A stretch of DNA of 62,944 bases, filler included, from Parasitella parasitica NRRL 2501 (lineage: Eukaryota; Fungi; Mucoromycota), in NCBI GenBank assembly GCA_025201805.1. It is 11 parts of 11 records of this genome, joined end to end, with 100 filler letters (N's around TTAATTAATTAA, not from the genome) between each part and the next. Parts side by side here need not be neighbours in the genome. Positions count along the whole stretch, not along the records: positions 6,448 to 8,031 come from MU619333.1; 10 more parts are not named here. One strand, written 5' to 3'. The first letter of the stretch is position 1. Each line of letters begins with the position of its first letter. A program made the position numbers and the translations under genes. Below are positions 1 to 62,944 of the stretch, piece by piece. The notes under the pieces are model-generated. The model was not told the DNA's origin. It searched no databases and saw nothing but the letters and a program-made list of their open reading frames with translations.

Positions 1-1743
1 TACTAGTTATTTTTATGTGATGTAGTATGTATATGAAGAAAATTTCCTATTAACTGAAGAACATCTTTTTTTATTGCCTTGGTGTTACCTTTTCAGTAAT
101 TTTTTTGAGTTCTTGGTGACGAATTAATCACTCTTCTTATTCACAGTGATACTCTTAAATGCTTGGTGATGAATCAATCACTTATTCTATTTTTAGTGAT
201 TGTTTTTAAAGTTTAGTGATGAATAAACGTCTGATCGCAATTTTTTGAGCATAACGTCAATGGAAAATGGTTCGCGAAAACTAAAAGGGAGTTCTAATTG
301 AAGCTTACGATGTTTGAGTGATTGAGTTCTACATTTTGTGTGTAAAATCTAATCACTGGTGCTTATTTTGGACACCTAGTTGCTAAAGCATCACCAGTAG
401 TTAGGATTTTATCACACAAGTTGGCCATGGTATAGTAGCTACAAACAATTATTTAATGCACATAGCAATACCATGCTCTCATATGAAAGATTGAACTGAG
501 TAGAGCCTCTATATATTATTGACAAAAGGATTATTAATAGTTTATTAAAATAAGCTGGAATACACACCATGATGATAGCAATACACAAAAAATATGTTTG
601 CGTATCATTTATTTATTCCAAGCTATACTGCAAGCTTTTCCTTTATAATCAAAAATAAGCTACAATTTCTTGTGATAAAACTACAGATACGTGAAGATGT
701 TAGTACTCTGTATAGTGTACTTATATTTGGCACAAAATGTGCTAATATTGTCTGTTTTTTAAGTTAAAATACCAGTTTATAAAGTTGTAAAAAGTTAGTG
801 AAAACAAAAGGAAAAGACCAAGGAGAAGCTAACAAAGAAGCTAAAATATGCATTCGGTCATTACAATATGCAATGTTTGCGCTAAGCATGCAGTAAAAAG
901 CCAATAGAAGAATACCGCTACAAGGTCATCTCAACATTTGAAAGCAAGGCATGTACAAACAAAAATATACTTTATTCAAGTACAATATTGTTACTGGCGC
1001 TAGCATTATCATCACCAGCGGCTTTTTTTTTCATCATCTTCAACAACATTTTGGTTAACAGTAGGTACTTCTTCGTCACTTTTTGCTCTCGAATAAACAT
1101 TAGTATGATCGTGCGAGCATAAATAAACTTTTACTCAAAATAGATGCGATCTTTGCAATATCTCAACGAATATTTGGTAACAAATGTTACCACAAGCACA
1201 AAAAAAATCGAAATGTCTCAGGAATAATATTATATAATTAAAAAATGAGCCATCTCAACTTTTTTTATAAATGTACATTTGGGCTAAAATTATTTATGGT
1301 CTCACAAGCACATTAATGCTCCCATGACCCTAAAAATGTTCCCATTTGAGCACATTTATGTTCACCGAGAACATCCAGGACGCCATAGTGAACGGTTGCT
1401 TTGTCATACTCAAGTTCAGGAACAACTCGATCTGTGTCAATAAGGACAGGAAGCGTTTGGTACGTAGCTTATGTCGGTTTTCGCCTATTAATTGAAGGTT
1501 GAATCTCATCTCAATTCCAATATTGACACTGACATTCAAATGCAATTTTATAAAGACTTTTAGAAACCAGGACCAGAGCAATCCTGGCTTCTTTTTCAAT
1601 CTTTAATAAAGACCCTACGTTCTCCGTGATATAATCGCTTGTAGTCTCTTTATTCAATTGTCTTTGGAAATAATCGTTATTCATATAACTCTCAGCTTAC
1701 CCGACCTAAAAAAGTCTACTTGTGATTATTGCAAATATATTTT

Positions 1744-1997
1744 TGATTTATCAGAAAAATTCAAATAGAAATTAATCAGGTAAAGATCCGTTTATTACAT
1801 TCAAAAATAGAGGGTTTATATACTTTCTATGAACTGAGGGAAGCGATGTGAAGATAAATGTTCTAGTGATGAGATTCGGGAGATAGGATAGATTGTATCT
1901 ATCCCAAATGTCATGTCATATTATTTTATGATCTGATGTTTTACTCTTCAGTATGAGTTTATATTTATTGACCTCCGGTTTTAGAATTGATACATCA
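1744..1997. mobile_element. Solo LTR, family A (254 bp)
   Basis: TGAT...ATCA termini; 5-bp TSD ATTTT on both sides; copies at ~16495-16715, 42202-42456 and 60904-61158. Confidence 0.85.
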
Positions 1998-2377
1998 ATT
2001 TTGTTGTCTTTGCTCCACTCGATCAATGAAGTGAGCAAATATTCATTTAAAGTGAAATTACACTGCCACAAACCTAGAGCATACTGCATATTATCTATTA
2101 GCTTTAGAAGTATATGTCATTCACAATTTTTGTTCATATAATAAACTATAAAGAATCTGACATTTTGGCCTAAAAATCAAAATTTCGATCTTTCTGTTTT
2201 ATCCATAAATTTTTCAATAGAATTCACTTTGATTTTTGCGCAGTTATATAGAGCACCAACTCTTGTATTAATGTGTTGTATGACGCTTGGAGATTTGTAA
2301 TAAATTTTAGCATCACATTTTGAACCAAAGTGTTTCAAAATTGATTTTTTGGCAAAGTGAACCATTTAAAGCAAAAA

Positions 2378-3750
2378 AATGCGCTTGCTTTTCAATTTCA
2401 GCTGCGTGCTCAACTAAAGGCTGTTGAGGTACAACTGGTAAATATACCATAATATATCAGCATTGAACCATCTCTCTTTTAAGAAATCAGTACTAAAAGA
2501 TAGATCAAAATATGCATATTTTGAATATAACACCAATAAAAAGCACAACATATCTCATTACGGTAATATTCTTAAAATGATACTGCTGTATGTCCTAGAT
2601 TTGTCAATTTTGGTTTTTTTGTACTGAGCAGTGTAGAGGCAAGAGAAACAACCCAAATGTCAATTATAATACACTATTCAAATACTACAGTGCATTCAAA
2701 CTTTCCTGTCATAATTAGAAAACTAGAAACGGACTATGAGACTTCAAATAACTGATTTTTCCATTTTGTCCCCTTTTCGTCAAGACTTTAAATTGAAATA
2801 ACTTTTCATCCAAGCAACCAATTTTTAAAACATAAAAAGTATCATATTCGACAACATCAAGTCTATCTTTTCATTTAGCTTTGGTCTACCAGGTTATACT
2901 TTTTCCCTTAGTTTTATCACTTAATATTGTTTATTGGTTTGCATGCATTTACTGTTTACGCAAAAATAAGGTCACAGGCGTATTAAAAAATTGGCTACGC
3001 CTTTTTTTTTTTTTTTTGCTGCTTCTCCACTTTTATTACGCTATTATGTTACTATTATATACTCTTATACTTGATTATTTACAATCCATACGTATGAAAT
3101 TTGTGTTCATTATTGCTGGTATTATACGGTGTACCTCTTTGATTCTAGGTAAAGTAGTCGTTTTTTTCCCTTAAAAACAGTAAGTATTATACACGTTTCC
3201 TAAAAAAAACTTTAATTAACACTCTCATACGCGTTTTTGTATAGTACCTATCACAAGAAAACAATATACAGGATGGCGTGTTTCTAGTGCAGTAGTTTAT
3301 TCAGGTATTATTATTTATCATGTTTTTGTAAGAGCTTTTTTACTAACTGAAATATCTTTTTTGCTCTATATTTGTAGTTTTGGTTCTCTCTTGATGTCAA
3401 GTGGATGGCCTATCACTGAAACTTGACATTAGGTGTTTATCCGGGTCATACAGGAGCATGTAGGCTGTTTCTACTCATTGACTGTGCTTACCCTAGCAGT
3501 TCTTGAGATGGGCCATTTTATCCGAAGCTAGGAAGTGCGGTAAGGCATTTTTTGGCTTTTTAGGGGTGGTATTCCTTGAAATTCTACCAATTTCTATTTT
3601 TGGTAGAATTTCAAGCTCCGCCTAACATCAAAACAGGGGGAAACCCTGTTTTTTTGTTTTTAGGATTTTGGGGTTGACTTAGCCAAATTAATTGCTCGAT
3701 TTATAATTTTTCAGCACTTTTTTTTTTTATGAAAAAAATGATAAACACAA
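2378..3750. repeat. Large non-coding dispersed repeat G1
   Basis: Collinear diverged direct copy at ~53395-54725; no convincing ORF; several hairpins near the 3' end. Confidence 0.85.
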
Positions 3751-3797
3751 CTANNNNNNNNNNNNNNNNNNNNNNNNNNNNNNNNNNNNNNNNNNNN

Positions 3798-3809
3798 TTA
3801 ATTAATTAA
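3798..3809. other. Artificial TTAATTAATTAA linker inside an N-run (also near 6392, 8076, 22040, 23979, 25800, 27728, 29662, 45971, 60751)
   Basis: The same 12-mer with stops in all six frames, centred in uniform N-runs ten times. Confidence 0.97.
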
Positions 3810-3853
3810 NNNNNNNNNNNNNNNNNNNNNNNNNNNNNNNNNNNNNNNNNNNN

Positions 3854-4442
3854 CATTCAATCTTGGAATAGCAAAATAAATATATTCAGTTCTAATTGTA
3901 TTTTTCTGGCTATATTTTGTTATTCTAAACAGGTGTATCTTTATACTTATTTTTCAGAGCTTCATCTAGTAGAAAAATTTTGGATAGTAGCCAAAAGCAA
4001 AGTGAAACATCATAAGGTTTTGCAAGAAGATACTTTATCAAAAAGAATGATGAAAGCCTGCAGCAGCGTGAAAAAAGATCTCTTAAGTGTTGGGATATAT
4101 ATCGAAACAGAGAATCCATGTAATGGTCAGAAGCAACAAGAGTTAACAGCGTTGCTATAAAATTGAGGTACTGTAAGTAGCAATTATGCATTTTTTAAGA
4201 GTTTTTAAGAGGAGCAAAAAATAAAAAAAAAGCTATAACATTATGTTATAGCAAATGGGAGTATTGATTGGTCAAGAAATAGCTATAACATTGTGTTATA
4301 GCAGAGGACACTTTTGATTGGCTAGTTAATACCTGTTCAAATTGAAATTTTAAAAACTATAACATATTGTTATAGTTGTGTGTGTTTTCGTATATTTCCG
4401 TGTTATACTGCTGTTATAGCTAAACATTTTATGGCAGACCGC
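3854..4442 (+). repeat. Left arm of a 589-bp inverted repeat
   Basis: Reverse complement of 5759-6347 (identical ORF translations in both arms); contains an LTR end (3854-3930), a Tc1 transposase remnant and repeated GCTATAACA motifs. Confidence 0.95.
3933..4160 (+). pseudogene. IS630/Tc1-like DDE transposase C-terminal remnant (mirror copy 6041-6268, minus strand)
   Basis: FSELHLVEKFWIVAKSKVK resembles the YSPELNPIExFWxxxKxxVK motif. Confidence 0.7.
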
Positions 4443-4639
4443 GTCAAATTATTAAAGTGATTTTCTTTAAATGCTACAACAACATCTCTTTATTTCTTTG
4501 AGTTTTCTTTGCGCAATTTATAGGCTCAACTATTAGCGATCTATCTTTGGTTCTCAATGCCTAAAATAATTTTTTGTTTAACTTTTTTTATTAAATGTGA
4601 CAATGGGAACATATCAATAGCTGATGCTAAAAAGTGAAT

Positions 4640-5770
4640 TTAACATGATAACCGTCTTGCTCTGGGAGGTGGCGATGATGAGGATCCTGTTAAAGGTGCA
4701 TCCTGTTGGTGTTCAGTGTTTTCAGCTTGCTTTTGCTTTTTCATAGCACGGTGATAAGCACTTTGAGCACTTTTGTACGAATTATACTGCTCAAAGCGGC
4801 CCAGTATTTTCCACTGTTGGAATTGAGCTTTCCATGGTATTTGTCCGTTTTTGTTCACTTGTTGCTCAGCAAATTCGAAATCGGACAATGCATCCTCAAA
4901 GTTTTGCTTTTGTGCAATTTCATCGACATAGGTAATGACATTATTTAAAATGTTTACGGCTGTTTCAATACGCACGCCGACAGGTTGATCTTGATTTTCA
5001 AGGGCTGCCTTTGCCTTATTGCATTCTGATTTTGATTGATTACACACTCTCTTTAATACATTGATAGAGCATTCTTCGTCATGGATAAGGCTACCAAGTA
5101 TACTTTTCATTTTGGAGTACAGGCAAATTAATGTTGGATCATTGCATAGTGTAAAGCTGGTAAGCGATGCCTCTTGTTCAATAAGGCAGTGAACAAGTGC
5201 AAGAAATCGGTTTAACGGGGTTTCGTTGAGATATGGTGCAATAGTGTCTGCATTGAGAAGTAGACATGAGCGGGCCCAGCCAATACTGGACAGTTGCTTT
5301 GCAAAAGGAATATTAGAACCAGGTATTTCAGTTTCAAGTACTTCTCTGGTTGTCGAATTAATCACAATTGCTACAACAATAGGGAGCGTGGACCCTTTAT
5401 GTTGTCTAGTAACTGAACGCGAGTAATCAATCAGTCGTTGATAAAAATTCATATCTGCCTTATTTTGAATCTCGATTAGGATGCGAGGTAGGTCATTAGA
5501 GCGGTTGACTGGCTCATACGCAACGTCGGAGCGAGTGAAATCAATCCACTCGGTTGGAATGGCAACATATTGATCTTTTGCCTTTGGGCCTACACAAACG
5601 AAAAGAATTAGTCCCATGCTAACAAGCACATTTAAGATCATACCAATAACAGCTGAGACAACAATATTCATAACATCTTGATCAATTAATAACAACTTGC
5701 TCATTAAGTCGGTTCCAGGTAGATATTTTCTTGGAAGAGAAAAAGTCATAAGATTGATGCGGTCTGCCAT
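4640..5770 (-). CDS. Rpn/YhgA-like PD-(D/E)XK nuclease-family protein; start codon uncertain
   Basis: RSDVAY...ILIEIQNKADMNFYQRLIDY fits the Rpn-type R-x-D...IE-x-Q...R-x-x-x-Y pattern; probable in-frame 54-nt GT-AG intron at 5590-5643 with ACTAAT branch site. Confidence 0.65.
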   Translation of the reverse strand: MADRINLMTFSLPRKYLPGTDLMSKLLLIDQDVMNIVVSAVIGMILNVLVSMGLILFVCVGPKAKDQYVAIPTEWIDFTRSDVAYEPVNRSNDLPRILIEIQNKADMNFYQRLIDYSRSVTRQHKGSTLPIVVAIVINSTTREVLETEIPGSNIPFAKQLSSIGWARSCLLLNADTIAPYLNETPLNRFLALVHCLIEQEASLTSFTLCNDPTLICLYSKMKSILGSLIHDEECSINVLKRVCNQSKSECNKAKAALENQDQPVGVRIETAVNILNNVITYVDEIAQKQNFEDALSDFEFAEQQVNKNGQIPWKAQFQQWKILGRFEQYNSYKSAQSAYHRAMKKQKQAENTEHQQDAPLTGSSSSPPPRARRLSC

Positions 5771-6347
5771 AAAATGTTTAGCTATAACAGCAGTATAACA
5801 CGGAAATATACGAAAACACACACAACTATAACAATATGTTATAGTTTTTAAAATTTCAATTTGAACAGGTATTAACTAGCCAATCAAAAGTGTCCTCTGC
5901 TATAACACAATGTTATAGCTATTTCTTGACCAATCAATACTCCCATTTGCTATAACATAATGTTATAGCTTTTTTTTTATTTTTTGCTCCTCTTAAAAAC
6001 TCTTAAAAAATGCATAATTGCTACTTACAGTACCTCAATTTTATAGCAACGCTGTTAACTCTTGTTGCTTCTGACCATTACATGGATTCTCTGTTTCGAT
6101 ATATATCCCAACACTTAAGAGATCTTTTTTCACGCTGCTGCAGGCTTTCATCATTCTTTTTGATAAAGTATCTTCTTGCAAAACCTTATGATGTTTCACT
6201 TTGCTTTTGGCTACTATCCAAAATTTTTCTACTAGATGAAGCTCTGAAAAATAAGTATAAAGATACACCTGTTTAGAATAACAAAATATAGCCAGAAAAA
6301 TACAATTAGAACTGAATATATTTATTTTGCTATTCCAAGATTGAATG
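5759..6347 (-). repeat. Right arm of the 589-bp inverted repeat
   Basis: Reverse complement of 3854-4442. Confidence 0.95.
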
Positions 6348-6743
6348 NNNNNNNNNNNNNNNNNNNNNNNNNNNNNNNNNNNNNNNNNNNNTTAATTAAT
6401 TAANNNNNNNNNNNNNNNNNNNNNNNNNNNNNNNNNNNNNNNNNNNNAACGGGAGGCATTTTAATTACTATTTTTGGAAAAAAGTGAAGTTTCTTTGAAG
6501 GTAAATGCAGTGAAAGTTTATAAACAAAACAAATTCGAATCATTTAAAAAATATCTGTGTATGCAATAAACTTTGTACGCATAGAGCGTAATTGTAAAAA
6601 ATCAAACCCTCATCCATTCAAAAATCTTCATTTAGCATCGGCCCAACTGGGCTGAATCGGCCCAAATGGGCTGACCTAATCTATACTTGTTAATAAAAAA
6701 AGACTTTTGTCCTAATTAATAGTATACGTCTACTTATCCGTAT

Positions 6744-8010
6744 CTATTTACCCCTTTGTTTTAAAGCTGGGCGACAATTAAACAGCTTAAGATCTTCAGG
6801 ATTGTTTAGCAACTGGGCACTGTCGAAATACTTGAATTGATTTTCATAAAAAAATTGATCAATAAATACTTTTTGTAGGCTTGAGTTGTTTCTGGATACA
6901 AAATGTTTGTAAGTTCATTACTATTTTAGAATTTACGCTCTTTGTTACCTTAATAATTGCTTGAGATCTGCACAGTTAGTGGTGAAGCCAGCATAATCAA
7001 TTGATATAACGCATATTTTTGGATTGTTGTTTAAAAATTTCAGAAAATCTACTGTGCTTCCATGAGTGTTGTTCAATTGTGACAAGATATGGTTTACATC
7101 TTTCAAATCGCGCTTTAAAAATATTTGCTTCGCTGTACTAAGGGGAGAAACAAAGACCTTATCCACTAATGATCTTTTGTACAATACATCTATCATCCTT
7201 TGTAAGCAAAGGACTCTGTTTTCTGTATTTCCAAAGGATTTTCTACAATAACCAATTACTTGATATCCTTCTTTCTTCATTTCATTTATTATCTGTTGGT
7301 GTTTTGGCAATACTTCGACAATATCTTTTATCACAGAATCTATAACAACAGCCAGTAAGTTGCTGTGTTCTTAATCGCCAACTTCAAACTTACCGTAATA
7401 TTTGTTGTCTAAGACATACAATTGTCTGCTTCGAAGTTTTATCTCTTTTTCTTTAACCTTTATGCTTTTTCGTTCAGGCTCAGTTGAGATTAAATCAACT
7501 TTCTGCGAATTCAACCATTGGCTAAACCCCAGAGGAGTCTTTTTGTCGAATATATGACTATATTTCCAAATGATTGATAAGATATCCTTATCATATACAG
7601 AAAGCAGTTGGTAGCGAGGGTCAGAGAAGCATTCCTCTTTTGGTCTAAAAATATAATTGATAAAATCAACGACTTGACTTCCATTTTCTACATTGTACAT
7701 TTAATTAGAAGTTAATGAATTTTTGAAATTGCTTTCTAGCCTCACATTTACCAAGTATGATATCTTTCTCATTATTTGTATTTTTGCTGGGTATAACTTC
7801 AGTTAATTCTTCTTTAGTTTTGTACAATTTGTAAAAAGCTGGCGCGCCAAATACACGATGGTTGCAAACGAGCATGGGTTCATATGGATTGTTAACGTAG
7901 CAGAGAGTAACATCGGGTGATGTCTCCACATTGAGAAGACAAACTTTAACATTTTCCTCATTGTATTGTTTACAGTAAAATATGCAACTGGCTTCTTCTT
8001 TAGAAATCAT
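6744..8010 (-). CDS. Four-exon gene (363 aa) with a C-terminal serine-recombinase/resolvase-like domain
   Basis: Exons 8010-7752, 7687-7394, 7339-6949 and 6891-6744 join in frame through three GT-AG introns; VIGYCRKS resembles the resolvase GY-x-R-x-S catalytic motif. Confidence 0.65.
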
Positions 8011-8132
8011 TTTTAGTAATGAAAGAGACCANNNNNNNNNNNNNNNNNNNNNNNNNNNNNNNNNNNNNNNNNNNNTTAATTAATTAANNNNNNNNNNNNN
8101 NNNNNNNNNNNNNNNNNNNNNNNNNNNNNNNA

Positions 8133-8455
8133 CCATGAGAGGCAAAAGATCTGGACCTACAAAGACTATCATAAAAGCTCTTCAAAAATGTAAAGAAAAT
8201 CGTGGTGTTACAGTCCAAATGGTAGACGAATACCTCTCCAGTCAAGTCTGCAACAACTGCAAAAAAAGAAATGTTGAAAACGTTGTGCAACGATCAGCAA
8301 AGCGAAGAGTATTACAGTGTCAAGAAACCGCTTGTAATATTATTTGGAATCGCGATATAATGGTTGCAAAAAACATCCTCAACATATTTTTACATGAAGC
8401 AAGAAACAATGACGCTCGTCTTTCACCATTCCAGCGTTCTGAATCAAAAGAATAA
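8133..8455 (+). CDS. Fanzor/TnpB-like nuclease, C-terminal part (5' end lost in gap)
   Basis: VDEYLSSQVCNNC (RuvC-II Glu plus first Cys pair), LQCQETAC (second Cys pair), WNRDIMVAKNI (RuvC-III Asp). Confidence 0.88.
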
Positions 8456-8620
8456 TTGCAAGCATTGTGTGTCATTGACATTACTCTTTGATACGCCATG
8501 GGTATTCGGTTTATCCTATACACCATTAAAGGTGAGTAAAATTGTCCAAAGAAAAAAAAAAGAAAGTATTACCCTCTCACCCATTTTCTTTTAAAATTAG
8601 CTCCTCCGTTGGAGATGCTC
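8440..8620 (+). ncRNA. Candidate Fanzor omega-RNA scaffold region
   Basis: Lies between the Fanzor 3' end and a transposon terminus; local pairing potential (TGTCA-T-TGACA 8470-8480; GGTGAG 8531-8536 with CTCACC 8576-8581). Positional inference. Confidence 0.45.
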
Positions 8621-8623
8621 TTA
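8608..8623. mobile_element. PIF/Harbinger (Tourist-like) terminal inverted repeat with TTA target site
   Basis: GTTGGAGATGCTC|TTA is the reverse complement of TAA|GAGCATCTCCAAC, a Tourist/PIF-type terminus; the partner end is not visible. Confidence 0.6.
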
Positions 8624-8974
8624 GTTACAATAACGAGTGTGTACTACGTCTTTGAGAATTGTGCGCTTGGTTACCATGATCTAAATAGTATAGAAATATT
8701 AGCGAAAGTTTTATTTGGTTTGATTGTTGGAATCAAACAATACTTGGTTTAGACTGACGGCATAATTAGAGGAAATGGACTAATGAATTATACATGTATA
8801 AGAAAGAAAATGGGATAGTTGAAGATAGTAATTTTTTTTAAGGAAATGGAGGTGTTTTGATAGATAAAACAAGTTAAACCATACAATGATGGTCAAGTAT
8901 ATAAATGAATGAGAGAAAATCGAAGAAGAAGAAAGGGTATATTTACATTGAAAGGACCTACAGTTTCTTTAGAT

Positions 8975-10589
8975 TTAACAACTATAAATCTTTTGAATAC
9001 CGAAAATTTCTGTCCTGCAAATGGCACACTCAGTCAGCTTTTGTGCACAGAGTTGGCAATAAGCTAGATAGAAAAAAAAATTAGCGCAAGTTTGGCTGAC
9101 AAATACTTGGTAAATACATACCATAGTGATAGCAGGGTAATAAGCAGTATTCAATGTTTCTGGTGAAGCACAGGCGACATTTATTTAGCTCATCATCTTT
9201 ACCAGACTTTGTCTTTTCTTCCACCATGACAAGAACTTCTTCCTTTAATTTCTCATTATCATTCATTAAATGTACAACATCCAATTCGATCTTGGAGAGT
9301 CTCTCTTGACAGTTGATTCTTAATATATTTTGTTCGTTGTGTTCATTTTTGTTGCGGTGCAGTTCTGTTTGGAGGTCAGCTGTCTTGACCTTTAGTCTAT
9401 CAGCTTTGGATGCCAAGCTGTCAAACTTTGTTGTAAGCGAATCGATGGCGCTCTTGAGTTGTGAATTTTCGTTCGTTAGTTTGTCCATTTCAAATTTGAG
9501 GGAAAAAAATTGTTGATTTTTCTCTATATTAAGAGCTGAGGTGGTGTTGGGGTTTACGGTAGGATCTGAGCTCATGACAGGTGATGTGACATTGGAACAA
9601 GACGATGCTGAGGATGATCTTGAAAGTACAGGCATAGAAGTGGGTCTCTTGGCCATAACGCAGGTTGGGATGATAAGAGGTTTGCTTCCTGTTGGTTTCA
9701 GTAACTGCACATCTGTTTCTGAAATAGTATCCAAGCTATTGCTGTTGTTGGAATGCAATGTCGCCAAAAGGTCAGCTTGATGCCCTTCTGCGGGAGGAGC
9801 AAGATGGTTTCCAGGGGAACGAGTAGGTGGTTGCTGAGGAGATGCTATTTTTTCTGTGAGAGTTTTGTGCTTTTTAACCATGTATTCCTCATGGCTAATA
9901 CAATTGTGAATGTGAAAGTTTGGTCTAGGAAACGCAACTTGATGAGCAGGCAAAACCCAGCTACATTTTTTTGCGCCGTCAACATCGCCATTCTTGCATG
10001 CAAAGATGATTGCACTGTTTGCTCTACTGATACGCATAGTTACGGGGCTGTGGCAAAAACATTTTGGCAGGACAATTGGTGGATTCAATTCAAATTTGTT
10101 AGAGATGCGGAAGATGGCGCAGAAAGTAAAATTATACAAAGGACAGCTACGAAGCTCGACATAATCCAAACTGACAAGGTTTGTGGCTTTAAGAGTATCA
10201 CAAAACTTTGTCCAGGATATTTCGTGCACATGAAACCCGCAGACATATTTGCTTTGAGTCTTATGTAGGGTTGTTGCAGGGTCTAACTCAAAATTACTGC
10301 AGACAAGGACAGGACCGTACTCACTAGTATAGGTTCTAAAAGCCTTTTTTCCACAAAAGCATTGAACAGGCATTGGGAGAATAACATCGAGCTGTTCTTT
10401 TGAGGGACTGATAAGGCGAGTGTTTGCATTGAGGTTTGTGTTTGGTGGTGGTGTGAAGGATGGTTTCGTAGGTGCTGCGGTAGGCGATGAAGTGACAGGA
10501 GAAGAAGGCGCTCTCCTGTTCAACGGACGTTGTTTTCGGTTTTCCTGGGCTTCTTCTTGAATCCAATTCAGCCATCTATTGTTGGACAT
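8975..10589 (-). CDS. C3HC4 RING-finger protein with N-terminal GRF-like zinc fingers and a coiled coil
   Basis: Exon 10589-9122, intron 9121-9064; exon 2 completes CRLC...PCYHYAYCQLC...CAIC; CFCG and CFCH zinc motifs upstream. Confidence 0.85.
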
Positions 10590-10726
10590 GATAAATTGCT
10601 TTTGAGAGAAGAAAGGAAAAAAGAATTAAAATTTTTTTAGAAGGCTTTATTCAAGAGAGGAAGGTGGTGTGTGCATGCGAAGAATAATGAAATCAAGAGG
10701 AGATTTTATTTGAAGACACTACTTTA

Positions 10727-12239
10727 CTACTTTCTAATATTTCTTGGGGAATCGCGTTGATTATAATAAGACTCAATCTCAAATTGCAGCTCCTTGACCT
10801 TTTCGCTTTGAGTTTCCAATTCTTTATGGAGACGATCTCTTTCAGACAAAAGCTAGAAAGAAACAGTTAGTTTTGGTTATTTTAGTCTCTCGCATTGACA
10901 AACCTGTTGTTCCCATTGACGGAATCTGGTTTCCTCAGACTTGACTTTTTCAGTGAAATTTTTGCGCAATTGCTCCTCTTCTTCAGCGAACTTGGCGTTC
11001 TCATCTTTTTCAGCACTGTTGAATCAAGTTTGCACGATTAGATGCTTTTTCTAATTTGTCTCTCTCTCTCCCTCTCTCTCTTACCGTGGATCACCAAATT
11101 TACGAGTCTCCATTTGGAGTTGACGGTAATTTTCGTAATGATTTTCCTCAGTAGTAGTAATCAAATCCAACATGTGAGTTCTAATTAATAAACTTCTCAA
11201 CTTTTTAAAATCACAGTGATCGTCATTCTCTACTTCGGCAACACCCCACGAATATTCACGACCTTTGACTCTGCGGCCATCAGCAGTAACAACATCCTGT
11301 GTTGATCCAATGACCGAGAAAGGCATGGCAGCCATGATGTTGATATTACGCTTTGTAGTGGTTTCATCATCACTCTCAATTGGAGAGGAATAGCACTGAA
11401 TATTTTGGGCAGAGATAACATCTCGAATCTACAGGGAGAGCGACAGAGGGGTTATTTAAGGAGAATTCTTGAGATTTTAAGGAGGTTTTTTTTTGTTTAC
11501 ATTTTGCTTGAATTTAGCCAAATCTGAGGGTGTCAACGTATCTGCTTTTGCAATGACTGGAATCAAATTGACACGAGAGCCCAATCTCTTCATAACTTCA
11601 ACATCCAAAGGAGACAAGGTGTGGCCGGTAGGCTTGACGAAATAAAGGCAGACATGGACACGCATGTCGACAACACCCTTACGGCAAGGCTGCTGCTCTT
11701 GTCTCATATAGTTTTCATGCTGATCGTCAATAAAATCAACGATTGGGATCCATCCATGGCGGTTATTAACATAATCACCAAACCCAGGGGTATCAATGAT
11801 GGTTAGTTTGACCTTGAACATTTTTTCTTCCAATTCTTTAAGGGAGGGGTATTTCCTGTGTGTGAGTGGAGCGCTGTAATGCGTGTTGTATATATCCTTA
11901 CCTGCTCTAGTGATTTGGATCTGAACAGTCTTGGAGGGAGTTTTGGTGCGTCTCTTGGCCAAGTTTTTGGGCTCTTTAATGGTAGATGTGAAGAGTGTAT
12001 TCACAAATGTAGTCTTACCAACACCAGATTCACCTAATTGTGCATGCATGAATATACCGCGCACATGGATGTAAATACAAAGAAACGTTACCGCAAACCA
12101 TCAAGGTGAAATTAGCGCCGTTCTTTGCTACAATCTTGTGTCTTTGGTTGGGTAAATTGGCGATACCTGTTCCTGGCGATGTGATAGGCTCAGAGGGAGG
12201 AAGAGGTACAGCTGCTTCCATAGGTGATACTGTGGTCAT
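10727..12239 (-). CDS. CDC12: Septin, Cdc12/Spn4/AspC group (multi-exon)
   Basis: GIANLPNQRHKIV, P-loop GESGVGKTT, DTPGFG, AKAD and GREYSWG motifs; GT-AG introns at 12034-12091, 11836-11901, 11429-11500 and further downstream. Confidence 0.92.
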
Positions 12240-12842
12240 GATAAGAGAAAAAAAGTTGAAAAGAAAAAGAAAGAGAGAAAGAAAAGTACAACAGGAACAG
12301 CCAGATTATTACATATCACTAGAATAGGGGACAAGTACAAATAAAGGGGCACTGAGAAGGAGGGGCAGAAACTCAAAAAAAAAAAAAAAAAAAAGTCCTA
12401 GGAGACTCATGGTGTTGTATGTAACTGTATATGTTGTTTGATGCTGTCTCAAAAGGAGCCTCTCATAGGTATCTACATGATGAGTGTATTTGTGTGTGTA
12501 TATATCGATTGCTCATGTTGAATAGCTGGAGGCTGTTGATTTCATGACACCACATTCCTTGAAAACACCCACAAAGAAAAAAAAGGATATGCCCGAATAT
12601 GTGTAGTACCTTTTTTTTTCATGCACACGATGTTTATATGTCCATCAACAGCACATTTTGCCATAAACATGTCGCATTACATGCATAATCCTTAATTTTA
12701 TGTGTATATCAATGCATTCAAATTGGAATAAAAAGTGGATATATTTACATATATGATATAAGATTTATAGTTAAGGATATAAGAAAGGAATCTGTGTCGA
12801 TTCACCATCTAACAAGGGAGACGGTAGTAAAAAAGAGGAGGC

Positions 12843-14268
12843 CTATGAGTGCTGTTGACTGATGATAGCATGATAATTTTCTGAATTCCTCTTTAAAATC
12901 TCATGGACAGAGCCTAACAGTCTCGTAAAGGCCTTTTTGCTTAGCGTAGCGCACTTTAATCTTCCTTTTGCGAATACTGTAGCTGCTCTTGGACTATCGT
13001 TTAGTAGGGCAAGTTCTGTGGTGTCGATTAATTATAATTAGTGAGTTTGCTTTGTAAATATACAACCGGAATCTACCTCCGAAGTAAGCTCCTCTTTCAA
13101 ACTGATTCACCTCTTGCTGGTCCCCATTCTTGTCCACTTTGTAAAACACAGCGACGCCAGATTCGATTAGATAGAATTGATCCCCTACATCGCCTTGCAA
13201 GATAACGTGATCACCGTCGTTGAAGTAAACTGACTCCAAGGCATCCGCAATTTTATGACGCTCATAGGATTCCAACGATTTGAACAGAGGCACCTCCTCC
13301 AAAAACGATTCGTACATTTTGCGTTTGCGAGAAGTATTTTCCATCAAAATAGTTCTGAATGTGACACGATCAAGTGCCCACAAAACAGCATTCGAAGTAG
13401 CTACAATAGTTGCAGCTCTTGGTGCATTGTACATAAGAGCTAGTTCTCCAAAGCTCCCTCCTGGTTCATAGGTTGCGACCAGTTTCTGCGCTGTTGCTTC
13501 AGAGCCATCTTGTTTTGTCGAAATGAAGCAATCAAATGTGCCTGATTCAACTACAAAGAAAAAGTCACCCACTGCGCCCTGTTCAATAATGGCTGTTCCT
13601 TCAGTCACAGTTGTTTCCACCATGGCATCAACTACATCCTGATGGTGTTCTTCATCGAGGTTCTTGAAAAGAAAGTTGTTACCTACACTCTTTTTGATAC
13701 CTTCTATCTGAGAGGATGTTTTGGAAATTACTTTCTTGACAAATCCTTGGGACGATGGTGCCATCGATTCAGCACTGACTGAAGTGCGTCGACCTCGATT
13801 GTAATTGGCAGCAGCAGGGATGCTACTGAGGGGTGTTGTGGAGAAATTGTCTTGCTCCTCATCTTCGGTAAGTAGAATATCATCATCGTCGTCATAGTGA
13901 TGATTGCTACTGTCACTACTGTAGCTGCTACAAGTAGTTGGAAACATACTATGACAACCATTCTCGGCCAAAGGATGATCAGTTTCTATTACCAGCAAAA
14001 TGTTGATGGGTGTCATTCTTTGTCATCTTGCTGATGGTCGCTTACCTATAACATGATGCTCACAAAGATAGCTAGCTCTCTGCTCTTCCAATTTTTGGTT
14101 AAAGAAATTAGCACAATACTGCAGTGGATCTTGAGGCTGATCTTTACTGTACGCTTCATGTAGCTCCGTCAATAGTTGAGTGTATTCATCGGCATACGAA
14201 AAGTCGAATTGCTCTAATTGCTGCTGCTGCTGCTCCTGTAGAGGCAGTTCACCGAATAAAAATGTCAT
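12843..14268 (-). CDS. pkaR: cAMP-dependent protein kinase regulatory subunit (3 exons)
   Basis: N-terminal docking domain, RRTSVSAES inhibitory site and two cNMP domains ([30 protein letters not shown] after splicing). Confidence 0.96.
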
Positions 14269-16494
14269 TTTTTGAGAAATGTGTTTATTTAATATGAAAT
14301 AATCTGTTGTTGATGAGCAATAGAAAGCTGCCTATCTGTGTGAGAAAGAGAGAAGAAAGAAAGAGAGGAAAATAGGAGAGAGGAAAAAGAAGGAAGAAAA
14401 AATATCCTTTTTCTTTTTTTTTTTGCTATTTTATACACACACACACACAGATAGACGCAGGATACGCACACGTATAAATTATAACATTAAATTAAATTTA
14501 ATACAGTATTTTAATTTAAAATGAGCTGTCTATACCTCCCGAGTTATAGTAAAAAAAGGTCGACCTTCACTTTGCTACAGCGAATTTTTCGACATTAAAT
14601 CTGATGTTCGGTGCGCATTTGGCGCATGCAGCGGAACACAATGCTAACAATAGAGTTTTATTGGATAGACATTACAATCTATTGAATGGTACTAATATTT
14701 AACATATAATTATATTTACCAAAGGTTAGGGATTTTTTTAAAGACAATGTTGTGAATATATTTGCCTTTTTGATATCCTATTTCTGAAACTTCAGAAGGA
14801 ATCATCAATTTTATAGAAGATAGAGGTGCGAACCCAAGAAAAACAATTGGAATTAACTTTCAATTGAAGGTCACGAGGCAAAGAGCCATTTTCTGTTGCA
14901 TTTAGACGACAAGCTAATGCTTGATGATTTTCATCCTAACGTTTAATCAAGGCTGATAGAGGAGACCTATTGCCCTGGGTTATCCAGAAGTAATTAATTG
15001 ATGAAACTTACTTCTTTATCTTTGGTTGTTAAAATGGTTTACCAAAGGAATAAGACGGATCAGTACCATTGCTTGCGCAATGGAAATAGACGTATAAATT
15101 TAGTAAATTACCACCGGTAATCAGAATTTCTGAAGGAATTGGAGATAATAATTGGTTGTAGGTATATTCTCTTATCAGAAACTAAGTAAAAACTTTGAAA
15201 TCAGTAGTTTTTATTAAGGTCTTCACTAAATATGCATCATTTGTCTCAAATAATTCAGCTTGATTCTTTGGGTTCAGGAAGAGAGCTCAGACTTAGTGCC
15301 ATGCTGCACATCCTTGGATGAGCTGTGCGGTAGACCTTCGATAACAAGTTGACACTACCGCCTCTGAAACAATAGTAATTACAATCTGTCCTGACCAACT
15401 TCAGAACTGAATTGAAAACAGAAGTGCTTTGCTACCAGGTTGAAAGATGCGCCACGAACACCATTATATACCATAGCTGACCTTTCCATTTGATAACAGA
15501 AAATTAGGATCACCAATATTCAGCAATCAAGCATATAAAAAGGCTTGCATTATTTCTATATTTTGAAGTTGTTCTCTGTTTCTGTTAGTCTTGGCATCAT
15601 CAATGTTAGTAAATACGTCTCTAAATTGTTCCATGACCTTTAAGTCGCAACAGTCGTCAGCTTATTCTATGTTCTGAGATCCACCTGCTTCTCCACATGA
15701 CAGACAGAAGGCATTTGTTGCTCCTATAATTTTCTTACTGCTTTTGGCTGATTGGGTTCTCTGGCAATGTCCAAGAGGAGCATAATTTCTAAAATGAACT
15801 GATCCATACCACAATCGAAGTGAGACGTTTGTGAATGCCACTCTTCCGCAAGAACGACAGAATACAGAATATGATGCTAAATTTTGATTGTTATCAGTTA
15901 TTGCTCAATTTTTCATACCAATATTAGAGTGGTTGGCTCTAGTATGCCCTTCTTTCCCCTAGGAAGGACATCTTATGGCGAGTCCTATTGGTGTTGAAGA
16001 CTTGGTTGTAATGGAATGGATTCCAATATCTGAAAGTTAAGAGTCAGAGCTATAATCTTTCTACAACAACTATTCACACTTTAATCCAAGATTGAATGTA
16101 GATTTCATTAACAACATTTTTAAAGAAATCAAACCTTATATTTATAATGCTAAATTATGAAAATCTACAAACAGTAAAAAAATAAACTTCTGTGTGATGC
16201 ATATTTTAAATATTTCGATGATACAACCAAAAAAAGGTTTCTTGTTTTGATAAATTCACAGCTTTCAATTGTACCCGAACAGTGAGTTTAGATGGCTTAT
16301 TATTGGTATAAATACAAAGAATGTTATATTTGCTCTCTAAAAGGATGTTCAAAAATTATTATTTCAATAGATGTAACGCCAAATACAAAAAATAATAGAC
16401 CAACAACGTACTCTCAGGTTGTGTAATTTATTATAAGAAATCAATCGTTCAATTGTGTAATCAAATAACAAGTCTTAACTTGTATTATCATCTG

Positions 16495-17130
16495 TGATTT
16501 ATCAGAAAAGTTCATAGAAATTAATCAGGTAAAGATCTGTTTATTATATTCAAAATAGAGGGTTTATGTACTTTTTATGAACTGAGGGAAGTGATGATGA
16601 AATCTGGGAGATAAAATAGATGTATCTATCCCAAATCTCATGCCATATTTTATTATGATCTGATGTTTTACACTTCATATATATTATATTCACATCCGGT
16701 TTTAGAATTGATACGTTAATCTGAACACCTTACACCCCCATAAGCCTATTAAACAGCAACTAATTCCAAAAGGTTTGAAAGTCGAGCAAATTTCTTCATT
16801 GAGAAGGTAGTAATTTATCAGAATGAGAAATTATTCAAGTAAAACAATTGTGAATTAATTAGGTAGAGATCTCGTTTATTACATGGAAAAAATGATGGTT
16901 TATATACATTATTGAATATTAGTGGACTGATGGGAGGATAAGATATAAGTGTCAGACATGGTGTGATTTAGAGGATGTAATGTTGATAGATTGTATCTAT
17001 TATTGATTTTGAACATGTCATGTGGATGAGTTAAAAATATGCAACATAAGCTTTTGAGATATGTTCCTGGATTTTGTCAGTATTGAGTTCATTACTTGAG
17101 TTTGACTTGTGGTTGGGAAATTGACTGATA
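16495..17130. mobile_element. Degenerate LTR copies: family A (~16495-16715) and family F (~16810-17130)
   Basis: Similar to 1744-1997 and 55586-55892; termini eroded. Confidence 0.75.
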
Positions 17131-17641
17131 ACTTTTACAATTCTCCCAAGTCGAGACTTTTTTTTTTTGGGCGGTAATGCTGATTTGTCGCTATGTGTTC
17201 CTGGTTTGAGCGCGATTCTGCTGTGTGTTTAATTGTTAATACTGTTTTCTGACAACTAAATTTGATACATTTTTTTAAAAACATCCACTCTTTTCTAACT
17301 GTATTTATCATTCTCAAATGGAAGTCGATTGATTTTATGACCCGTAACTGGATAACTTTTGTTTGCGGTAGCTTTCTTCTTAAGCCCTGAAACTATGGAT
17401 TAAGTACCTAATCATTTTGATTTACTTGTGTTCATTGTATTAAAATTACCGCTACAGTACCCTGTTCTGTTTCAGGGGTTGAAAGCAGTTACACATGCAT
17501 TGAAAAAAGGTTGGCCCAATAAAAAAAAATAATTGGTCAGCTTGAAAATGGGTCGCTAAGTCATTGTTTTGAAAATGGATCATTTAATACGAAAATGGGT
17601 CACCAATAAAGAAATTTAATGCATGCTTTTTATTTTGCCTC

Positions 17642-17882
17642 TTACAATCCTTTTTCACAATTCAAGCATCTCTGCCAGAACGTCAAAGAATGCTTTATCC
17701 AATTCTCGCAGCCTTCTCTGCTGATGTAAAATGATGCATTGCGAATACGATCAGAGATTTTTTTATTCTGCCTGACAGAAGAGGGATCGTTATTTACAAC
17801 AGTCTTCAGCTTGGACCAAAACTCTTCGATTGGATTCAAAAAAGGAGAATAAGGGGGCAAAAAGAGAAGTTTATAGCCACGT
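17642..17882 (-). pseudogene. IS630/Tc1 DDE transposase C-terminus, truncated by an LTR
   Basis: LLFLPPYSPFLNPIEEFWSKLK motif. Confidence 0.92.
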
Positions 17883-18300
17883 TGATCTGCCATGATTATA
17901 GACAGGAGATCATGGCAATGTACTTCAATTGAAGATTGAGGATTGTTGTCTAATGATGTGATTTGATACGCTTGTGTAAATTGGAGAATAAAGTCTCTGT
18001 TTCAAATCAAGAAGGTTATTCATGTAATAAGTAACACAGATCTGAGCACCAGGATAAAGTTTAAGGCTCTGTCAAATCAAAGACGTGTAGCCCTTGCTGT
18101 ATAACCTCATACCGTACCCTGCTGTCAAGTAGATTGTCACTGTGAATTAGTCTTGTCAATTAGTAATCTAAATAAGTCACCATAAATTTATGTAGTTGTA
18201 AAAAGTATAAATAGCAGATGCAATTTCGATCTTAAATAAAGTATCTTTAGTTTTCGTATCTCGTTAAACTTTGGTTTTTATTATCTTTTTTGATCCAACA
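17883..18300. mobile_element. LTR family E (~420 bp)
   Basis: TG...CA termini; related copies at 51024-51442, ~49800-50082, ~42850-43930 (split), ~45790-45920, ~52935-53066 and ~55398-55469; flanks do not match, so no TSD. Confidence 0.75.
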
Positions 18301-18399
18301 ATTACGTTAAAATAACACATTTGCACAACATTTCGCTGTGCGCATTATATTGGGTGAAACGGAGATGATTTTAAAGAGAACACATTCCAATACTATTTT

Positions 18400-19650
18400 T
18401 TGAGATACTAAGCAATGAAAATTAGGGATATGCGCAATTTGCAATGGAAACATATTTCTGAGCTTGAATTTACCACTGCGAATACAGCTTTTTATTGCAG
18501 TGAAGCACTTATTTCAATTAAGGAGCAGAGCATGAAACCCAAAAACAACCTGGTTATGTCTTTACATGAATCGATACCCAAGATGCTGTGAAATATGAAT
18601 ATAAAAGCTATTTTCATGTGACTTTATGTTTAGGTTAAAATAAATGTCACCTAATCATGACCATCACCTTTTTCCCCGCTTAAAGGCATTAGTCTACAAT
18701 CTCTGATATCTTTACAAACTAGTAAGTGATAAAGACACAACCTTCAGCCAACATCTTATTTTTTTGCGTCCTTCTACAGCATATCCAAGTTTCATGCATC
18801 ACTGACCATTTTTCAGATTTTGCTATGTTTGGACCCCAAACCTCAGATTCGATTTTCAATTTTCAACTTTGGATCAACCTTCAGGGTCATTTTTAGGTAC
18901 GGATTTGAGGTCCAAACTAAGAATCAAGGCTAATACTAGTATGACAACTGTAACTCACTACGTCTTTCGATTCTCGATATCTATCTTTGTTGTCGAGATA
19001 TTACCACAACTAGATTTTTCAGATTTTGCGGATTTTACAGTATATGTTCCTATTACAAGTACCTTATTTTGCAACTAAACCAAGTTGACATTCCTAAGTA
19101 AAGTAATAAAGCACATTTTGGTACACTTACTGGTGTTAAACATGTTGTACAAAAGCTCGAATTTGACAATCTAGAGCCAATTTTGTCTTTTTACATTAAA
19201 CTTTGTCCCCCTATTTCTCTACAAACCACTATGACAACTTGGGCTAAGTAATTACTAAAATATTTTTAAAACTTAGTTCTCTGCTAGTTGTATTAGTGTT
19301 AGATAGACATGTCAAAAAAAAATTTTTTTCAGATGTTTTTAGCAGAGGCTTCATTTACTTTCACAGTTTTCAGAGCAGTAAATGGTATTTAAAGATACAT
19401 GATATACCAATACTAAAATGGAGCTAAAAAATAGCTACCAAAAGATTTTAGTTTGGTCAGAAAATACCAATTTTTGAGCGAGAAACTCTCGAAAAACGAC
19501 ATTGATTTTTACCCTTTTGAATGGCTTCATTTTGGCCCTCTAAACATAGGACCGGAAAATGGTGGATTCATTTTGGTCGAGACAAGATTTTGAATTTTGG
19601 CAGATATAATAAAGCTACAGTTGTAAAAAAAGTATTGATTTGTAGGCATT
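18400..19650. repeat. Large non-coding dispersed repeat G2
   Basis: Close inverted copy at ~61160-62400 and a more diverged one at ~47960-49790. Confidence 0.9.
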
Positions 19651-20334
19651 GACATGATGGTTTGTTTGGTCAACTTTATAGAGTTGAATGTGCTCAAAAT
19701 ATGCTTGATTTTACTTAAAAACTATCAAAAATGGCGTTTTTTGAATATTTGAAAATTGGTAATAAAAAAAGGTGTTTCCATAGCCTTGTAATATATATGG
19801 TTGGGTGCAGAATTTATTTTTTGTCATAAAACACTTAGTTCGCATATCCGATATACCTATTGCATTTATGAGATATTTAGCAATGAACGATGCAAAAAAA
19901 ATCTCGAAACTGCTTTGAGTCAAATGGAAACACAGTGCTGAGATTCAACCTACAGTCTTTTTTTTTCCGCTATAAAGGAGTGCATCACCTATTATTCTCA
20001 ATGTAATAAGAAAAAAAAAGCACGGCTCTAATAGATAACTTGGGTATGATGTCTCAATACGAATCGATAGCCGGAATACCGCATAATAATACGAACTCAA
20101 AAACCATTTTTATATACTACCTTCATTTTTGGGTAAAGTTCATACCACCAAATCAAAGACATAACCCTTTTCCACGCTCAAAAGCATAATTTCCAATTAC
20201 TGCTATGCTTACAAACTATTATGCGATGAAGGTACAACTTTCAGCTAAGAGAATTTCCATTTGAACTATTCTATATAACAACAACATATCCAATTCTCAA
20301 ATATTTCTGATCATTTTTCAGATTTTGCTATGAG

Positions 20335-21058
20335 TGTTATGTCAAAATAAGTCAGTAAAATGAACCTGTGAAATACATTCACCATGATGATCTGCATTCC
20401 ACTTCTAGATTCATCCAGTTACCTTAAATTGATATAAACTACATATGCGCACAGATAATAAGATGTGCAATACAGATTTATACTATATAAGATATAAGCT
20501 AAAATCTTCGCATAGAAGATTGATCAGGGTACTACCTCGGGTAAATTCTATCTCCTCACTCAAATAGATTTAAGTTATCTTGAGTCTGCTGATATGTTGG
20601 TTAGCACAAAGTTAAGATGCTAGTTACGCAGTATTGTCGTACATGTTAAATTGCGAGAATAGAAGAACATTTATCCACAGTTTAAGTATATATATAAAGG
20701 TTCATCTACCTGGCCAGTAGATGAACTGGAGCTTTATACACCTGTCAATTTGATAATAAAACCTATACCTTTATCAAGTTGACTTTATTGTTTTTTTATT
20801 ATAATTTTTTTCCGTGAATCCATATAACAGTTTATACCGATTCCACAGAATCTGCCAAAGATAGTTAAACTTTTATTAAAAATACATCCTCTGAATGTAT
20901 TTATATAAACTAACATTATGTGCTAACGTCATCATACACAGCTGTAACCAACATTTATATATAGAGCATGCGGTGTAAATCCCTGATTTACCACGTACAT
21001 TGGCTTTTTTAGCCCCTTGATCTTGCTACAAGGTCTATGGCATGTTATTCATATAACA
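20335..21058. mobile_element. Solo LTR (D-like) containing a nested, internally deleted family C LTR at 20367-20847
   Basis: Outer TGTTAT...ATAACA with TSD ATGAG; inner TGTG...CACA with flanks GAACC/GAATC. Confidence 0.85.
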
Positions 21059-22119
21059 ATGAGTTTGGACGCCACATCTCATATTAGATTTTCAATTTGC
21101 AAATTTGCGTTAACCTTCAGGATCATTTTGAGTTATGGATTTAGGGTCCAAGGAAAGTATCTGCCTTGTTCTAGCACTAGAGTACAATATAACTGTATCT
21201 CGACCGCACTTTCCGAATTCCAATATATATCTTACTTGTCGAGATAACGCCAAAACAAAATTTTGCTGAATTTATTATAGCAAGTTATATGGATAAAGAT
21301 TGATCAAGTCTTACGTCTATAAACGTCTACAGTTGTGTATTTGGAGTTTTACTGTGAGAGAGTCTTTATTAAGTTAAAATAGCACATTTGCACAAAATTT
21401 CGGTGTGCGCTTTATATTGGGTAAAACAGAGATAATTTTAAAGAGAACACAATATTCTCTAATTATACGGGAAAAGATGCTCTCTTAAAAAAGAATATAT
21501 ACATAATTTCAACGATTGCTTTGTCAAACTCACATTTAAGAGCAACTTGATTTGTGTCAATAAGGACAAAAAGCGTTTGGTATGCAGTAGTTTACGCAAC
21601 CTAAAAAAAAGCCTTCTTCTTGTGATTACAGATATATTTTGTTGTTTTTGCTTTATTCTACATGTTTATTGAACGGAACAAATACTCTGTTTGTAGAGTG
21701 TAAAGACACTGCTAAGAATCTAGAGAATACTGTAAATTACCTATTAGCTTTAGAAGTATGTCTTCCACAATCTTTGTTTATAAATTAAAGTATAAAAAAT
21801 CGGACAATTTGGCCTAAAATCAAAATTTAGGTTTTTCTGTTTAATCCAGTTAATTTTCAGTAATGTTGTGCCAGAAAGGCATGAGATTAAGCAGTTATTA
21901 GATTGGTAATTCTTTGTATACAATGACAAGGAATAAGCTATTAATGTACAATAGAACATGTTGTAATACACTTGGTATTACATACCAAGTTCAATNNNNN
22001 NNNNNNNNNNNNNNNNNNNNNNNNNNNNNNNNNNNNNNNTTAATTAATTAANNNNNNNNNNNNNNNNNNNNNNNNNNNNNNNNNNNNNNNNNNNNTCTCG
22101 CATGAGCACATTTATCGCC

Positions 22120-22401
22120 TTAACCTAGCTCGATAAGCACTTTTTTTGGCTCTAAAAAATGTTCCCGTTCATGCACATCTATATTCTTATGAGAACATCG
22201 GCATGACCATAGTGGTTGTATAATCGACATAGCCTTGCTTGCCAAAATTTGACATTTCAGATCATCATCTTCAAATAGAACGGAGCCAACCAAAGGAATA
22301 TCGGCCTTGTTGTCCACATGACGCTTGCTAGGCTGAACAAATTGTTTCTTGCCATGACGAGAGGCCATTACAGCCCACGTCTCAGTAGGAATAGTTGTCA
22401 T
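22120..22401 (-). pseudogene. N-terminus of a second LINE ORF1-like gene
   Basis: LFEDDDLKCQILASKAMSIIQ aligns with IYEDEDFTGRILATKAMEILQ at 23880-23934. Confidence 0.65.
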
Positions 22402-22629
22402 GGAGTGTAACTTTGTGGTGTGTGTGTTTATGATATCGAAAAATTTGCAAAAAAGTGAAAGAGTTGAATAAAATGGTTAAAAGAAGTGATCTTGAGTTGA
22501 AATTGAGATATGTTGTCGAGCAGAAACGGATGTATCAAAAGAATTAAGGATTCAAAGGATGCAAGATGGATGTATCGTAGTTGTCAAGATATCGTCGTTT
22601 GAAAATGACGTATAACAGAACTTGTAAAA

Positions 22630-23934
22630 AAGTGATTTTTTTTTTTGTATGAAAAGTTTTTTTTTTTTTGTATTAAAGTGTACCTTTATTAACTAAATGC
22701 AACTAATAGCTATGGAAAAAATGTACGAACCCTACTTATTTAGGGTCGCTTTACGAGTGGAAATAGCTTTGCCCTTAGTGCCCTTGCTATTGCTTGTAGC
22801 TGAGGTACTTCCATAAAGCTTGCTTTTTCTTGGCTACCTGACGCAAAGCTGCGTCAGTCGACAGTTCTGCAGGCATGTCCAACTTCATATTCATAGCCAC
22901 TGTATCTGAAGCATACTTGGAGTACGCAGAGCTTCTATCTGGAGATATTTTCTGATCACCTGCCAAAACCACCTCGTCATTATCATCTACATCTTCGTGC
23001 ATGTTGTCAACCAAACATTTATCATCATTTTCAGTTTCGCTAGCTATAGATTCAGCATTATCCAATTCTTCTTCATCTTCAAAATCTTCTGACTCCTCAT
23101 TGTCAACACATTCTTCCTCGCTATCACTGAATTCTTCCTTGTCTACAAAACCGGAGAAAGTAGCAGGCGAATTGACAGAGGCTGCAAAGTCGGCTTGCTG
23201 TTTTTGCTTATCAAACTCGGGACAAAACCGGATCATATGGCCTGGCTTATGGCACCCAAAGCACCTACGTTTGGCCAACTCTGGACATTTAGCACGAATA
23301 TGACCACTATGACGACAGAAATGACAAACAGGAGGAGCACCCTTGAATGTCGCTGCCACAAAGCAATCAAGTTCGCAGAGATAGAGCATTCTATCTAGAG
23401 GATTTGCTGGCCTGTGCTCACCCTCTACCAGCGTACCAATAGAATTGTCAATTAGAGCCGAGAAATTGCCCTCGAAAAAACCACCACGAGTGTACTGCTT
23501 TAGCTGGAGAACTCTGCCATAATACGAGAGGGATGCAATCAAGTCATCTAGAAGAAGCGGATCTGTGACAATTCGCATTAAAGTGAACTGCACAAGCTTC
23601 ACCTTGCTGTAATCTTTGGGCTCCTGAGGGAGTACTGCCTTGTAAACAATTCCATCAACAGTGACACCAGTCTGTATAGCCTGTTTCGCATCGTCTGCCT
23701 CCTCAAATTTGGCTTCCATAAGGAACCATCATCCTTGGAATCATAAATGCTGAGAGGACGAAATTCAACCAAGGGAGAAACCTGAGCCTGGATTGCCTTG
23801 TAGGCATCGACGCGATCACCGAATAATCCTTTTCGAAATGTAAACAGAACAGAGCCAGGAGTAAGCGACTGTTGCAAAATTTCCATTGCTTTAGTAGCTA
23901 GGATTCTTCCAGTAAAATCCTCATCTTCATAAAT
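22630..23934 (-). mobile_element. LINE ORF1 (gag-like, two CCHC knuckles, one frameshift) followed by a poly(A) signal and A-tracts
   Basis: CHFCRHSGHIRAKC and CFGCHKPGHMIRFC; AATAAA (minus strand, 22685-22690) then A-tracts at ~22636-22669. Confidence 0.8.
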
Positions 23935-25044
23935 NNNNNNNNNNNNNNNNNNNNNNNNNNNNNNNNNNNNNNNNNNNNTTAATTAATTAANNNNNNNNNN
24001 NNNNNNNNNNNNNNNNNNNNNNNNNNNNNNNNNNTACTTCCTCGGTGATGTTTCTATGTCTTAGTCGATTAATAGCCACCAAAGCATGAGAACAAAAGGG
24101 TTTGATGCATATCTTTCCTGATTTATCTCTGTGTGAAGTCTTAAAAATATCGTTCTTCAATCAGAGGAACAATATCTATTTATCAGTTACTTCCTCGGTG
24201 ATGTTTTTATGTCGTAGTATTTTTTGTTTATATAGAGACCTTGGTCCCGATTTTATTTGAGTGAAATTTATTGTAACAAATTTCCCACTTTTGATTGTTT
24301 TTCGTCTTTTCGGCATTTATTTGGGGTTGTCGTATGATCCGATACACACTTACATACCCTCTAGCACGTTATTTAATTGTTAAGCCATATGCATCAGTTT
24401 TAGACACGTATCCGTTAGTAGAATTCAGCATAAAACAATGTCATATATAATGTATCTAAAAAATTGTTTGTCAGGTCCAGATTACTAGAAAACGCATTTT
24501 TTCGATCATCTGAAGAGAAAATAAATGAAAATTAAGATTAATTTATGCCTTCTCTTTTTTATTGTGGGGAAGTCAAATCAACATTTACAACAGTCAGGCT
24601 GGGAAATATTGGCCGATTTGGAAAACTAAATGGTGATTATAGAAAATTACTTTGACACTAGCCAAAAAATAATTTGGCGAAAAGATAAAAAGTGATTGGC
24701 CCAATTCAAATCTTTTGTTCAAGACGCTTCTTCTTCAACAGAATCAAATTCTTACTGCTCGGAAAGACTCAAAATAGGCACTTCATTATACTTATCGAAA
24801 AGAAACAGCCAGTACAATATCGCCCAGGCAGGATCAGACATATCGACGCTTTATTTCGTTTTAATTGCTGTTAAAGAGTATCCATGAGATTCAAGTTCTT
24901 CTTACAAATATTTTTAATAAATCAGTCATTTTCAATAAATCAATTATTGTAGAAGAAACAATTGTTGTCCATAATTCAATTGATCTGTATAAAATATAAT
25001 TCATCACTTTTCTTTCCCTCTTTTTACACTGATTCTCCCAACAC

Positions 25045-25755
25045 ATGTCTGAAGCTACGTTCAAATCAATCATCTTGGAGAAGAAACGCCAAGTGTTTGA
25101 AAGTCGTAAAGCAAATGCATTTGAAGGTATGAAATAAGTTAGTTATCTTTTACATTGGGATTCATATAGTATACTTTAAAGATGCAATATGTGTTGATTG
25201 TTCAAAAAGTGGTCATTACACAAAAGCTTACTTCAAGTGTAAGTTGTATGTTGCAGACACAGCAAATACTGGTAAATAACTACAAAGCAAAATGTTGAGA
25301 AGTGTCTTTATAATGTAAACATGTTTTCTTTATGTATTTGTAGTTGGCTCAAGTAGCGGTAAAAAGCGAAAGCAAACCTATGAAGATAGAGCACAAAAGC
25401 GGCAAGCCAAAAGACAAAAAGATCAAGTTGAGGGCGATGTTGCTATTTGTTCTAAATGCAAGCAAAGAGGACACAGATCTGCACGTTCTCCCTTGTGCAC
25501 GCAAGGTATCTTGTCAAAAGCACAAGTTATCCGTGCTAATTTGGGGAATAATTACAAAGCATATACCAGGAAGTTGGGGTTTGATAACTGTGTTTCAGAT
25601 ACATACCATACGAAATTGCAATCAAGTGTGATTAAAGCATGCTCAACAGTCAGACATTTGGTTTTTAGAGCTAAACTGTTTGTGAATTATTATGTCTTGG
25701 AGAACCATGCTCTCACTGGTGCACCTAAAGTCATCTTTAGTCAAAACTTCTGGTA
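25045..25755 (+). CDS. Spliced Fanzor1-like gene, N-terminal part with two zinc knuckles (3' end lost in gap)
   Basis: Exons 25045-25126, 25182-25271 and 25344-25755 join in frame; CVDCSKSGH...C and CSKCKQRGH...C; TVRHLVFRAKLFVNYYVL parallels VVRHLSDVTYAASLFLNWFCL in the RuvC-bearing gene at 34-36 kb. Confidence 0.65.
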
Positions 25756-26413
25756 NNNNNNNNNNNNNNNNNNNNNNNNNNNNNNNNNNNNNNNNNNNNT
25801 TAATTAATTAANNNNNNNNNNNNNNNNNNNNNNNNNNNNNNNNNNNNNNNNNNNNTCTCAAATGAACATTTGTATGGTCGTGAGAAGACCATAAATAAAC
25901 TTTTACTCAAAACAGAGATGCGATCTTTGGAATGCAATGTCATAACGAATATTTGGTAGCAAATGTTACTACAAGCACAAAAAACCCGAAATGTCTCAGA
26001 AATAATATTATTTAATTAAAAATGAGCTATCTCGACTTTTTTATAAACGCACAACATTCTGGGGCAAAATCATTCATGTTCTCACAAGCACATAAATGCT
26101 CCCATGACCCTAATAATGTTCCCTTTTGAGCACATTTGTGTTCACCGAGAACATCCAGGAGGCCATAGTGGATATAAGTATCAGTCTATAGCGTCATCCA
26201 TCCTAATGGTGCCATCTTTAGCTTATATCTTGTATAGTATAAATCTGTATTGCACATCTTATTATCTGTGCGCATATGTAGTTTATATCAATTTAAGGTA
26301 ACTGGATGAATCTAGAAGTGGAATGCAGATCATCATGGTGAATGTATTTCACACACTTTATACAAATCATATTTTACATAACATTACGCTGCGCCCTTTG
26401 ACACTGGCACAAC

Positions 26414-26637
26414 ATTCCAGTCTTAAGTTTACCAAGTCCTACCTTTTTACGAATGGCATTTCGAGATGTTTCTCTCAAAACAGAACGTCGAACAGGTACA
26501 GATGACTGCAAATTGGGAAACCACTTACGTTTATAGTCAGAAATCGTTGATTTTTTGACTCCAGAAACGCGATTCATAATTTGTGAATAAGAATAACCAG
26601 ATTGCAATAAATACTTGATATTATTTTGAGTGCCCAT
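26414..26637 (-). pseudogene. Tc1-like transposase N-terminal HTH fragment, cut by an LTR B end
   Basis: LLQSGYSYSQIMNRVSGVKKSTISDYKRK is an HTH-like pattern. Confidence 0.6.
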
Positions 26638-27017
26638 AGGCTAAGAGCGTACCATTTTGTATATTATCAATGGGATGCGAGTTTGATATAAAAAGAAAGA
26701 AAGAAAAGGCCAAAAATAAACTAAAACAGTTTTTATATCTTCGGTACAGATGACTAATTAGTTGTGACTGTTTTGGTAAGAAATTCCATGAGATTCCATG
26801 AGCTTCCATTTACGTTTGAGTACCCTGAAAAATAGTCCGAATGCACACATAAATTTTAGCTCCATATTATTTCGATCTCAGTCGACCAATCAAAATAAAA
26901 CTTTTTTCATCTTATTAATTTTTATTTGCTCTCTTTAATGACGTTAATTTTATGCTGATCAGATAACTTGTTCATAATCTACATCTTGTTTTAGCGAATT
27001 TTGCAAAACATCCGGAC

Positions 27018-27683
27018 TGTGAAATACATTCACTATGATGATCTGCATTCCACTTCTAGATTCATCCAGTTACCTTAAATTGATATAAACTACATATGCG
27101 CACAGATAATAAGATGTGCAATACAGATTTATACTATATAAGATATAAGCTAGAGACGGCACCATTAGGATGGATGACGCTATAGACTGATACTTATATC
27201 TCGACACAAGCCTTAGACATTTACTAGATTTAGTATATGCTACGAGCTTATGCTATATAAGATCTATGCTTCAGATGCGTATCCCCAGTTTCCAGATACG
27301 CACTACAAGACATATACTTATATCCATGATACTAGCTACAGATACATCATGTACTACAGACTTGTACAATATGTGCAATGCTATAGATATGCTTATGATA
27401 TGTTATAGACATGCTACATATACCGATATATGCCAAGATGAATACCAAGTGATATACATTCAGACATGTACTATTAATATAGACTGGATAAGACTATACA
27501 AGGAATGATATACGCTTATTGATCGATATTAATAATCTTCGCATAGAAGATTGATCAGGGTACTACCTCGGGTAAAGTCTATCTCCTCACTCAAATATAT
27601 TTAAGTTATCTTGAGTCTGCTGATATGTAGGTTAGCACAAAGTTAAGATGCTAGTTACGCAGTATTGTCGTACATGTTAAATT
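27018..27683. mobile_element. LTR family C, partial (runs into gap); further fragment at ~26172-26353
   Basis: Reverse-complement match to 57507-58357. Confidence 0.85.
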
Positions 27684-27783
27684 NNNNNNNNNNNNNNNNN
27701 NNNNNNNNNNNNNNNNNNNNNNNNNNNTTAATTAATTAANNNNNNNNNNNNNNNNNNNNNNNNNNNNNNNNNNNNNNNNNNNN

Positions 27784-29300
27784 CACTCTTCATTTCATTC
27801 GCTCCCTTTGTAATAGTGGGACTGATGTCTTTGTCTTTCAAGCATAACCAACACCACACTACCCAACAAATTACTTATCCCAATGTCTGGACATCTAAGT
27901 TTGGTTATAGCCCTCTAAGCCTCAGCTCGTCCCAGAGATCATCAATCCTGATAATGGCCAGTACATTATTCTGTATATGCATTTCACTGGTATTTCGATA
28001 TGACTTGCAATTTATCTGCTCCAGCGCACAGAGTCCCTTGCCGTCAATTCTGCGACAAGTCGGTTAAGCATATTTACGTTTCTTACCAACAACCAACTTA
28101 CAACATTAGACGTCTCTGCTGTATTTCTTCTAGGCGATGTCAACTTTGAGATTCTACGAAGCACGCAAGCTTTATTATTACCATTTGTCTAAACAGCGAT
28201 GAAACGACTCAAATTTGCTTTTCCGTAGAAGCATATCGATGAATTTCTTTGACCTGGCACTCCTGTGGTGGATCACGGTGTATATAGTGGAGCAAGGAGG
28301 ATGGTGAGGTTGCAAGAATCCAGCTAGACGAGGTGAGTTGTTCGATCAATATGACAATATTTTATCTGTGGACTGACAGAAAAACGGACAGAGCCAAGAT
28401 AAAACTGCAGAGCATTTTGTTGTGTGTAGTTGTGGATGATTCAAGCCCAAGCCGTCCTGCGACCGAAAAAATTCTGAAATTCATGAAAGAAAAAATGACA
28501 GCATTTATCGAGCTGAAAAAAGTAAACGGCATTGTTACTACTCAAACTAAAGTACATCCCAAAGAAGATTGCTGTGAATAGGCGGTAGACAACTGCCACG
28601 CACGGCTAAACTGCGTTGTTTGTTCTAATAGCAAACTGATACTAGAAGATTGGGTGACACATAGACATTTACGTATTTAATAAAGGTAAAATTTGATATA
28701 AAAAAACGAGATACTGATACTCAACACTTTACATAGTCATAAAGACAATGATGCAGAGCTTTATTAGTTGAGCCAAAATAGATCAGATGATATACGAAAT
28801 TGTCAAATATATTTACATCAACATCCTGAAAGACATATTTACCACACGAAGATGCTCAGAGCCATTTTGGGAGCAACTAATTCACCCAGCAATAATCCGA
28901 AATGCAACTGGCTGTGAGGCTTTGATCATTTTCTTCAATTCTTGCATTGTCCCCCCGCCCGCCTCGAAATTGTTCACTGAATTTCAAGCTGGTTTCATGC
29001 AAAACCGCTTTATTGGAGATTATAGCCTCACCACCAAATTGATTCTCGAGGATGCTCAAAAGTGGGACCAGCACGGCACTGAATATACTCTCACCTGCTA
29101 TCATGCTCGACCAAATCAAGGCATCCGACAAGTTTTTGAAGAAAGTCGGGTTTTCCCCTATCTCTGCAAATATGTACGGGATCTTGTCTTTTATCTGGTG
29201 AAGCCTCTACCTCTGCTGCCGACGCCAGGCTTTACAATTATTACATCGTGCGTAGATTTGTGATTGCTATTCAACCGGCTATCCCATTTGGTTCACCCTC
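27784..29300 (+). pseudogene. Highly degenerate L1-like LINE ORF2 remnant
   Basis: FQAGFMQNRFIGDYSLTTKLILEDAQ resembles the LINE RT Q-x-GF-x-x-x-R motif. Confidence 0.6.
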
Positions 29301-32075
29301 TTCCAGCGCGAAGCTTTTACAGTACATGATACTCTTTTTTTATTTATTTTTTATTTTTTAAAAGAGTTTTATTTGTTGCACATATGCTCGAGGAAGAGAA
29401 TTCAAGCAAAGCAGTGCTCAACAAGGATTTACAAGATGAATAAAAAAAATAAAAGAAAAAGCATAGCCAGAAGCTAGAAAAAACAAAGAAACAAAACAGC
29501 CCAGCTATGATCTTCCCAAAATTGAGGGTTATAAGGGTAAATTGGATCTCGGAGACAGGCAGTTCCAAGCCAAAGAAATTCTTGAATCAAACTTGGACGG
29601 GCACTCACAAAAAACAGNNNNNNNNNNNNNNNNNNNNNNNNNNNNNNNNNNNNNNNNNNNNTTAATTAATTAANNNNNNNNNNNNNNNNNNNNNNNNNNN
29701 NNNNNNNNNNNNNNNNNTGAAGGTTTATACATGATTTCTAACTTCAGGGCTCTAATAATAACGAGATTTCGTGGCAAGTCAGGATTTAATTTTACTGTCT
29801 CAAATGTAGGGAAATATTCAGTTATTACCTTCTGAATTAGGAAGGTTTTCGACTTTTTTGCATTTTTAATTGAAGGAAATAAAATATTTTTATTTCTAAA
29901 AATATTTTTTTTAGTTATGATACTGTATTGTCAGTGTATGCACTATCGTATTTGTTGTTACTGCTGCTGTTATTAATATTGGGATGAAGCGATCTAACTA
30001 GCATTTGGGTACTGAGATGCTCGTCATTATTTGGTGCTTTTTCATGGCTCTTATGAGTTATTTCCTGTTGCTAGAATTATTTATCTATTCTGTACTCATC
30101 ATACATGCATAAAATCACCTTTTGGCAACCTTCACAAAAATATACATGAGGCATGTTACCATCATTTCCATCATTTCGAAGAGCCTCAACCAAAAGAGTG
30201 GATTCAACAATTTCAAAGTAAACAGTAAAAGCCTTTTGATCCAGAAATCAATAATCCATTGCGTTAGATAAAATCTACATGATACTTACATCAGAATGAT
30301 CACCTATGAACAAGGTTACCTTTAATAAATTCATTCCTAAATTAACGACAAATGTAAAAGCCAGGCATAACAAGGATTTTCGAGCGATGCGTCCAATGAC
30401 CTTGTTTTCATGGCTTATGAGCGATCTCGATAAGTTTATATGAATGAAAAGCCTAGGACATGCATGCGTTGGCTATTTGCACAAAAAAGGTGCCAGATCA
30501 AAATATTCTTACCTTCTTACAAACATGCCACTTAAAAATACATTGGCAAGTGCATCGCCCACAAAATTGAGGATTATTACACCAGCACCCCTTTGTATAG
30601 CCATTTGTTAATTTAACAATGAACCCAATATGTTGCTATTACAAACCATTCAGCCCAACATTGAGAGCCCGATTGAGGTGTTTGGTTCATCATTCTTTGA
30701 GTGATAGAATGGAAAGCCAATTCATAAGGCCAGTCAGCAGCTCGCAATGTGATTAGCAAGACTCCAATAGCTTTGATACACCGAGAATATCTGTCTAATT
30801 CTAATATAATCAACCTCATAAACATGACTATATAAAACAAGATATAAGCTAAAAAAGGAAAAAGGATTGTGTTACATTATAAAACAATAGACGCAAGTAT
30901 TGATGATATTTACTCATGTGCCATAGACTGTAAAGATACAAACATTAGTTTAAACATTAATTTAAGCATACAAGTGTTCTTACGAGACAAGCAATGGAAA
31001 ATAGGCGCATGTTTTGATTTCAAAAAGCGGGATGATACCGTACAAAACTCGATGTATGAAAAAAACTGAAACTTGTGCAAGATTAACGAGATGTCTACAT
31101 GTACATATAATGGCTCTTAGGAAACATGGTAATGGCAATTTGTCTGTAATGTTTACATTTTTCCGTTGGTACGTTGATATTGAGATAGACACACTGTAAA
31201 ATTCCTACAGCAAACGAGTACAGCTATCCACATGCCAATGAGGTTAAAATTATTCACCACGCTGCTTCCATATTCCGTAAGCTGAATCATTGATCGAAAG
31301 TAATAACTCGTATAAATCCAATTAACTATGTTGCAAACTACTACTTCTATATACCATCAACTTATGTTAGCGCGTTGTATAGTCTGTCAACTTAATCGGT
31401 AGCGTTTTATGTTCGATCTCTGAAATTGAGTAAAGATGAAAAATTAAAAATGAAAAATGAAAGGGAGAAAGGGAATAGTGTGTTTATTATTATACCATCT
31501 TATATACTGAGATGGTTCTAAGATGGCGCTCTACATGATAGAGGATATTAAGGTCACACGGTTGGCAAAAGCCTCAGCTTCTCTTGCAAATTATATCATG
31601 TTTACCCCATAGTTTCCGCTTACCTTTTTCATTGCCCTGAGAAAACTGCAATAGGCGGGATAACTTCCTAAATTCCCAGCTTGCCTGGGTAAAATTTACC
31701 ACAAGATCGAAAAAGTCGGACTCTGTAGTCCATATCAATGGTATATAAAGTGAGACATGTTGGTTTTGTGGAGTGAAGCTTTTTTGATTTATCAGTATAT
31801 ACAGTGCAACCTGTAAATTTTGTTCATCTTGAAATAACAAATGGCGATTATTGGAATATAAATCCATTGGAAAAAAATAAATGGTGTTTTCTCAAAATTA
31901 AATGTCGATTCCGGCAAAAATGATTGTCAAAGTCAAAAGCACAAACCACAGCACATTACATATGTCCTCCATAAATAGTTTTTGTTTAGTTTTTTTCTTT
32001 CACATTTGTTTCTTTTTTTGACTGGTTTTCTGAAGACACAATACATGGATAACTATTCCCCTCAGAAAGTACAGA

Positions 32076-32800
32076 TGACGAAAAGTCGAAAGGATACTTC
32101 TACTTCTTGCTCTGAAGAGGAATCCTTTAAAAACAGAAACGGTGAAGATACATGTTAATATCTGATCAAAACGTTACTAATTGAAGCTATGATGGTAGAC
32201 ATATACGAAGAAATTATAACCGATGATTTAGACGATGATTTTCACCCATCTGTAGCCTTTAGAAAAAGAAGTAACTATTATCACATTATATTCATAAGTA
32301 CTGAAGAGTTAAAGCATTTTATACACCCATTACATAGGTAAAAAAAAAGCGGCAATTCTGCAAGAAAGAAGGCCAAAGACGAGATTGGTAGCACAAGCAA
32401 GATCGGCTTTCTTGACACCAATGCTCAAAGTCCAATGATAGTTGAATCAAACAAGACTACGCGACTACGCAACCTGATAGTTTCATGAATGTGCCCACTG
32501 TTACTGCTTCCAAGTCTGACTCTACTGCTACCAAACCTGGTTCGACAACGAAAAGCTTTGATGATAAAACAAGAAAAAAGGTGATGACAGTGAAAACGAC
32601 TATCAAAAATATGTGGAAACCAAAAAAAAATTGCAGCCATTGTATAATCTAGTGAATGCTATTCATACAGTCATCACTCACACATTTGCTTTCCCAAAAT
32701 ACATGTTTTTAAAAGAACTGGCCAAAAACAGCAATTTCAACTTGAATGAATTTGTACGAAAAGAATTCTTTGTGGAACTGAATATTCTTCATTTGTTCGT
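32076..32800 (+). pseudogene. Fanzor1-like N-terminal remnant, truncated and frameshifted
   Basis: TVKTTIKNMWKP...LYNLVNAIHTVITHTFAFPKYMFLKEL parallels VIKTKLEAML...VHRVVRHLSDVTYAASLFLNWFCL of the 34-36 kb gene; no RuvC present. Confidence 0.55.
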
Positions 32801-33204
32801 ATAATTTTTTAAGCCAGATCACAAAAGAGAGAGTGTGTGCACTTGTTTCTCAATGTTGTGGTCACATTATAATAACTATTGTTTCCCATAGTAGGATACA
32901 TGTTTTTGTCTCCTCGATTACATAGATATATGTCATATTATATGGCTTCATTTTTCAAATTTCCAAGAATCAAGTTCAAGTAAATTAAAACAATTGATTA
33001 AACATTTAGAAGAAAAGAAAAAAAATGAGCGAAATATAATGCGAGTCTCAAGTATCTTGTCATGATTTAAATTAAAAGCAAGTGCTGAAAAATTAATTAA
33101 AGATTACATGTGAGTAAAAGAGAAATTCCATGGTTCATTGACATATATAGACTCGTGCATATGATATCGAAGGTACATGATGGTCAATTTGATATTTTCT
33201 CTTA

Positions 33205-36200
33205 CAGTCGACGAAACTAGGTTGGTCATTTTAAAATTGAATTTGGACGTCGCAATGAAAGTGAGACACCAGTATGAAAATGGGACAGCAATATGAAATT
33301 GGGACGCCAGTATGAAAATGGAACAGCAATAAGGACATATTAGTTTTTGGACCAATCAAACTTTTTTTTTTCAATAGGCNNNNNNNNNNNNNNNNNNNNN
33401 NNNNNNNNNNNNNNNNNNNNNNNNNNNNNNNNNNNNNNNNNNNNNNNNNNNNNNNNNNNNNNNNNNNNNNNNNNNNNNNNNNNNNNNNNNNNNNNNNNNN
33501 NNNNNNNNNNNNNNNNNNNNNNNNNNNNNNNNNNNNNNNNNNNNNNNNNNNNNNNNNNNNNNNNNNNNNNNNNNNNNNNNNNNNNNNNNNNNNNNNNNNN
33601 NNNNNNNNNNNNNNNNNNNNNNNNNNNNNNNNNNNNNNNNNNNNNNNNNNNNNNNNNNNNNNNNNNNNNNNNNNNNNNNNNNNNNNNNNNNNNNNNNNNN
33701 NNNNNNNNNNNNNNNNNNNNNNNNNNNNNNNNNNNNNNNNNNNNNNNNNNNNNNNNNNNNNNNNNNNNNNNNNNNNNNNNNNNNNNNNNNNNNNNNNNNN
33801 NNNNNNNNNNNNNNNNNNNNNNNNNNNNNNNNNNNNNNNNNNNNNNNNNNNNNNNNNNNNNNNNNNNNNNNNNNNNNNNNNNNNNNNNNNNNNNNNNNNN
33901 NNNNNNNNNNNNNNNNNNNNNNNNNNNNNNNNNNNNNNNNNNNNNNNNNNNNNNNNNNNNNNNNNNNNNNNNNNNNNNNNNNNNNNNNNNNNNNNNNNNN
34001 NNNNNNNNNNNNNNNNNNNNNNNNNNNNNNNNNNNNNNNNNNNNNNNNNNNNNNNNNNNNNNNNNNNNNNNNNNNNNNNNNNNNNNNNNNNNNNNNNNNN
34101 NNNNNNNNNNNNNNNNNNNNNNNNNNNNNGGCGTGCATCAGCATTGGCTTGATCGTGTTTAGCTCTTTTAATTATAGCAGACTTGAATCCACAAAGTTGA
34201 TAATATTCGCCAGTAGAAGTTTTGCGTATTCTATGTCTTTGCCTATCCTGACCAGCACCAGTACCCACACCATCAGAAGCAACAAAAATATCACGTATCC
34301 CAGGATCCAGTCCCCATATAGTAGCAGTATTCATATCGATTTCGGTTGCAATATCAGCAGGCGTCAAAGCAGCTTCGGCAGCAACAGAAGGTCGGTCACA
34401 GATAAACTCTAGTGCAATACCATCAGTACGAATAGCACCGGTGAATCTCGTGTCTGATAACGCCTTTCCATCAAGGTCGTTTCTTGTGCGAAAACCAATA
34501 CGACTCATATCAAAGAGGCTCCAGCATACATCTTTCATATCTTCATTGGCTGCTACCGGTGGCCATATTCTTGATTGTTTGATTATTCTGTTAATGCCTG
34601 AAAGATTTATTTGAATAAATCGTTGCTGAAGAGCGTATATCGGCAGGATATTAAACAGACGAGCACCACGAGGATCAGTATACTGCTCAGGTCTGAATTC
34701 TTCCCTAGAGATAGAGGCTTTTGTCCTAGCTACAAAGGCATCAATCGCAGTCTTCTCTTGTGGAAGTAAATCATTGTGTCTTTGTCTCTGGATTGGATCA
34801 GCTGCACGGTTATGCCTTTGTGTGTCTTCAAGAAATGAATGGTTATGTATTGCTGGATGGTAGGGTGCTCCAAATTTATCGAATCTTTAACGTGAGTTTC
34901 TAAGGTGCTCCGGAATCGTCTTGGCAGCTTTCTAAAGTCAACAATTTCTGCTAGTTGACGATGAACAAATCCCTTTGTGGCTCTTGTTTGGGGCACTGGC
35001 TCGCGAATAGTAATTTGCTGTTCCATTCTTTCTAAAACATGGTATCCATGGTAAATACAAGTGAGGCTGAGCATAGTAGTCTTCTTCAGTCAGGTTCAAG
35101 CCACGCAATCTTTGACGACACTCTTGAAGAAGATTGTTGATGGAGGTTCTGTGGGCGTCGGTAACTTCCAGGTTAGCAGGATAAGTCATCTCTTGATTGG
35201 TAGTAAGAGCGTTATACACCCGCTCAGCTAAGTCGCGTTTGACACCAGTTCGGAAAGGGAGATTTGGAAATTCAGTTGTGTCAGAAAGCCTCGTAAAGAG
35301 ATAGCGCACCGTTTTTGGCTTAAAATTGGTTCCCACATGATTCTCTACAAGAATCTCGTAGGTACGCATAACTATTGTAATTAACGTGCTGTATTGAATG
35401 TTGGGGAACAGTTGCTGTCTATTGAAATCTTCTCCCATGGCAGTGGCAAATTCTGTAAAAGCTTCACTGATATCAGCATCGGCATTCTTTCCTTGGCCAA
35501 CAAATAAAGCTGCAAAGTTGTACAGTCTTTTGTGAGTTAGTTTGGGTACAGCCTCTCCGTTTCTCAAGAGCCTCAGACAGAACCAGTTCAGAAATAATGA
35601 AGCTGCATAAGTAACATCACTGAGATGACGAACAACGCGATGTACTTCTGTTATAAAGCCAGTTCTTTGGTATTGATTGAAGTCTTCAACCCTTAGCATA
35701 GCTTCCAGTTTCGTTTTGATTACAAACTTTGTTCTCCTAGTTCTTGGACCAACGACTTCAGCCTCTTCTGTTGCAACATTGGGATTTCTTTTAGATTTAG
35801 TAGTGGAAGATTTTTGTCGAGCTTTCCTCTTTACTTCAGAACGCGCTTGTTTTATTTTGACTTTCTCGGATAGGTACACTGGGGTACTAGAGGATTCACT
35901 AGGTGTACTTGGAGTGAGACTGACAGCCTTTTTAAACTCTTGTGACATTCCTGTATTAAACTTAAAAGAGTATTTAGTAAAAACTCAAAGTATAGTTCAT
36001 TTTAGGTATTGGCATACCTGTAGATTGAGTGGAAGCTTGTACAGGAGTAGTAACTGAGGTTGTTGCGCGAGTAGTACGAGGTCGAATAACAATAGGCTCT
36101 TGAAAGTCATCATCTTCTTCGAAATCAGCAATAACAGTGGAACGAGCAATTTGAGGGGTTTGGCGTACGTTGGTAGAAGAACTAGATTCACCGGACTCAG

Positions 36201-37587
36201 CGACACCCTGTCTTTGTAAAGACAATCTTGTTGCTTCTTCGATATCGCGCTGTTCTTTGGCTGTTGTGGAAGGAGGAGGACGGAGAACGATTGGAACTTG
36301 AAAGTCTTCATATTCTTCATCTTCAAAAAAGTCAGCAGGAATACTTGAAGCAACATCCTTGGCTAAAGCAACGTTGGTATTATTAGTTTTATTGGTGTCT
36401 TTTTCAGTATATAAATACTTAGCATACCTTTCTCTTTTCCCTTCTTTTTTCTTGGTTCAGAATCCCCAGCACCTTTGTTTCCAGAAGAATCCAAAAGTAT
36501 ACAGTTAGACTTTAAACTAAATACTTTACCTGGCTTTCTTTTTGGAGGCATTTCAGTACGCTTTGTCTGAACTAATAAAAGATAAAAAAAAAAAATAGAA
36601 CGAGAAGCGTACTAGAGATATCTATTTTTCAACTCTATCATGGCGCCAAGCTTTCAATTGATATATTGATTGTGAAAGTAAAAAACAACCATGTTGTGAA
36701 ACAACTTTTTTGCTTTGTTTGTGTGAGTGAAATAGAGCATTTACTTTCATTATTCAGAGTATGAGGCGACTTTAACTATCCCTCCCTAACCTCTTCTTCA
36801 TTTTCTTATTTTAATTTAGATGCAATTTATCGTAATTGCGGTAATAAAGAAAAAAAAATTGGTTACAGGATCAAAGTTATTCACTCAATATCAATAAATG
36901 ATGGGTATCAGCATAAGTTATAAAGTAGAATTTAGGTTTTCATTTTATAGAATAGGTAGACTCAAAATAAAACAAAAACAATAAGAGAAAAAAAAGCAGT
37001 GAGTTAAATATAAGTGCCTGTGTGAGCTTTTATTAAGTTCCATCTGACTGAATAAATCTTTAGATCCAAGATCATGTCCTTTATATACATCAAACGCTGC
37101 TTATTATATGACTGAACAAATTCATATGAAATTATCAGCTTTTCTGATGCATTATTATCGCACCATTGGCACTTGTACTGAATTATAAGCCTACTATTAC
37201 AGAGTTTAAGCAATGACTCCAACAAAGACCTAATGACCTCATCTTTTCTAGAATTGATAAAAGCCCTGAGTTCTCTGTAGTATCATAGCATAGTATTCTG
37301 ATAGCCTATTTATTACTTTTCATGCTAGATATAATAGGACTATACCCTCTTGTTCACGCATTTGGCCAAAACTAGGCGTGTCTCAATATATTCTACTTTC
37401 ATGTTGATGTATCATTTCCATACTGACGTCTCATTTTTATAATCGTGTCCCAATTTCATACTGGTGTCCCAATTTCATATTGCTGTCCCATTTTCATACT
37501 GGTGTCCCACTTTCATTGCGACGTCCAAATTCAATTTTAAGATGACCCAAATTTTTTCTTAATGGCCCAACCTAGTTTCGTCGACTG
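33205..37587 (-). mobile_element. Tc1/Mariner-type TIR element carrying Fanzor1, no transposase seen
   Basis: Both ends read CAGTCGACGAAACTAGGTTGG inward; TA at 33203-33204 and 37588-37589; ~120-150-bp imperfect TIRs with repeated ~19-bp TATGAAA(A/T)TGGGAC units. Confidence 0.92.
34130..36551 (-). pseudogene. Fanzor1 gene, spliced, about two frameshifts, C-terminus in the N gap
   Basis: Introns 36363-36427 and 35951-36017 keep frame; LFNILPI, IRTDG, RuvC-I IWGLDPGIRDIFVASD and TSTGEYYQLCG; frame breaks near 35040 and 34.7-34.9 kb. Confidence 0.88.
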
Positions 37588-37599
37588 TAAACAGTCAAT

Positions 37600-37770
37600 A
37601 TAAATATGACTAGCCAATTTGATATTTTTAAGCTGAATGGCGAGGTGTTTGGCATTAATAACAGCCAAGTTGTCACTTTCAGAGTGTGAAAAAAGTAAGC
37701 TTCAGAGGCTTCTTGAAGAATCCCAATGCAGAGGATCGAAGAAATGTGTTCTCGAATCTTGACCAATTTC
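37600..37770 (-). pseudogene. Degenerate histone H3 C-terminal fragment
   Basis: IGILQEASEAY followed, after a frameshift, by DNLAVINAKHLAIQLKNIKLA, matching H3 LQEAxEAY...DTNLxAIHAKRVTIxPKDIxLA. Confidence 0.7.
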
Positions 37771-38334
37771 ATAACAAAACGTTAGGTATCAATAAATGTG
37801 TGATAACGACGGGTTTTACAAAAAGAGACAATGCGAGATTTGTACTCTATGAAATCCCTGAACAAAGTCAACTCATTACCATGATTCTAGGTTCACTCTT
37901 GGCTCGAGAAATATTTCCAGAACACGCATCTGGTCATGTTCTACGTTCATTTAAACACCGTAAGCACATCTGCGACAATAGGAATAGCAGTGTATTGTAT
38001 TCATCAAAAGCTCGAATACCAATTAAGCGCACAAAATTCCTATTAGATGTGGAAAGAAATCCGCTTTAATGATAACATTTTTTGGTTTCGAGATATTTAT
38101 CTCGATCTTTTAATAAATGATCGCACAATGATTTAATTGAACCTCAAATTTTATCAGTTTGTGATAATGAACGGTAATATGATTCTTTACCAATCAAGCG
38201 ACTCGTGGTATTATGTTAGATTTCTGTTTTACATTGATTGGGCGACAATCAATTAGTTGAAAACTCTCTTCTTTACTCTGAGGGTTCGCTTTTTTTTTTT
38301 CTTTTTCTATTTCGCGTCAAATACATACAAGAAA

Positions 38335-39963
38335 ATGGGTCGTAAGTGGGCAACACAAGATAATATAAATGGGGCTTTATGACTGAAACTATAATGCTCT
38401 AGTCCGGGTTCTTTACTTTTTGAAGCCGTTTATGGCTGCACTTCCCGAAATCGAGTCTCCAGTGCGCAAGGTAAGCTAAGTGTAGACAAAAACCGAGTTG
38501 CAAAACTTACAGTTCATAGGTTCCATTTAATGAAAAATTGCTCTACACTGTTATTGCACTTTTTGCCTATTTAGTGATGTCTCAACTTCCTCTTTACGGC
38601 ATCATCTCGAAGGATTCGTCCGATCCTTTTTACTTTTTACGTGATGTTCTTGCTTCTAATCGTGGTACTCTTACAGAATTGGGTGTTCTCCCTATTCTCA
38701 CTTCTGGTATGATTATGCAATTCATGGCTGCTTCCAATATCATTCATGTTGATTACAGCTTGAAGGAAGACCGCGCTTTGTTTTGTGGTGCTCAAAAATG
38801 TAAGTCTTATAGTTCAGGGAGACATACAAACAGATAGAAATAGAGAGGATAAGGATCAGTGATTGATTTCAATGTGATTAGTATTCGCCGTTTTGATTTC
38901 TATCGGTCAAGCTGTTGCTCTTGTTTTCACCGGTCTCTATGGTAACCCTAATGAAATTGGCGCTGTTCGTTGTGGTCTTTTGATCCTTCAAATTGTCTTT
39001 GCCTCCTCAGTCACCATGTTATTAGATGAATTGCTGCAAAAGGGATATGGTCTTGGTTCTGGTATCAACATTTTCGTCGCTGCCAAGGTATGTCAATCCA
39101 TTTTCTGGAAATCCATGTCCTTTGCTACTATTTCTACTATTCGTGGCCCCGAGAAAGAAGGTGCACTTGTTTCGCTTTTCAGTTTGATCATGTCGCGCAA
39201 GGATAAGGCTCGTGCCCTTAAAGATGCTTTTTATCGAGATGATGCAACTAATGTAATGAGCTTCATTGCAACTCTTCTCATGTTTGGTATCGTCATTTAC
39301 GTTCAAGGTTTCCGTGTTGAGCTTCCTGTCAAGTCCAACCGTATGCGAGGTCAGCGTGGTGCGTATCCTATCAAGTTTTTTTATACTTCAAGCATGCCTA
39401 TTATGCTCCAATCTGCATTATTTGCCAACATTTTTTTAATTTCTCAAACTCTTTTCCTTTTCTTTGGCGACAATGTTCTTGTTCGCATTCTCGGCGCTTG
39501 GGAACATCTTGCTGATTCTAATCAACTCGTTGCTGTTGGTGGTATTGCTTACCATCTCTCTGCTCCTCGCAGTTTAACCGAAGCTGTCTTCAGCCCCGTT
39601 CGCACTGTTCTTTATGTCAATATCACAATGATTGTTTGCGCTTACATGTCCAAAATGTGGGTTGAGATCTCTGGCTCTACTTCTCGTGATGTTGCCAAGA
39701 CACTCAAGGACCAACAACTTGCTATTGCTGGTTTCCGTGATGCGTCCATGTACAAGGAATTACAGAGAGTAATCCCTGTTGCCTCTAGCTTTGGTGCTGT
39801 TTCTTTAGCAATCATTGCATCTGGCGCAGATATGCTCGGTGCTATCGGATCGGGCGCCGGTATTTTGATGAGTGTCATGATCATCTTCCAATACTTTGAA
39901 ATGTTTGTTAGAGAACAAATGGAAGGTAATATGACCATGGATGCTATGATGGCTGGGCAATAA
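38335..39963 (+). CDS. SEC61: Sec61 translocon alpha subunit or a paralog (4 exons)
   Basis: [47 protein letters not shown] and [10 protein letters not shown] motifs; short GT-AG introns near 38342, 38471 and 38800. Confidence 0.93.
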
Positions 39964-40304
39964 ATAAGGTTCTCTGTTTGAGGAGAGAGGGGAACTCTTT
40001 TGATTTATATATATATTTACATACGTTCCTCTTCACTCTTATTATTATTATTATTACAATCTATACTCTTTCTAAAAATCACTTAGTCTTTTTCTCTTTT
40101 TAATAACGCATGTATATATCTATACAACAAAATAAAAAATCAACCTATTGAGTTTCGGATATATTGCGATATTGCCTGTTGAAATCAAATGGCGTGTTTT
40201 CTTTTAGTTGCAATGAGTAATAGCAGGTATTTTCTAAATAATCTGATTAATATTAAAGCGGTTGAATGTGTCAATCGTTGACCTGCTTTATTTTTATTAA
40301 AATC

Positions 40305-41038
40305 ATGCGCGTTATTATTTTGTTTTTTGGATTATCAACTATTACTGTCATCGTCAATGGTAAGCAAGAGAAGATCGATGCTATTATAGAGTCTAAACCA
40401 GAGAAAATTGGTAAGTAAATTTCTAGTATAATCGAACGCATGAAACTAATTGACAATTGTACATTCGCATTATAGTATCAGATCAAGAAATTTTATTCCC
40501 TGCTAGTTTATTAGATATCACTCAACTACAATCAGTAGAGACACAAATACCAGAAGCTATCAATCCCACAATTCCTCTCCCTGCTGAGAAAAGCGATCAG
40601 AGTACAGATGGTGACAATGAAGGCGATGACGATGAGGATGGTGATAACCAGGACGATTCACAGGACGACGATGATGACAGCGAAAATGGCTCTGACGATG
40701 AGTTTCTTGATGAAGAAGATTGGGTTGGGGCAGCAGATCAACCAGCATTAAGAAATATCCAGAAGCAAAATCAAACTCTAACAACATCGTGGAGTGTTTC
40801 AGGTTCATCTTCCTATCCAATTGTCATTGATACAGACTTTGTCTTCAACCCAATTACATTGGCGCCTGAGAGCTCCAAAGCCGGTGCTGCTCCAGCCATT
40901 ATAGCAACTGCAAAGCCTGGAGTCAGAAATAAGAAAAAAGTTAAGTCAGCTGTCAGTGCTGTTCCACTAAATACATTGCCTATATGGTCGATGACAGTGT
41001 TGCTGCCATTTATTGCCAGCTTTTTAACCCGGTTTTAA
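40305..41038 (+). CDS. Secreted, possibly GPI-anchored acidic protein (2 exons)
   Basis: Hydrophobic N-terminus MRVIILFFGLSTITVIVNG, intron ~40411-40475, Asp-rich middle, hydrophobic C-terminus. Confidence 0.7.
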
Positions 41039-41277
41039 TACTGATAGAGTAAATGAGCTATGAGACCAAATGAAAGCCACAATATTAAGACCGTTAATAA
41101 AAAATAGCACGAAGAGTAATTGCATACGTACCGACAAAAGAGATGGTTATGTTAATGTTGTAAAAAAATTATATAAAAGAAAAAGAGGAGGAGTTTCTGA
41201 TAGTAATATGCTTTATAGAGTTTCTGAATTTACCGAATATAGCCCTCATCGAGGGTAGGCTTATACTCTTTTCTTGT

Positions 41278-41716
41278 TCAGAAAGACATCAGCAAGTTTG
41301 TTGAAAAATTGGTTTTTGGGTCGAAGGATGGAAATGTCACGCCGAAGACGAGTTGGGCCACACCTGCCAAACCGATCGCAAGTGCACTGAGAGTGTCTTT
41401 ATTGCGAGTGTTGTGGGCAGACTTGACAGAAAGTCTTTTTTGACACAAATGAATGCACCTTTGACTGTCTTGACTTGGGTTTGGTCGTTGTCTCGTACGA
41501 CACGTGAAGGGTGAGAGAGCTTACAAAAGCAGTATGGGCAAGTCTGGGATGTACTATGCTCGTTTGTGTAAAGTTCTGTAGAATACAGGCTATTCTTTTT
41601 GGGCTTCCAGTGACCACCATAACGCAAAAAGCCTTTCGTTAGTGAACCGATACCAAGTCCGCGATCACCTACAAACATAACAAGGCGCTTGAGCCTTTTG
41701 TCTTCTTCGTCGATGC
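41278..41716 (-). pseudogene. Fanzor C-terminal remnant (RuvC-II, zinc finger, RuvC-III region), frameshifted
   Basis: MFVGDRGLGIGS...YTNEHSTSQTCPYC...VKGAFIC, then KDTLSALAIGLAG...FPSFDP in another frame. Confidence 0.8.
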
Positions 41717-42055
41717 TGTTTTAATATACGAAATAGATATACAATTAAAACTGGATATATTTATTCGTATATAAAAAATAAGATGATTCTTCTATCCACA
41801 ACATTTGTCTAGACTATTTATACTTTTCGAGTACTAAGATCGGTTACATGATCGTAGAATCGAGGCTTAATAAACTTGCACCAGATAGAACCAATTATCA
41901 GCCATGTGTTGCTAGTACAAGTAATCGTAAACCAGTTATTACCATAAGGAGCGAGGAAGGAGAGTGGTCTCGAGAAAGAGTATAATAGCCTTTTGGTATA
42001 AAGGATTCCTAATGAGTGTAACCACGGTATAATACTTTTGCATAATTGTGGGAAT

Positions 42056-42791
42056 TGTTGTGCCAGGTCTTGAAAATGAGCACAGCAGGTGATTGTATGT
42101 GATATAAAAATATAAGAATGTAATAAAGACTTAGTTTACCAGATACAAAACTATTGATTTATTGATTGACAAGAAGCTGTCTATTTATATTAGAATAAAT
42201 CTGATGTATCAATTCTAAAACCGGATGTCAATATAATATAAACTCATACTGAAGAGTAAAACATCAGATCATAAAATAATATGACATGACATTTGGGATA
42301 GATACAATCTACCCTATCTCCCGGATCTCATCACTAAAACTTTTATCCTCACATCGCTTCCCTCAGTTCATAGAAAGTATATAAACCCTCTATTTTTGAA
42401 TGTAATAAACGGATCTTCACCTGATTAATTTCTACTTAAACTTTTCTGATAAATCAAAATCTATCTAAATCAATCTATAAAATACAGTCAGGTCATGTTT
42501 GACATTTAATTGTCAAACAAGATTATAACACAGTAGTAGTCAGAGCAAGACCTATTTCTATATTTAATCAGCTAATCGTTATGAATGTGAATCATTCATC
42601 GATAAGTTGAGCTTCGCAATTTAGAATAAGTAGAACCCAAATAGATGGTTTCTTATACAAGACATTCTATTGAATACTTCTATTTACTAGATAGAATAAT
42701 TGATGCCATTTAACCTTAGATCCGATCAGGAACGGTTGCCATGACAACTGGGTTGAAATAGTGGTAACCATGGTATTCTATGGATACAACA
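42056..42791. mobile_element. Solo LTR with nested family A solo LTR (42202-42456)
   Basis: Outer TGTTG...CAACA with TSD GGAAT; inner TSD AAATC. Confidence 0.88.
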
Positions 42792-42967
42792 GGAATACCC
42801 AAGTTGGATCTCAGGCACAACACCTCGCTTAGCCTTTACATCCTAAACATGTCCAATGATGTGATGTGATACGCTTGTGTAAATTGGAGAATAAAGTCTC
42901 TGTTTCAAATCAAGAAGGTTATTCCTGTAAGTAACACAGATCTGAGCATCAGGATAAAGATTAAGAC

Positions 42968-43696
42968 TGTTTAGGATACAGATCAAATCTTAGCGGTAAT
43001 GTATTATACTCTGTATAATACATCATAAAGCGAGCATGAGTAGAAATGCGTAGTAGAATGGAATGACTTTATTTAGACATGGCAAAGAGACATAAGTGGT
43101 AACATTGAATGGCGAATCTTTATCCCAGTACAAAGTGGTGATATCCTATGACATTTGGTTCCTGAGGTCGGTGTTTAATCCTGATGAATGTTCTTCCATC
43201 AAAGCTACCAGGAACAACATTCTATCCTTTATACGTATCTATGCTCTTGTCTTACTGGTAACTCGGAAACTCTTATCCACCAAGCTCCTAGGGATTGGTT
43301 CAAGGTGTACCCAATTATCCCTCATCCTAGATCATGGTCCTATTGCTGCGGCACTGTCAAATAATTATAAATACCTTCAAAACATACACTAGTTTAAATC
43401 TTCATTCAATCTTGGAATAGCAAAATAAATATATTCAGTTCTAATTGTTATGTCAAAAGTCTGATAAAATAAATCTGCCAAAGAATTACACCTTTATTCA
43501 TAATACATCTCTCGATGTATTATATACACATTCATTACACTAGGGTTCTACTGTCTAGCTGCATAATGTAAATCATGACTACCCATGATTTACTGTAAGA
43601 CCCTGGGACTGATCTGAGATCCTGATGTGAGACTTTGCCATGTTATTGATATAACACTAATTGTATTTTTCTGGCTATATTTTGTTATTCTAAACA
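42968..43696. mobile_element. Solo LTR family H inside a family E LTR, containing a family D solo LTR (43446-43656)
   Basis: TGTTTAG...CTAAACA with TSD AAGAC; inner TGTTAT...ATAACA with TSD CTAAT. Confidence 0.9.
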
Positions 43697-43929
43697 AAGA
43701 CACTGTCAGATCAAAGACGTGTAGCCCTTGCTGTATAACCTCATATCGTACCCTGTCAAGTAGATTGTCACTGCAAATTAGCCTTGTCAATTAATAATCT
43801 AAATAAGTCACCATAAATTTATGTAGCTGTAAAAAGTATAAATAGCAAATGCAATTTCGATCTTAAATAAAGTATCTTTAAGTTTTCGTATCTCCTTAAC
43901 ATTTGGTTATTATCTTTTTTGATTCAGCA

Positions 43930-45785
43930 TATGCGCTTAAACAGGCCTGGAGACCGCTCTCCCTTCTCTCGCCAAAGTCTTCCAGCTTTGAGAATCTCAA
44001 TCTGGGCATACTCTCTTCCTGCAATTGGTGGAGTAGCGTGGAAAAAATGGCAGTGTTCTTGTAGTCTCGCAGTATCCGATTGCGCTTGGATAGTAGTTTC
44101 TTGATTGTCTTGTGAAGCCAGGAGGTGCGGCCCAGTTGGAAGTGTTTGGTGAAGAGAGCGACCTCTTGCTTCAATTCATCCCAAAAGAGGTACGCAGTAT
44201 AATCCGGCGAATCAGCAGTAAGATCAAGTGGTCTGTGCATGTCAAACAAATGTTGAATGCGATCATTCAGTCCCTGGCGAAAAGTTGGTACCTTTGCTAA
44301 AAAGGGTTGGCCTTCCAGTTGCCTGGTCCGCGCCCGTTGCCTTGAATGTTGACAGTGACAGAGAGTAGCGAGTGGTCAGTCCAAGCATAAGGGACAGGTT
44401 CCAAGTTGGTGAAGCATACTTGAGAGTGGTAGTAGTCGGAACAGTAGATGTAGTCCAACCACTTACGGACTCCTTGAGTGCTCAGGAAAGTGGGTAGTGG
44501 GCTTTCCTTGAGGAAATCGACAAAGTAGCCTTGTAGTAACCAGAGCCATGCGTTATAGTGGCTGGGCAGGTTGTCTGAGATGTTGTAATTGAAGTCGCCA
44601 AGAATAAAGACAGGGACTTCTGGTTGTTGTAAAGTGTTTCGAATGGCACTGTTCGCAGCAAGTTCAGCAAAGAGTGGGCATCGCAATTTGGGTGCTGCCG
44701 GAGCATAGATACCAAGTATATGGGCAATGGGTGAGGACGCATTGGCAGTAGATTTGATGCTAGTAAGAATGTATCGGCCATCCGGACCAGTAAGGGTAGG
44801 AGGCGAAATGATGACAAACTCAGCAGGGTTGACGGAAACGATGCCACAGTAATGCGTCCAAGTAGACGATTTGGCTTGGAACATCGTGTTCAGGCGGTCC
44901 TGTTGTCGCTCATTGACCAAGTTGGTTTCCTGGACAACAAAGATGTCGTTATCTGTGTGACGGAGGTAACGGAGGAAGGGTGAGATAGCAGATGGGTTGT
45001 GAAGTTTCACCAGGCTGCGAGAGTTCAGCGTGGCGAGGTGGAGAGTGGTGTTGTCACCCTTCTCTATAATCGAGGGGCGGTGGTAGCCTTGCGACTCGCG
45101 CTAGAGCTATCAGCAGAGCTGTCTCTGCCAGCCTGCTCTCGCTGGTAGAGAACCAACTCCATGGATGAGGGTTTCAACTGTTTGGCATCCGGTGGTGAGT
45201 TGCTCTCGTTGGCGGCATCGCTATCAGATCGGCCGCGTTTGGGCTTACCAATGCTGGTATCTTGCATAGGCAAAGCTGTATCAAAGATGGGCCCAGTGAA
45301 GGTTGCCTTTTGCTTCCCCTTGTCATTAGCAGTAGGGCGGGAAGGTTGCGAGGCTGGGACGCCGTTTTTCTGGTATACGAATGGTGCAGGAGAGGATGAG
45401 GTGCCAGTGGTATTGCTAATAGAAGATGCAGGTTTAGTGGGAGAATTCTCCTTGATAGTGCTCGAAGAAGCGGGCTTCTTGGACGATTTACGAGGTTTCA
45501 TCTCGGCGACAGTAACCACCTTGCTGTGTATGTTGCTCGGGAAATTGTTGCGGGAGCACTGCTTGCTGAGGTGACCATGCTCATTGCAAGTGTGGCAGAT
45601 CATCAGGTTACGGAGTTTCGCACAGTCAGCTTTACAGTGGTCAAGGCTACTTTGACAATAGCGACAATATTGAGGCATATCGTCCCATTTGAGCAGCAGC
45701 TTTCTGTCTTCCTCTGCCCAAGGAAGTTCACGAGAAAGCTTCTCCGTAATAGGTTGAGGACTGTTGAGATCTGCAAGATCGAAAT
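43930..45785 (-). mobile_element. L1-clade LINE fragment: ORF1 knuckles plus APE endonuclease, RT missing
   Basis: CRYCQSSLDHCKADC and CHTCNEHGHLSKQC; DIFVVQET, GIYAP, ILGDFN, LDYIY, WTDH and GPGNWKANP. Confidence 0.92.
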
Positions 45786-46026
45786 AAGAAAAGTATAATA
45801 TAAAACGTTGAATTAACGAGATAAGAAAACTTGAGATTACTTTATTAAAGATTCAACTTTGCATCTGCTATTTATACTTTTTACAACAACATAAATTTTT
45901 GGTGACTTATTTAAAATACTAGTCGANNNNNNNNNNNNNNNNNNNNNNNNNNNNNNNNNNNNNNNNNNNNTTAATTAATTAANNNNNNNNNNNNNNNNNN
46001 NNNNNNNNNNNNNNNNNNNNNNNNNN

Positions 46027-47312
46027 ACATCTTCCATTGGCTCATCCAGAGCCAACCCAGAAGAAACATCGTCCTCCCCAGACGAAAAGACATCACCTGC
46101 AAAAGCAGACGAAGCACCACTACGAGACCCAGCAGCAGCAGAAAGAACAGCAAGATTGACAGCAGTGTCAACAGAAGGAGAAGACAACACGCGCAACACC
46201 TTCGACGTCTCCTTGGACTTGATGCCAGTGTTACAAACATGCTGGCGAGACCAATTATTGGAGTTGCACTTCCAGCAACGTTTACCAGTGGGCCTGCCAC
46301 CTACACCAACAGAGGAACCACCAAAACCACCAGCACCTCCAGCACCACCAGGAGCCCACTTTGACTTCTTGCTGTCCTTGCCAGAACCCTCACCATGAAA
46401 ATGCTCCTCATTCTCTGCCAAGCCACGCTTACGGTTTTTTAAGCCGTTAGGTACCAAAGTGCCGTTCTTGGTATCCACAGAATGTGCGATACGGCGCAAG
46501 ACGTTGACCATGTACTCAGGGTCGTAGAACTTCTTCTCGGACACCTGAGACATCGCCACAGAAACAACATCACGAAAGGAAACAGGGAAAGCATCAAACA
46601 GCACCGTACAGATCACATACGGGTCAGTGATCTCGGCCTTGACCTTCAGCTTCTTGAATCGCTCCAAGAACGAATCCACATCCTCGTCATTTCGAATAGT
46701 GCAATTCAGAAAAGCACGAATCCTCGGCAAGCGAAGCTGTTCCTTGGGGACGCCATAACGTAACATCATAGCAGCCTTGATAACCTCCCAGGTTAGCGTT
46801 TCACCCAACGTAACCCTCTGATATTCGATGAGCCATTCACGGAGATCTGCACCAAGACAGCGGGAAAGCAGACGAGACCAATGGACATCAAAGTCCAAAC
46901 CATGACTCTGAAGAACATCTTCAAAGCGCAACAAACAAGCATCCAAATCAGCAAAAACAGTTTGCTTGATGTCAGAAATGACACCCTCCCACTGGAAATA
47001 GGGTAACCCACTTGGAACCAGATACATGTTGTTGGTAGCAGAAGCAGAACCAACAGAAGAAGGCAACACAACAGACGAAGGAGAAACGGTGAGTCCGGCG
47101 AGCTCTCGCAACTCCAAGTACCTAGCCTTTTTGACTTGCAACTCGGCCACCCAGGGATCAACCTCAGAAGCAGGCCTGCTTCCAGCAGTAGCGACCTTGA
47201 TACCCAATTCCTTGAGCTCAAAATTCAGAGCTGCAAGAGCTTCTTCAAAGCCCAAAGAAGCACGAGAGGCAACACCAAGAGGAGAAGAAGGAACAGAACC
47301 AGTAGTAGACAT
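46027..47312 (-). mobile_element. Ty3/gypsy-like gag ORF (3' end in gap)
   Basis: Long open frame with a capsid-like region (TWEVIKAAMMLRY, EDVDSFLERFKKL) and CWKC...QHVC. Confidence 0.75.
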
Positions 47313-49202
47313 TTGTTAAAAAATTTGATAATAGTAAATAAAAAAATAAAGTATAGAATCCGAATTAGANNNNNNNNNNNNNNNNNNNNNNNNNNNNNNN
47401 NNNNNNNNNNNNNNNNNNNNNNNNNNNNNNNNNNNNNNNNNNNNNNNNNNNNNNNNNNNNNNNNNNNNNNNNNNNNNNNNNNNNNNNNNNNNNNNNNNNN
47501 NNNNNNNNNNNNNNNNNNNNNNNNNNNNNNNNNNNNNNNNNNNNNNNNNNNNNNNNNNNNNNNNNNNNNNNNNNNNNNNNNNNNNNNNNNNNNNNNNNNN
47601 NNNNNNNNNNNNNNNNNNNNNNNNNNNNNNNNNNNNNNNNNNNNNNNNNNNNNNNNNNNNNNNNNNNNNNNNNNNNNNNNNNNNNNNNNNNNNNNNNNNN
47701 NNNNNNNNNNNNNNNNNNNNNNNNNNNNNNNNNNNNNNNNNNNNNNNNNNNNNNNNNNNNNNNNNNNNNNNNNNNNNNNNNNNNNNNNNNNNNNNNNNNN
47801 NNNNNNNNNNNNNNNNNNNNNNNNNNNNNNNNNNNNNNNNNNNNNNNNNNNNNNNNNNNNNNNNNNNNAGTATACTTTTATAATAAAGAACCCCAAACTT
47901 GATTATAATTGTAATTTCATATCGCTTTTATTTTTATTTTTTTTTTATTTCGTAAATCTTTCAAATTTACTGCACTCCGCTAAAAACATCTGGAAAAATA
48001 TTTTTTGGACATATCTATCTAAGAACTAATGCACCTAATAGAGAATCACGTTTTAAAAAGATTTTAATAATCACTCAAGCCAAAGTGCCATAGTAGCTTT
48101 TTGAGAAACAAGCGGACAAAGTTTAACGTAAAAAGACAAAGTTGGCCCAAGCTTGTCAAATGCGAGCTTGTGAATACAACATGTTTATCACCATGTGAAA
48201 TTACTAGTAAAAAATATGTAAAAAAATACTTTTTAAAACTGTTATTTATTTTTTAGATGAAGCTCATCAAAATGTCAATTAAAAACTATCTTTTTATACT
48301 AGTTTTCCAAGGGTAAATGATTATGGATATGAAGCTAAATTATATTGGATTATTCATCCAGTACGTTTTGGTAGCGAGGATTGATAAAGAGATAACCAAT
48401 GGCGGATTTGACGAGTGTTGGAGTTGTTTCTATTTGTTCTTGATATTGGATTACGTGTTCTTAAATCCATGCTAGCCTGGTCTTGACGATTGTAATCTTT
48501 GTGGAATATTCTGGGTAATTTGAAGTTCATATTGATACTATTTACGGAGATTCTTTTTATGTGATGATCAGTTTATACTGATCTATAACACACCAATAGG
48601 TGTGTCAGAACGTGCTTTATTACTTTAATTGGGAACCTGAACATAATTAAATTGCACAATTTTGTACTTCTTATAGGACCATATGCTGTAAAATTTCGAA
48701 AATCTGCAAAATCTGGTTTTGGGAATTTCTCGACAGCAAAGATAGATATCGAGAATCGGAAGACGTAGTGAGGTACAGTTATCACAGCAGTACTTAGATG
48801 TATACTTGGCTTGGGCCCCAAATCCGTACCTAAAAATGACCCTGAAGGTTGACCCAAAGTTGAAAACTGAAAATCGAATATGAGGTTTGGGGTCCAAACA
48901 TAGTAAAATCTGAAAAATGGTCAAAGGTGCATGAAACTCTGATGGGTTGTAGAATGGTGCAAAAAAAAAAAGATTTTGGCTCAAGTTTTTTGTGTCTCTA
49001 TCACTTAATAGTTTGTAAAGATATTAGAGGTTACATTATAGGTCTTTAAGCGGGGGGATAGATGCTATTTACGATAAAGTGTCGTTATTTTACCAAAAAA
49101 ATGAAGGTTCGTGAAAATAGCTTTTACAGTCATATTTTACAACATTTTGGCTTTTAATCAATATCAAGACATAGCCAGATTGCTTATAGAGTTCATGTTT
49201 TG

Positions 49203-49658
49203 TGTTGTGCCAGTGTCAAAGGGCGCAGCGTAATGTTATGTAAATAAGATTTGTATAAAGTAATAAAGACTTTCTGAATAAAACCAGATACAAAACTGAA
49301 GACTTTTATTGACATAAGATATGATCTCTATTTATACTAAAATATATCTTATCAATGTTTATCCACATAACATCTGATGTTTGACAAGAAGTGCCAAACC
49401 TTATTAAATCACAGCATTTCCAGGACAGACCTATCTTTCTATTTTACATTAAAGAGAAGATTGGGTAGGATGTCTTCCCGACATCCCGCGATCTGATCTA
49501 GATGTATTCTTTGAATAAGCCTGAAACCTTGCAAGAGGTCCAATTACAACTTGTAGCTTATTCCTTATTTGTAAAGGAATTACCAACAATTAATATCATG
49601 ATCCGTGCGTTATGACTAAGTTAGATATGACATATGTAGCCTTTATATGGATACAACA
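49203..49658. mobile_element. Solo LTR family B (456 bp) inserted in a G2 repeat
   Basis: TGTTG...CAACA, TSD TTTTG; copies at 51897-52348 and 56790-57247. Confidence 0.9.
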
Positions 49659-50227
49659 TTTTGCTCCTCAATTGAAATAAGTGCTTCACTGCTAAAGGCC
49701 TATATTTGCAGTAGTGGTAAATTCAAGCTCAGAAATATGTTGCCATTGCAACTTGCGCACATCCTAAATTTTCATTGCATGGTGTCTCAAGAAATTAATT
49801 GTTGGATCAAAAATAGATAATCAAAACCAAAGGTTAACGAGATACGAAAACTTAAAGATACTTTATTTAAGATCGAAGTTGCATTTGCTATTTGTACTTT
49901 TTACAGCTACATAATAAATTTATGGTAACTTATTTAGATTACTAATTGACAAGACTAATTCACAGTGACATTCTACTTGACAGGGTACAATATGAGGTTA
50001 TACAGCAAGGGCTACACGTCTTTGATCTGACAGAGCCTTAACCTTTATCCTGGTGCTCAGATCTGTGTTACTTACAGGAATANNNNNNNNNNCGAGATCT
50101 TTACCTGATTAATTCACAACCGTTTTATTTGAATATTTTCTCATTCTGATAGGTCAATCCCTGTTGCAAGCGTAGAGAAATTCCTTCAGAGCATGAGTAT
50201 CCTGAATGTTGGTGATTTCGATCAAGG

Positions 50228-50437
50228 TGTTATGTCAAAAGTCTGATAAAATAAATCTGCCAAAGAATTACACCTTTATTCATAATACATCTCTCGATGT
50301 ATTATATACACATTCATTACATTAGGGTTCTAATGTCTAGCTGCATAATGTAAATCATGACTACCCATGATTTACTGTAAGCCCTGGGACTGATCTGAGA
50401 TCCTGATGTGAGACCTTGCCATGTTATTGATATAACA
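50228..50437. mobile_element. Solo LTR family D (210 bp)
   Basis: TSD CAAGG; nearly identical to 43446-43656. Confidence 0.9.
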
Positions 50438-50739
50438 CAAGGTACTGTTGAACTCCTGGCCAACAATGTACGGAGCAATCACATCTGCGAAAAGGTCGTC
50501 GTTTTGATTGGCATACTTCGAGTCCTTGGTAGAGGATCGTGTAGCTAAACCTTTTTTCGGTTTGCTGTCGGGATGGTGCTTTGCGAGCTAACCTCTGAAT
50601 GAGTGCTATGGTGGCAAGAAAAGATGGTTTCCGATGCCACATGAGACCATGAGTGGTGGGGTCGAGATGCTTGGTACCTGAGGCTTTTTGGTTTTTGCCT
50701 AAGGTAGGGGTCTGTTTGGTTCTGTAAGAAGACATTTGA

Positions 50740-51740
50740 TGCAATGCTTTCGTTCAGTGGAGCATAATTTATTATTAATGAATTTTCTTTTCCGCAACTC
50801 GTATTGTCTCTTCTTTTTTGCAACATGAGCAGAGTTTTAAAAGTTTCGGGCCTCCTCAGCACGACTAAACTGTTTGTTCTCCCAGACAAGTAATTCATCC
50901 ATTGTGTTGACGTCGGATATAGGCTTACACTGCTTAAGTCGGCTTCAATATCAAACATTATTCGATTACTGTTTTATTTCAATTTTCTTGTATGAGCCTC
51001 TAGGGCACGAGCTCCACTCCCGTTGTTGGATTAAAAAAGATAATAAAACCCCAAATGTTAACGAGATACGAAAACTTAAAGATACTTTATTTAAGATCAA
51101 AATTGCATCTGCTATCTATACTTTTTACAGCTACTGTACATAAATAATTTATGATGACTTATTTAGATTACTAATTGACAAGGCTAATTCGCAGTGACAA
51201 TCTACTTGACTGGGTACGATATGAGGTTATACAGCAAGGGCTACACGTCTTTGATCTGACAGTTTCTTAACCTTTATCCTGGTGCTCAGATCTGTGTTAC
51301 TTACAGGAATAACTTCCTTGATTTGAAACAGAGACTTTATTCTCCAATTTACACAAGCGTATCACATCACATCATTGGACAATCTTCAATCTTCAATTGA
51401 AGTACATTGCCATGATCTCCTATCTATAATTATGGCAGATCATGTTTGTTGCCTATACAAATTCAAGTCATACAAAAACCTATCCTTGGTAAATCTCACT
51501 GTTTCTGTCATCGTTACGAGGCCATTCTCTGTGCCTGAAAATCGAAGATTTCCTGAATTGAGGAGGTTATCATCAAGCTTGAAAGATGTAACATTGCCGA
51601 GACACTTCAAATTCGTCTGGTTGATAATATACTCTTCTTGGTCTTGATCCTTTGTAGCAGAGTCAAAGTATTCTTGATACATTTGTTGTCTAAAATTTGC
51701 AAGCCTCTCCTTACAAAACCCAACAATCTTTGATTGACTT
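50740..51740 (-). pseudogene. Fanzor central remnant (RuvC-I region) split by LTR E
   Basis: LRFSGTENGLVTMTETV (RuvC-I-like, Asp position is Glu); beyond the LTR, ARNF*NSAHVAKKKRQYELRKRKF...LCSTER. Confidence 0.55.
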
Positions 51741-52645
51741 TGTGGAATCGGTATAAATTGTTACACGGATTCATTCACAGAAAACAATAAATGTCCACTT
51801 GATAAAGGTATAGGTTTTATTATCAAATCGACAGGTGTATAAAGCTCCAGTTCATCTACTGGCCAGGTGGATGAATCTTTATATACTCAAGCTATGTGTA
51901 GTGCCAGTGTCAAAGAGCGCAGCGTAATGTTATGTAAATATGATTTGTATAAAGTAATAAAGACTTCTCTGAATAAAACCAGATACAAAACTGAAGACTT
52001 TTATTGGCATAAGATATGATTTCTATTTATACTAAGATATCCCAATCAATGTTTATCCACATAACATCTGATGTTTGACAAGAAGTGTCAAGCCTTATTA
52101 AATCACAGCATTTCCAGGACAGACCTAATCTTCTATTTTACATTAAAGAGAAGATTCGAGTAGGATGTCTTCCCGACATCCCGCAATCTGATCTGGATGT
52201 ATTCTTTGAATAAGCCTGGAACCTTGCAAGAAGTCCAATTACAACTTGTAGCTTACTCCTTACAGTATTTGTTAAAGAATTACCAACAATTAATATCATG
52301 ATCCGTGCATTATGACTAAGTTAGATATGACTTTATATGGATACATCACTATGGCTAAATGTTCTACTCTCGCAATTTAACGTGTACGAAAATACTGCGT
52401 AACTAGCATCTTAACTTTGTGCTAACCAACATATCAGCAGACTCAAGATAACTTAAGTCTATTTGAGTGAGGAGATAGACTTTACCCGAGGTAGTACCCT
52501 GATCAATCTTCTATGCGAAGATTATTAATATCGATCCATAAGCGTATATCATCTCTTGTATAGTCCTATCCAGTCTATATTAATAGTACATGTCTGAGTG
52601 TATATCACTTGGTATTCATCTTAGCATCTATCGGTATATGTAGCT
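51740..52645. mobile_element. Partial family C LTR with nested family B solo LTR (51897-52348)
   Basis: Inner TSD CTATG; outer sequence matches 57507 onward. Confidence 0.85.
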
Positions 52646-52649
52646 ATAC

Positions 52650-53300
52650 GTTTCAAATAGACAAGATGCAGAGCCAAGCTCTGATCTGCTATATCCACCA
52701 AACCAACACCACCAAACTTGCGAGGAAGACATAAAGTTGACCAAGCAACACGCGTGTTCACCAGGACGAAACGACACCAAATACTCCCTAACTATTTTCT
52801 TGAGAGCCATCACCCACGACTCAGTAGCAGGGCCACCAGGAACAACACGCAACACATGATACACCTTGGACAACAGCAACGAGTTAGCCACAAGTCCAGC
52901 TCCCCGAATGGAGAGATTTCTTTNNNNNNNNNNATAACCTTCTTGATTTGAAACAGAGACTTTATTCTCCAATTTACACAAGCGTATCACATCACATCAT
53001 TGGACAATCTTTAATCTTCAATTGAAGTACAATGCCATGATCTCCTGTCTATAATTATGGCAGATCAGACAGCTCAGAAGTATGCCAGGTTGTTGACCCA
53101 GTCATAGGCCTTTTTTTGATCGAGGAGGAGACCTATATTTTTGTCAAGGGAGGCCATAGAGTCACTCTGTTTGGCAATGGTCCATCGGCCCTCTGCATCC
53201 TCCGTAATGATTTGACAGCGTAAACCATTTTCTGCAATATAATATTTGCCTGCTGGTATAAAGCCAATTTGATTTGCATTAATCAGTTTGTTGGGAGAGA
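52650..53300 (-). pseudogene. L1-like LINE RT fragments interrupted by an LTR E piece
   Basis: NQIGFIP...IAENG...LLLDQKKAYDWV and RNLSIRG...ANSLLLSKVYHVLRV. Confidence 0.8.
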
Positions 53301-53394
53301 CCATCACATCATCATCCGTTGGTTCAGCACCTTTGTAAAGCATTTGTAATCACAGAGAAATTTTTTTTTTGACAAACTGAACGATTTAGAACAA

Positions 53395-54725
53395 AAAATG
53401 CGCTTGCATTTTTAAATTCAGCTGTGTCTTCAGTCAAAGGCTTTGGGGGTATAGATGATAACTCTATACCATGCCATATCAGCATGCAATCATCTCTCTT
53501 TTCAGAAATCAGCACTAGACGATAGATCAGAACCTCTATAATTTGAAAACATTACCAATGAAAAGCACAACGTACCTTAAAATCCTAGTATTTTAAATTG
53601 ATATTACTGTATGTCGCAGATTTCTCAATTTCCCTTGTTTGTATTAAGCAGTATAGAGACAAGAGAAACAATCCACATGTCAACTAAAATACACCATTCG
53701 AATGCTACAATGCATTCAAACTTGGCTGTCATAACTAAAAGTCTACAAAAGAACTATGAGACCTGAAATAACTATTTTTCCCATTTTCTCCTCCCTTCAC
53801 TAAGGCTTTAGATTGAAATAACTTTTCATTAAGCAACCAATTTTCAAAACGTAAAAAGTAATGCATTTAACAACATTAAGTCTATCTTGTCATTTAGCTT
53901 TGGTGCACCAGATTATAGTTTTACCCTTAGTTTTATATGACTATATTGTTTACTGTAATGCATGCATTTACTGTCTACGCAAAAATACGGTCACTATTAG
54001 GCTTATCAAAAAATTGGCAACCCCCACCTCTTTTTTTTGCTGCTTCTCTACTTCTACTACTACGCTATTATGTTACTACTATATACCCCTATCTTTGATT
54101 ATCTACGATGCAAACGCATGCACTTTGTGTTCATTATTGCTGGTATTATACGTTAAACCTCTTTGATTGTGGGTAAAGTCGAATATTCCCCACGCTTTCT
54201 AAAGGACACTAACTTACACTCTCATACGCGTTTTTTATAGAACCTATCACGAGAAAACAATATACAGGATGTCGTCTTTCTAGTGCAGTAGTTCATTCTT
54301 CAGGTATTACCATTTATTATGTTTCTGTAAGAGCTTTTTTACTAACTGAAAAATCATTTTTGTTCTACATTATTAGGTTTGGTTCTATCTTCATGTCAAG
54401 TGGATGGCCTATCATTGAAACTTGACATTAGTTCTTTATCCGGGTCATACAGGAGCATGTAGGCTGTTTCTACTCATCGGCTGTGCTTACTCTAGCAGTT
54501 CTTGAGATGGGCCATTTTATCCGAAGCTGTGAAGTGTGGTAAGGCATTTTCCGGCTATTTAGGGTGGGGTATTCATTGAAATTCTACCAATTTCTATTTT
54601 TGGTCGAATTTCAAGCCCCGCTAACAACAAAACAGGGGGAAACCCTGTTTTTTTGTTTTTAGGATTTTGGTGTTGACTTAGCCAAATTAATCGCGATTTT
54701 TTAAAAAAATAATAAACAAAACTAG
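53395..54725. repeat. Second copy of non-coding repeat G1
   Basis: Collinear with 2378-3750. Confidence 0.85.
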
Positions 54726-55585
54726 AAATACTGCACATAATCTTCCCACTTTATGCCATTGCTTGTGTGATGAAATGGCACCTATCATATGGCACCACAA
54801 TTACATTTAAATAAAATCCAGATGGATCATGGCTGACCCATCCAAGAAAGAAATACATGAAAAGCACAAGTAAACATTAACAAGTGTTGGTAGAAGCTTG
54901 CACTCCTGATCAAAGTACAATCTCCTACAACCCTGGCACATGCTAATGTTGAACAACGCTGCACATAATCACAAATAAACAAATTTCAAACATGTATAAA
55001 CAATGCAATAATTCTAGATGCCAGAAATGGCTTGTTTATTACACAATAAGGAATGCTCAGTCGCAATAGAAATAATCAGGATCCTCAAATATTACAATCC
55101 TGCCCAAAACCATAGCATCAATTCCAATACTAACATATCGAAATCTCAACTACAACACAAGTGAAAGAATGTCAACAAAAGTGATTCTTGAAATAAGCTG
55201 TAAAATAAGCATTCTCACCTGTAGTGAGGCAGTTTTACAAGTAGTATAAATACAAGCTCTCTTAAAGAGCATGTATCTTTTCTTCAGTTTTCTTTTAATC
55301 GAAAATAAAGGTGGAAAGACTATAATTGTATTTCTCTGGCTTTATTTTTTTACTTTTTTTTATTTTCACATAAAATTGATCCCAATTTTATTGCAGCATC
55401 ATTGGACAATCTTCAATCTTCAATTGAAGTACATTGCCACGATCTCCTGTCTATAATTATGGCAGATCAATTAGAGAAGTGGAACTCGAGAACCGAGCAA
55501 CCAGAGAGGAGGAAGAAAATGAATTACCATCGGCAATATCAGAGTCTTTGGAAAGCTCGTCTAATTATGAGTTACGAGAAACGAT

Positions 55586-55892
55586 TGATTTATCAGAATG
55601 AGAAATTATTCAAATAAAACGGTTGTGAATTAATCAGGTAAAGATCTCGTTTATTACATGGAAAAATGATGGTTTATATACTAGTGAATCTAAGTGGACT
55701 GATGGGAGGATAAGATACAAGTGTGAGACATGGTGTGATTTAGAGAATGGAACGATAGATCGTATCTATTATCCATGAACATGTCATGTTGAGTTATAAA
55801 TAAGGAACATGATCCATTGGGATATGTTCCTGAATTGTGTTCAGGATTGAGTTTACTTGAGTTTGACTTCCGGTTGGGAAATTGACACATCA
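55586..55892. mobile_element. Solo LTR family F (307 bp)
   Basis: TGAT...ATCA; flanks ACGAT/ACAAT (one mismatch). Confidence 0.85.
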
Positions 55893-56104
55893 ACAATTAA
55901 AAAGTTCAAAAGGAATACAAAGAAATAATTCCATCCAAACTGGACAAGACAAGAGCAGATCAATAAAGAACTCTCTCCTAAACTCAAAAGTTGGAAATTC
56001 GACACATTACAAGTTGTCAACACCATCTACGAGCATTCAGAAAACTCCAAAATGCAAGCAAAAGCTACAACTGAAATATTCGCCTACTTGGACAGCATCA
56101 AGGG

Positions 56105-56411
56105 TGATGTGTCAATTTCCCAACCGGAAGTCAAACTCAAGTAAACTCAATCCTGAACACAATTCAGGAACATATCCCAATGGATCATGTTCCTTATTTA
56201 TAACTCAACATGACATGTTCATGGATAATAGATACGATCTATCGTTCCATTCTCTAAATCACACCATGTCTCACACTTGTATCTTATCCTCCCATCAGTC
56301 CACTTAGATTCACTAGTATATAAACCATCATTTTTCCATGTAATAAACGAGATCTTTACCTGATTAATTCACAACCGTTTTATTTGAATAATTTCTCATT
56401 CTGATAAATCA
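56105..56411. mobile_element. Solo LTR family F, inverted relative to 55586-55892
   Basis: TSD AAGGG. Confidence 0.9.
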
Positions 56412-56789
56412 AAGGGCAATATTTCATTCCAAACAGCCGATGACCAAGCAGTATATCAAGCAGCCCTTGAACAGTCTGAAAAACTTGCAATTATAGGATT
56501 TGCAACAGCAAAATTCCAGGATCAAAAAGCCAGAGAATATGCAACTGATGCACTTAGATTGCCAGCCAAAGTGTTAAGCATCTGGAGAGACTAGAAGAGA
56601 TGCTGAGGATGACAGAATAAAAGTCAATGCCTTTGAACCATTGTTCATCGACAGACTACAACAAGCAAGATTTGAATCAAAAATGGTTGGGGCAGCAGCT
56701 TCATCCTCATCAAATTATGGCAGATACTCAAGAGGAGGTAGTAACAGAGGTTACTCCAATAATTATGGAAGGCCCTTCCGAAGAACAGG

Positions 56790-57247
56790 TGTTGTGCCAG
56801 TGTCAAAGGGCGCAGCGTAATGTTATGTAAATATGATTTGTATAAAGTAATAATGACTTTTCTGAATAAAACCAGATACAAAACTGAAGACTTTTATTGA
56901 CGTAAGATAAGATCTCTATTTATACTAAATTATATCCCAATCAATGTTTATCCACTTAACAACTGATGTTTGACAAGAAGTGTCAAACCTTATTAAATCA
57001 CAGCATTTCCAGGACAGACCTATCTTTCTATTTTACATTAAAGAGAAGATTGGGTAGGATGTCTTCCCGACATCCCGCGATCTGATCTAGATGTATTCTT
57101 TGAATAAGCCTGAAACCTTGCAAGAGGTCCAATTACAACTTGTAGCTTATTCCTTATTTGTAAAGGAATTACCAACAATTAATATCATGATCCGTGCGTT
57201 ATGACTAAGTTAGATATGACATATGTAGCCTTTATATGGATACAACA
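56790..57247. mobile_element. Solo LTR family B
   Basis: Near-identical to 49203-49658; 5-bp flanks ACAGG/AGGAG do not match cleanly. Confidence 0.8.
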
Positions 57248-57506
57248 AGGAGGAAGTTTTCACCCAAGAAGAAGAGGACGTGGGAACCTTCATTCCTCTG
57301 AAAAAGGCAATTATCTCACAAAAGGAACTGGAACCAACAACATCGACAATCAGCACAGCAACAACAGCCAACAGTAATAAAGAGAGATAAAAATTGCCAA
57401 CTACTGTTAATCAACAAACAACCGCCACAATTACAACTACAATAGCAACAAAAACAACAGCTGATAACACAACAAAATTATTCGTTTCCCAAAGATGGGA
57501 TCTTAC

Positions 57507-58357
57507 TGTGGAATCGGTATAAATTGTTATATGGATTCACGGAAAAAAATTATAATAAAAAACAATAAAGTCAACTTGATAAGGTATAGGTTTTATTATC
57601 AAATCGACAGGTGTATAAAGCTCCAGTTCATCTACTGGCCAGGTAGATGAACCTTTATATACTTAAACTGTGGATAAATGTTCTATTCTCGCAATTTAAC
57701 ATGTACGACAATACTGCGTAACTAGCATCTTAACTTTGTGCTAACCTACATATCAGCAGACTCAAGATAACTTAAATATATTTCAGGAGATAGAATTTAC
57801 CCGAGGTAGTACCCTGATCAATCTTCTATGCGAAGATTATTAATATCGATCCATAAGCGTATATCATTCCTTGTATAGTCTTATCCAGTCTATATTAATA
57901 GTACATGTCTGAGTGTATATCACTTGGTATTCATCTTAGCATATATCGGTATATGTAGCACGTCTATAGCATGTCATAAGCATATCTATAACATTGCACA
58001 TATTGTACAAGTCTGTAGTACATGATGTACGTGTAGCTAGTATCATGGATATAAGTATATGTCTTGTAGTGCGTATCTGGAAACTGGGGATACGCATCTG
58101 AAGCATAGATCTTATATAACATAAGCTCGTAGCATATACTAATTCTAGTAAATGTCTAAGGCTTGTGTCGAGATATAAGTATCAGTCTATAGCGTCATCC
58201 ATCCTAATGGTGCCGTCTCTAGCTTATATCTTATATTATAGTATAAATCTGTATTGCACATCTTATTATCTGTGGGCATATGTAGTTTATATCAATTTAA
58301 GGTAACTGGATGAATCTAGAAGTGGAATGCAGATCATCATAGTGAATGTATTTCACA
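57507..58357. mobile_element. Solo LTR family C (851 bp) inserted at the start of the DIRS RT ORF
   Basis: TGTG...CACA, TSD CTTAC. Confidence 0.9.
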
Positions 58358-60903
58358 CTTACCAGGAGGACGTCTCACCAACAAGTTTCAAAAGAACTGG
58401 GAAAACATTACATCACAACCGTGGCCATTAGCAATAATCAAGGAAGGATATCGGATCCAATTTACAAGGACACACCGATTCCATGGAGATTGGCGTAAAG
58501 TATCAACAAGAGCTAAATATTGCAGAACAGAAGTTTCTCGATGCAGGAATAATAGAGAAATGTACAAGTCAAGACCGATCAAAAAAGTTCCTCTACAAAT
58601 TCTTTATACTACAGGAGGAGACAAAAAAGCGCCCCATCCTAGATTGCAGACAATTGAACAAGTTTGTCCAAGTGGAGCATTTCAAATGGAGGGTGTTCCA
58701 GTACTGAGGAAAATCATAGAAAGGACGATTTTCTAGTGAAGCTAGATCTGAAAGACGCGTATACAGTAGTGCCTATTCATATCAGCTCAAGGCCGTTCTT
58801 GGTGTTCAAAAACCAAGGAACAATATACCAGTACAAGTCTCTAAACTTCGGATTAAGTTCAGCGCCAAGTGTATTCAGCAAATTGCTAATACATGCACTG
58901 GAGCCTATAAGAAGAAAGGGAGTACGCCTGGTGTACTACCTGGACGACATTTATTTGCTAGGAAAAGGAAAGGAAGAGTTGAAAAGGACTACGTCTATCG
59001 TAATAGAGCATTTAGAGGCACTGGGATTTATCATCAATACCACAAAAAATATACTAACACCCATGAGATCTTAGGAATATCTCGGCTTTATGTTGGACAT
59101 AAAAAAGATGATGATCAAAGTCCCGGAACTGAAGATCAAGAAATTGCTTCAGAGAGTGAAGCAAGCACTGCTGCCGACAAAGAGGTCATGCAGATGGATA
59201 GTGAGTATGCTTGGAAAAATGACGGCGATGATCCCAGCAATAGGAGAAGCGCTACTGCACATACGGTACTTGCAGAGGGACTTGGCACGATCTCTACACA
59301 AGAATGCTTAAAAATTGGGAGAGCAATTACCAATTGTCGGATCAAACAATAGAAGAATTGAACTGGTGGAAAAAATTTGTGATTCAAAAAAATGGTCTAC
59401 CCATCAGGAGATTGGCTATGAAGAACCCAGAGGTGATAATCCACACAGACAGCTCGGACACAGGATGGGGAGTAAAATCCCGCATGATCAAGACATTTGG
59501 TTTTTGGAAACCAGAGGAGAGAAAATGCTGCCTATCAATGTAATCAATGTAATCATTGTAAGAGAGTTGACGGTCATCTATTTTGCTCTCAAACTACATG
59601 CAACAAAATTCCAAGGTTCAACAATCAAAATCTTCACCTACAACAAACTGCAATCAAATACACAGTAAAATCAGGAGGCACAGCATCAGTGTACCTTCAA
59701 GACCTTGCAGTGAAGATTCAATAGATCTCAAACCGATATCAACTGACGGTGATATATCAACGTGTCAAAGGAATATTGAAATGTGGAAGCGGATCAACTA
59801 TCCAGGAAGAAACTACCCTTATACGAATCAATGATTCCCAAGAGAGAGTGTTGAAGGAGATCAAGAGACAATTGGGCCCCTTGAAAGTAGATGCATTTGC
59901 GAATCGGCACAACAAGCAACTGAAGAGGTACTGGAGCCTCTTTCCAGACCCGTTTGCGGAAGCCACAGATGCATTCGCTCAAGTTTGGCCAAAGAAAGGA
60001 ACTTATTGCTACCCTCCTTGGAAACTAATTCCACAAGCCTTACATCAAGTAAAGGCAAGAAAAATCAAGCAGTTGGTATTGATCACTCCATATTGGACAG
60101 CACAGCACTGGTTCCCTATGCTACTCCAAATGAACCATCTAGGTCAACCGATGTTTTACAAGAAAAACAAGACGTTGACCTTTTAGCCGCATGGCTATTA
60201 TCAGGCATGGACGGAAAAAGGAAGGTCTTTATAAGGAAACATCTGAATATTTGACAACAGCAAAATGTTATGATAATGGCTGGAATATTTGGCTGACATG
60301 GTGTAAGGAGCAATCATCGAAGGACCCTCTAGAAGAGTATGATGCAAAAAATGTGCTGCTGCAATTTCTAGTGAGCAAAAAAGGTTTCAGCCATCAATAC
60401 TTGAACACGATAACGTCAGCAATTGCATTGGTCTTTAAAGTAATTTACCCTACAAAAGGTCCTATAGCAGAACAAGCTCTTATTCAGGAGTTTTTCAAAG
60501 CCAAAAGAAGAGAGAAAGTGGTAATTCCAAATAAAAGCCAGTTGGAAACATGGGATACAGATTTACTGGTGAACTATATCAAGAAGAATTGGAAGAAGAA
60601 CGAAGAGCCTTCACTGGAGGAATCACAAAACAATCATTACTGCAATGGAATGCTATAACTAAAAGCAAGTAACTAAAAAAAATAAGACTCAAATGTCACG
60701 CATAGTNNNNNNNNNNNNNNNNNNNNNNNNNNNNNNNNNNNNNNNNNNNNTTAATTAATTAANNNNNNNNNNNNNNNNNNNNNNNNNNNNNNNNNNNNNN
60801 NNNNNNACGGTTTATCATCTCAACATCACTTGCACTGTTCAAGAGGTGCATCTACTTATGGTTATCGCTTTCTACCCGTGGTCGACAAGCTGTTGTGGGG
60901 TAA

Positions 60904-61158
60904 TGATGTATCAATTCTAAAACCGGATGTCAATATAATATAAACTCATACTGAAGAGTAAAACATCAGATCATAAAATAATATGACATGACATTTGGGA
61001 TAGATACAATCTACCCTATCTCCCGGATCTCATCACTAAAACTTTTATCCTCACATCGCTTCCCTCAGTTCATAGAAAGTATATAAACCCTCTATTTTTG
61101 AATGTAATAAACGGATCTTTACCTGATTAATTTCTACTTGAACTTTTCTGATAAATCA
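60904..61158. mobile_element. LTR family A copy
   Basis: Near-identical to 42202-42456; flanks differ, no TSD. Confidence 0.85.
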
Positions 61159-61159
61159 C

Positions 61160-62400
61160 CTACAAATCAATACTTTGTTTACAACTGTAGCTTTATTATA
61201 TCTGCCAGAAATCAAAATCTTATCTCAACCAAACTGAATCCACCATTTTCCGGTCCTATGTTTAGAGGGCCAAAATGAAGCCATTCAAAAGGGTAAAAAT
61301 CAATGTCGTTCTTCGAGATTTCCTCGCTCAAAAATTGGTATTTTCTGACCAAACTAAAATCTTCTGGTAGCTATTTTGTAGCTCCATTTTAGTATTGGTA
61401 TATCATGTATCTTTAAATACCATTTACTGCTCTGAAAACTGTGAAAGTAAATGAAGCCTCTGCTAAAAACATCTGAAAAAAAATTTTTTTCGACATATCT
61501 ATTTAACACTAATAAAACTAGCAGAAAACTAAGTTTTAAAAATATTTTAGTAATTACTCAGGCCAAGTTGTCATAGTGGTTTGTAGAGAAATAGGGAGAC
61601 AAAGTTTAACGTAAAAAGACAAAATTGGCTCTAGATTGTCGAATTCGAGCTTTTGTACAACATGTTTAACACCAGAAGGTGTACCAAAATGTGCTTTATT
61701 ACTTTACTTAGGAACGTAAACTTGGTTTAGTTGCAAAATAAGGTACTTGTAATAGGAACATATACTGTAAAATCCGCAAAATCTGAAAAATCTAGTTGCG
61801 GTAATATCTCGACAACAACGATAGATATCGAGAATCGGAAGACGTAGTGAGGTACAGTTGTCATACTAGTATTAGCCTTTATTCTTAGTTTGGACCTCAA
61901 ATCCGTACCTAAAAATGACCCTGAAGGTTGACCCAAAGTTGAAAATTGAAAATCTAATCTGAGGTTTGGGGTCCAAACATAGCAAAATCTGAAAAATGGT
62001 CAGTGATGCATGAAACTCGGATATGCTGTAGAAGGACGCAAAAAAATAAGATGTTGGCTGAAGGTTGTGTCTTTATCGCTTACTAGTTTGTAAAGATATC
62101 AGAGAGTGTAGATTATGCCTTTAAGCGGGGAAAAAGATGATGGTCATGATTAGGTGGCATTTATTTTAACCTAAACATCAAGCCACATGAAAATAGCTTT
62201 TATATTCATATTTTACAGCATCTTGGGTATCGATATATGTAAAGACATAACCAGATTGTTTTTGGGGTTCATGCTCTGCTCCTTAATTGAAATAAGTGCT
62301 TCACTGCAATAAAGAGCTGTATTCGCAGTGGTAAATTCAAGCTCAGAAATATGTTTCCATTGCAACTTGCGCATATCCCTAATTTTCGTTGCTTAATATC
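61160..62400. repeat. Inverted copy of non-coding repeat G2
   Basis: Reverse complement of ~18400-19650. Confidence 0.9.
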
Positions 62401-62944
62401 TTAAAAACGTAAGTTTATAATGTTGCATTTGTTTGCTAAATTGATGTATATTTCAAATATTTCAATACAATAAAAAGAGACTTGTAATAATTCGCAGCTT
62501 TCAATTGTATCCAAAGAATAAAAGAAGTATCTCGTTTATTATGATATAAATACAGGGTATTTATATCTTCAATTATTTACTACAACTGAGATGGTAACTG
62601 TAATAACCAATAGATTAATGTGATAGTATGTTGTCACTGTTGATGAACGAATAGAAAATACGCCGCCGTGTTAGCATTGTCAATTGGTTTGATATGTTTC
62701 ATTGTTGAGATTGATCCAACAAGAATATGAGCTGATGTAACATACGAAATAGTTTGTTCGCACCTTGACATTTGAGCAAGTCCGCATACCTTGTTGATGT
62801 CATGGCAGCCGAGACATTGCGATAACTAGTGTCAGTTGAGATATTATACTGATTCGTATCTGATACAATATCATATAATATATTTGCAGTAAATCAGCAA
62901 GCGTAGTACTTGTAGGAATTGATATAGTGCAGATGTAGCAGTGC

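Follow-up and report, generated by a model that had tools for sequence, protein, structure and literature searches.

The window analysed here, a stretch of 62,944 nucleotides from Parasitella parasitica NRRL 2501 (filler between its parts included), contains a Mucorales nuclear gene that is intact, is transcribed and has three introns; the C-terminal half of the encoded protein has, as a clear result of structural modelling, the predicted catalytic fold of the serine recombinases (resolvase/invertase/integrase). In prokaryotes these enzymes are responsible for resolution, inversion, the integration of phages and the transposition of IS607, and they are also major tools of genome engineering. 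Full-text literature searches returned no paper linking serine recombinases to Mucorales or early-diverging fungi. The gene is best explained as a member of a large, fast-evolving, many-copy family restricted to Mucorales, which is unannotated and appears to move from one fungal genus to another; this would make it a type of mobile DNA without a previous description in fungi.

Gene structure, splicing and expression

The gene runs from 8010 to 6744 on the minus strand, within a 1584-bp piece of Parasitella parasitica sequence. The features of the locus, in window positions, are as follows.

8011..8031, minus strand: 5' flank within the piece, 21 nt, holding GGTCTCTTTCA
7752..8010, minus strand: exon 1, with the ATG at 8010-8008, encoding residues 1-86 and the first base of codon 87
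7688..7751, minus strand: intron 1, 64 nt, GTAAAT..GTAG, removed in X16 and X7 RNA contigs
7394..7687, minus strand: exon 2, encoding residues 87-184 plus one base, a winged-helix-like, putatively DNA-binding domain
7340..7393, minus strand: intron 2, 54 nt, GTAAGT..ATAG, with RNA joint 7339/7394 in X16 and X7
6949..7339, minus strand: exon 3, encoding residues 185-315, the first three quarters of the predicted serine-recombinase-fold domain
6892..6948, minus strand: intron 3, 57 nt, GTAACA..CCAG, with RNA joint 6891/6949 in X16 and X7
6744..6891, minus strand: exon 4, encoding residues 315-363, with the stop codon TAG at 6746-6744
6820..6869, minus strand: alternative intron within exon 4, 50 nt, giving a frame-shifting isoform; one X7 contig, joint 6819/6870, CT..AC
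6676..6751, minus strand: alternative 3' intron, 76 nt, donor AGG/GTAAAT; one X7 RNA contig

The original prediction was of an intact intron-containing gene at 6744-8010 in which three separate ORFs (7705-8010, 7371-7700 and 6945-7334) and a fourth exon are spliced into one uninterrupted frame of 363 residues. This model is borne out on both counts, as the four joined exons give 363 codons and one stop (1092 nt) by frame arithmetic, and the joints 6891/6949, 7339/7394 and 7687/7752 (CT..AC on the plus strand) are present exactly in Logan contigs of two public runs, X7 and the oligo-dT RNA-seq run X16. Because the RNA contigs carry exactly the three predicted joints, the gene is transcribed and spliced as modelled. 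All three introns are of the GT..AG type, in phases 1, 1 and 2, and their positions are common to homologues in other genera, while the translations of all four exons can be aligned over their whole length with complete family members (350-385 aa). The placement of exon 1 is based on the joint 7687/7752 and on alignment with family N-termini and with the products of a partner gene, B; exon 1 encodes a small N-terminal alpha/beta domain, and this same domain makes up the whole of gene B in related loci. Exon 4 completes the catalytic domain with its final beta strand and helices and adds a conserved basic tail (F-N-C-R...Q-R-G-K). The alternative 3' intron, whose joint in the X7 contig lies at 6673/6675 to 6750/6752, drops the last two codons and the stop and, from the frame read in the sequence, ends the protein in another short tail. 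Constraint on the coding sequence is indicated by a dN/dS of 0.42 relative to the closest relative (dS 0.17) and of 0.11 relative to Thamnidium.

Predicted fold and active-site residues

The exons were searched singly, and the fold was modelled on P0016, a natural full-length homologue, in place of the window protein. The AF2 model of P0016, built on an alignment of 34 rows, the four window exons among them, has a pLDDT of 89.1 and a pTM of 0.74. In an exhaustive comparison of this model with 48,161 PDB chains, ranks 1-14 are all occupied by serine recombinases (Z 10.0-7.3, 90-144 residues aligned), among them TP901-1 integrase (Z 10.0), gamma-delta resolvase (9.9), Sin (9.4), Tn3 (9.3), the IS607-like structures 3lhk (8.9) and 6dgb (7.3), and Bxb1 (8.1), and the first unrelated alpha/beta fold follows after rank 14 at Z 5.7. 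Foldseek likewise placed Sin and TP901-1 in its top ranks with probability 1.00, and an ESM Atlas search with residues 197-356 led to PF00239 Resolvase clusters; an Atlas language-model search with the C-terminal part gave no usable match. The resolvase fold originally proposed is therefore the one named by the PDB comparison, Foldseek and the Atlas alike, each for the P0016 model.

The domain organization of the model is best explained by one domain per exon block, with exon 1 encoding the N-terminal domain, exon 2 a predicted winged helix (model residues 80-170) and exons 3-4 the predicted catalytic fold (residues 200-345). The anticipated order of a DNA-binding-type domain ahead of the catalytic domain, as in IS607 TnpA, is thus present in the model. 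The middle domain matches the DNA-binding winged helices of RFX1 and RFX5 (Z 5.7, 73-76 residues aligned) and also the P4 origin-binding domain (Z 4.8), and no MerR-family chain is found among its top 50 matches in the PDB comparison. The N-terminal domain was modelled with a pLDDT of 87.6 and had no PDB match. The C-terminal end of the model consists of a pair of short helices (330-343) followed by a basic tail that is disordered, with structural alignments reaching residues 341-356, and a long helix E is not obvious.

Sequence-based searches gave no significant link to serine recombinases. Pfam, NCBIfam and PHROGs recognized no family for any exon or for 34 family members, chance-level matches including RE_MamI (E 0.0025) and DUF2509, and PF00239 was absent at E<=10 for the exons and at E<=0.1 for the 34 members. 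Comparison of the family by hhalign gave non-significant probabilities, 1.5% with Gin and 4% with a profile of invertases, the latter built from 120 sequences of 72-98% identity and too uniform for a deep profile. A PDB sequence search with the exon-3 profile and the C-terminal domain found no serine recombinase; designed TIM barrels and ribosomal protein S4 were rejected as matches, the resemblance to the TIM barrels being a repeated 24-residue stretch. Rfam and tRNA scans of the window piece found nothing.

Two segments of the catalytic domain, VIGYCRKS (coding positions approximately 7259-7236) and ISIDYAGFTTN (7007-6975), contain the putative active-site motifs.

7236..7253, minus strand: G-Y-C-R-K-S, residues 214-219; Ser219 (codon 7238-7236) is the putative nucleophile and Arg217 the Arg8 equivalent
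6975..7001, minus strand: I-D-Y-A-G-F-T-T-N, residues 298-306, at the end of strand beta-3, in the position of L-D-R-L-G-R of resolvases

Residue 200 of the P0016 model aligns with residue 1 of gamma-delta resolvase, and G-Y-x-R-K-S is therefore in register with G5-Y6-A7-R8-V9-S10. The serine of the motif, suggested from the start as the candidate nucleophile, accordingly falls in structural register with the known one, and it is conserved in 146 of 159 representatives of the family. Conservation across these roughly 160 representatives is similarly high for G (150/157), Y (155/158), R (153/159) and K (147/159), as well as for R253 (161/167) and D254 (162/166), and the window copy retains Y, R and S of the motif together with the R253 and D254 equivalents. 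The second motif had been described as non-canonical, and this departure extends well beyond the window copy. Asp and Gly are kept in the window sequence D299-Y-A-G-F303 and both arginines of D-R-x-x-R are replaced, by Tyr and Phe; the family consensus at this position is D-[YF]-A-G-[LF], with both arginines absent throughout. In gamma-delta/Tn3 the corresponding residues are R68 and R71, and the enzymes studied depend on both for catalysis. Within the same segment G is conserved in 106, T in 97 and N in 84 of 116 sequences, and a greedy hhalign run sets LDyAGLtT opposite LDRLGRSM of the invertases in an alignment that is not significant.

Family distribution and the two-gene module

The family comprises approximately 680 clusters at 50% identity (E<=1e-3), and all named members come from Mucorales, in about 20 genera. 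Hesseltinella vesiculosa alone harbors at least eight divergent paralogues. Most paralogues are old, with less than 50% identity, truncated and fragmentary copies occur (L001, L002 and L004), and the neighboring genes differ between all ten loci examined. The expectation of a many-copy family is thus upheld for the family through its many paralogues and unrelated neighborhoods, and fails for the window gene itself, which is single-copy by read depth (41, versus 36-41 in neighboring contigs).

Identity between genera is ordinarily 40-63% within the family. Against this background, and at the protein level only, the Parasitella copy shares 97% identity with its Pilaira counterpart and 95% with the one from Rhizopus stolonifer, and the Phycomyces copy shares 98% with a copy of Rhizopus delemar and 92% with one of Mucor mucedo. 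Because cross-genus identities of 95-98% so exceed the ordinary range, these two subfamilies suggest horizontal transfer. The near-identical copies lie in long contigs in Pilaira (759 kb), R. stolonifer (4.8 Mb), Parasitella (279 kb), M. mucedo (498 kb) and three Phycomyces assemblies (1-1.8 Mb), and the R. delemar copy P0301 sits on a 2.5-kb contig, for which contamination is possible. Two identical or nearly identical pairs were also found. The Hesseltinella pair L007/L008 has in common a block of 5 kb in which a mariner-like element is also present, with permuted flanks, and the Phycomyces pair L016/L017 is 99.8% identical across 14 kb; the copies of both pairs lie in large duplicated blocks, from which element ends could not be defined. 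Element termini, target-site duplications and empty sites were not found. A role as the recombinase of a mobile element, as first proposed, fits the many copies and the cross-genus near-identity. The suggested co-occurrence with Fanzor or DDE genes did not hold, as no such partner is part of the unit, and at L001-L003, L006-L008 and L014-L017 no called gene within 8-10 kb has a TnpB/OrfB-type Pfam domain.

The usual unit instead consists of the recombinase-fold gene, A, and a tail-to-tail gene B of 75-80 aa that is a stand-alone copy of the N-terminal domain of A. Gene B follows A in this orientation in L002, L005, L006, L009-L011, L007/L008 and L014, and a remnant is present in L003. In L008 the module is bounded by an inverted repeat (9353-9969 versus 12705-12089, 622 bp, 94.7% identity) that ends beside both start codons, and in L015 by inverted repeats at 9818-9955 and 18827-19225 with up to 97% identity; here the palindrome GGACC[A/T]GGTCC occurs five times upstream of A and at least ten times upstream of B. 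In L014, B1 and A2 are preceded by arrays of GAACCGGTTC (about 64 copies) and AAGAGTGGAC (121 copies), and local segmental duplications of an amine-oxidase gene surround the modules. The arm repeats vary by host, with GGACCWGGTCC in the Halteromyces copy and GAACCGGTTC or AACTCGGGCTTC arrays in the Hesseltinella copies. Long inverted arms were seen in two genera only and were undetected in Thamnidium L006 and Rhizopus L003. The element TTTCACTGCTTAG is common to two genera, preceding A in the first and B in the second.

At the window copy, GGTCTCTTTCA in the 5' flank bears a weak resemblance, at approximately 11 of 15 positions, to GGTCCATTTCAC upstream of family genes in two other genera; public contigs of two runs end 40 nt farther upstream. 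A candidate universal terminal motif, GGTCCATTT, was rejected, as it occurs in L002 and L003 only. The stretch 6450-6655 on the plus strand was likewise considered as a degenerate gene B and rejected, since tblastn with two B proteins finds nothing there; it is an unrelated repeat with about 12 copies by read depth, and the best explanation is that the window copy lost its B neighbor to this dispersed repeat. Just downstream of the window gene, the strains of runs X1 and X15 differ from each other. Directly upstream of the Rhizopus copy L003 are pieces of a degenerate tyrosine-recombinase (DIRS-like) ORF. The possibility that the gene is an accessory ORF of a DIRS-like retroelement was rejected because this adjacency is confined to L003 and Pfam scores no piece.

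Proposed function, alternatives and known systems

We consider the chances about even that the A-B module is a selfish, horizontally spreading element with A as its site-specific recombinase. The winged helix of A would bind the repeated palindromes of both arms and draw the arms together, the serine domain would break and rejoin DNA at the arms, resulting in excision and insertion or in inversion, and A would thereby drive the mobility of the module, with B possibly modulating A through their common N-terminal domain. The bolder proposal, that the A-B modules constitute an unrecognized eukaryotic mobile-element superfamily moving horizontally in Mucorales with a nuclear, intron-bearing serine recombinase and a rebuilt active site, is one we advance tentatively and lean somewhat against; the recombinase would then act on palindromic repeat arrays in the inverted arms, and spread among Mucorales might occur through fusion parasitism by Parasitella. 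Several observations count against a recombinase element. No sequence method is significant against serine recombinases, the R68/R71 equivalents are Tyr/Phe and Leu/Phe family-wide, the predicted structure lacks an obvious long helix E, and termini, target duplications and empty sites were not found. The long inverted arms, in their two genera, coincide with the A and B promoters and could be regulatory arrays kept alike by gene conversion. Neither the age of the paralogues nor the single-copy state of the window gene is typical of an actively multiplying transposon, and an element of prokaryotic type that had been transferred recently would not usually keep three introns.

A rival reading is a recombinase-derived protein that no longer cuts DNA, its fold serving as a dimerising or phosphate-binding scaffold and the protein acting as a sequence-specific DNA-binding regulator of its own module, either as a host transcription-factor-like family or as part of a selfish gene pair spread by something else. 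Its targets would be the palindrome arrays within the promoters of both genes. The family-wide loss of both D-R-x-x-R arginines points this way, as do inverted arms that match the upstream regions of A and B exactly and end, promoter-like, at the start codons, the appearance of TTTCACTGCTTAG before A in one genus and B in another, the old paralogues and single-copy window gene, the moderate purifying selection, and the failure to find termini or target duplications. Set against it is the 92-98% conservation, even among fragmentary copies, of the serine, the Arg8 equivalent, the adjacent lysine and the R-D pair, which exceeds what a scaffold needs and so disfavors that role; in addition, 95-98% identity across genera and families requires some horizontal movement, and the scattered truncated copies resemble decayed mobile DNA. 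On balance we regard a non-cutting regulator as unlikely, though it deserves serious consideration.

The horizontal component is itself what would be denied if these were ordinary lineage-specific host genes without mobility, copied by segmental duplication, with cross-genus near-identity arising from contamination or mislabelled cultures, for example where a mycoparasite was cultured together with its host. Parasitella is a parasite of other Mucorales, one near-identical copy does lie on a 2.5-kb contig, the identical copies L007/L008 and L016/L017 are in large duplicated blocks with no clean insertions, and the modules of L014 are surrounded by segmental duplications of the amine-oxidase gene. 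We nevertheless find this account quite improbable, given that the near-identical copies of Pilaira, R. stolonifer, Parasitella, Phycomyces and M. mucedo are embedded in long contigs, that the pattern recurs in two independent subfamilies, and that gene neighborhoods are unlike in all ten loci examined. A still more basic objection is that the fold match reflects convergence on a generic three-layer alpha/beta domain with a chance resemblance to GYxRxS. Sequence and profile similarity are never significant, a Z of 10 is only moderately above the 7-8 often reached by unmatched models in the aligner used, and the structure was predicted for P0016 rather than for the window protein. Convergence is nonetheless very improbable in light of fourteen straight top ranks from one family followed by a drop to Z 5.7, the naming of this family by two independent searches (Foldseek and the Atlas), the identical location of the motif, in which G, Y, R and S each fall in register, between the first strand and the first helix, and a second stretch, L-D-x-x-G, in register with L-D-R-L-G.

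On the bolder proposal, the A-B modules would be the first elements native to fungi that are based on a serine recombinase. If the recombinase reading is right, a large, expressed and unannotated fungal family with this fold, the conserved serine and a set of conserved basic residues unlike the usual one would extend this enzyme class to nuclear fungal genomes. It would also provide a natural experiment on which active-site residues are dispensable, and it would bring a new kind of selfish element, and with it a marker for horizontal transfer, to an order with both human pathogens and food fungi among its members. The proteins and their palindromic sites could attract practical interest as recombination tools, should the proteins be active in eukaryotic nuclei; if inactive, they would clearly exemplify the conversion of a recombinase fold into a family of DNA-binding regulators.

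Among known systems, the ends of IS607 carry multiple repeated TnpA binding motifs, which resemble the repeat arrays beside the Mucorales genes. IS607 TnpA (IS1535 TnpA, 6dgb; the MJ0014-like 3lhk) also shares with the window protein the placement of a DNA-binding domain N-terminal to the catalytic domain, and its catalytic domains superpose with the P0016 model at the Z scores given above. In contrast, TnpA has a MerR-like HTH in place of the predicted RFX-like winged helix and extra N-terminal domain, and IS607 has a TnpB/Fanzor companion, whereas none was seen within 10 kb at any Mucorales locus and the partner is instead a small paralogue of the N-terminal domain of A. The Mucorales gene further differs from that of IS607 TnpA in its three spliceosomal introns, its lack of R68/R71 equivalents and the absence of detectable sequence similarity. 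IS607-like recombinases are the only serine recombinases so far reported in eukaryotes (Acanthamoeba) and their giant viruses (PMC3627910).

The small serine recombinases (gamma-delta/Tn3 resolvase, Sin, Hin/Gin; PF00239) share the predicted fold (Z 9.3-9.9) and G-Y-x-R-x-S with its serine at the S10 equivalent, and the Asp and Gly of L-D-R-L-G-R are kept. The Hin gene lies inside its invertible segment, much as the Mucorales gene lies between inverted repeats in two genera. In contrast, the HTH of these enzymes is C-terminal, reversing the domain order, and their crossover sites are 26-28 bp, compared to Mucorales arms of hundreds of bp with tandem arrays; the Mucorales protein also lacks R68 and R71, no clear long helix E is seen in the model, and the gene has introns and a eukaryotic host. 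Among the large serine integrases (TP901-1, Bxb1, phiC31), the TP901-1 catalytic domain is the best single structural match, and the small partner protein adjacent to A recalls an RDF. Unlike any RDF, B is a copy of A's own N-terminal domain, and unlike the large integrases, the Mucorales protein has no recombinase or zinc-ribbon C-terminal domain and no phage context. Cryptons, DIRS/Ngaro elements and Starship captains offer a further parallel as fungal mobile DNA based on site-specific recombinases; inverted or split repeats are frequent among them, as is the lack of classical target duplications. These use tyrosine recombinases, a superfamily different from the serine enzymes, and the DIRS-like remnant beside Rhizopus L003 is a neighbor located outside the A-B unit.

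Gene structure and transcripts

The AT-rich piece that carries the gene (window 6448-8031) has a G+C content of 28-37%. The reading frame that starts with the minus-strand ATG at 8010 remains uninterrupted upon excision of three short introns (64, 54 and 57 nt; all GT..AG; phases 1, 1 and 2). The exons were established from frame reading and RNA joints, and two minor alternative introns were each observed in an RNA contig of sequencing run X7.

Exons and minor alternative introns of the window gene
8010-7752, minus strand: exon 1
7687-7394, minus strand: exon 2
7339-6949, minus strand: exon 3
6891-6744, minus strand: exon 4
6676-6751, minus strand: alternative intron of 76 nt, with a 16-residue tail encoded in the 3' UTR replacing the final two codons
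6820-6869, minus strand: alternative intron of 50 nt within exon 4, frame-shifting

The coding sequence totals 1092 nt, or 363 codons followed by a TAG at 6746-6744 (script count of length and stops), and Logan contigs from two runs, X7 and the oligo-dT RNA-seq run X16, show the joints 6891/6949, 7339/7394 and 7687/7752 exactly, which confirms the gene model. The intact, intron-containing 363-aa gene of the original prediction is thus borne out by frame arithmetic and three exact joints, and the three listed ORFs that contribute to it were retrieved. A contig from RNA library X15 retains the introns and may represent unspliced RNA or DNA. Use of the 50-nt alternative intron would remove the catalytic domain's last beta strand.

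A Mucorales family: predicted fold and active site

Neither the window exons nor full-length relatives are recognized by Pfam, NCBIfam, PHROGs or the PDB sequence set. With exon 3 as query, a word search returned relatives in Cokeromyces, Rhizopus and Mucor together with many short Logan contigs. In a HMMER search of 1.84 billion cluster representatives, a profile built from these sequences matched 348 clusters at E<=1e-10 and 680 at E<=1e-3. Full-length members are 350-385 aa long and can be aligned from end to end with the four window exons. All organism-named members belong to the order Mucorales (Mucor, Rhizopus, Cokeromyces, Thamnidium, Pilaira, Parasitella, Sporodiniella, Mycotypha, Benjaminiella, Blakeslea, Halteromyces, Hesseltinella, Cunninghamella, Gongronella, Dichotomocladium, Radiomyces, Rhizomucor, Apophysomyces and Phycomyces), the ESM Atlas cluster of the family itself contains Mucoromycota only, and we found no description of such a Mucorales serine-recombinase-fold family in the searchable literature.

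The fold was modelled on P0016, a natural full-length homologue from Halteromyces radiatus (356 aa), using a 34-row alignment that included the window exon translations (pLDDT 89.1, pTM 0.74). When this model was compared with one representative per PDB sequence cluster (48,161 chains), ranks 1-14 were all serine-recombinase catalytic domains, spanning model residues ~200-345, and the first unrelated alpha/beta protein appeared at Z 5.7. Matches included TP901-1 integrase (Z 10.0), gamma-delta resolvase (Z 9.9), Sin and a large serine integrase (both Z 9.4), Tn3 resolvase (Z 9.3), the IS607-like protein 3lhk (Z 8.9), Bxb1 (Z 8.1) and IS1535 TnpA (Z 7.3). Foldseek likewise placed Sin and TP901-1 at the top with probability 1.00, with whole-model E-values of only ~1e-2, and the clusters returned by an Atlas shape search were 96-100% PF00239 Resolvase; together these comparisons support the serine-recombinase fold originally proposed. 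Ahead of the catalytic domain, in the IS607 TnpA order cited in the original prediction, lies a domain of DNA-binding type: model residues 80-170, corresponding to exon 2 of the window gene, match RFX-type winged helices (Z 5.7, 73/76 residues) and probably form a DNA-binding domain. The N-terminal domain encoded by exon 1, modelled separately (pLDDT 87.6), gave no convincing PDB match (best Z 2.2, Foldseek E>1). Exons thus correspond to domains in the window gene.

In the structural alignment P0016 residue 200 lies opposite residue 1 of gamma-delta resolvase, and thus G204-Y205-x-R207-K208-S209 falls opposite the nucleophile motif G5-Y6-A7-R8-V9-S10. A greedy profile alignment of the family with invertases is not significant (probability 4%), yet adopts the same register, pairing GYxRKS with GYVRVS, VFVS with IFED, and LDyAGLtT with LDRLGRSM. 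Conservation was counted over ~160 cluster representatives, many of them fragmentary.

Conserved residues (P0016 numbering, window residue in brackets)
Y205 (Y215): 155/158
R207 (R217): 153/159
K208 (K218): 147/159
S209 (S219): 146/159
R218 (R226): 133/157
R232 (R240): 148/163
S233 (S241): 150/163
S241 (S249): 152/163
R253 (R261): 161/167
D254 (D262): 162/166
G293 (G302): 106/116

The window protein retains all eleven. The family keeps the Tyr, Arg and Ser of the first motif, which supports the original reading of the GYxRxS serine. From the second motif it retains Asp and Gly, and it probably also has an Arg45-like arginine. The DRLxR motif is non-canonical throughout the family, as was noted for the window copy, with both D-R-x-x-R arginines replaced by hydrophobic residues. 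These arginines are required for catalysis in the studied enzymes of the Tn3 and Sin literature, and catalysis by the family is therefore uncertain; that the serine and another group of basic residues are strongly conserved nonetheless speaks for a site that still has some function.

The two-gene module and its palindrome arrays

In most related loci the family gene (A) is followed tail-to-tail by a small gene of 75-80 aa (B), a stand-alone paralogue of the N-terminal domain of A. Such pairs occur in Cokeromyces (L002), Thamnidium (L006), Hesseltinella (L007/L008 and L014), locus L005, and L009-L011, whose genes are nearest to the window gene (88.6% nucleotide identity). At the Rhizopus locus (L003) B is reduced to a remnant, and in Halteromyces (L015) it lies 7 kb from A.

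The upstream regions of A and B in Hesseltinella form a 622-bp inverted repeat of 94.7% identity that contains arrays of a 12-mer and ends beside both start codons; the N-terminal domains encoded just within these arms are only ~35-45% identical. Halteromyces also has inverted repeats upstream of both genes (identity up to 97%), built from the palindrome GGACC[A/T]GGTCC, with 5 copies before A and at least 10 before B. Other Hesseltinella modules (L014) have ~64 repeats of GAACCGGTTC ahead of B or ~121 repeats of AAGAGTGGAC ahead of A, the perfect palindrome GAACCGGTTC sitting in a 21-22-bp repeat unit.

Tandem arrays directly upstream of the L014 family genes, ~1.4 kb each
L014 11824-13204
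L014 14901-16269

Long inverted arms were not detectable in Thamnidium or Rhizopus. Short-palindrome arrays beside A and B would suit recognition by a dimeric DNA-binding protein, and they recall the ends of IS607, which carry multiple TnpA-binding repeats; they could equally be shared promoter elements. The L014 arrays are surrounded by three duplicated copper amine oxidase gene fragments. A 13-mer, TTTCACTGCTTAG, lies just upstream of A in Thamnidium (L006 ~3850-3865) and of B in Cokeromyces (L002 ~9065-9090). A related form, GGTCCATTTCAC, precedes A in Rhizopus (L003 7479-7490), and GGTCTCTTTCA at window 8029-8019 is a weaker match; this element may be a shared promoter or a recombination-site core.

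Possible mobility of the family and setting of the window copy

Several observations speak for mobility. Single genomes carry many divergent paralogues (Hesseltinella vesiculosa has at least eight), the genes beside the family copies were unrelated in 10/10 loci examined, and inverted arms bound the module in two genera. Truncated and fragmentary copies are also present.

Decayed copies
L002 7905-8591, Cokeromyces: A ends inside exon 2, B intact
L004 314-684, 18-kb Logan contig: exon-3 fragment only, second motif spoiled (DYTDFTTK)
L001 4119-4872 and 7957-8665, Mucor lusitanicus: two partial tandem copies, 75% mutual identity

Two 90%-identity clusters each span genera of different families. 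At the protein level only, the Parasitella copy is 97% identical to Pilaira, 95% to R. stolonifer and 87% to M. mucedo, and the Phycomyces copy 98% to R. delemar, 92% to M. mucedo and 90% to R. stolonifer; these near-identical copies lie mostly on contigs of 0.3-4.8 Mb. Because other between-genus identities in the family are 40-63% and dN/dS of close relatives is ~0.4, vertical descent is hard to reconcile with such values, and cross-genus near-identity is the strongest argument for mobility. Against mobility count the age of most paralogues, the restriction of the cross-genus comparison to proteins, and the recent duplicates examined (L007/L008 and L016/L017), which are large blocks rather than clean insertions. 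L016 and L017, from one Phycomyces blakesleeanus assembly, are 99.8% identical across all 14 kb, family gene included, either because a large block was duplicated recently or because a haplotype was left uncollapsed at contig ends.

L016 contains a 3.8-kb satellite (14400-18300). A 315-aa Tc1/mariner-type DDE transposase ORF (L008 13528-14475) lies within a segment shared with L007 (L008 12710-14864), between two arrays (12710-12890 and 14537-14864), inverted relative to each other, of a 61-bp tandem repeat. It borders directly on the right arm of the A-B module. Immediately before the start of the Rhizopus delemar gene (L003 6075-7461) are frame-shifted ORF pieces resembling a DIRS/Ngaro-type tyrosine-recombinase end (PPW..I.KVL motif, H-x-L-R stretch, C-terminal W...F..FY), which Pfam does not score and which adjoin the family gene at none of the other loci.

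In DNA run X1 the window gene has a read depth of 41, level with the 36-41 of neighbouring unique contigs, and the window copy is therefore single. Window 6448-6671 lies on a contig of depth 516, ~12.5x higher; four or more distinct unique contigs diverge from it at 6665-6701, and homology to L009 ends at 6687. Window 6448-~6690 is thus the end of a dispersed repeat present in ~12.5 copies per genome, which bears near its end two tandem 19-bp units (6637-6655 and 6656-6674), each with a palindrome GCCCA-NN-TGGGC, and showed no notable ORF and no Rfam or tRNA match. The X15 strain lacks this repeat at the site and continues past 6690 with sequence that matches the A-B spacer of L009 and L002 (28/30 positions). 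In the window strain, then, the end of an unrelated repeat has taken the place of the ancestral neighbour B, as a strain-polymorphic insertion or replacement beside the gene. Public contigs of two runs end 40 nt past 8031, a hint of a further repeat or a low-complexity edge ~60 nt ahead of the ATG.

The proposed mobile-element recombinase stands in part: comparison of the copies supports a many-copy, non-syntenic family that is apparently moving horizontally, but the loci examined yielded no termini, no target duplications and no empty sites, and the window copy is single. That the A-B family constitutes a new superfamily of eukaryotic mobile elements is a tentative reading, to which we give a fair chance, though one below even odds. 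The serine recombinases known so far from eukaryotes are IS607-like and come from Acanthamoeba and giant viruses (PMC3627910).

Follow-up and report, generated by a model that had tools for sequence, protein, structure and literature searches.

A decayed Fanzor1-carrying TIR element of Parasitella parasitica and the predicted spliced guide RNA of its family

The stretch of Parasitella parasitica DNA analysed here (62,944 nucleotides in full, hereafter the window) contains a TIR element that almost certainly carries a Fanzor1 gene. Comparison with sister copies supports its assignment as a Mucorales-type Fanzor1 carried by a TIR element that is non-autonomous and duplicates TA and, judged from its sequence, this particular copy is dead, its main exon being frameshifted twice. 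The explanation that we consider fairly probable for the whole is that of a decayed non-autonomous cut-and-paste element with a Fanzor1 gene, whose intact copies would make a spliced guide RNA.

The element spans 33205-37587, holds one minus-strand gene and is bordered on either side by TA (33203-33204 3' of the gene and 37588-37589 5' of it), and the termini and TA duplications given in a preliminary description of this DNA, made from the sequence, were found again. Both the left TIR (5' of the gene, 37446..37587, minus strand) and the right TIR (3' of the gene, 33205..33334, minus strand) contain 19-nt subrepeats, in keeping with the internal repetition described earlier, and the two arms are alignable over about 125-145 nt, with 113 nt at 91% identity and a perfect 22-nt tip. 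A block of 21 nt near 33225, kept in the left TIR and in the sisters, is missing from the right TIR, a loss that had been overlooked. Among the family copies compared, L002, L003, L004, L005, L006, L010 and L011 had both TIRs, L007 and L012 had one, and L001 represented the 3' half of the gene. Family copies show TIRs and TA at no fewer than 9 distinct sites, with TA at 18/18 ends, which points to DNA-transposon cargo.

As the preliminary description had noted, no transposase is visible: the longest stop-free stretch in the element's 5' kilobase was 92 aa, no transposase remnant was seen in the 5' non-coding region (36552..37445), and the 5' region of seven copies contained no long frame for a DDD/DDE transposase. 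A Pfam search of window pieces gave no match, the right-flank ORF had none in the Atlas, and scans of metagenome and viral sequences were blank for family relatives or a same-TIR partner. With non-autonomous Tc1/mariner elements the family shares TA duplication, CAG...CTG ends and internally repeated TIRs, and differs from them in that a DDD/DDE transposase occurs in no copy seen here. The earlier label of mariner-type fits the TA and the CAG ends, the superfamily being read from the ends only.

The gene starts with an ATG at 36551 and runs on the minus strand throughout. Its first exon or exons (36428..36551) encode a basic, NLS-like start and hold an ancestral intron 1 (36529-36491) that no longer has its acceptor; they are followed by intron 2 (36363..36427, 65 nt, GT-AG), a coding exon for an acidic, Ser/Thr-rich low-complexity region (36018..36362, matching annotated P0008 and P0120), intron 3 (35951..36017, 67 nt, GT-AG) and the main Fanzor1 coding exon (34130..35950; REC/WED and RuvC-I), which contains two deletions and borders an assembly gap (33380..34129). 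The low-complexity N-terminal extension and the RuvC-I motif GLDPG of the preliminary description were thereby confirmed, the latter at 34299..34313 with its Asp codon at 34307-34305. The three exons counted at that time are correct for this copy before the gap, because ancestral intron 1 lost its AG together with 19 nt and is now in frame, but the family gene model has four exons there and one further intron beside the stop. Alignment against four sisters located the two suspected frameshifts, with 2 nt missing at 35045..35046 (next stop at about 34938) and 1 nt missing at 34844..34845, and stop codons fall between these two deletions. Hidden introns at the frameshifts were ruled out, as the sisters read straight through. 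Damage was present in every copy examined; an intact Fanzor1 protein would, by arithmetic, have a length of about 985 aa.

The protein was searched as separate exons and pieces, through its homologs and through family profiles. Homologs occur in Mucor, Parasitella, Umbelopsis, Cokeromyces, Benjaminiella, Pilobolus, Thamnidium and others, and the contig is of fungal, not of human, origin. The motif pattern agrees with the Fanzor definition in PMC3627910. Family profiles matched SpuFz1 with E=8e-5 and 5e-7 and also aligned with GtFz1; phmmer of single window pieces against the PDB returned only E=0.76, to GtFz1. A model of the C-terminal 404 aa of a homolog, itself of low confidence (pTM 0.47), retrieved only Fanzors at Foldseek ranks 1-8 (E=1.6e-6), followed by Cas12f and TnpB, and VIA-align on the same low-confidence model gave Z below 5.3; an earlier structure model (pTM 0.33) was too poor for use. 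The sister motifs, the better SpuFz1 profile match and the Foldseek ranking of the homolog model thus uphold the initial Fanzor1 call. Membership of the PpFz1/ROr-1 clade was rejected, PpFz1 being matched neither by phmmer nor by profile. Three family motifs were absent from the available 2013 catalogue files of PMC3627910, and this Fanzor1 TIR family is apparently uncatalogued.

SpuFz1, carried by Spu-1 of Spizellomyces punctatus (PMC10432273, PMC11423790), is the best match to the family in both sequence and fold. Spu-1 is likewise a non-autonomous TIR element with TA duplication and Fanzor1 as its only gene, in which flank conservation is confined to bases on the left of the 5' TA and the TA falls within the scaffold. 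Spu-1 is, however, 2.1 kb long and intronless, with a 30-nt IR, a contiguous 75-nt scaffold and the TAM CATA, whereas the present family measures 4.4 kb and has introns, repeated TIRs of ~140 nt, ~16% identity to it, TTA at the flank and a predicted spliced scaffold of 52 nt. PpFz1, ROr-1/2/3, MCi-1 and PBl-1/2 (PMC3627910, PMC11423790) resemble the family in host group, in TA duplication (most of them), in long or repeated TIRs, in spliced genes with an acidic N-terminal extension and, by eye, in a 3' layout of hairpin, linker and donor; they differ in protein clade, TIR sequence and SL1 loop. ROr-1, ROr-2 and MCi-1 moreover encode a Mariner transposase.

When the insertion flanks of the family were aligned, the bias foreseen for the 37588 side was recovered: the base before TA was T in 9/9 left ends versus 3/9 right ends (Fisher p=0.009; binomial 2e-5 for the left ends against a background of 0.305), position -4 was A/T in 8/9, and nothing was common farther out. 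Conservation of a left-flank TTA is well supported, and we regard it as likely that the TAM contains TTA, the candidate 5'-TTA-3' of this copy (37588..37590, minus strand) consisting of the left TA duplication and the conserved T. The longer GTTTA of the preliminary description was discarded as a family TAM, since position -4 and beyond vary and only TTA is common to the family; a four-base TTAA duplication was also ruled out, the right flank having no bias.

The reading of these flanks draws on Spu-1, where conservation restricted to the left side of the 5' end coincides with the measured TAM, on five SpuFz1 RNAs, in which TA closes the constant part and the variable guide comes after it, and on a review that treats the 3' duplication as part of the scaffold (PMC13565253). 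Because of this flank pattern and the TA-ended scaffold, TTA was taken as the TAM candidate, and the guide would start at 33202, as the TA at 33203-33204 belongs to the scaffold, of which it would form the last two bases; by analogy with the SpuFz1 RNAs and the review, about 15 nt of flank right after the TA (33188..33202, minus strand) make up the predicted guide. A guide beginning with TA, as first proposed, counts the TA twice, and a TA in both TAM and guide is untenable because the empty site has a single one.

With nine sites only, the left-sided TTA might instead reflect an oriented target choice of the transposase, or its T might be part of the element end rather than of a Fanzor TAM. 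We find this doubtful, since Spu-1 shows the same one-sided flank and there it equals the measured TAM. A one-sided preference is, in addition, not expected of a dimeric transposase, because the TIRs on which it acts are symmetric. If TTA is indeed part of the TAM, a filled site, which reads GTA ahead of the guide match, would escape Fanzor cleavage because the element's own end supplies GTA in place of TTA. Excision footprints of mariner type would likewise show GTA, and the likely targets would therefore be never-filled alleles or precise excisions.

Signals at the 3' end of the gene suggest that the omega-RNA scaffold is spliced by the spliceosome, a prediction that we somewhat favour. Behind the stop, the sisters have a hairpin (SL1) of 8 bp with a 6-nt loop, 94% column identity and 97.5% of cells paired, including two compensatory pairs that both come from the distant L008; no Rfam match was obtained for this 3' RNA region. 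In solved Fanzor1 RNAs SL1 is 7 bp long, and the two fungal ones among them have a single SL2 ahead of the guide. A splice donor, RG/GTAAGT, lies 14 bases after SL1 in 5/7 sisters that retain the region, with a background of 0.028 per kb in the loci and no occurrence at left ends. An acceptor AG is found 14 nt before the element end in 7/8 sisters and in this copy, and a zone of 100-150 nt free of AG precedes it in 7/8 copies including this one (per-copy p 0.015-0.054); the branch-like motif is variable among copies. The donor is mutated in L006 and L012, the acceptor in L011, and L003 has the region deleted. These signals are decaying because all sisters are broken, and the counts are not independent because the copies are related.

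This copy shows only the acceptor (33218-33217), a branch-like ACTAAT (33344-33339) with no AG between the two, and the last exon. The visible part of the predicted omega-RNA intron is 33217..33379 (minus strand), and the predicted second scaffold exon, providing the 3' strand of SL2, would occupy 33203..33216 (minus strand), that is, the last 12 nt of the element plus TA. By comparison with L002, its donor would lie about 8 nt inside the gap, which would likewise hold SL1. When exon joins of the sister loci were folded, joining donor to acceptor produced an RNA of 52 nt, where TACAG at the end of exon 1 forms a helix with the terminal CTGTA (SL2, 7 bp with neighbours). SL2 is kept in 7/7 sisters, with wobble changes only and a probability of 0.99-1.0 when joined, and in the four copies whose donor and acceptor are both intact the predicted join was the most stable per base among all GT-AG joins. 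The simple end-spanning omega-RNA assumed in the preliminary description thus overlooked the splice signals; the RNA probably consists of two exons. It speaks against splicing that the acceptor lies within the TIR and is found at both ends, and that in vitro DNA cleavage by PpFz1 was obtained with an RNA that had not been spliced.

Since the donor region can pair with the element end without splicing, an unspliced omega-RNA of 210-290 nt is conceivable, in which the donor-like stretch would be a degenerate version of the TIR tip lying further inside the element; its pairing with the true end would leave the repeats in a loop. Such a long-range duplex reaches -8 to -17 kcal/mol, the terminal helix has a probability of 0 to 0.82 in unspliced folds, and known omega-RNAs extend to 150-230 nt. 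In three sisters, however, this probability is only 0.00-0.07 without splicing, against about 1.0 when the exons are joined; pairing of this kind also leaves unexplained both why the helix breaks exactly at GT and AG in six unrelated families with different TIRs and the AG-free zone. We therefore consider it less likely, though a serious rival, and retain the spliced RNA as the preferred reading.

The same layout was seen in six published Mucorales families (ROr-1, ROr-2, ROr-3, PBl-1, PBl-2 and MCi-1) drawn from the supplements of PMC3627910, these independent families being judged by eye and not computed. In ROr-1, ROr-3 and PBl-2 a hairpin is accompanied by an exon that closes with TACAG(T), by a GT donor and by an acceptor at 8-12 nt from the element end, and here too the joined exons bring TACAG and CTGTA together as a helix. 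The long helix of ROr-2 spans two junctions, and MCi-1 and PBl-1 fit less well. No such donor is present in SPu-1, which is known to have a contiguous RNA. Two different yeast-made P. parasitica Fanzor RNAs contain the hairpin, the linker and CAG/GTAAG, followed by nearly the same sequence, and because this sequence is the same in both, their "guide" is element and not flank; the published PpFz1 RNAs end within the predicted intron. For both of these P. parasitica RNAs no TAM was obtained in PMC10432273, and ATN was found later. We lean slightly towards the view that the omega-RNAs of Mucorales Fanzor1s are assembled from two or three exons, in which case the intron would keep the long transposase-binding TIRs in the DNA and leave a scaffold of ~50 nt in the RNA, and that the PpFz1 omega-RNA and structure in the literature show the form before splicing, where intron sequence takes the guide position. 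Those parts of PMC3627910 and PMC11423790 that were available do not mention RNA splicing of Mucorales Fanzors, and no report of spliced Fanzor RNAs was found in the literature searched, a coverage that excludes most subscription journals.

The PpFz1 structure and cleavage were obtained with an RNA of the kind made in yeast, and the working RNA might accordingly be a short unspliced piece that ends inside the element and has a fixed internal guide; we judge this very improbable, as a guide that never changes could not mark every empty site and leaves the flank bias unexplained, and as yeast is known to splice non-consensus introns poorly. Overlap of splicing with guide-RNA function at the right end is known from IStrons (TnpB plus a group I intron; 10.1101/2023.11.20.567912, PMC13565253). 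There, the whole element self-splices and splicing competes with the guide RNA, whereas in the present family the guide RNA could be built only through removal of a spliceosomal intron that lies within it.

Sister DNA equivalent to the gap contains the RuvC-II Glu, the C4 zinc finger, RuvC-III, the last intron, the stop, SL1 and the splice donor; RuvC-II, the zinc finger and RuvC-III are encoded by sister copies across five genera and were seen in L001, L002, L003 and homologs. L006 has 798 nt at this place; L002 has 1155 nt, or about 795 nt once a nested insertion of about 360 nt is subtracted. The earlier estimate that the gap is sized for these three features holds insofar as the sister equivalent has all of them, but its 750 falls slightly under 798 nt. 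Each gap flank corresponds to one half of a sister element, both halves belonging to a single sister and keeping their order and orientation, with 92-100% identity on either side to L002, the closest copy (M. circinelloides, 92% over 3.2 kb). Since the flanks map onto single sisters with an equivalent of ~798 nt, they likely belong to one continuous element, for which 750 is slightly short. Although the gap sequence is unread, it is extremely unlikely, given this ordered match, the identity to L002 and an equivalent length of 798 nt against the 750 estimated, that its sides are two separate elements or that the catalytic half is absent from it.

Taken together, intact copies would be mobilised by a transposase supplied from elsewhere, and a Pol II transcript would pass through the gene and beyond the right end. 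From this transcript the spliceosome would remove the coding introns and an intron of 156-240 nt covering most of the right TIR, joining SL1 and its linker to the last 14 nt, where CTGTA would pair with TACAG to form SL2 and complete the 52-nt scaffold, with about 15 nt of flank after it as the guide. The Fanzor would then cut empty alleles in which TTA precedes the guide match, and their repair on the template of the filled allele would restore or spread the element.

Without the splice, the element would be unremarkable, one dead member of a Fanzor1 family that is uncatalogued and has TTA as its predictable TAM. If the splice is true, the guide RNA would be assembled by the spliceosome, an answer open only to eukaryotes to the conflict between long TIRs and a compact scaffold, and its 52 nt would be the smallest natural Fanzor scaffold among those compared (75-150 nt). 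It would also explain why yeast-made Mucorales Fanzor RNAs end inside the element and at first gave no TAM, and it would change how Fanzor enzymes must be programmed.

Both flanks of the studied Fanzor1 element (plus strand, window 32800-33200 and 37590-38070) have the appearance of decayed coding sequence, and from this appearance the element looks to have been inserted into another element, of which the two flanks would be the decayed coding sequence. The insertion site is flanked by a 14-nt direct repeat, with one copy near 33186 and the other near 37616. Approximately 400 nt away from the element, a second Fanzor1 gene, from the distinct PpFz1/ROr-1 clade, has left its decayed 5' portion on the plus strand (32150-32800), where sequence search matched window 32613-32801 to PpFz1 (E=1e-13). 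A third Fanzor1 is represented by a minus-strand 3' fragment (41260-41740) that covers the RuvC-II, zinc finger and RuvC-III region, resembles the long MCi-7/ROr-4 type and gives a weak Pfam TNB match. This fragment ends where a TIR-bounded insertion begins, a 1.7-kb non-coding stretch (41741-43448) with 25-nt inverted repeats at its ends (92%) and TAT on either side. Further along, a unit at 43787-45926 has inverted repeats of about 115 nt that enclose a minus-strand fragment of a non-LTR retrotransposon with a zinc knuckle ORF and an endonuclease (Pfam E=2.5e-9); the right end of this unit is truncated by the edge of the window part.

Among the sister copies, the Fanzor gene of the nearest one, from M. 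circinelloides, carries an insertion of about 360 nt (L002 7625-7985) which, with its TGT...ACA termini, short inverted ends and 5-bp duplication, resembles a solo LTR. Three Cokeromyces copies (L004, L005 and L012) have internal deletions in common, leaving elements of about 2.3 kb in which neither TIR has been lost and the 3' RNA region is still present, as in the Spu-1 ghost elements. The Parasitella copy L001 ends at 8690-8700, almost exactly at the predicted donor of the omega-RNA intron, and lacks a right TIR.

Near the studied element lies a spliced, plus-strand host gene of the Sec61-alpha/SecY family (38350-39963; Pfam E=6e-49), which has 73% DNA identity to the SecY gene in the Umbelopsis locus L003 and may be a paralog. 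The Umbelopsis Fanzor1 copies (L003, L011) exceed this gene pair in their identity to the Mucorales copies (the studied element, L006): their coding DNA is about 80% identical, and for the 5' non-coding region the figure is 75-82%. Horizontal transfer between Umbelopsis and Mucorales is possible.
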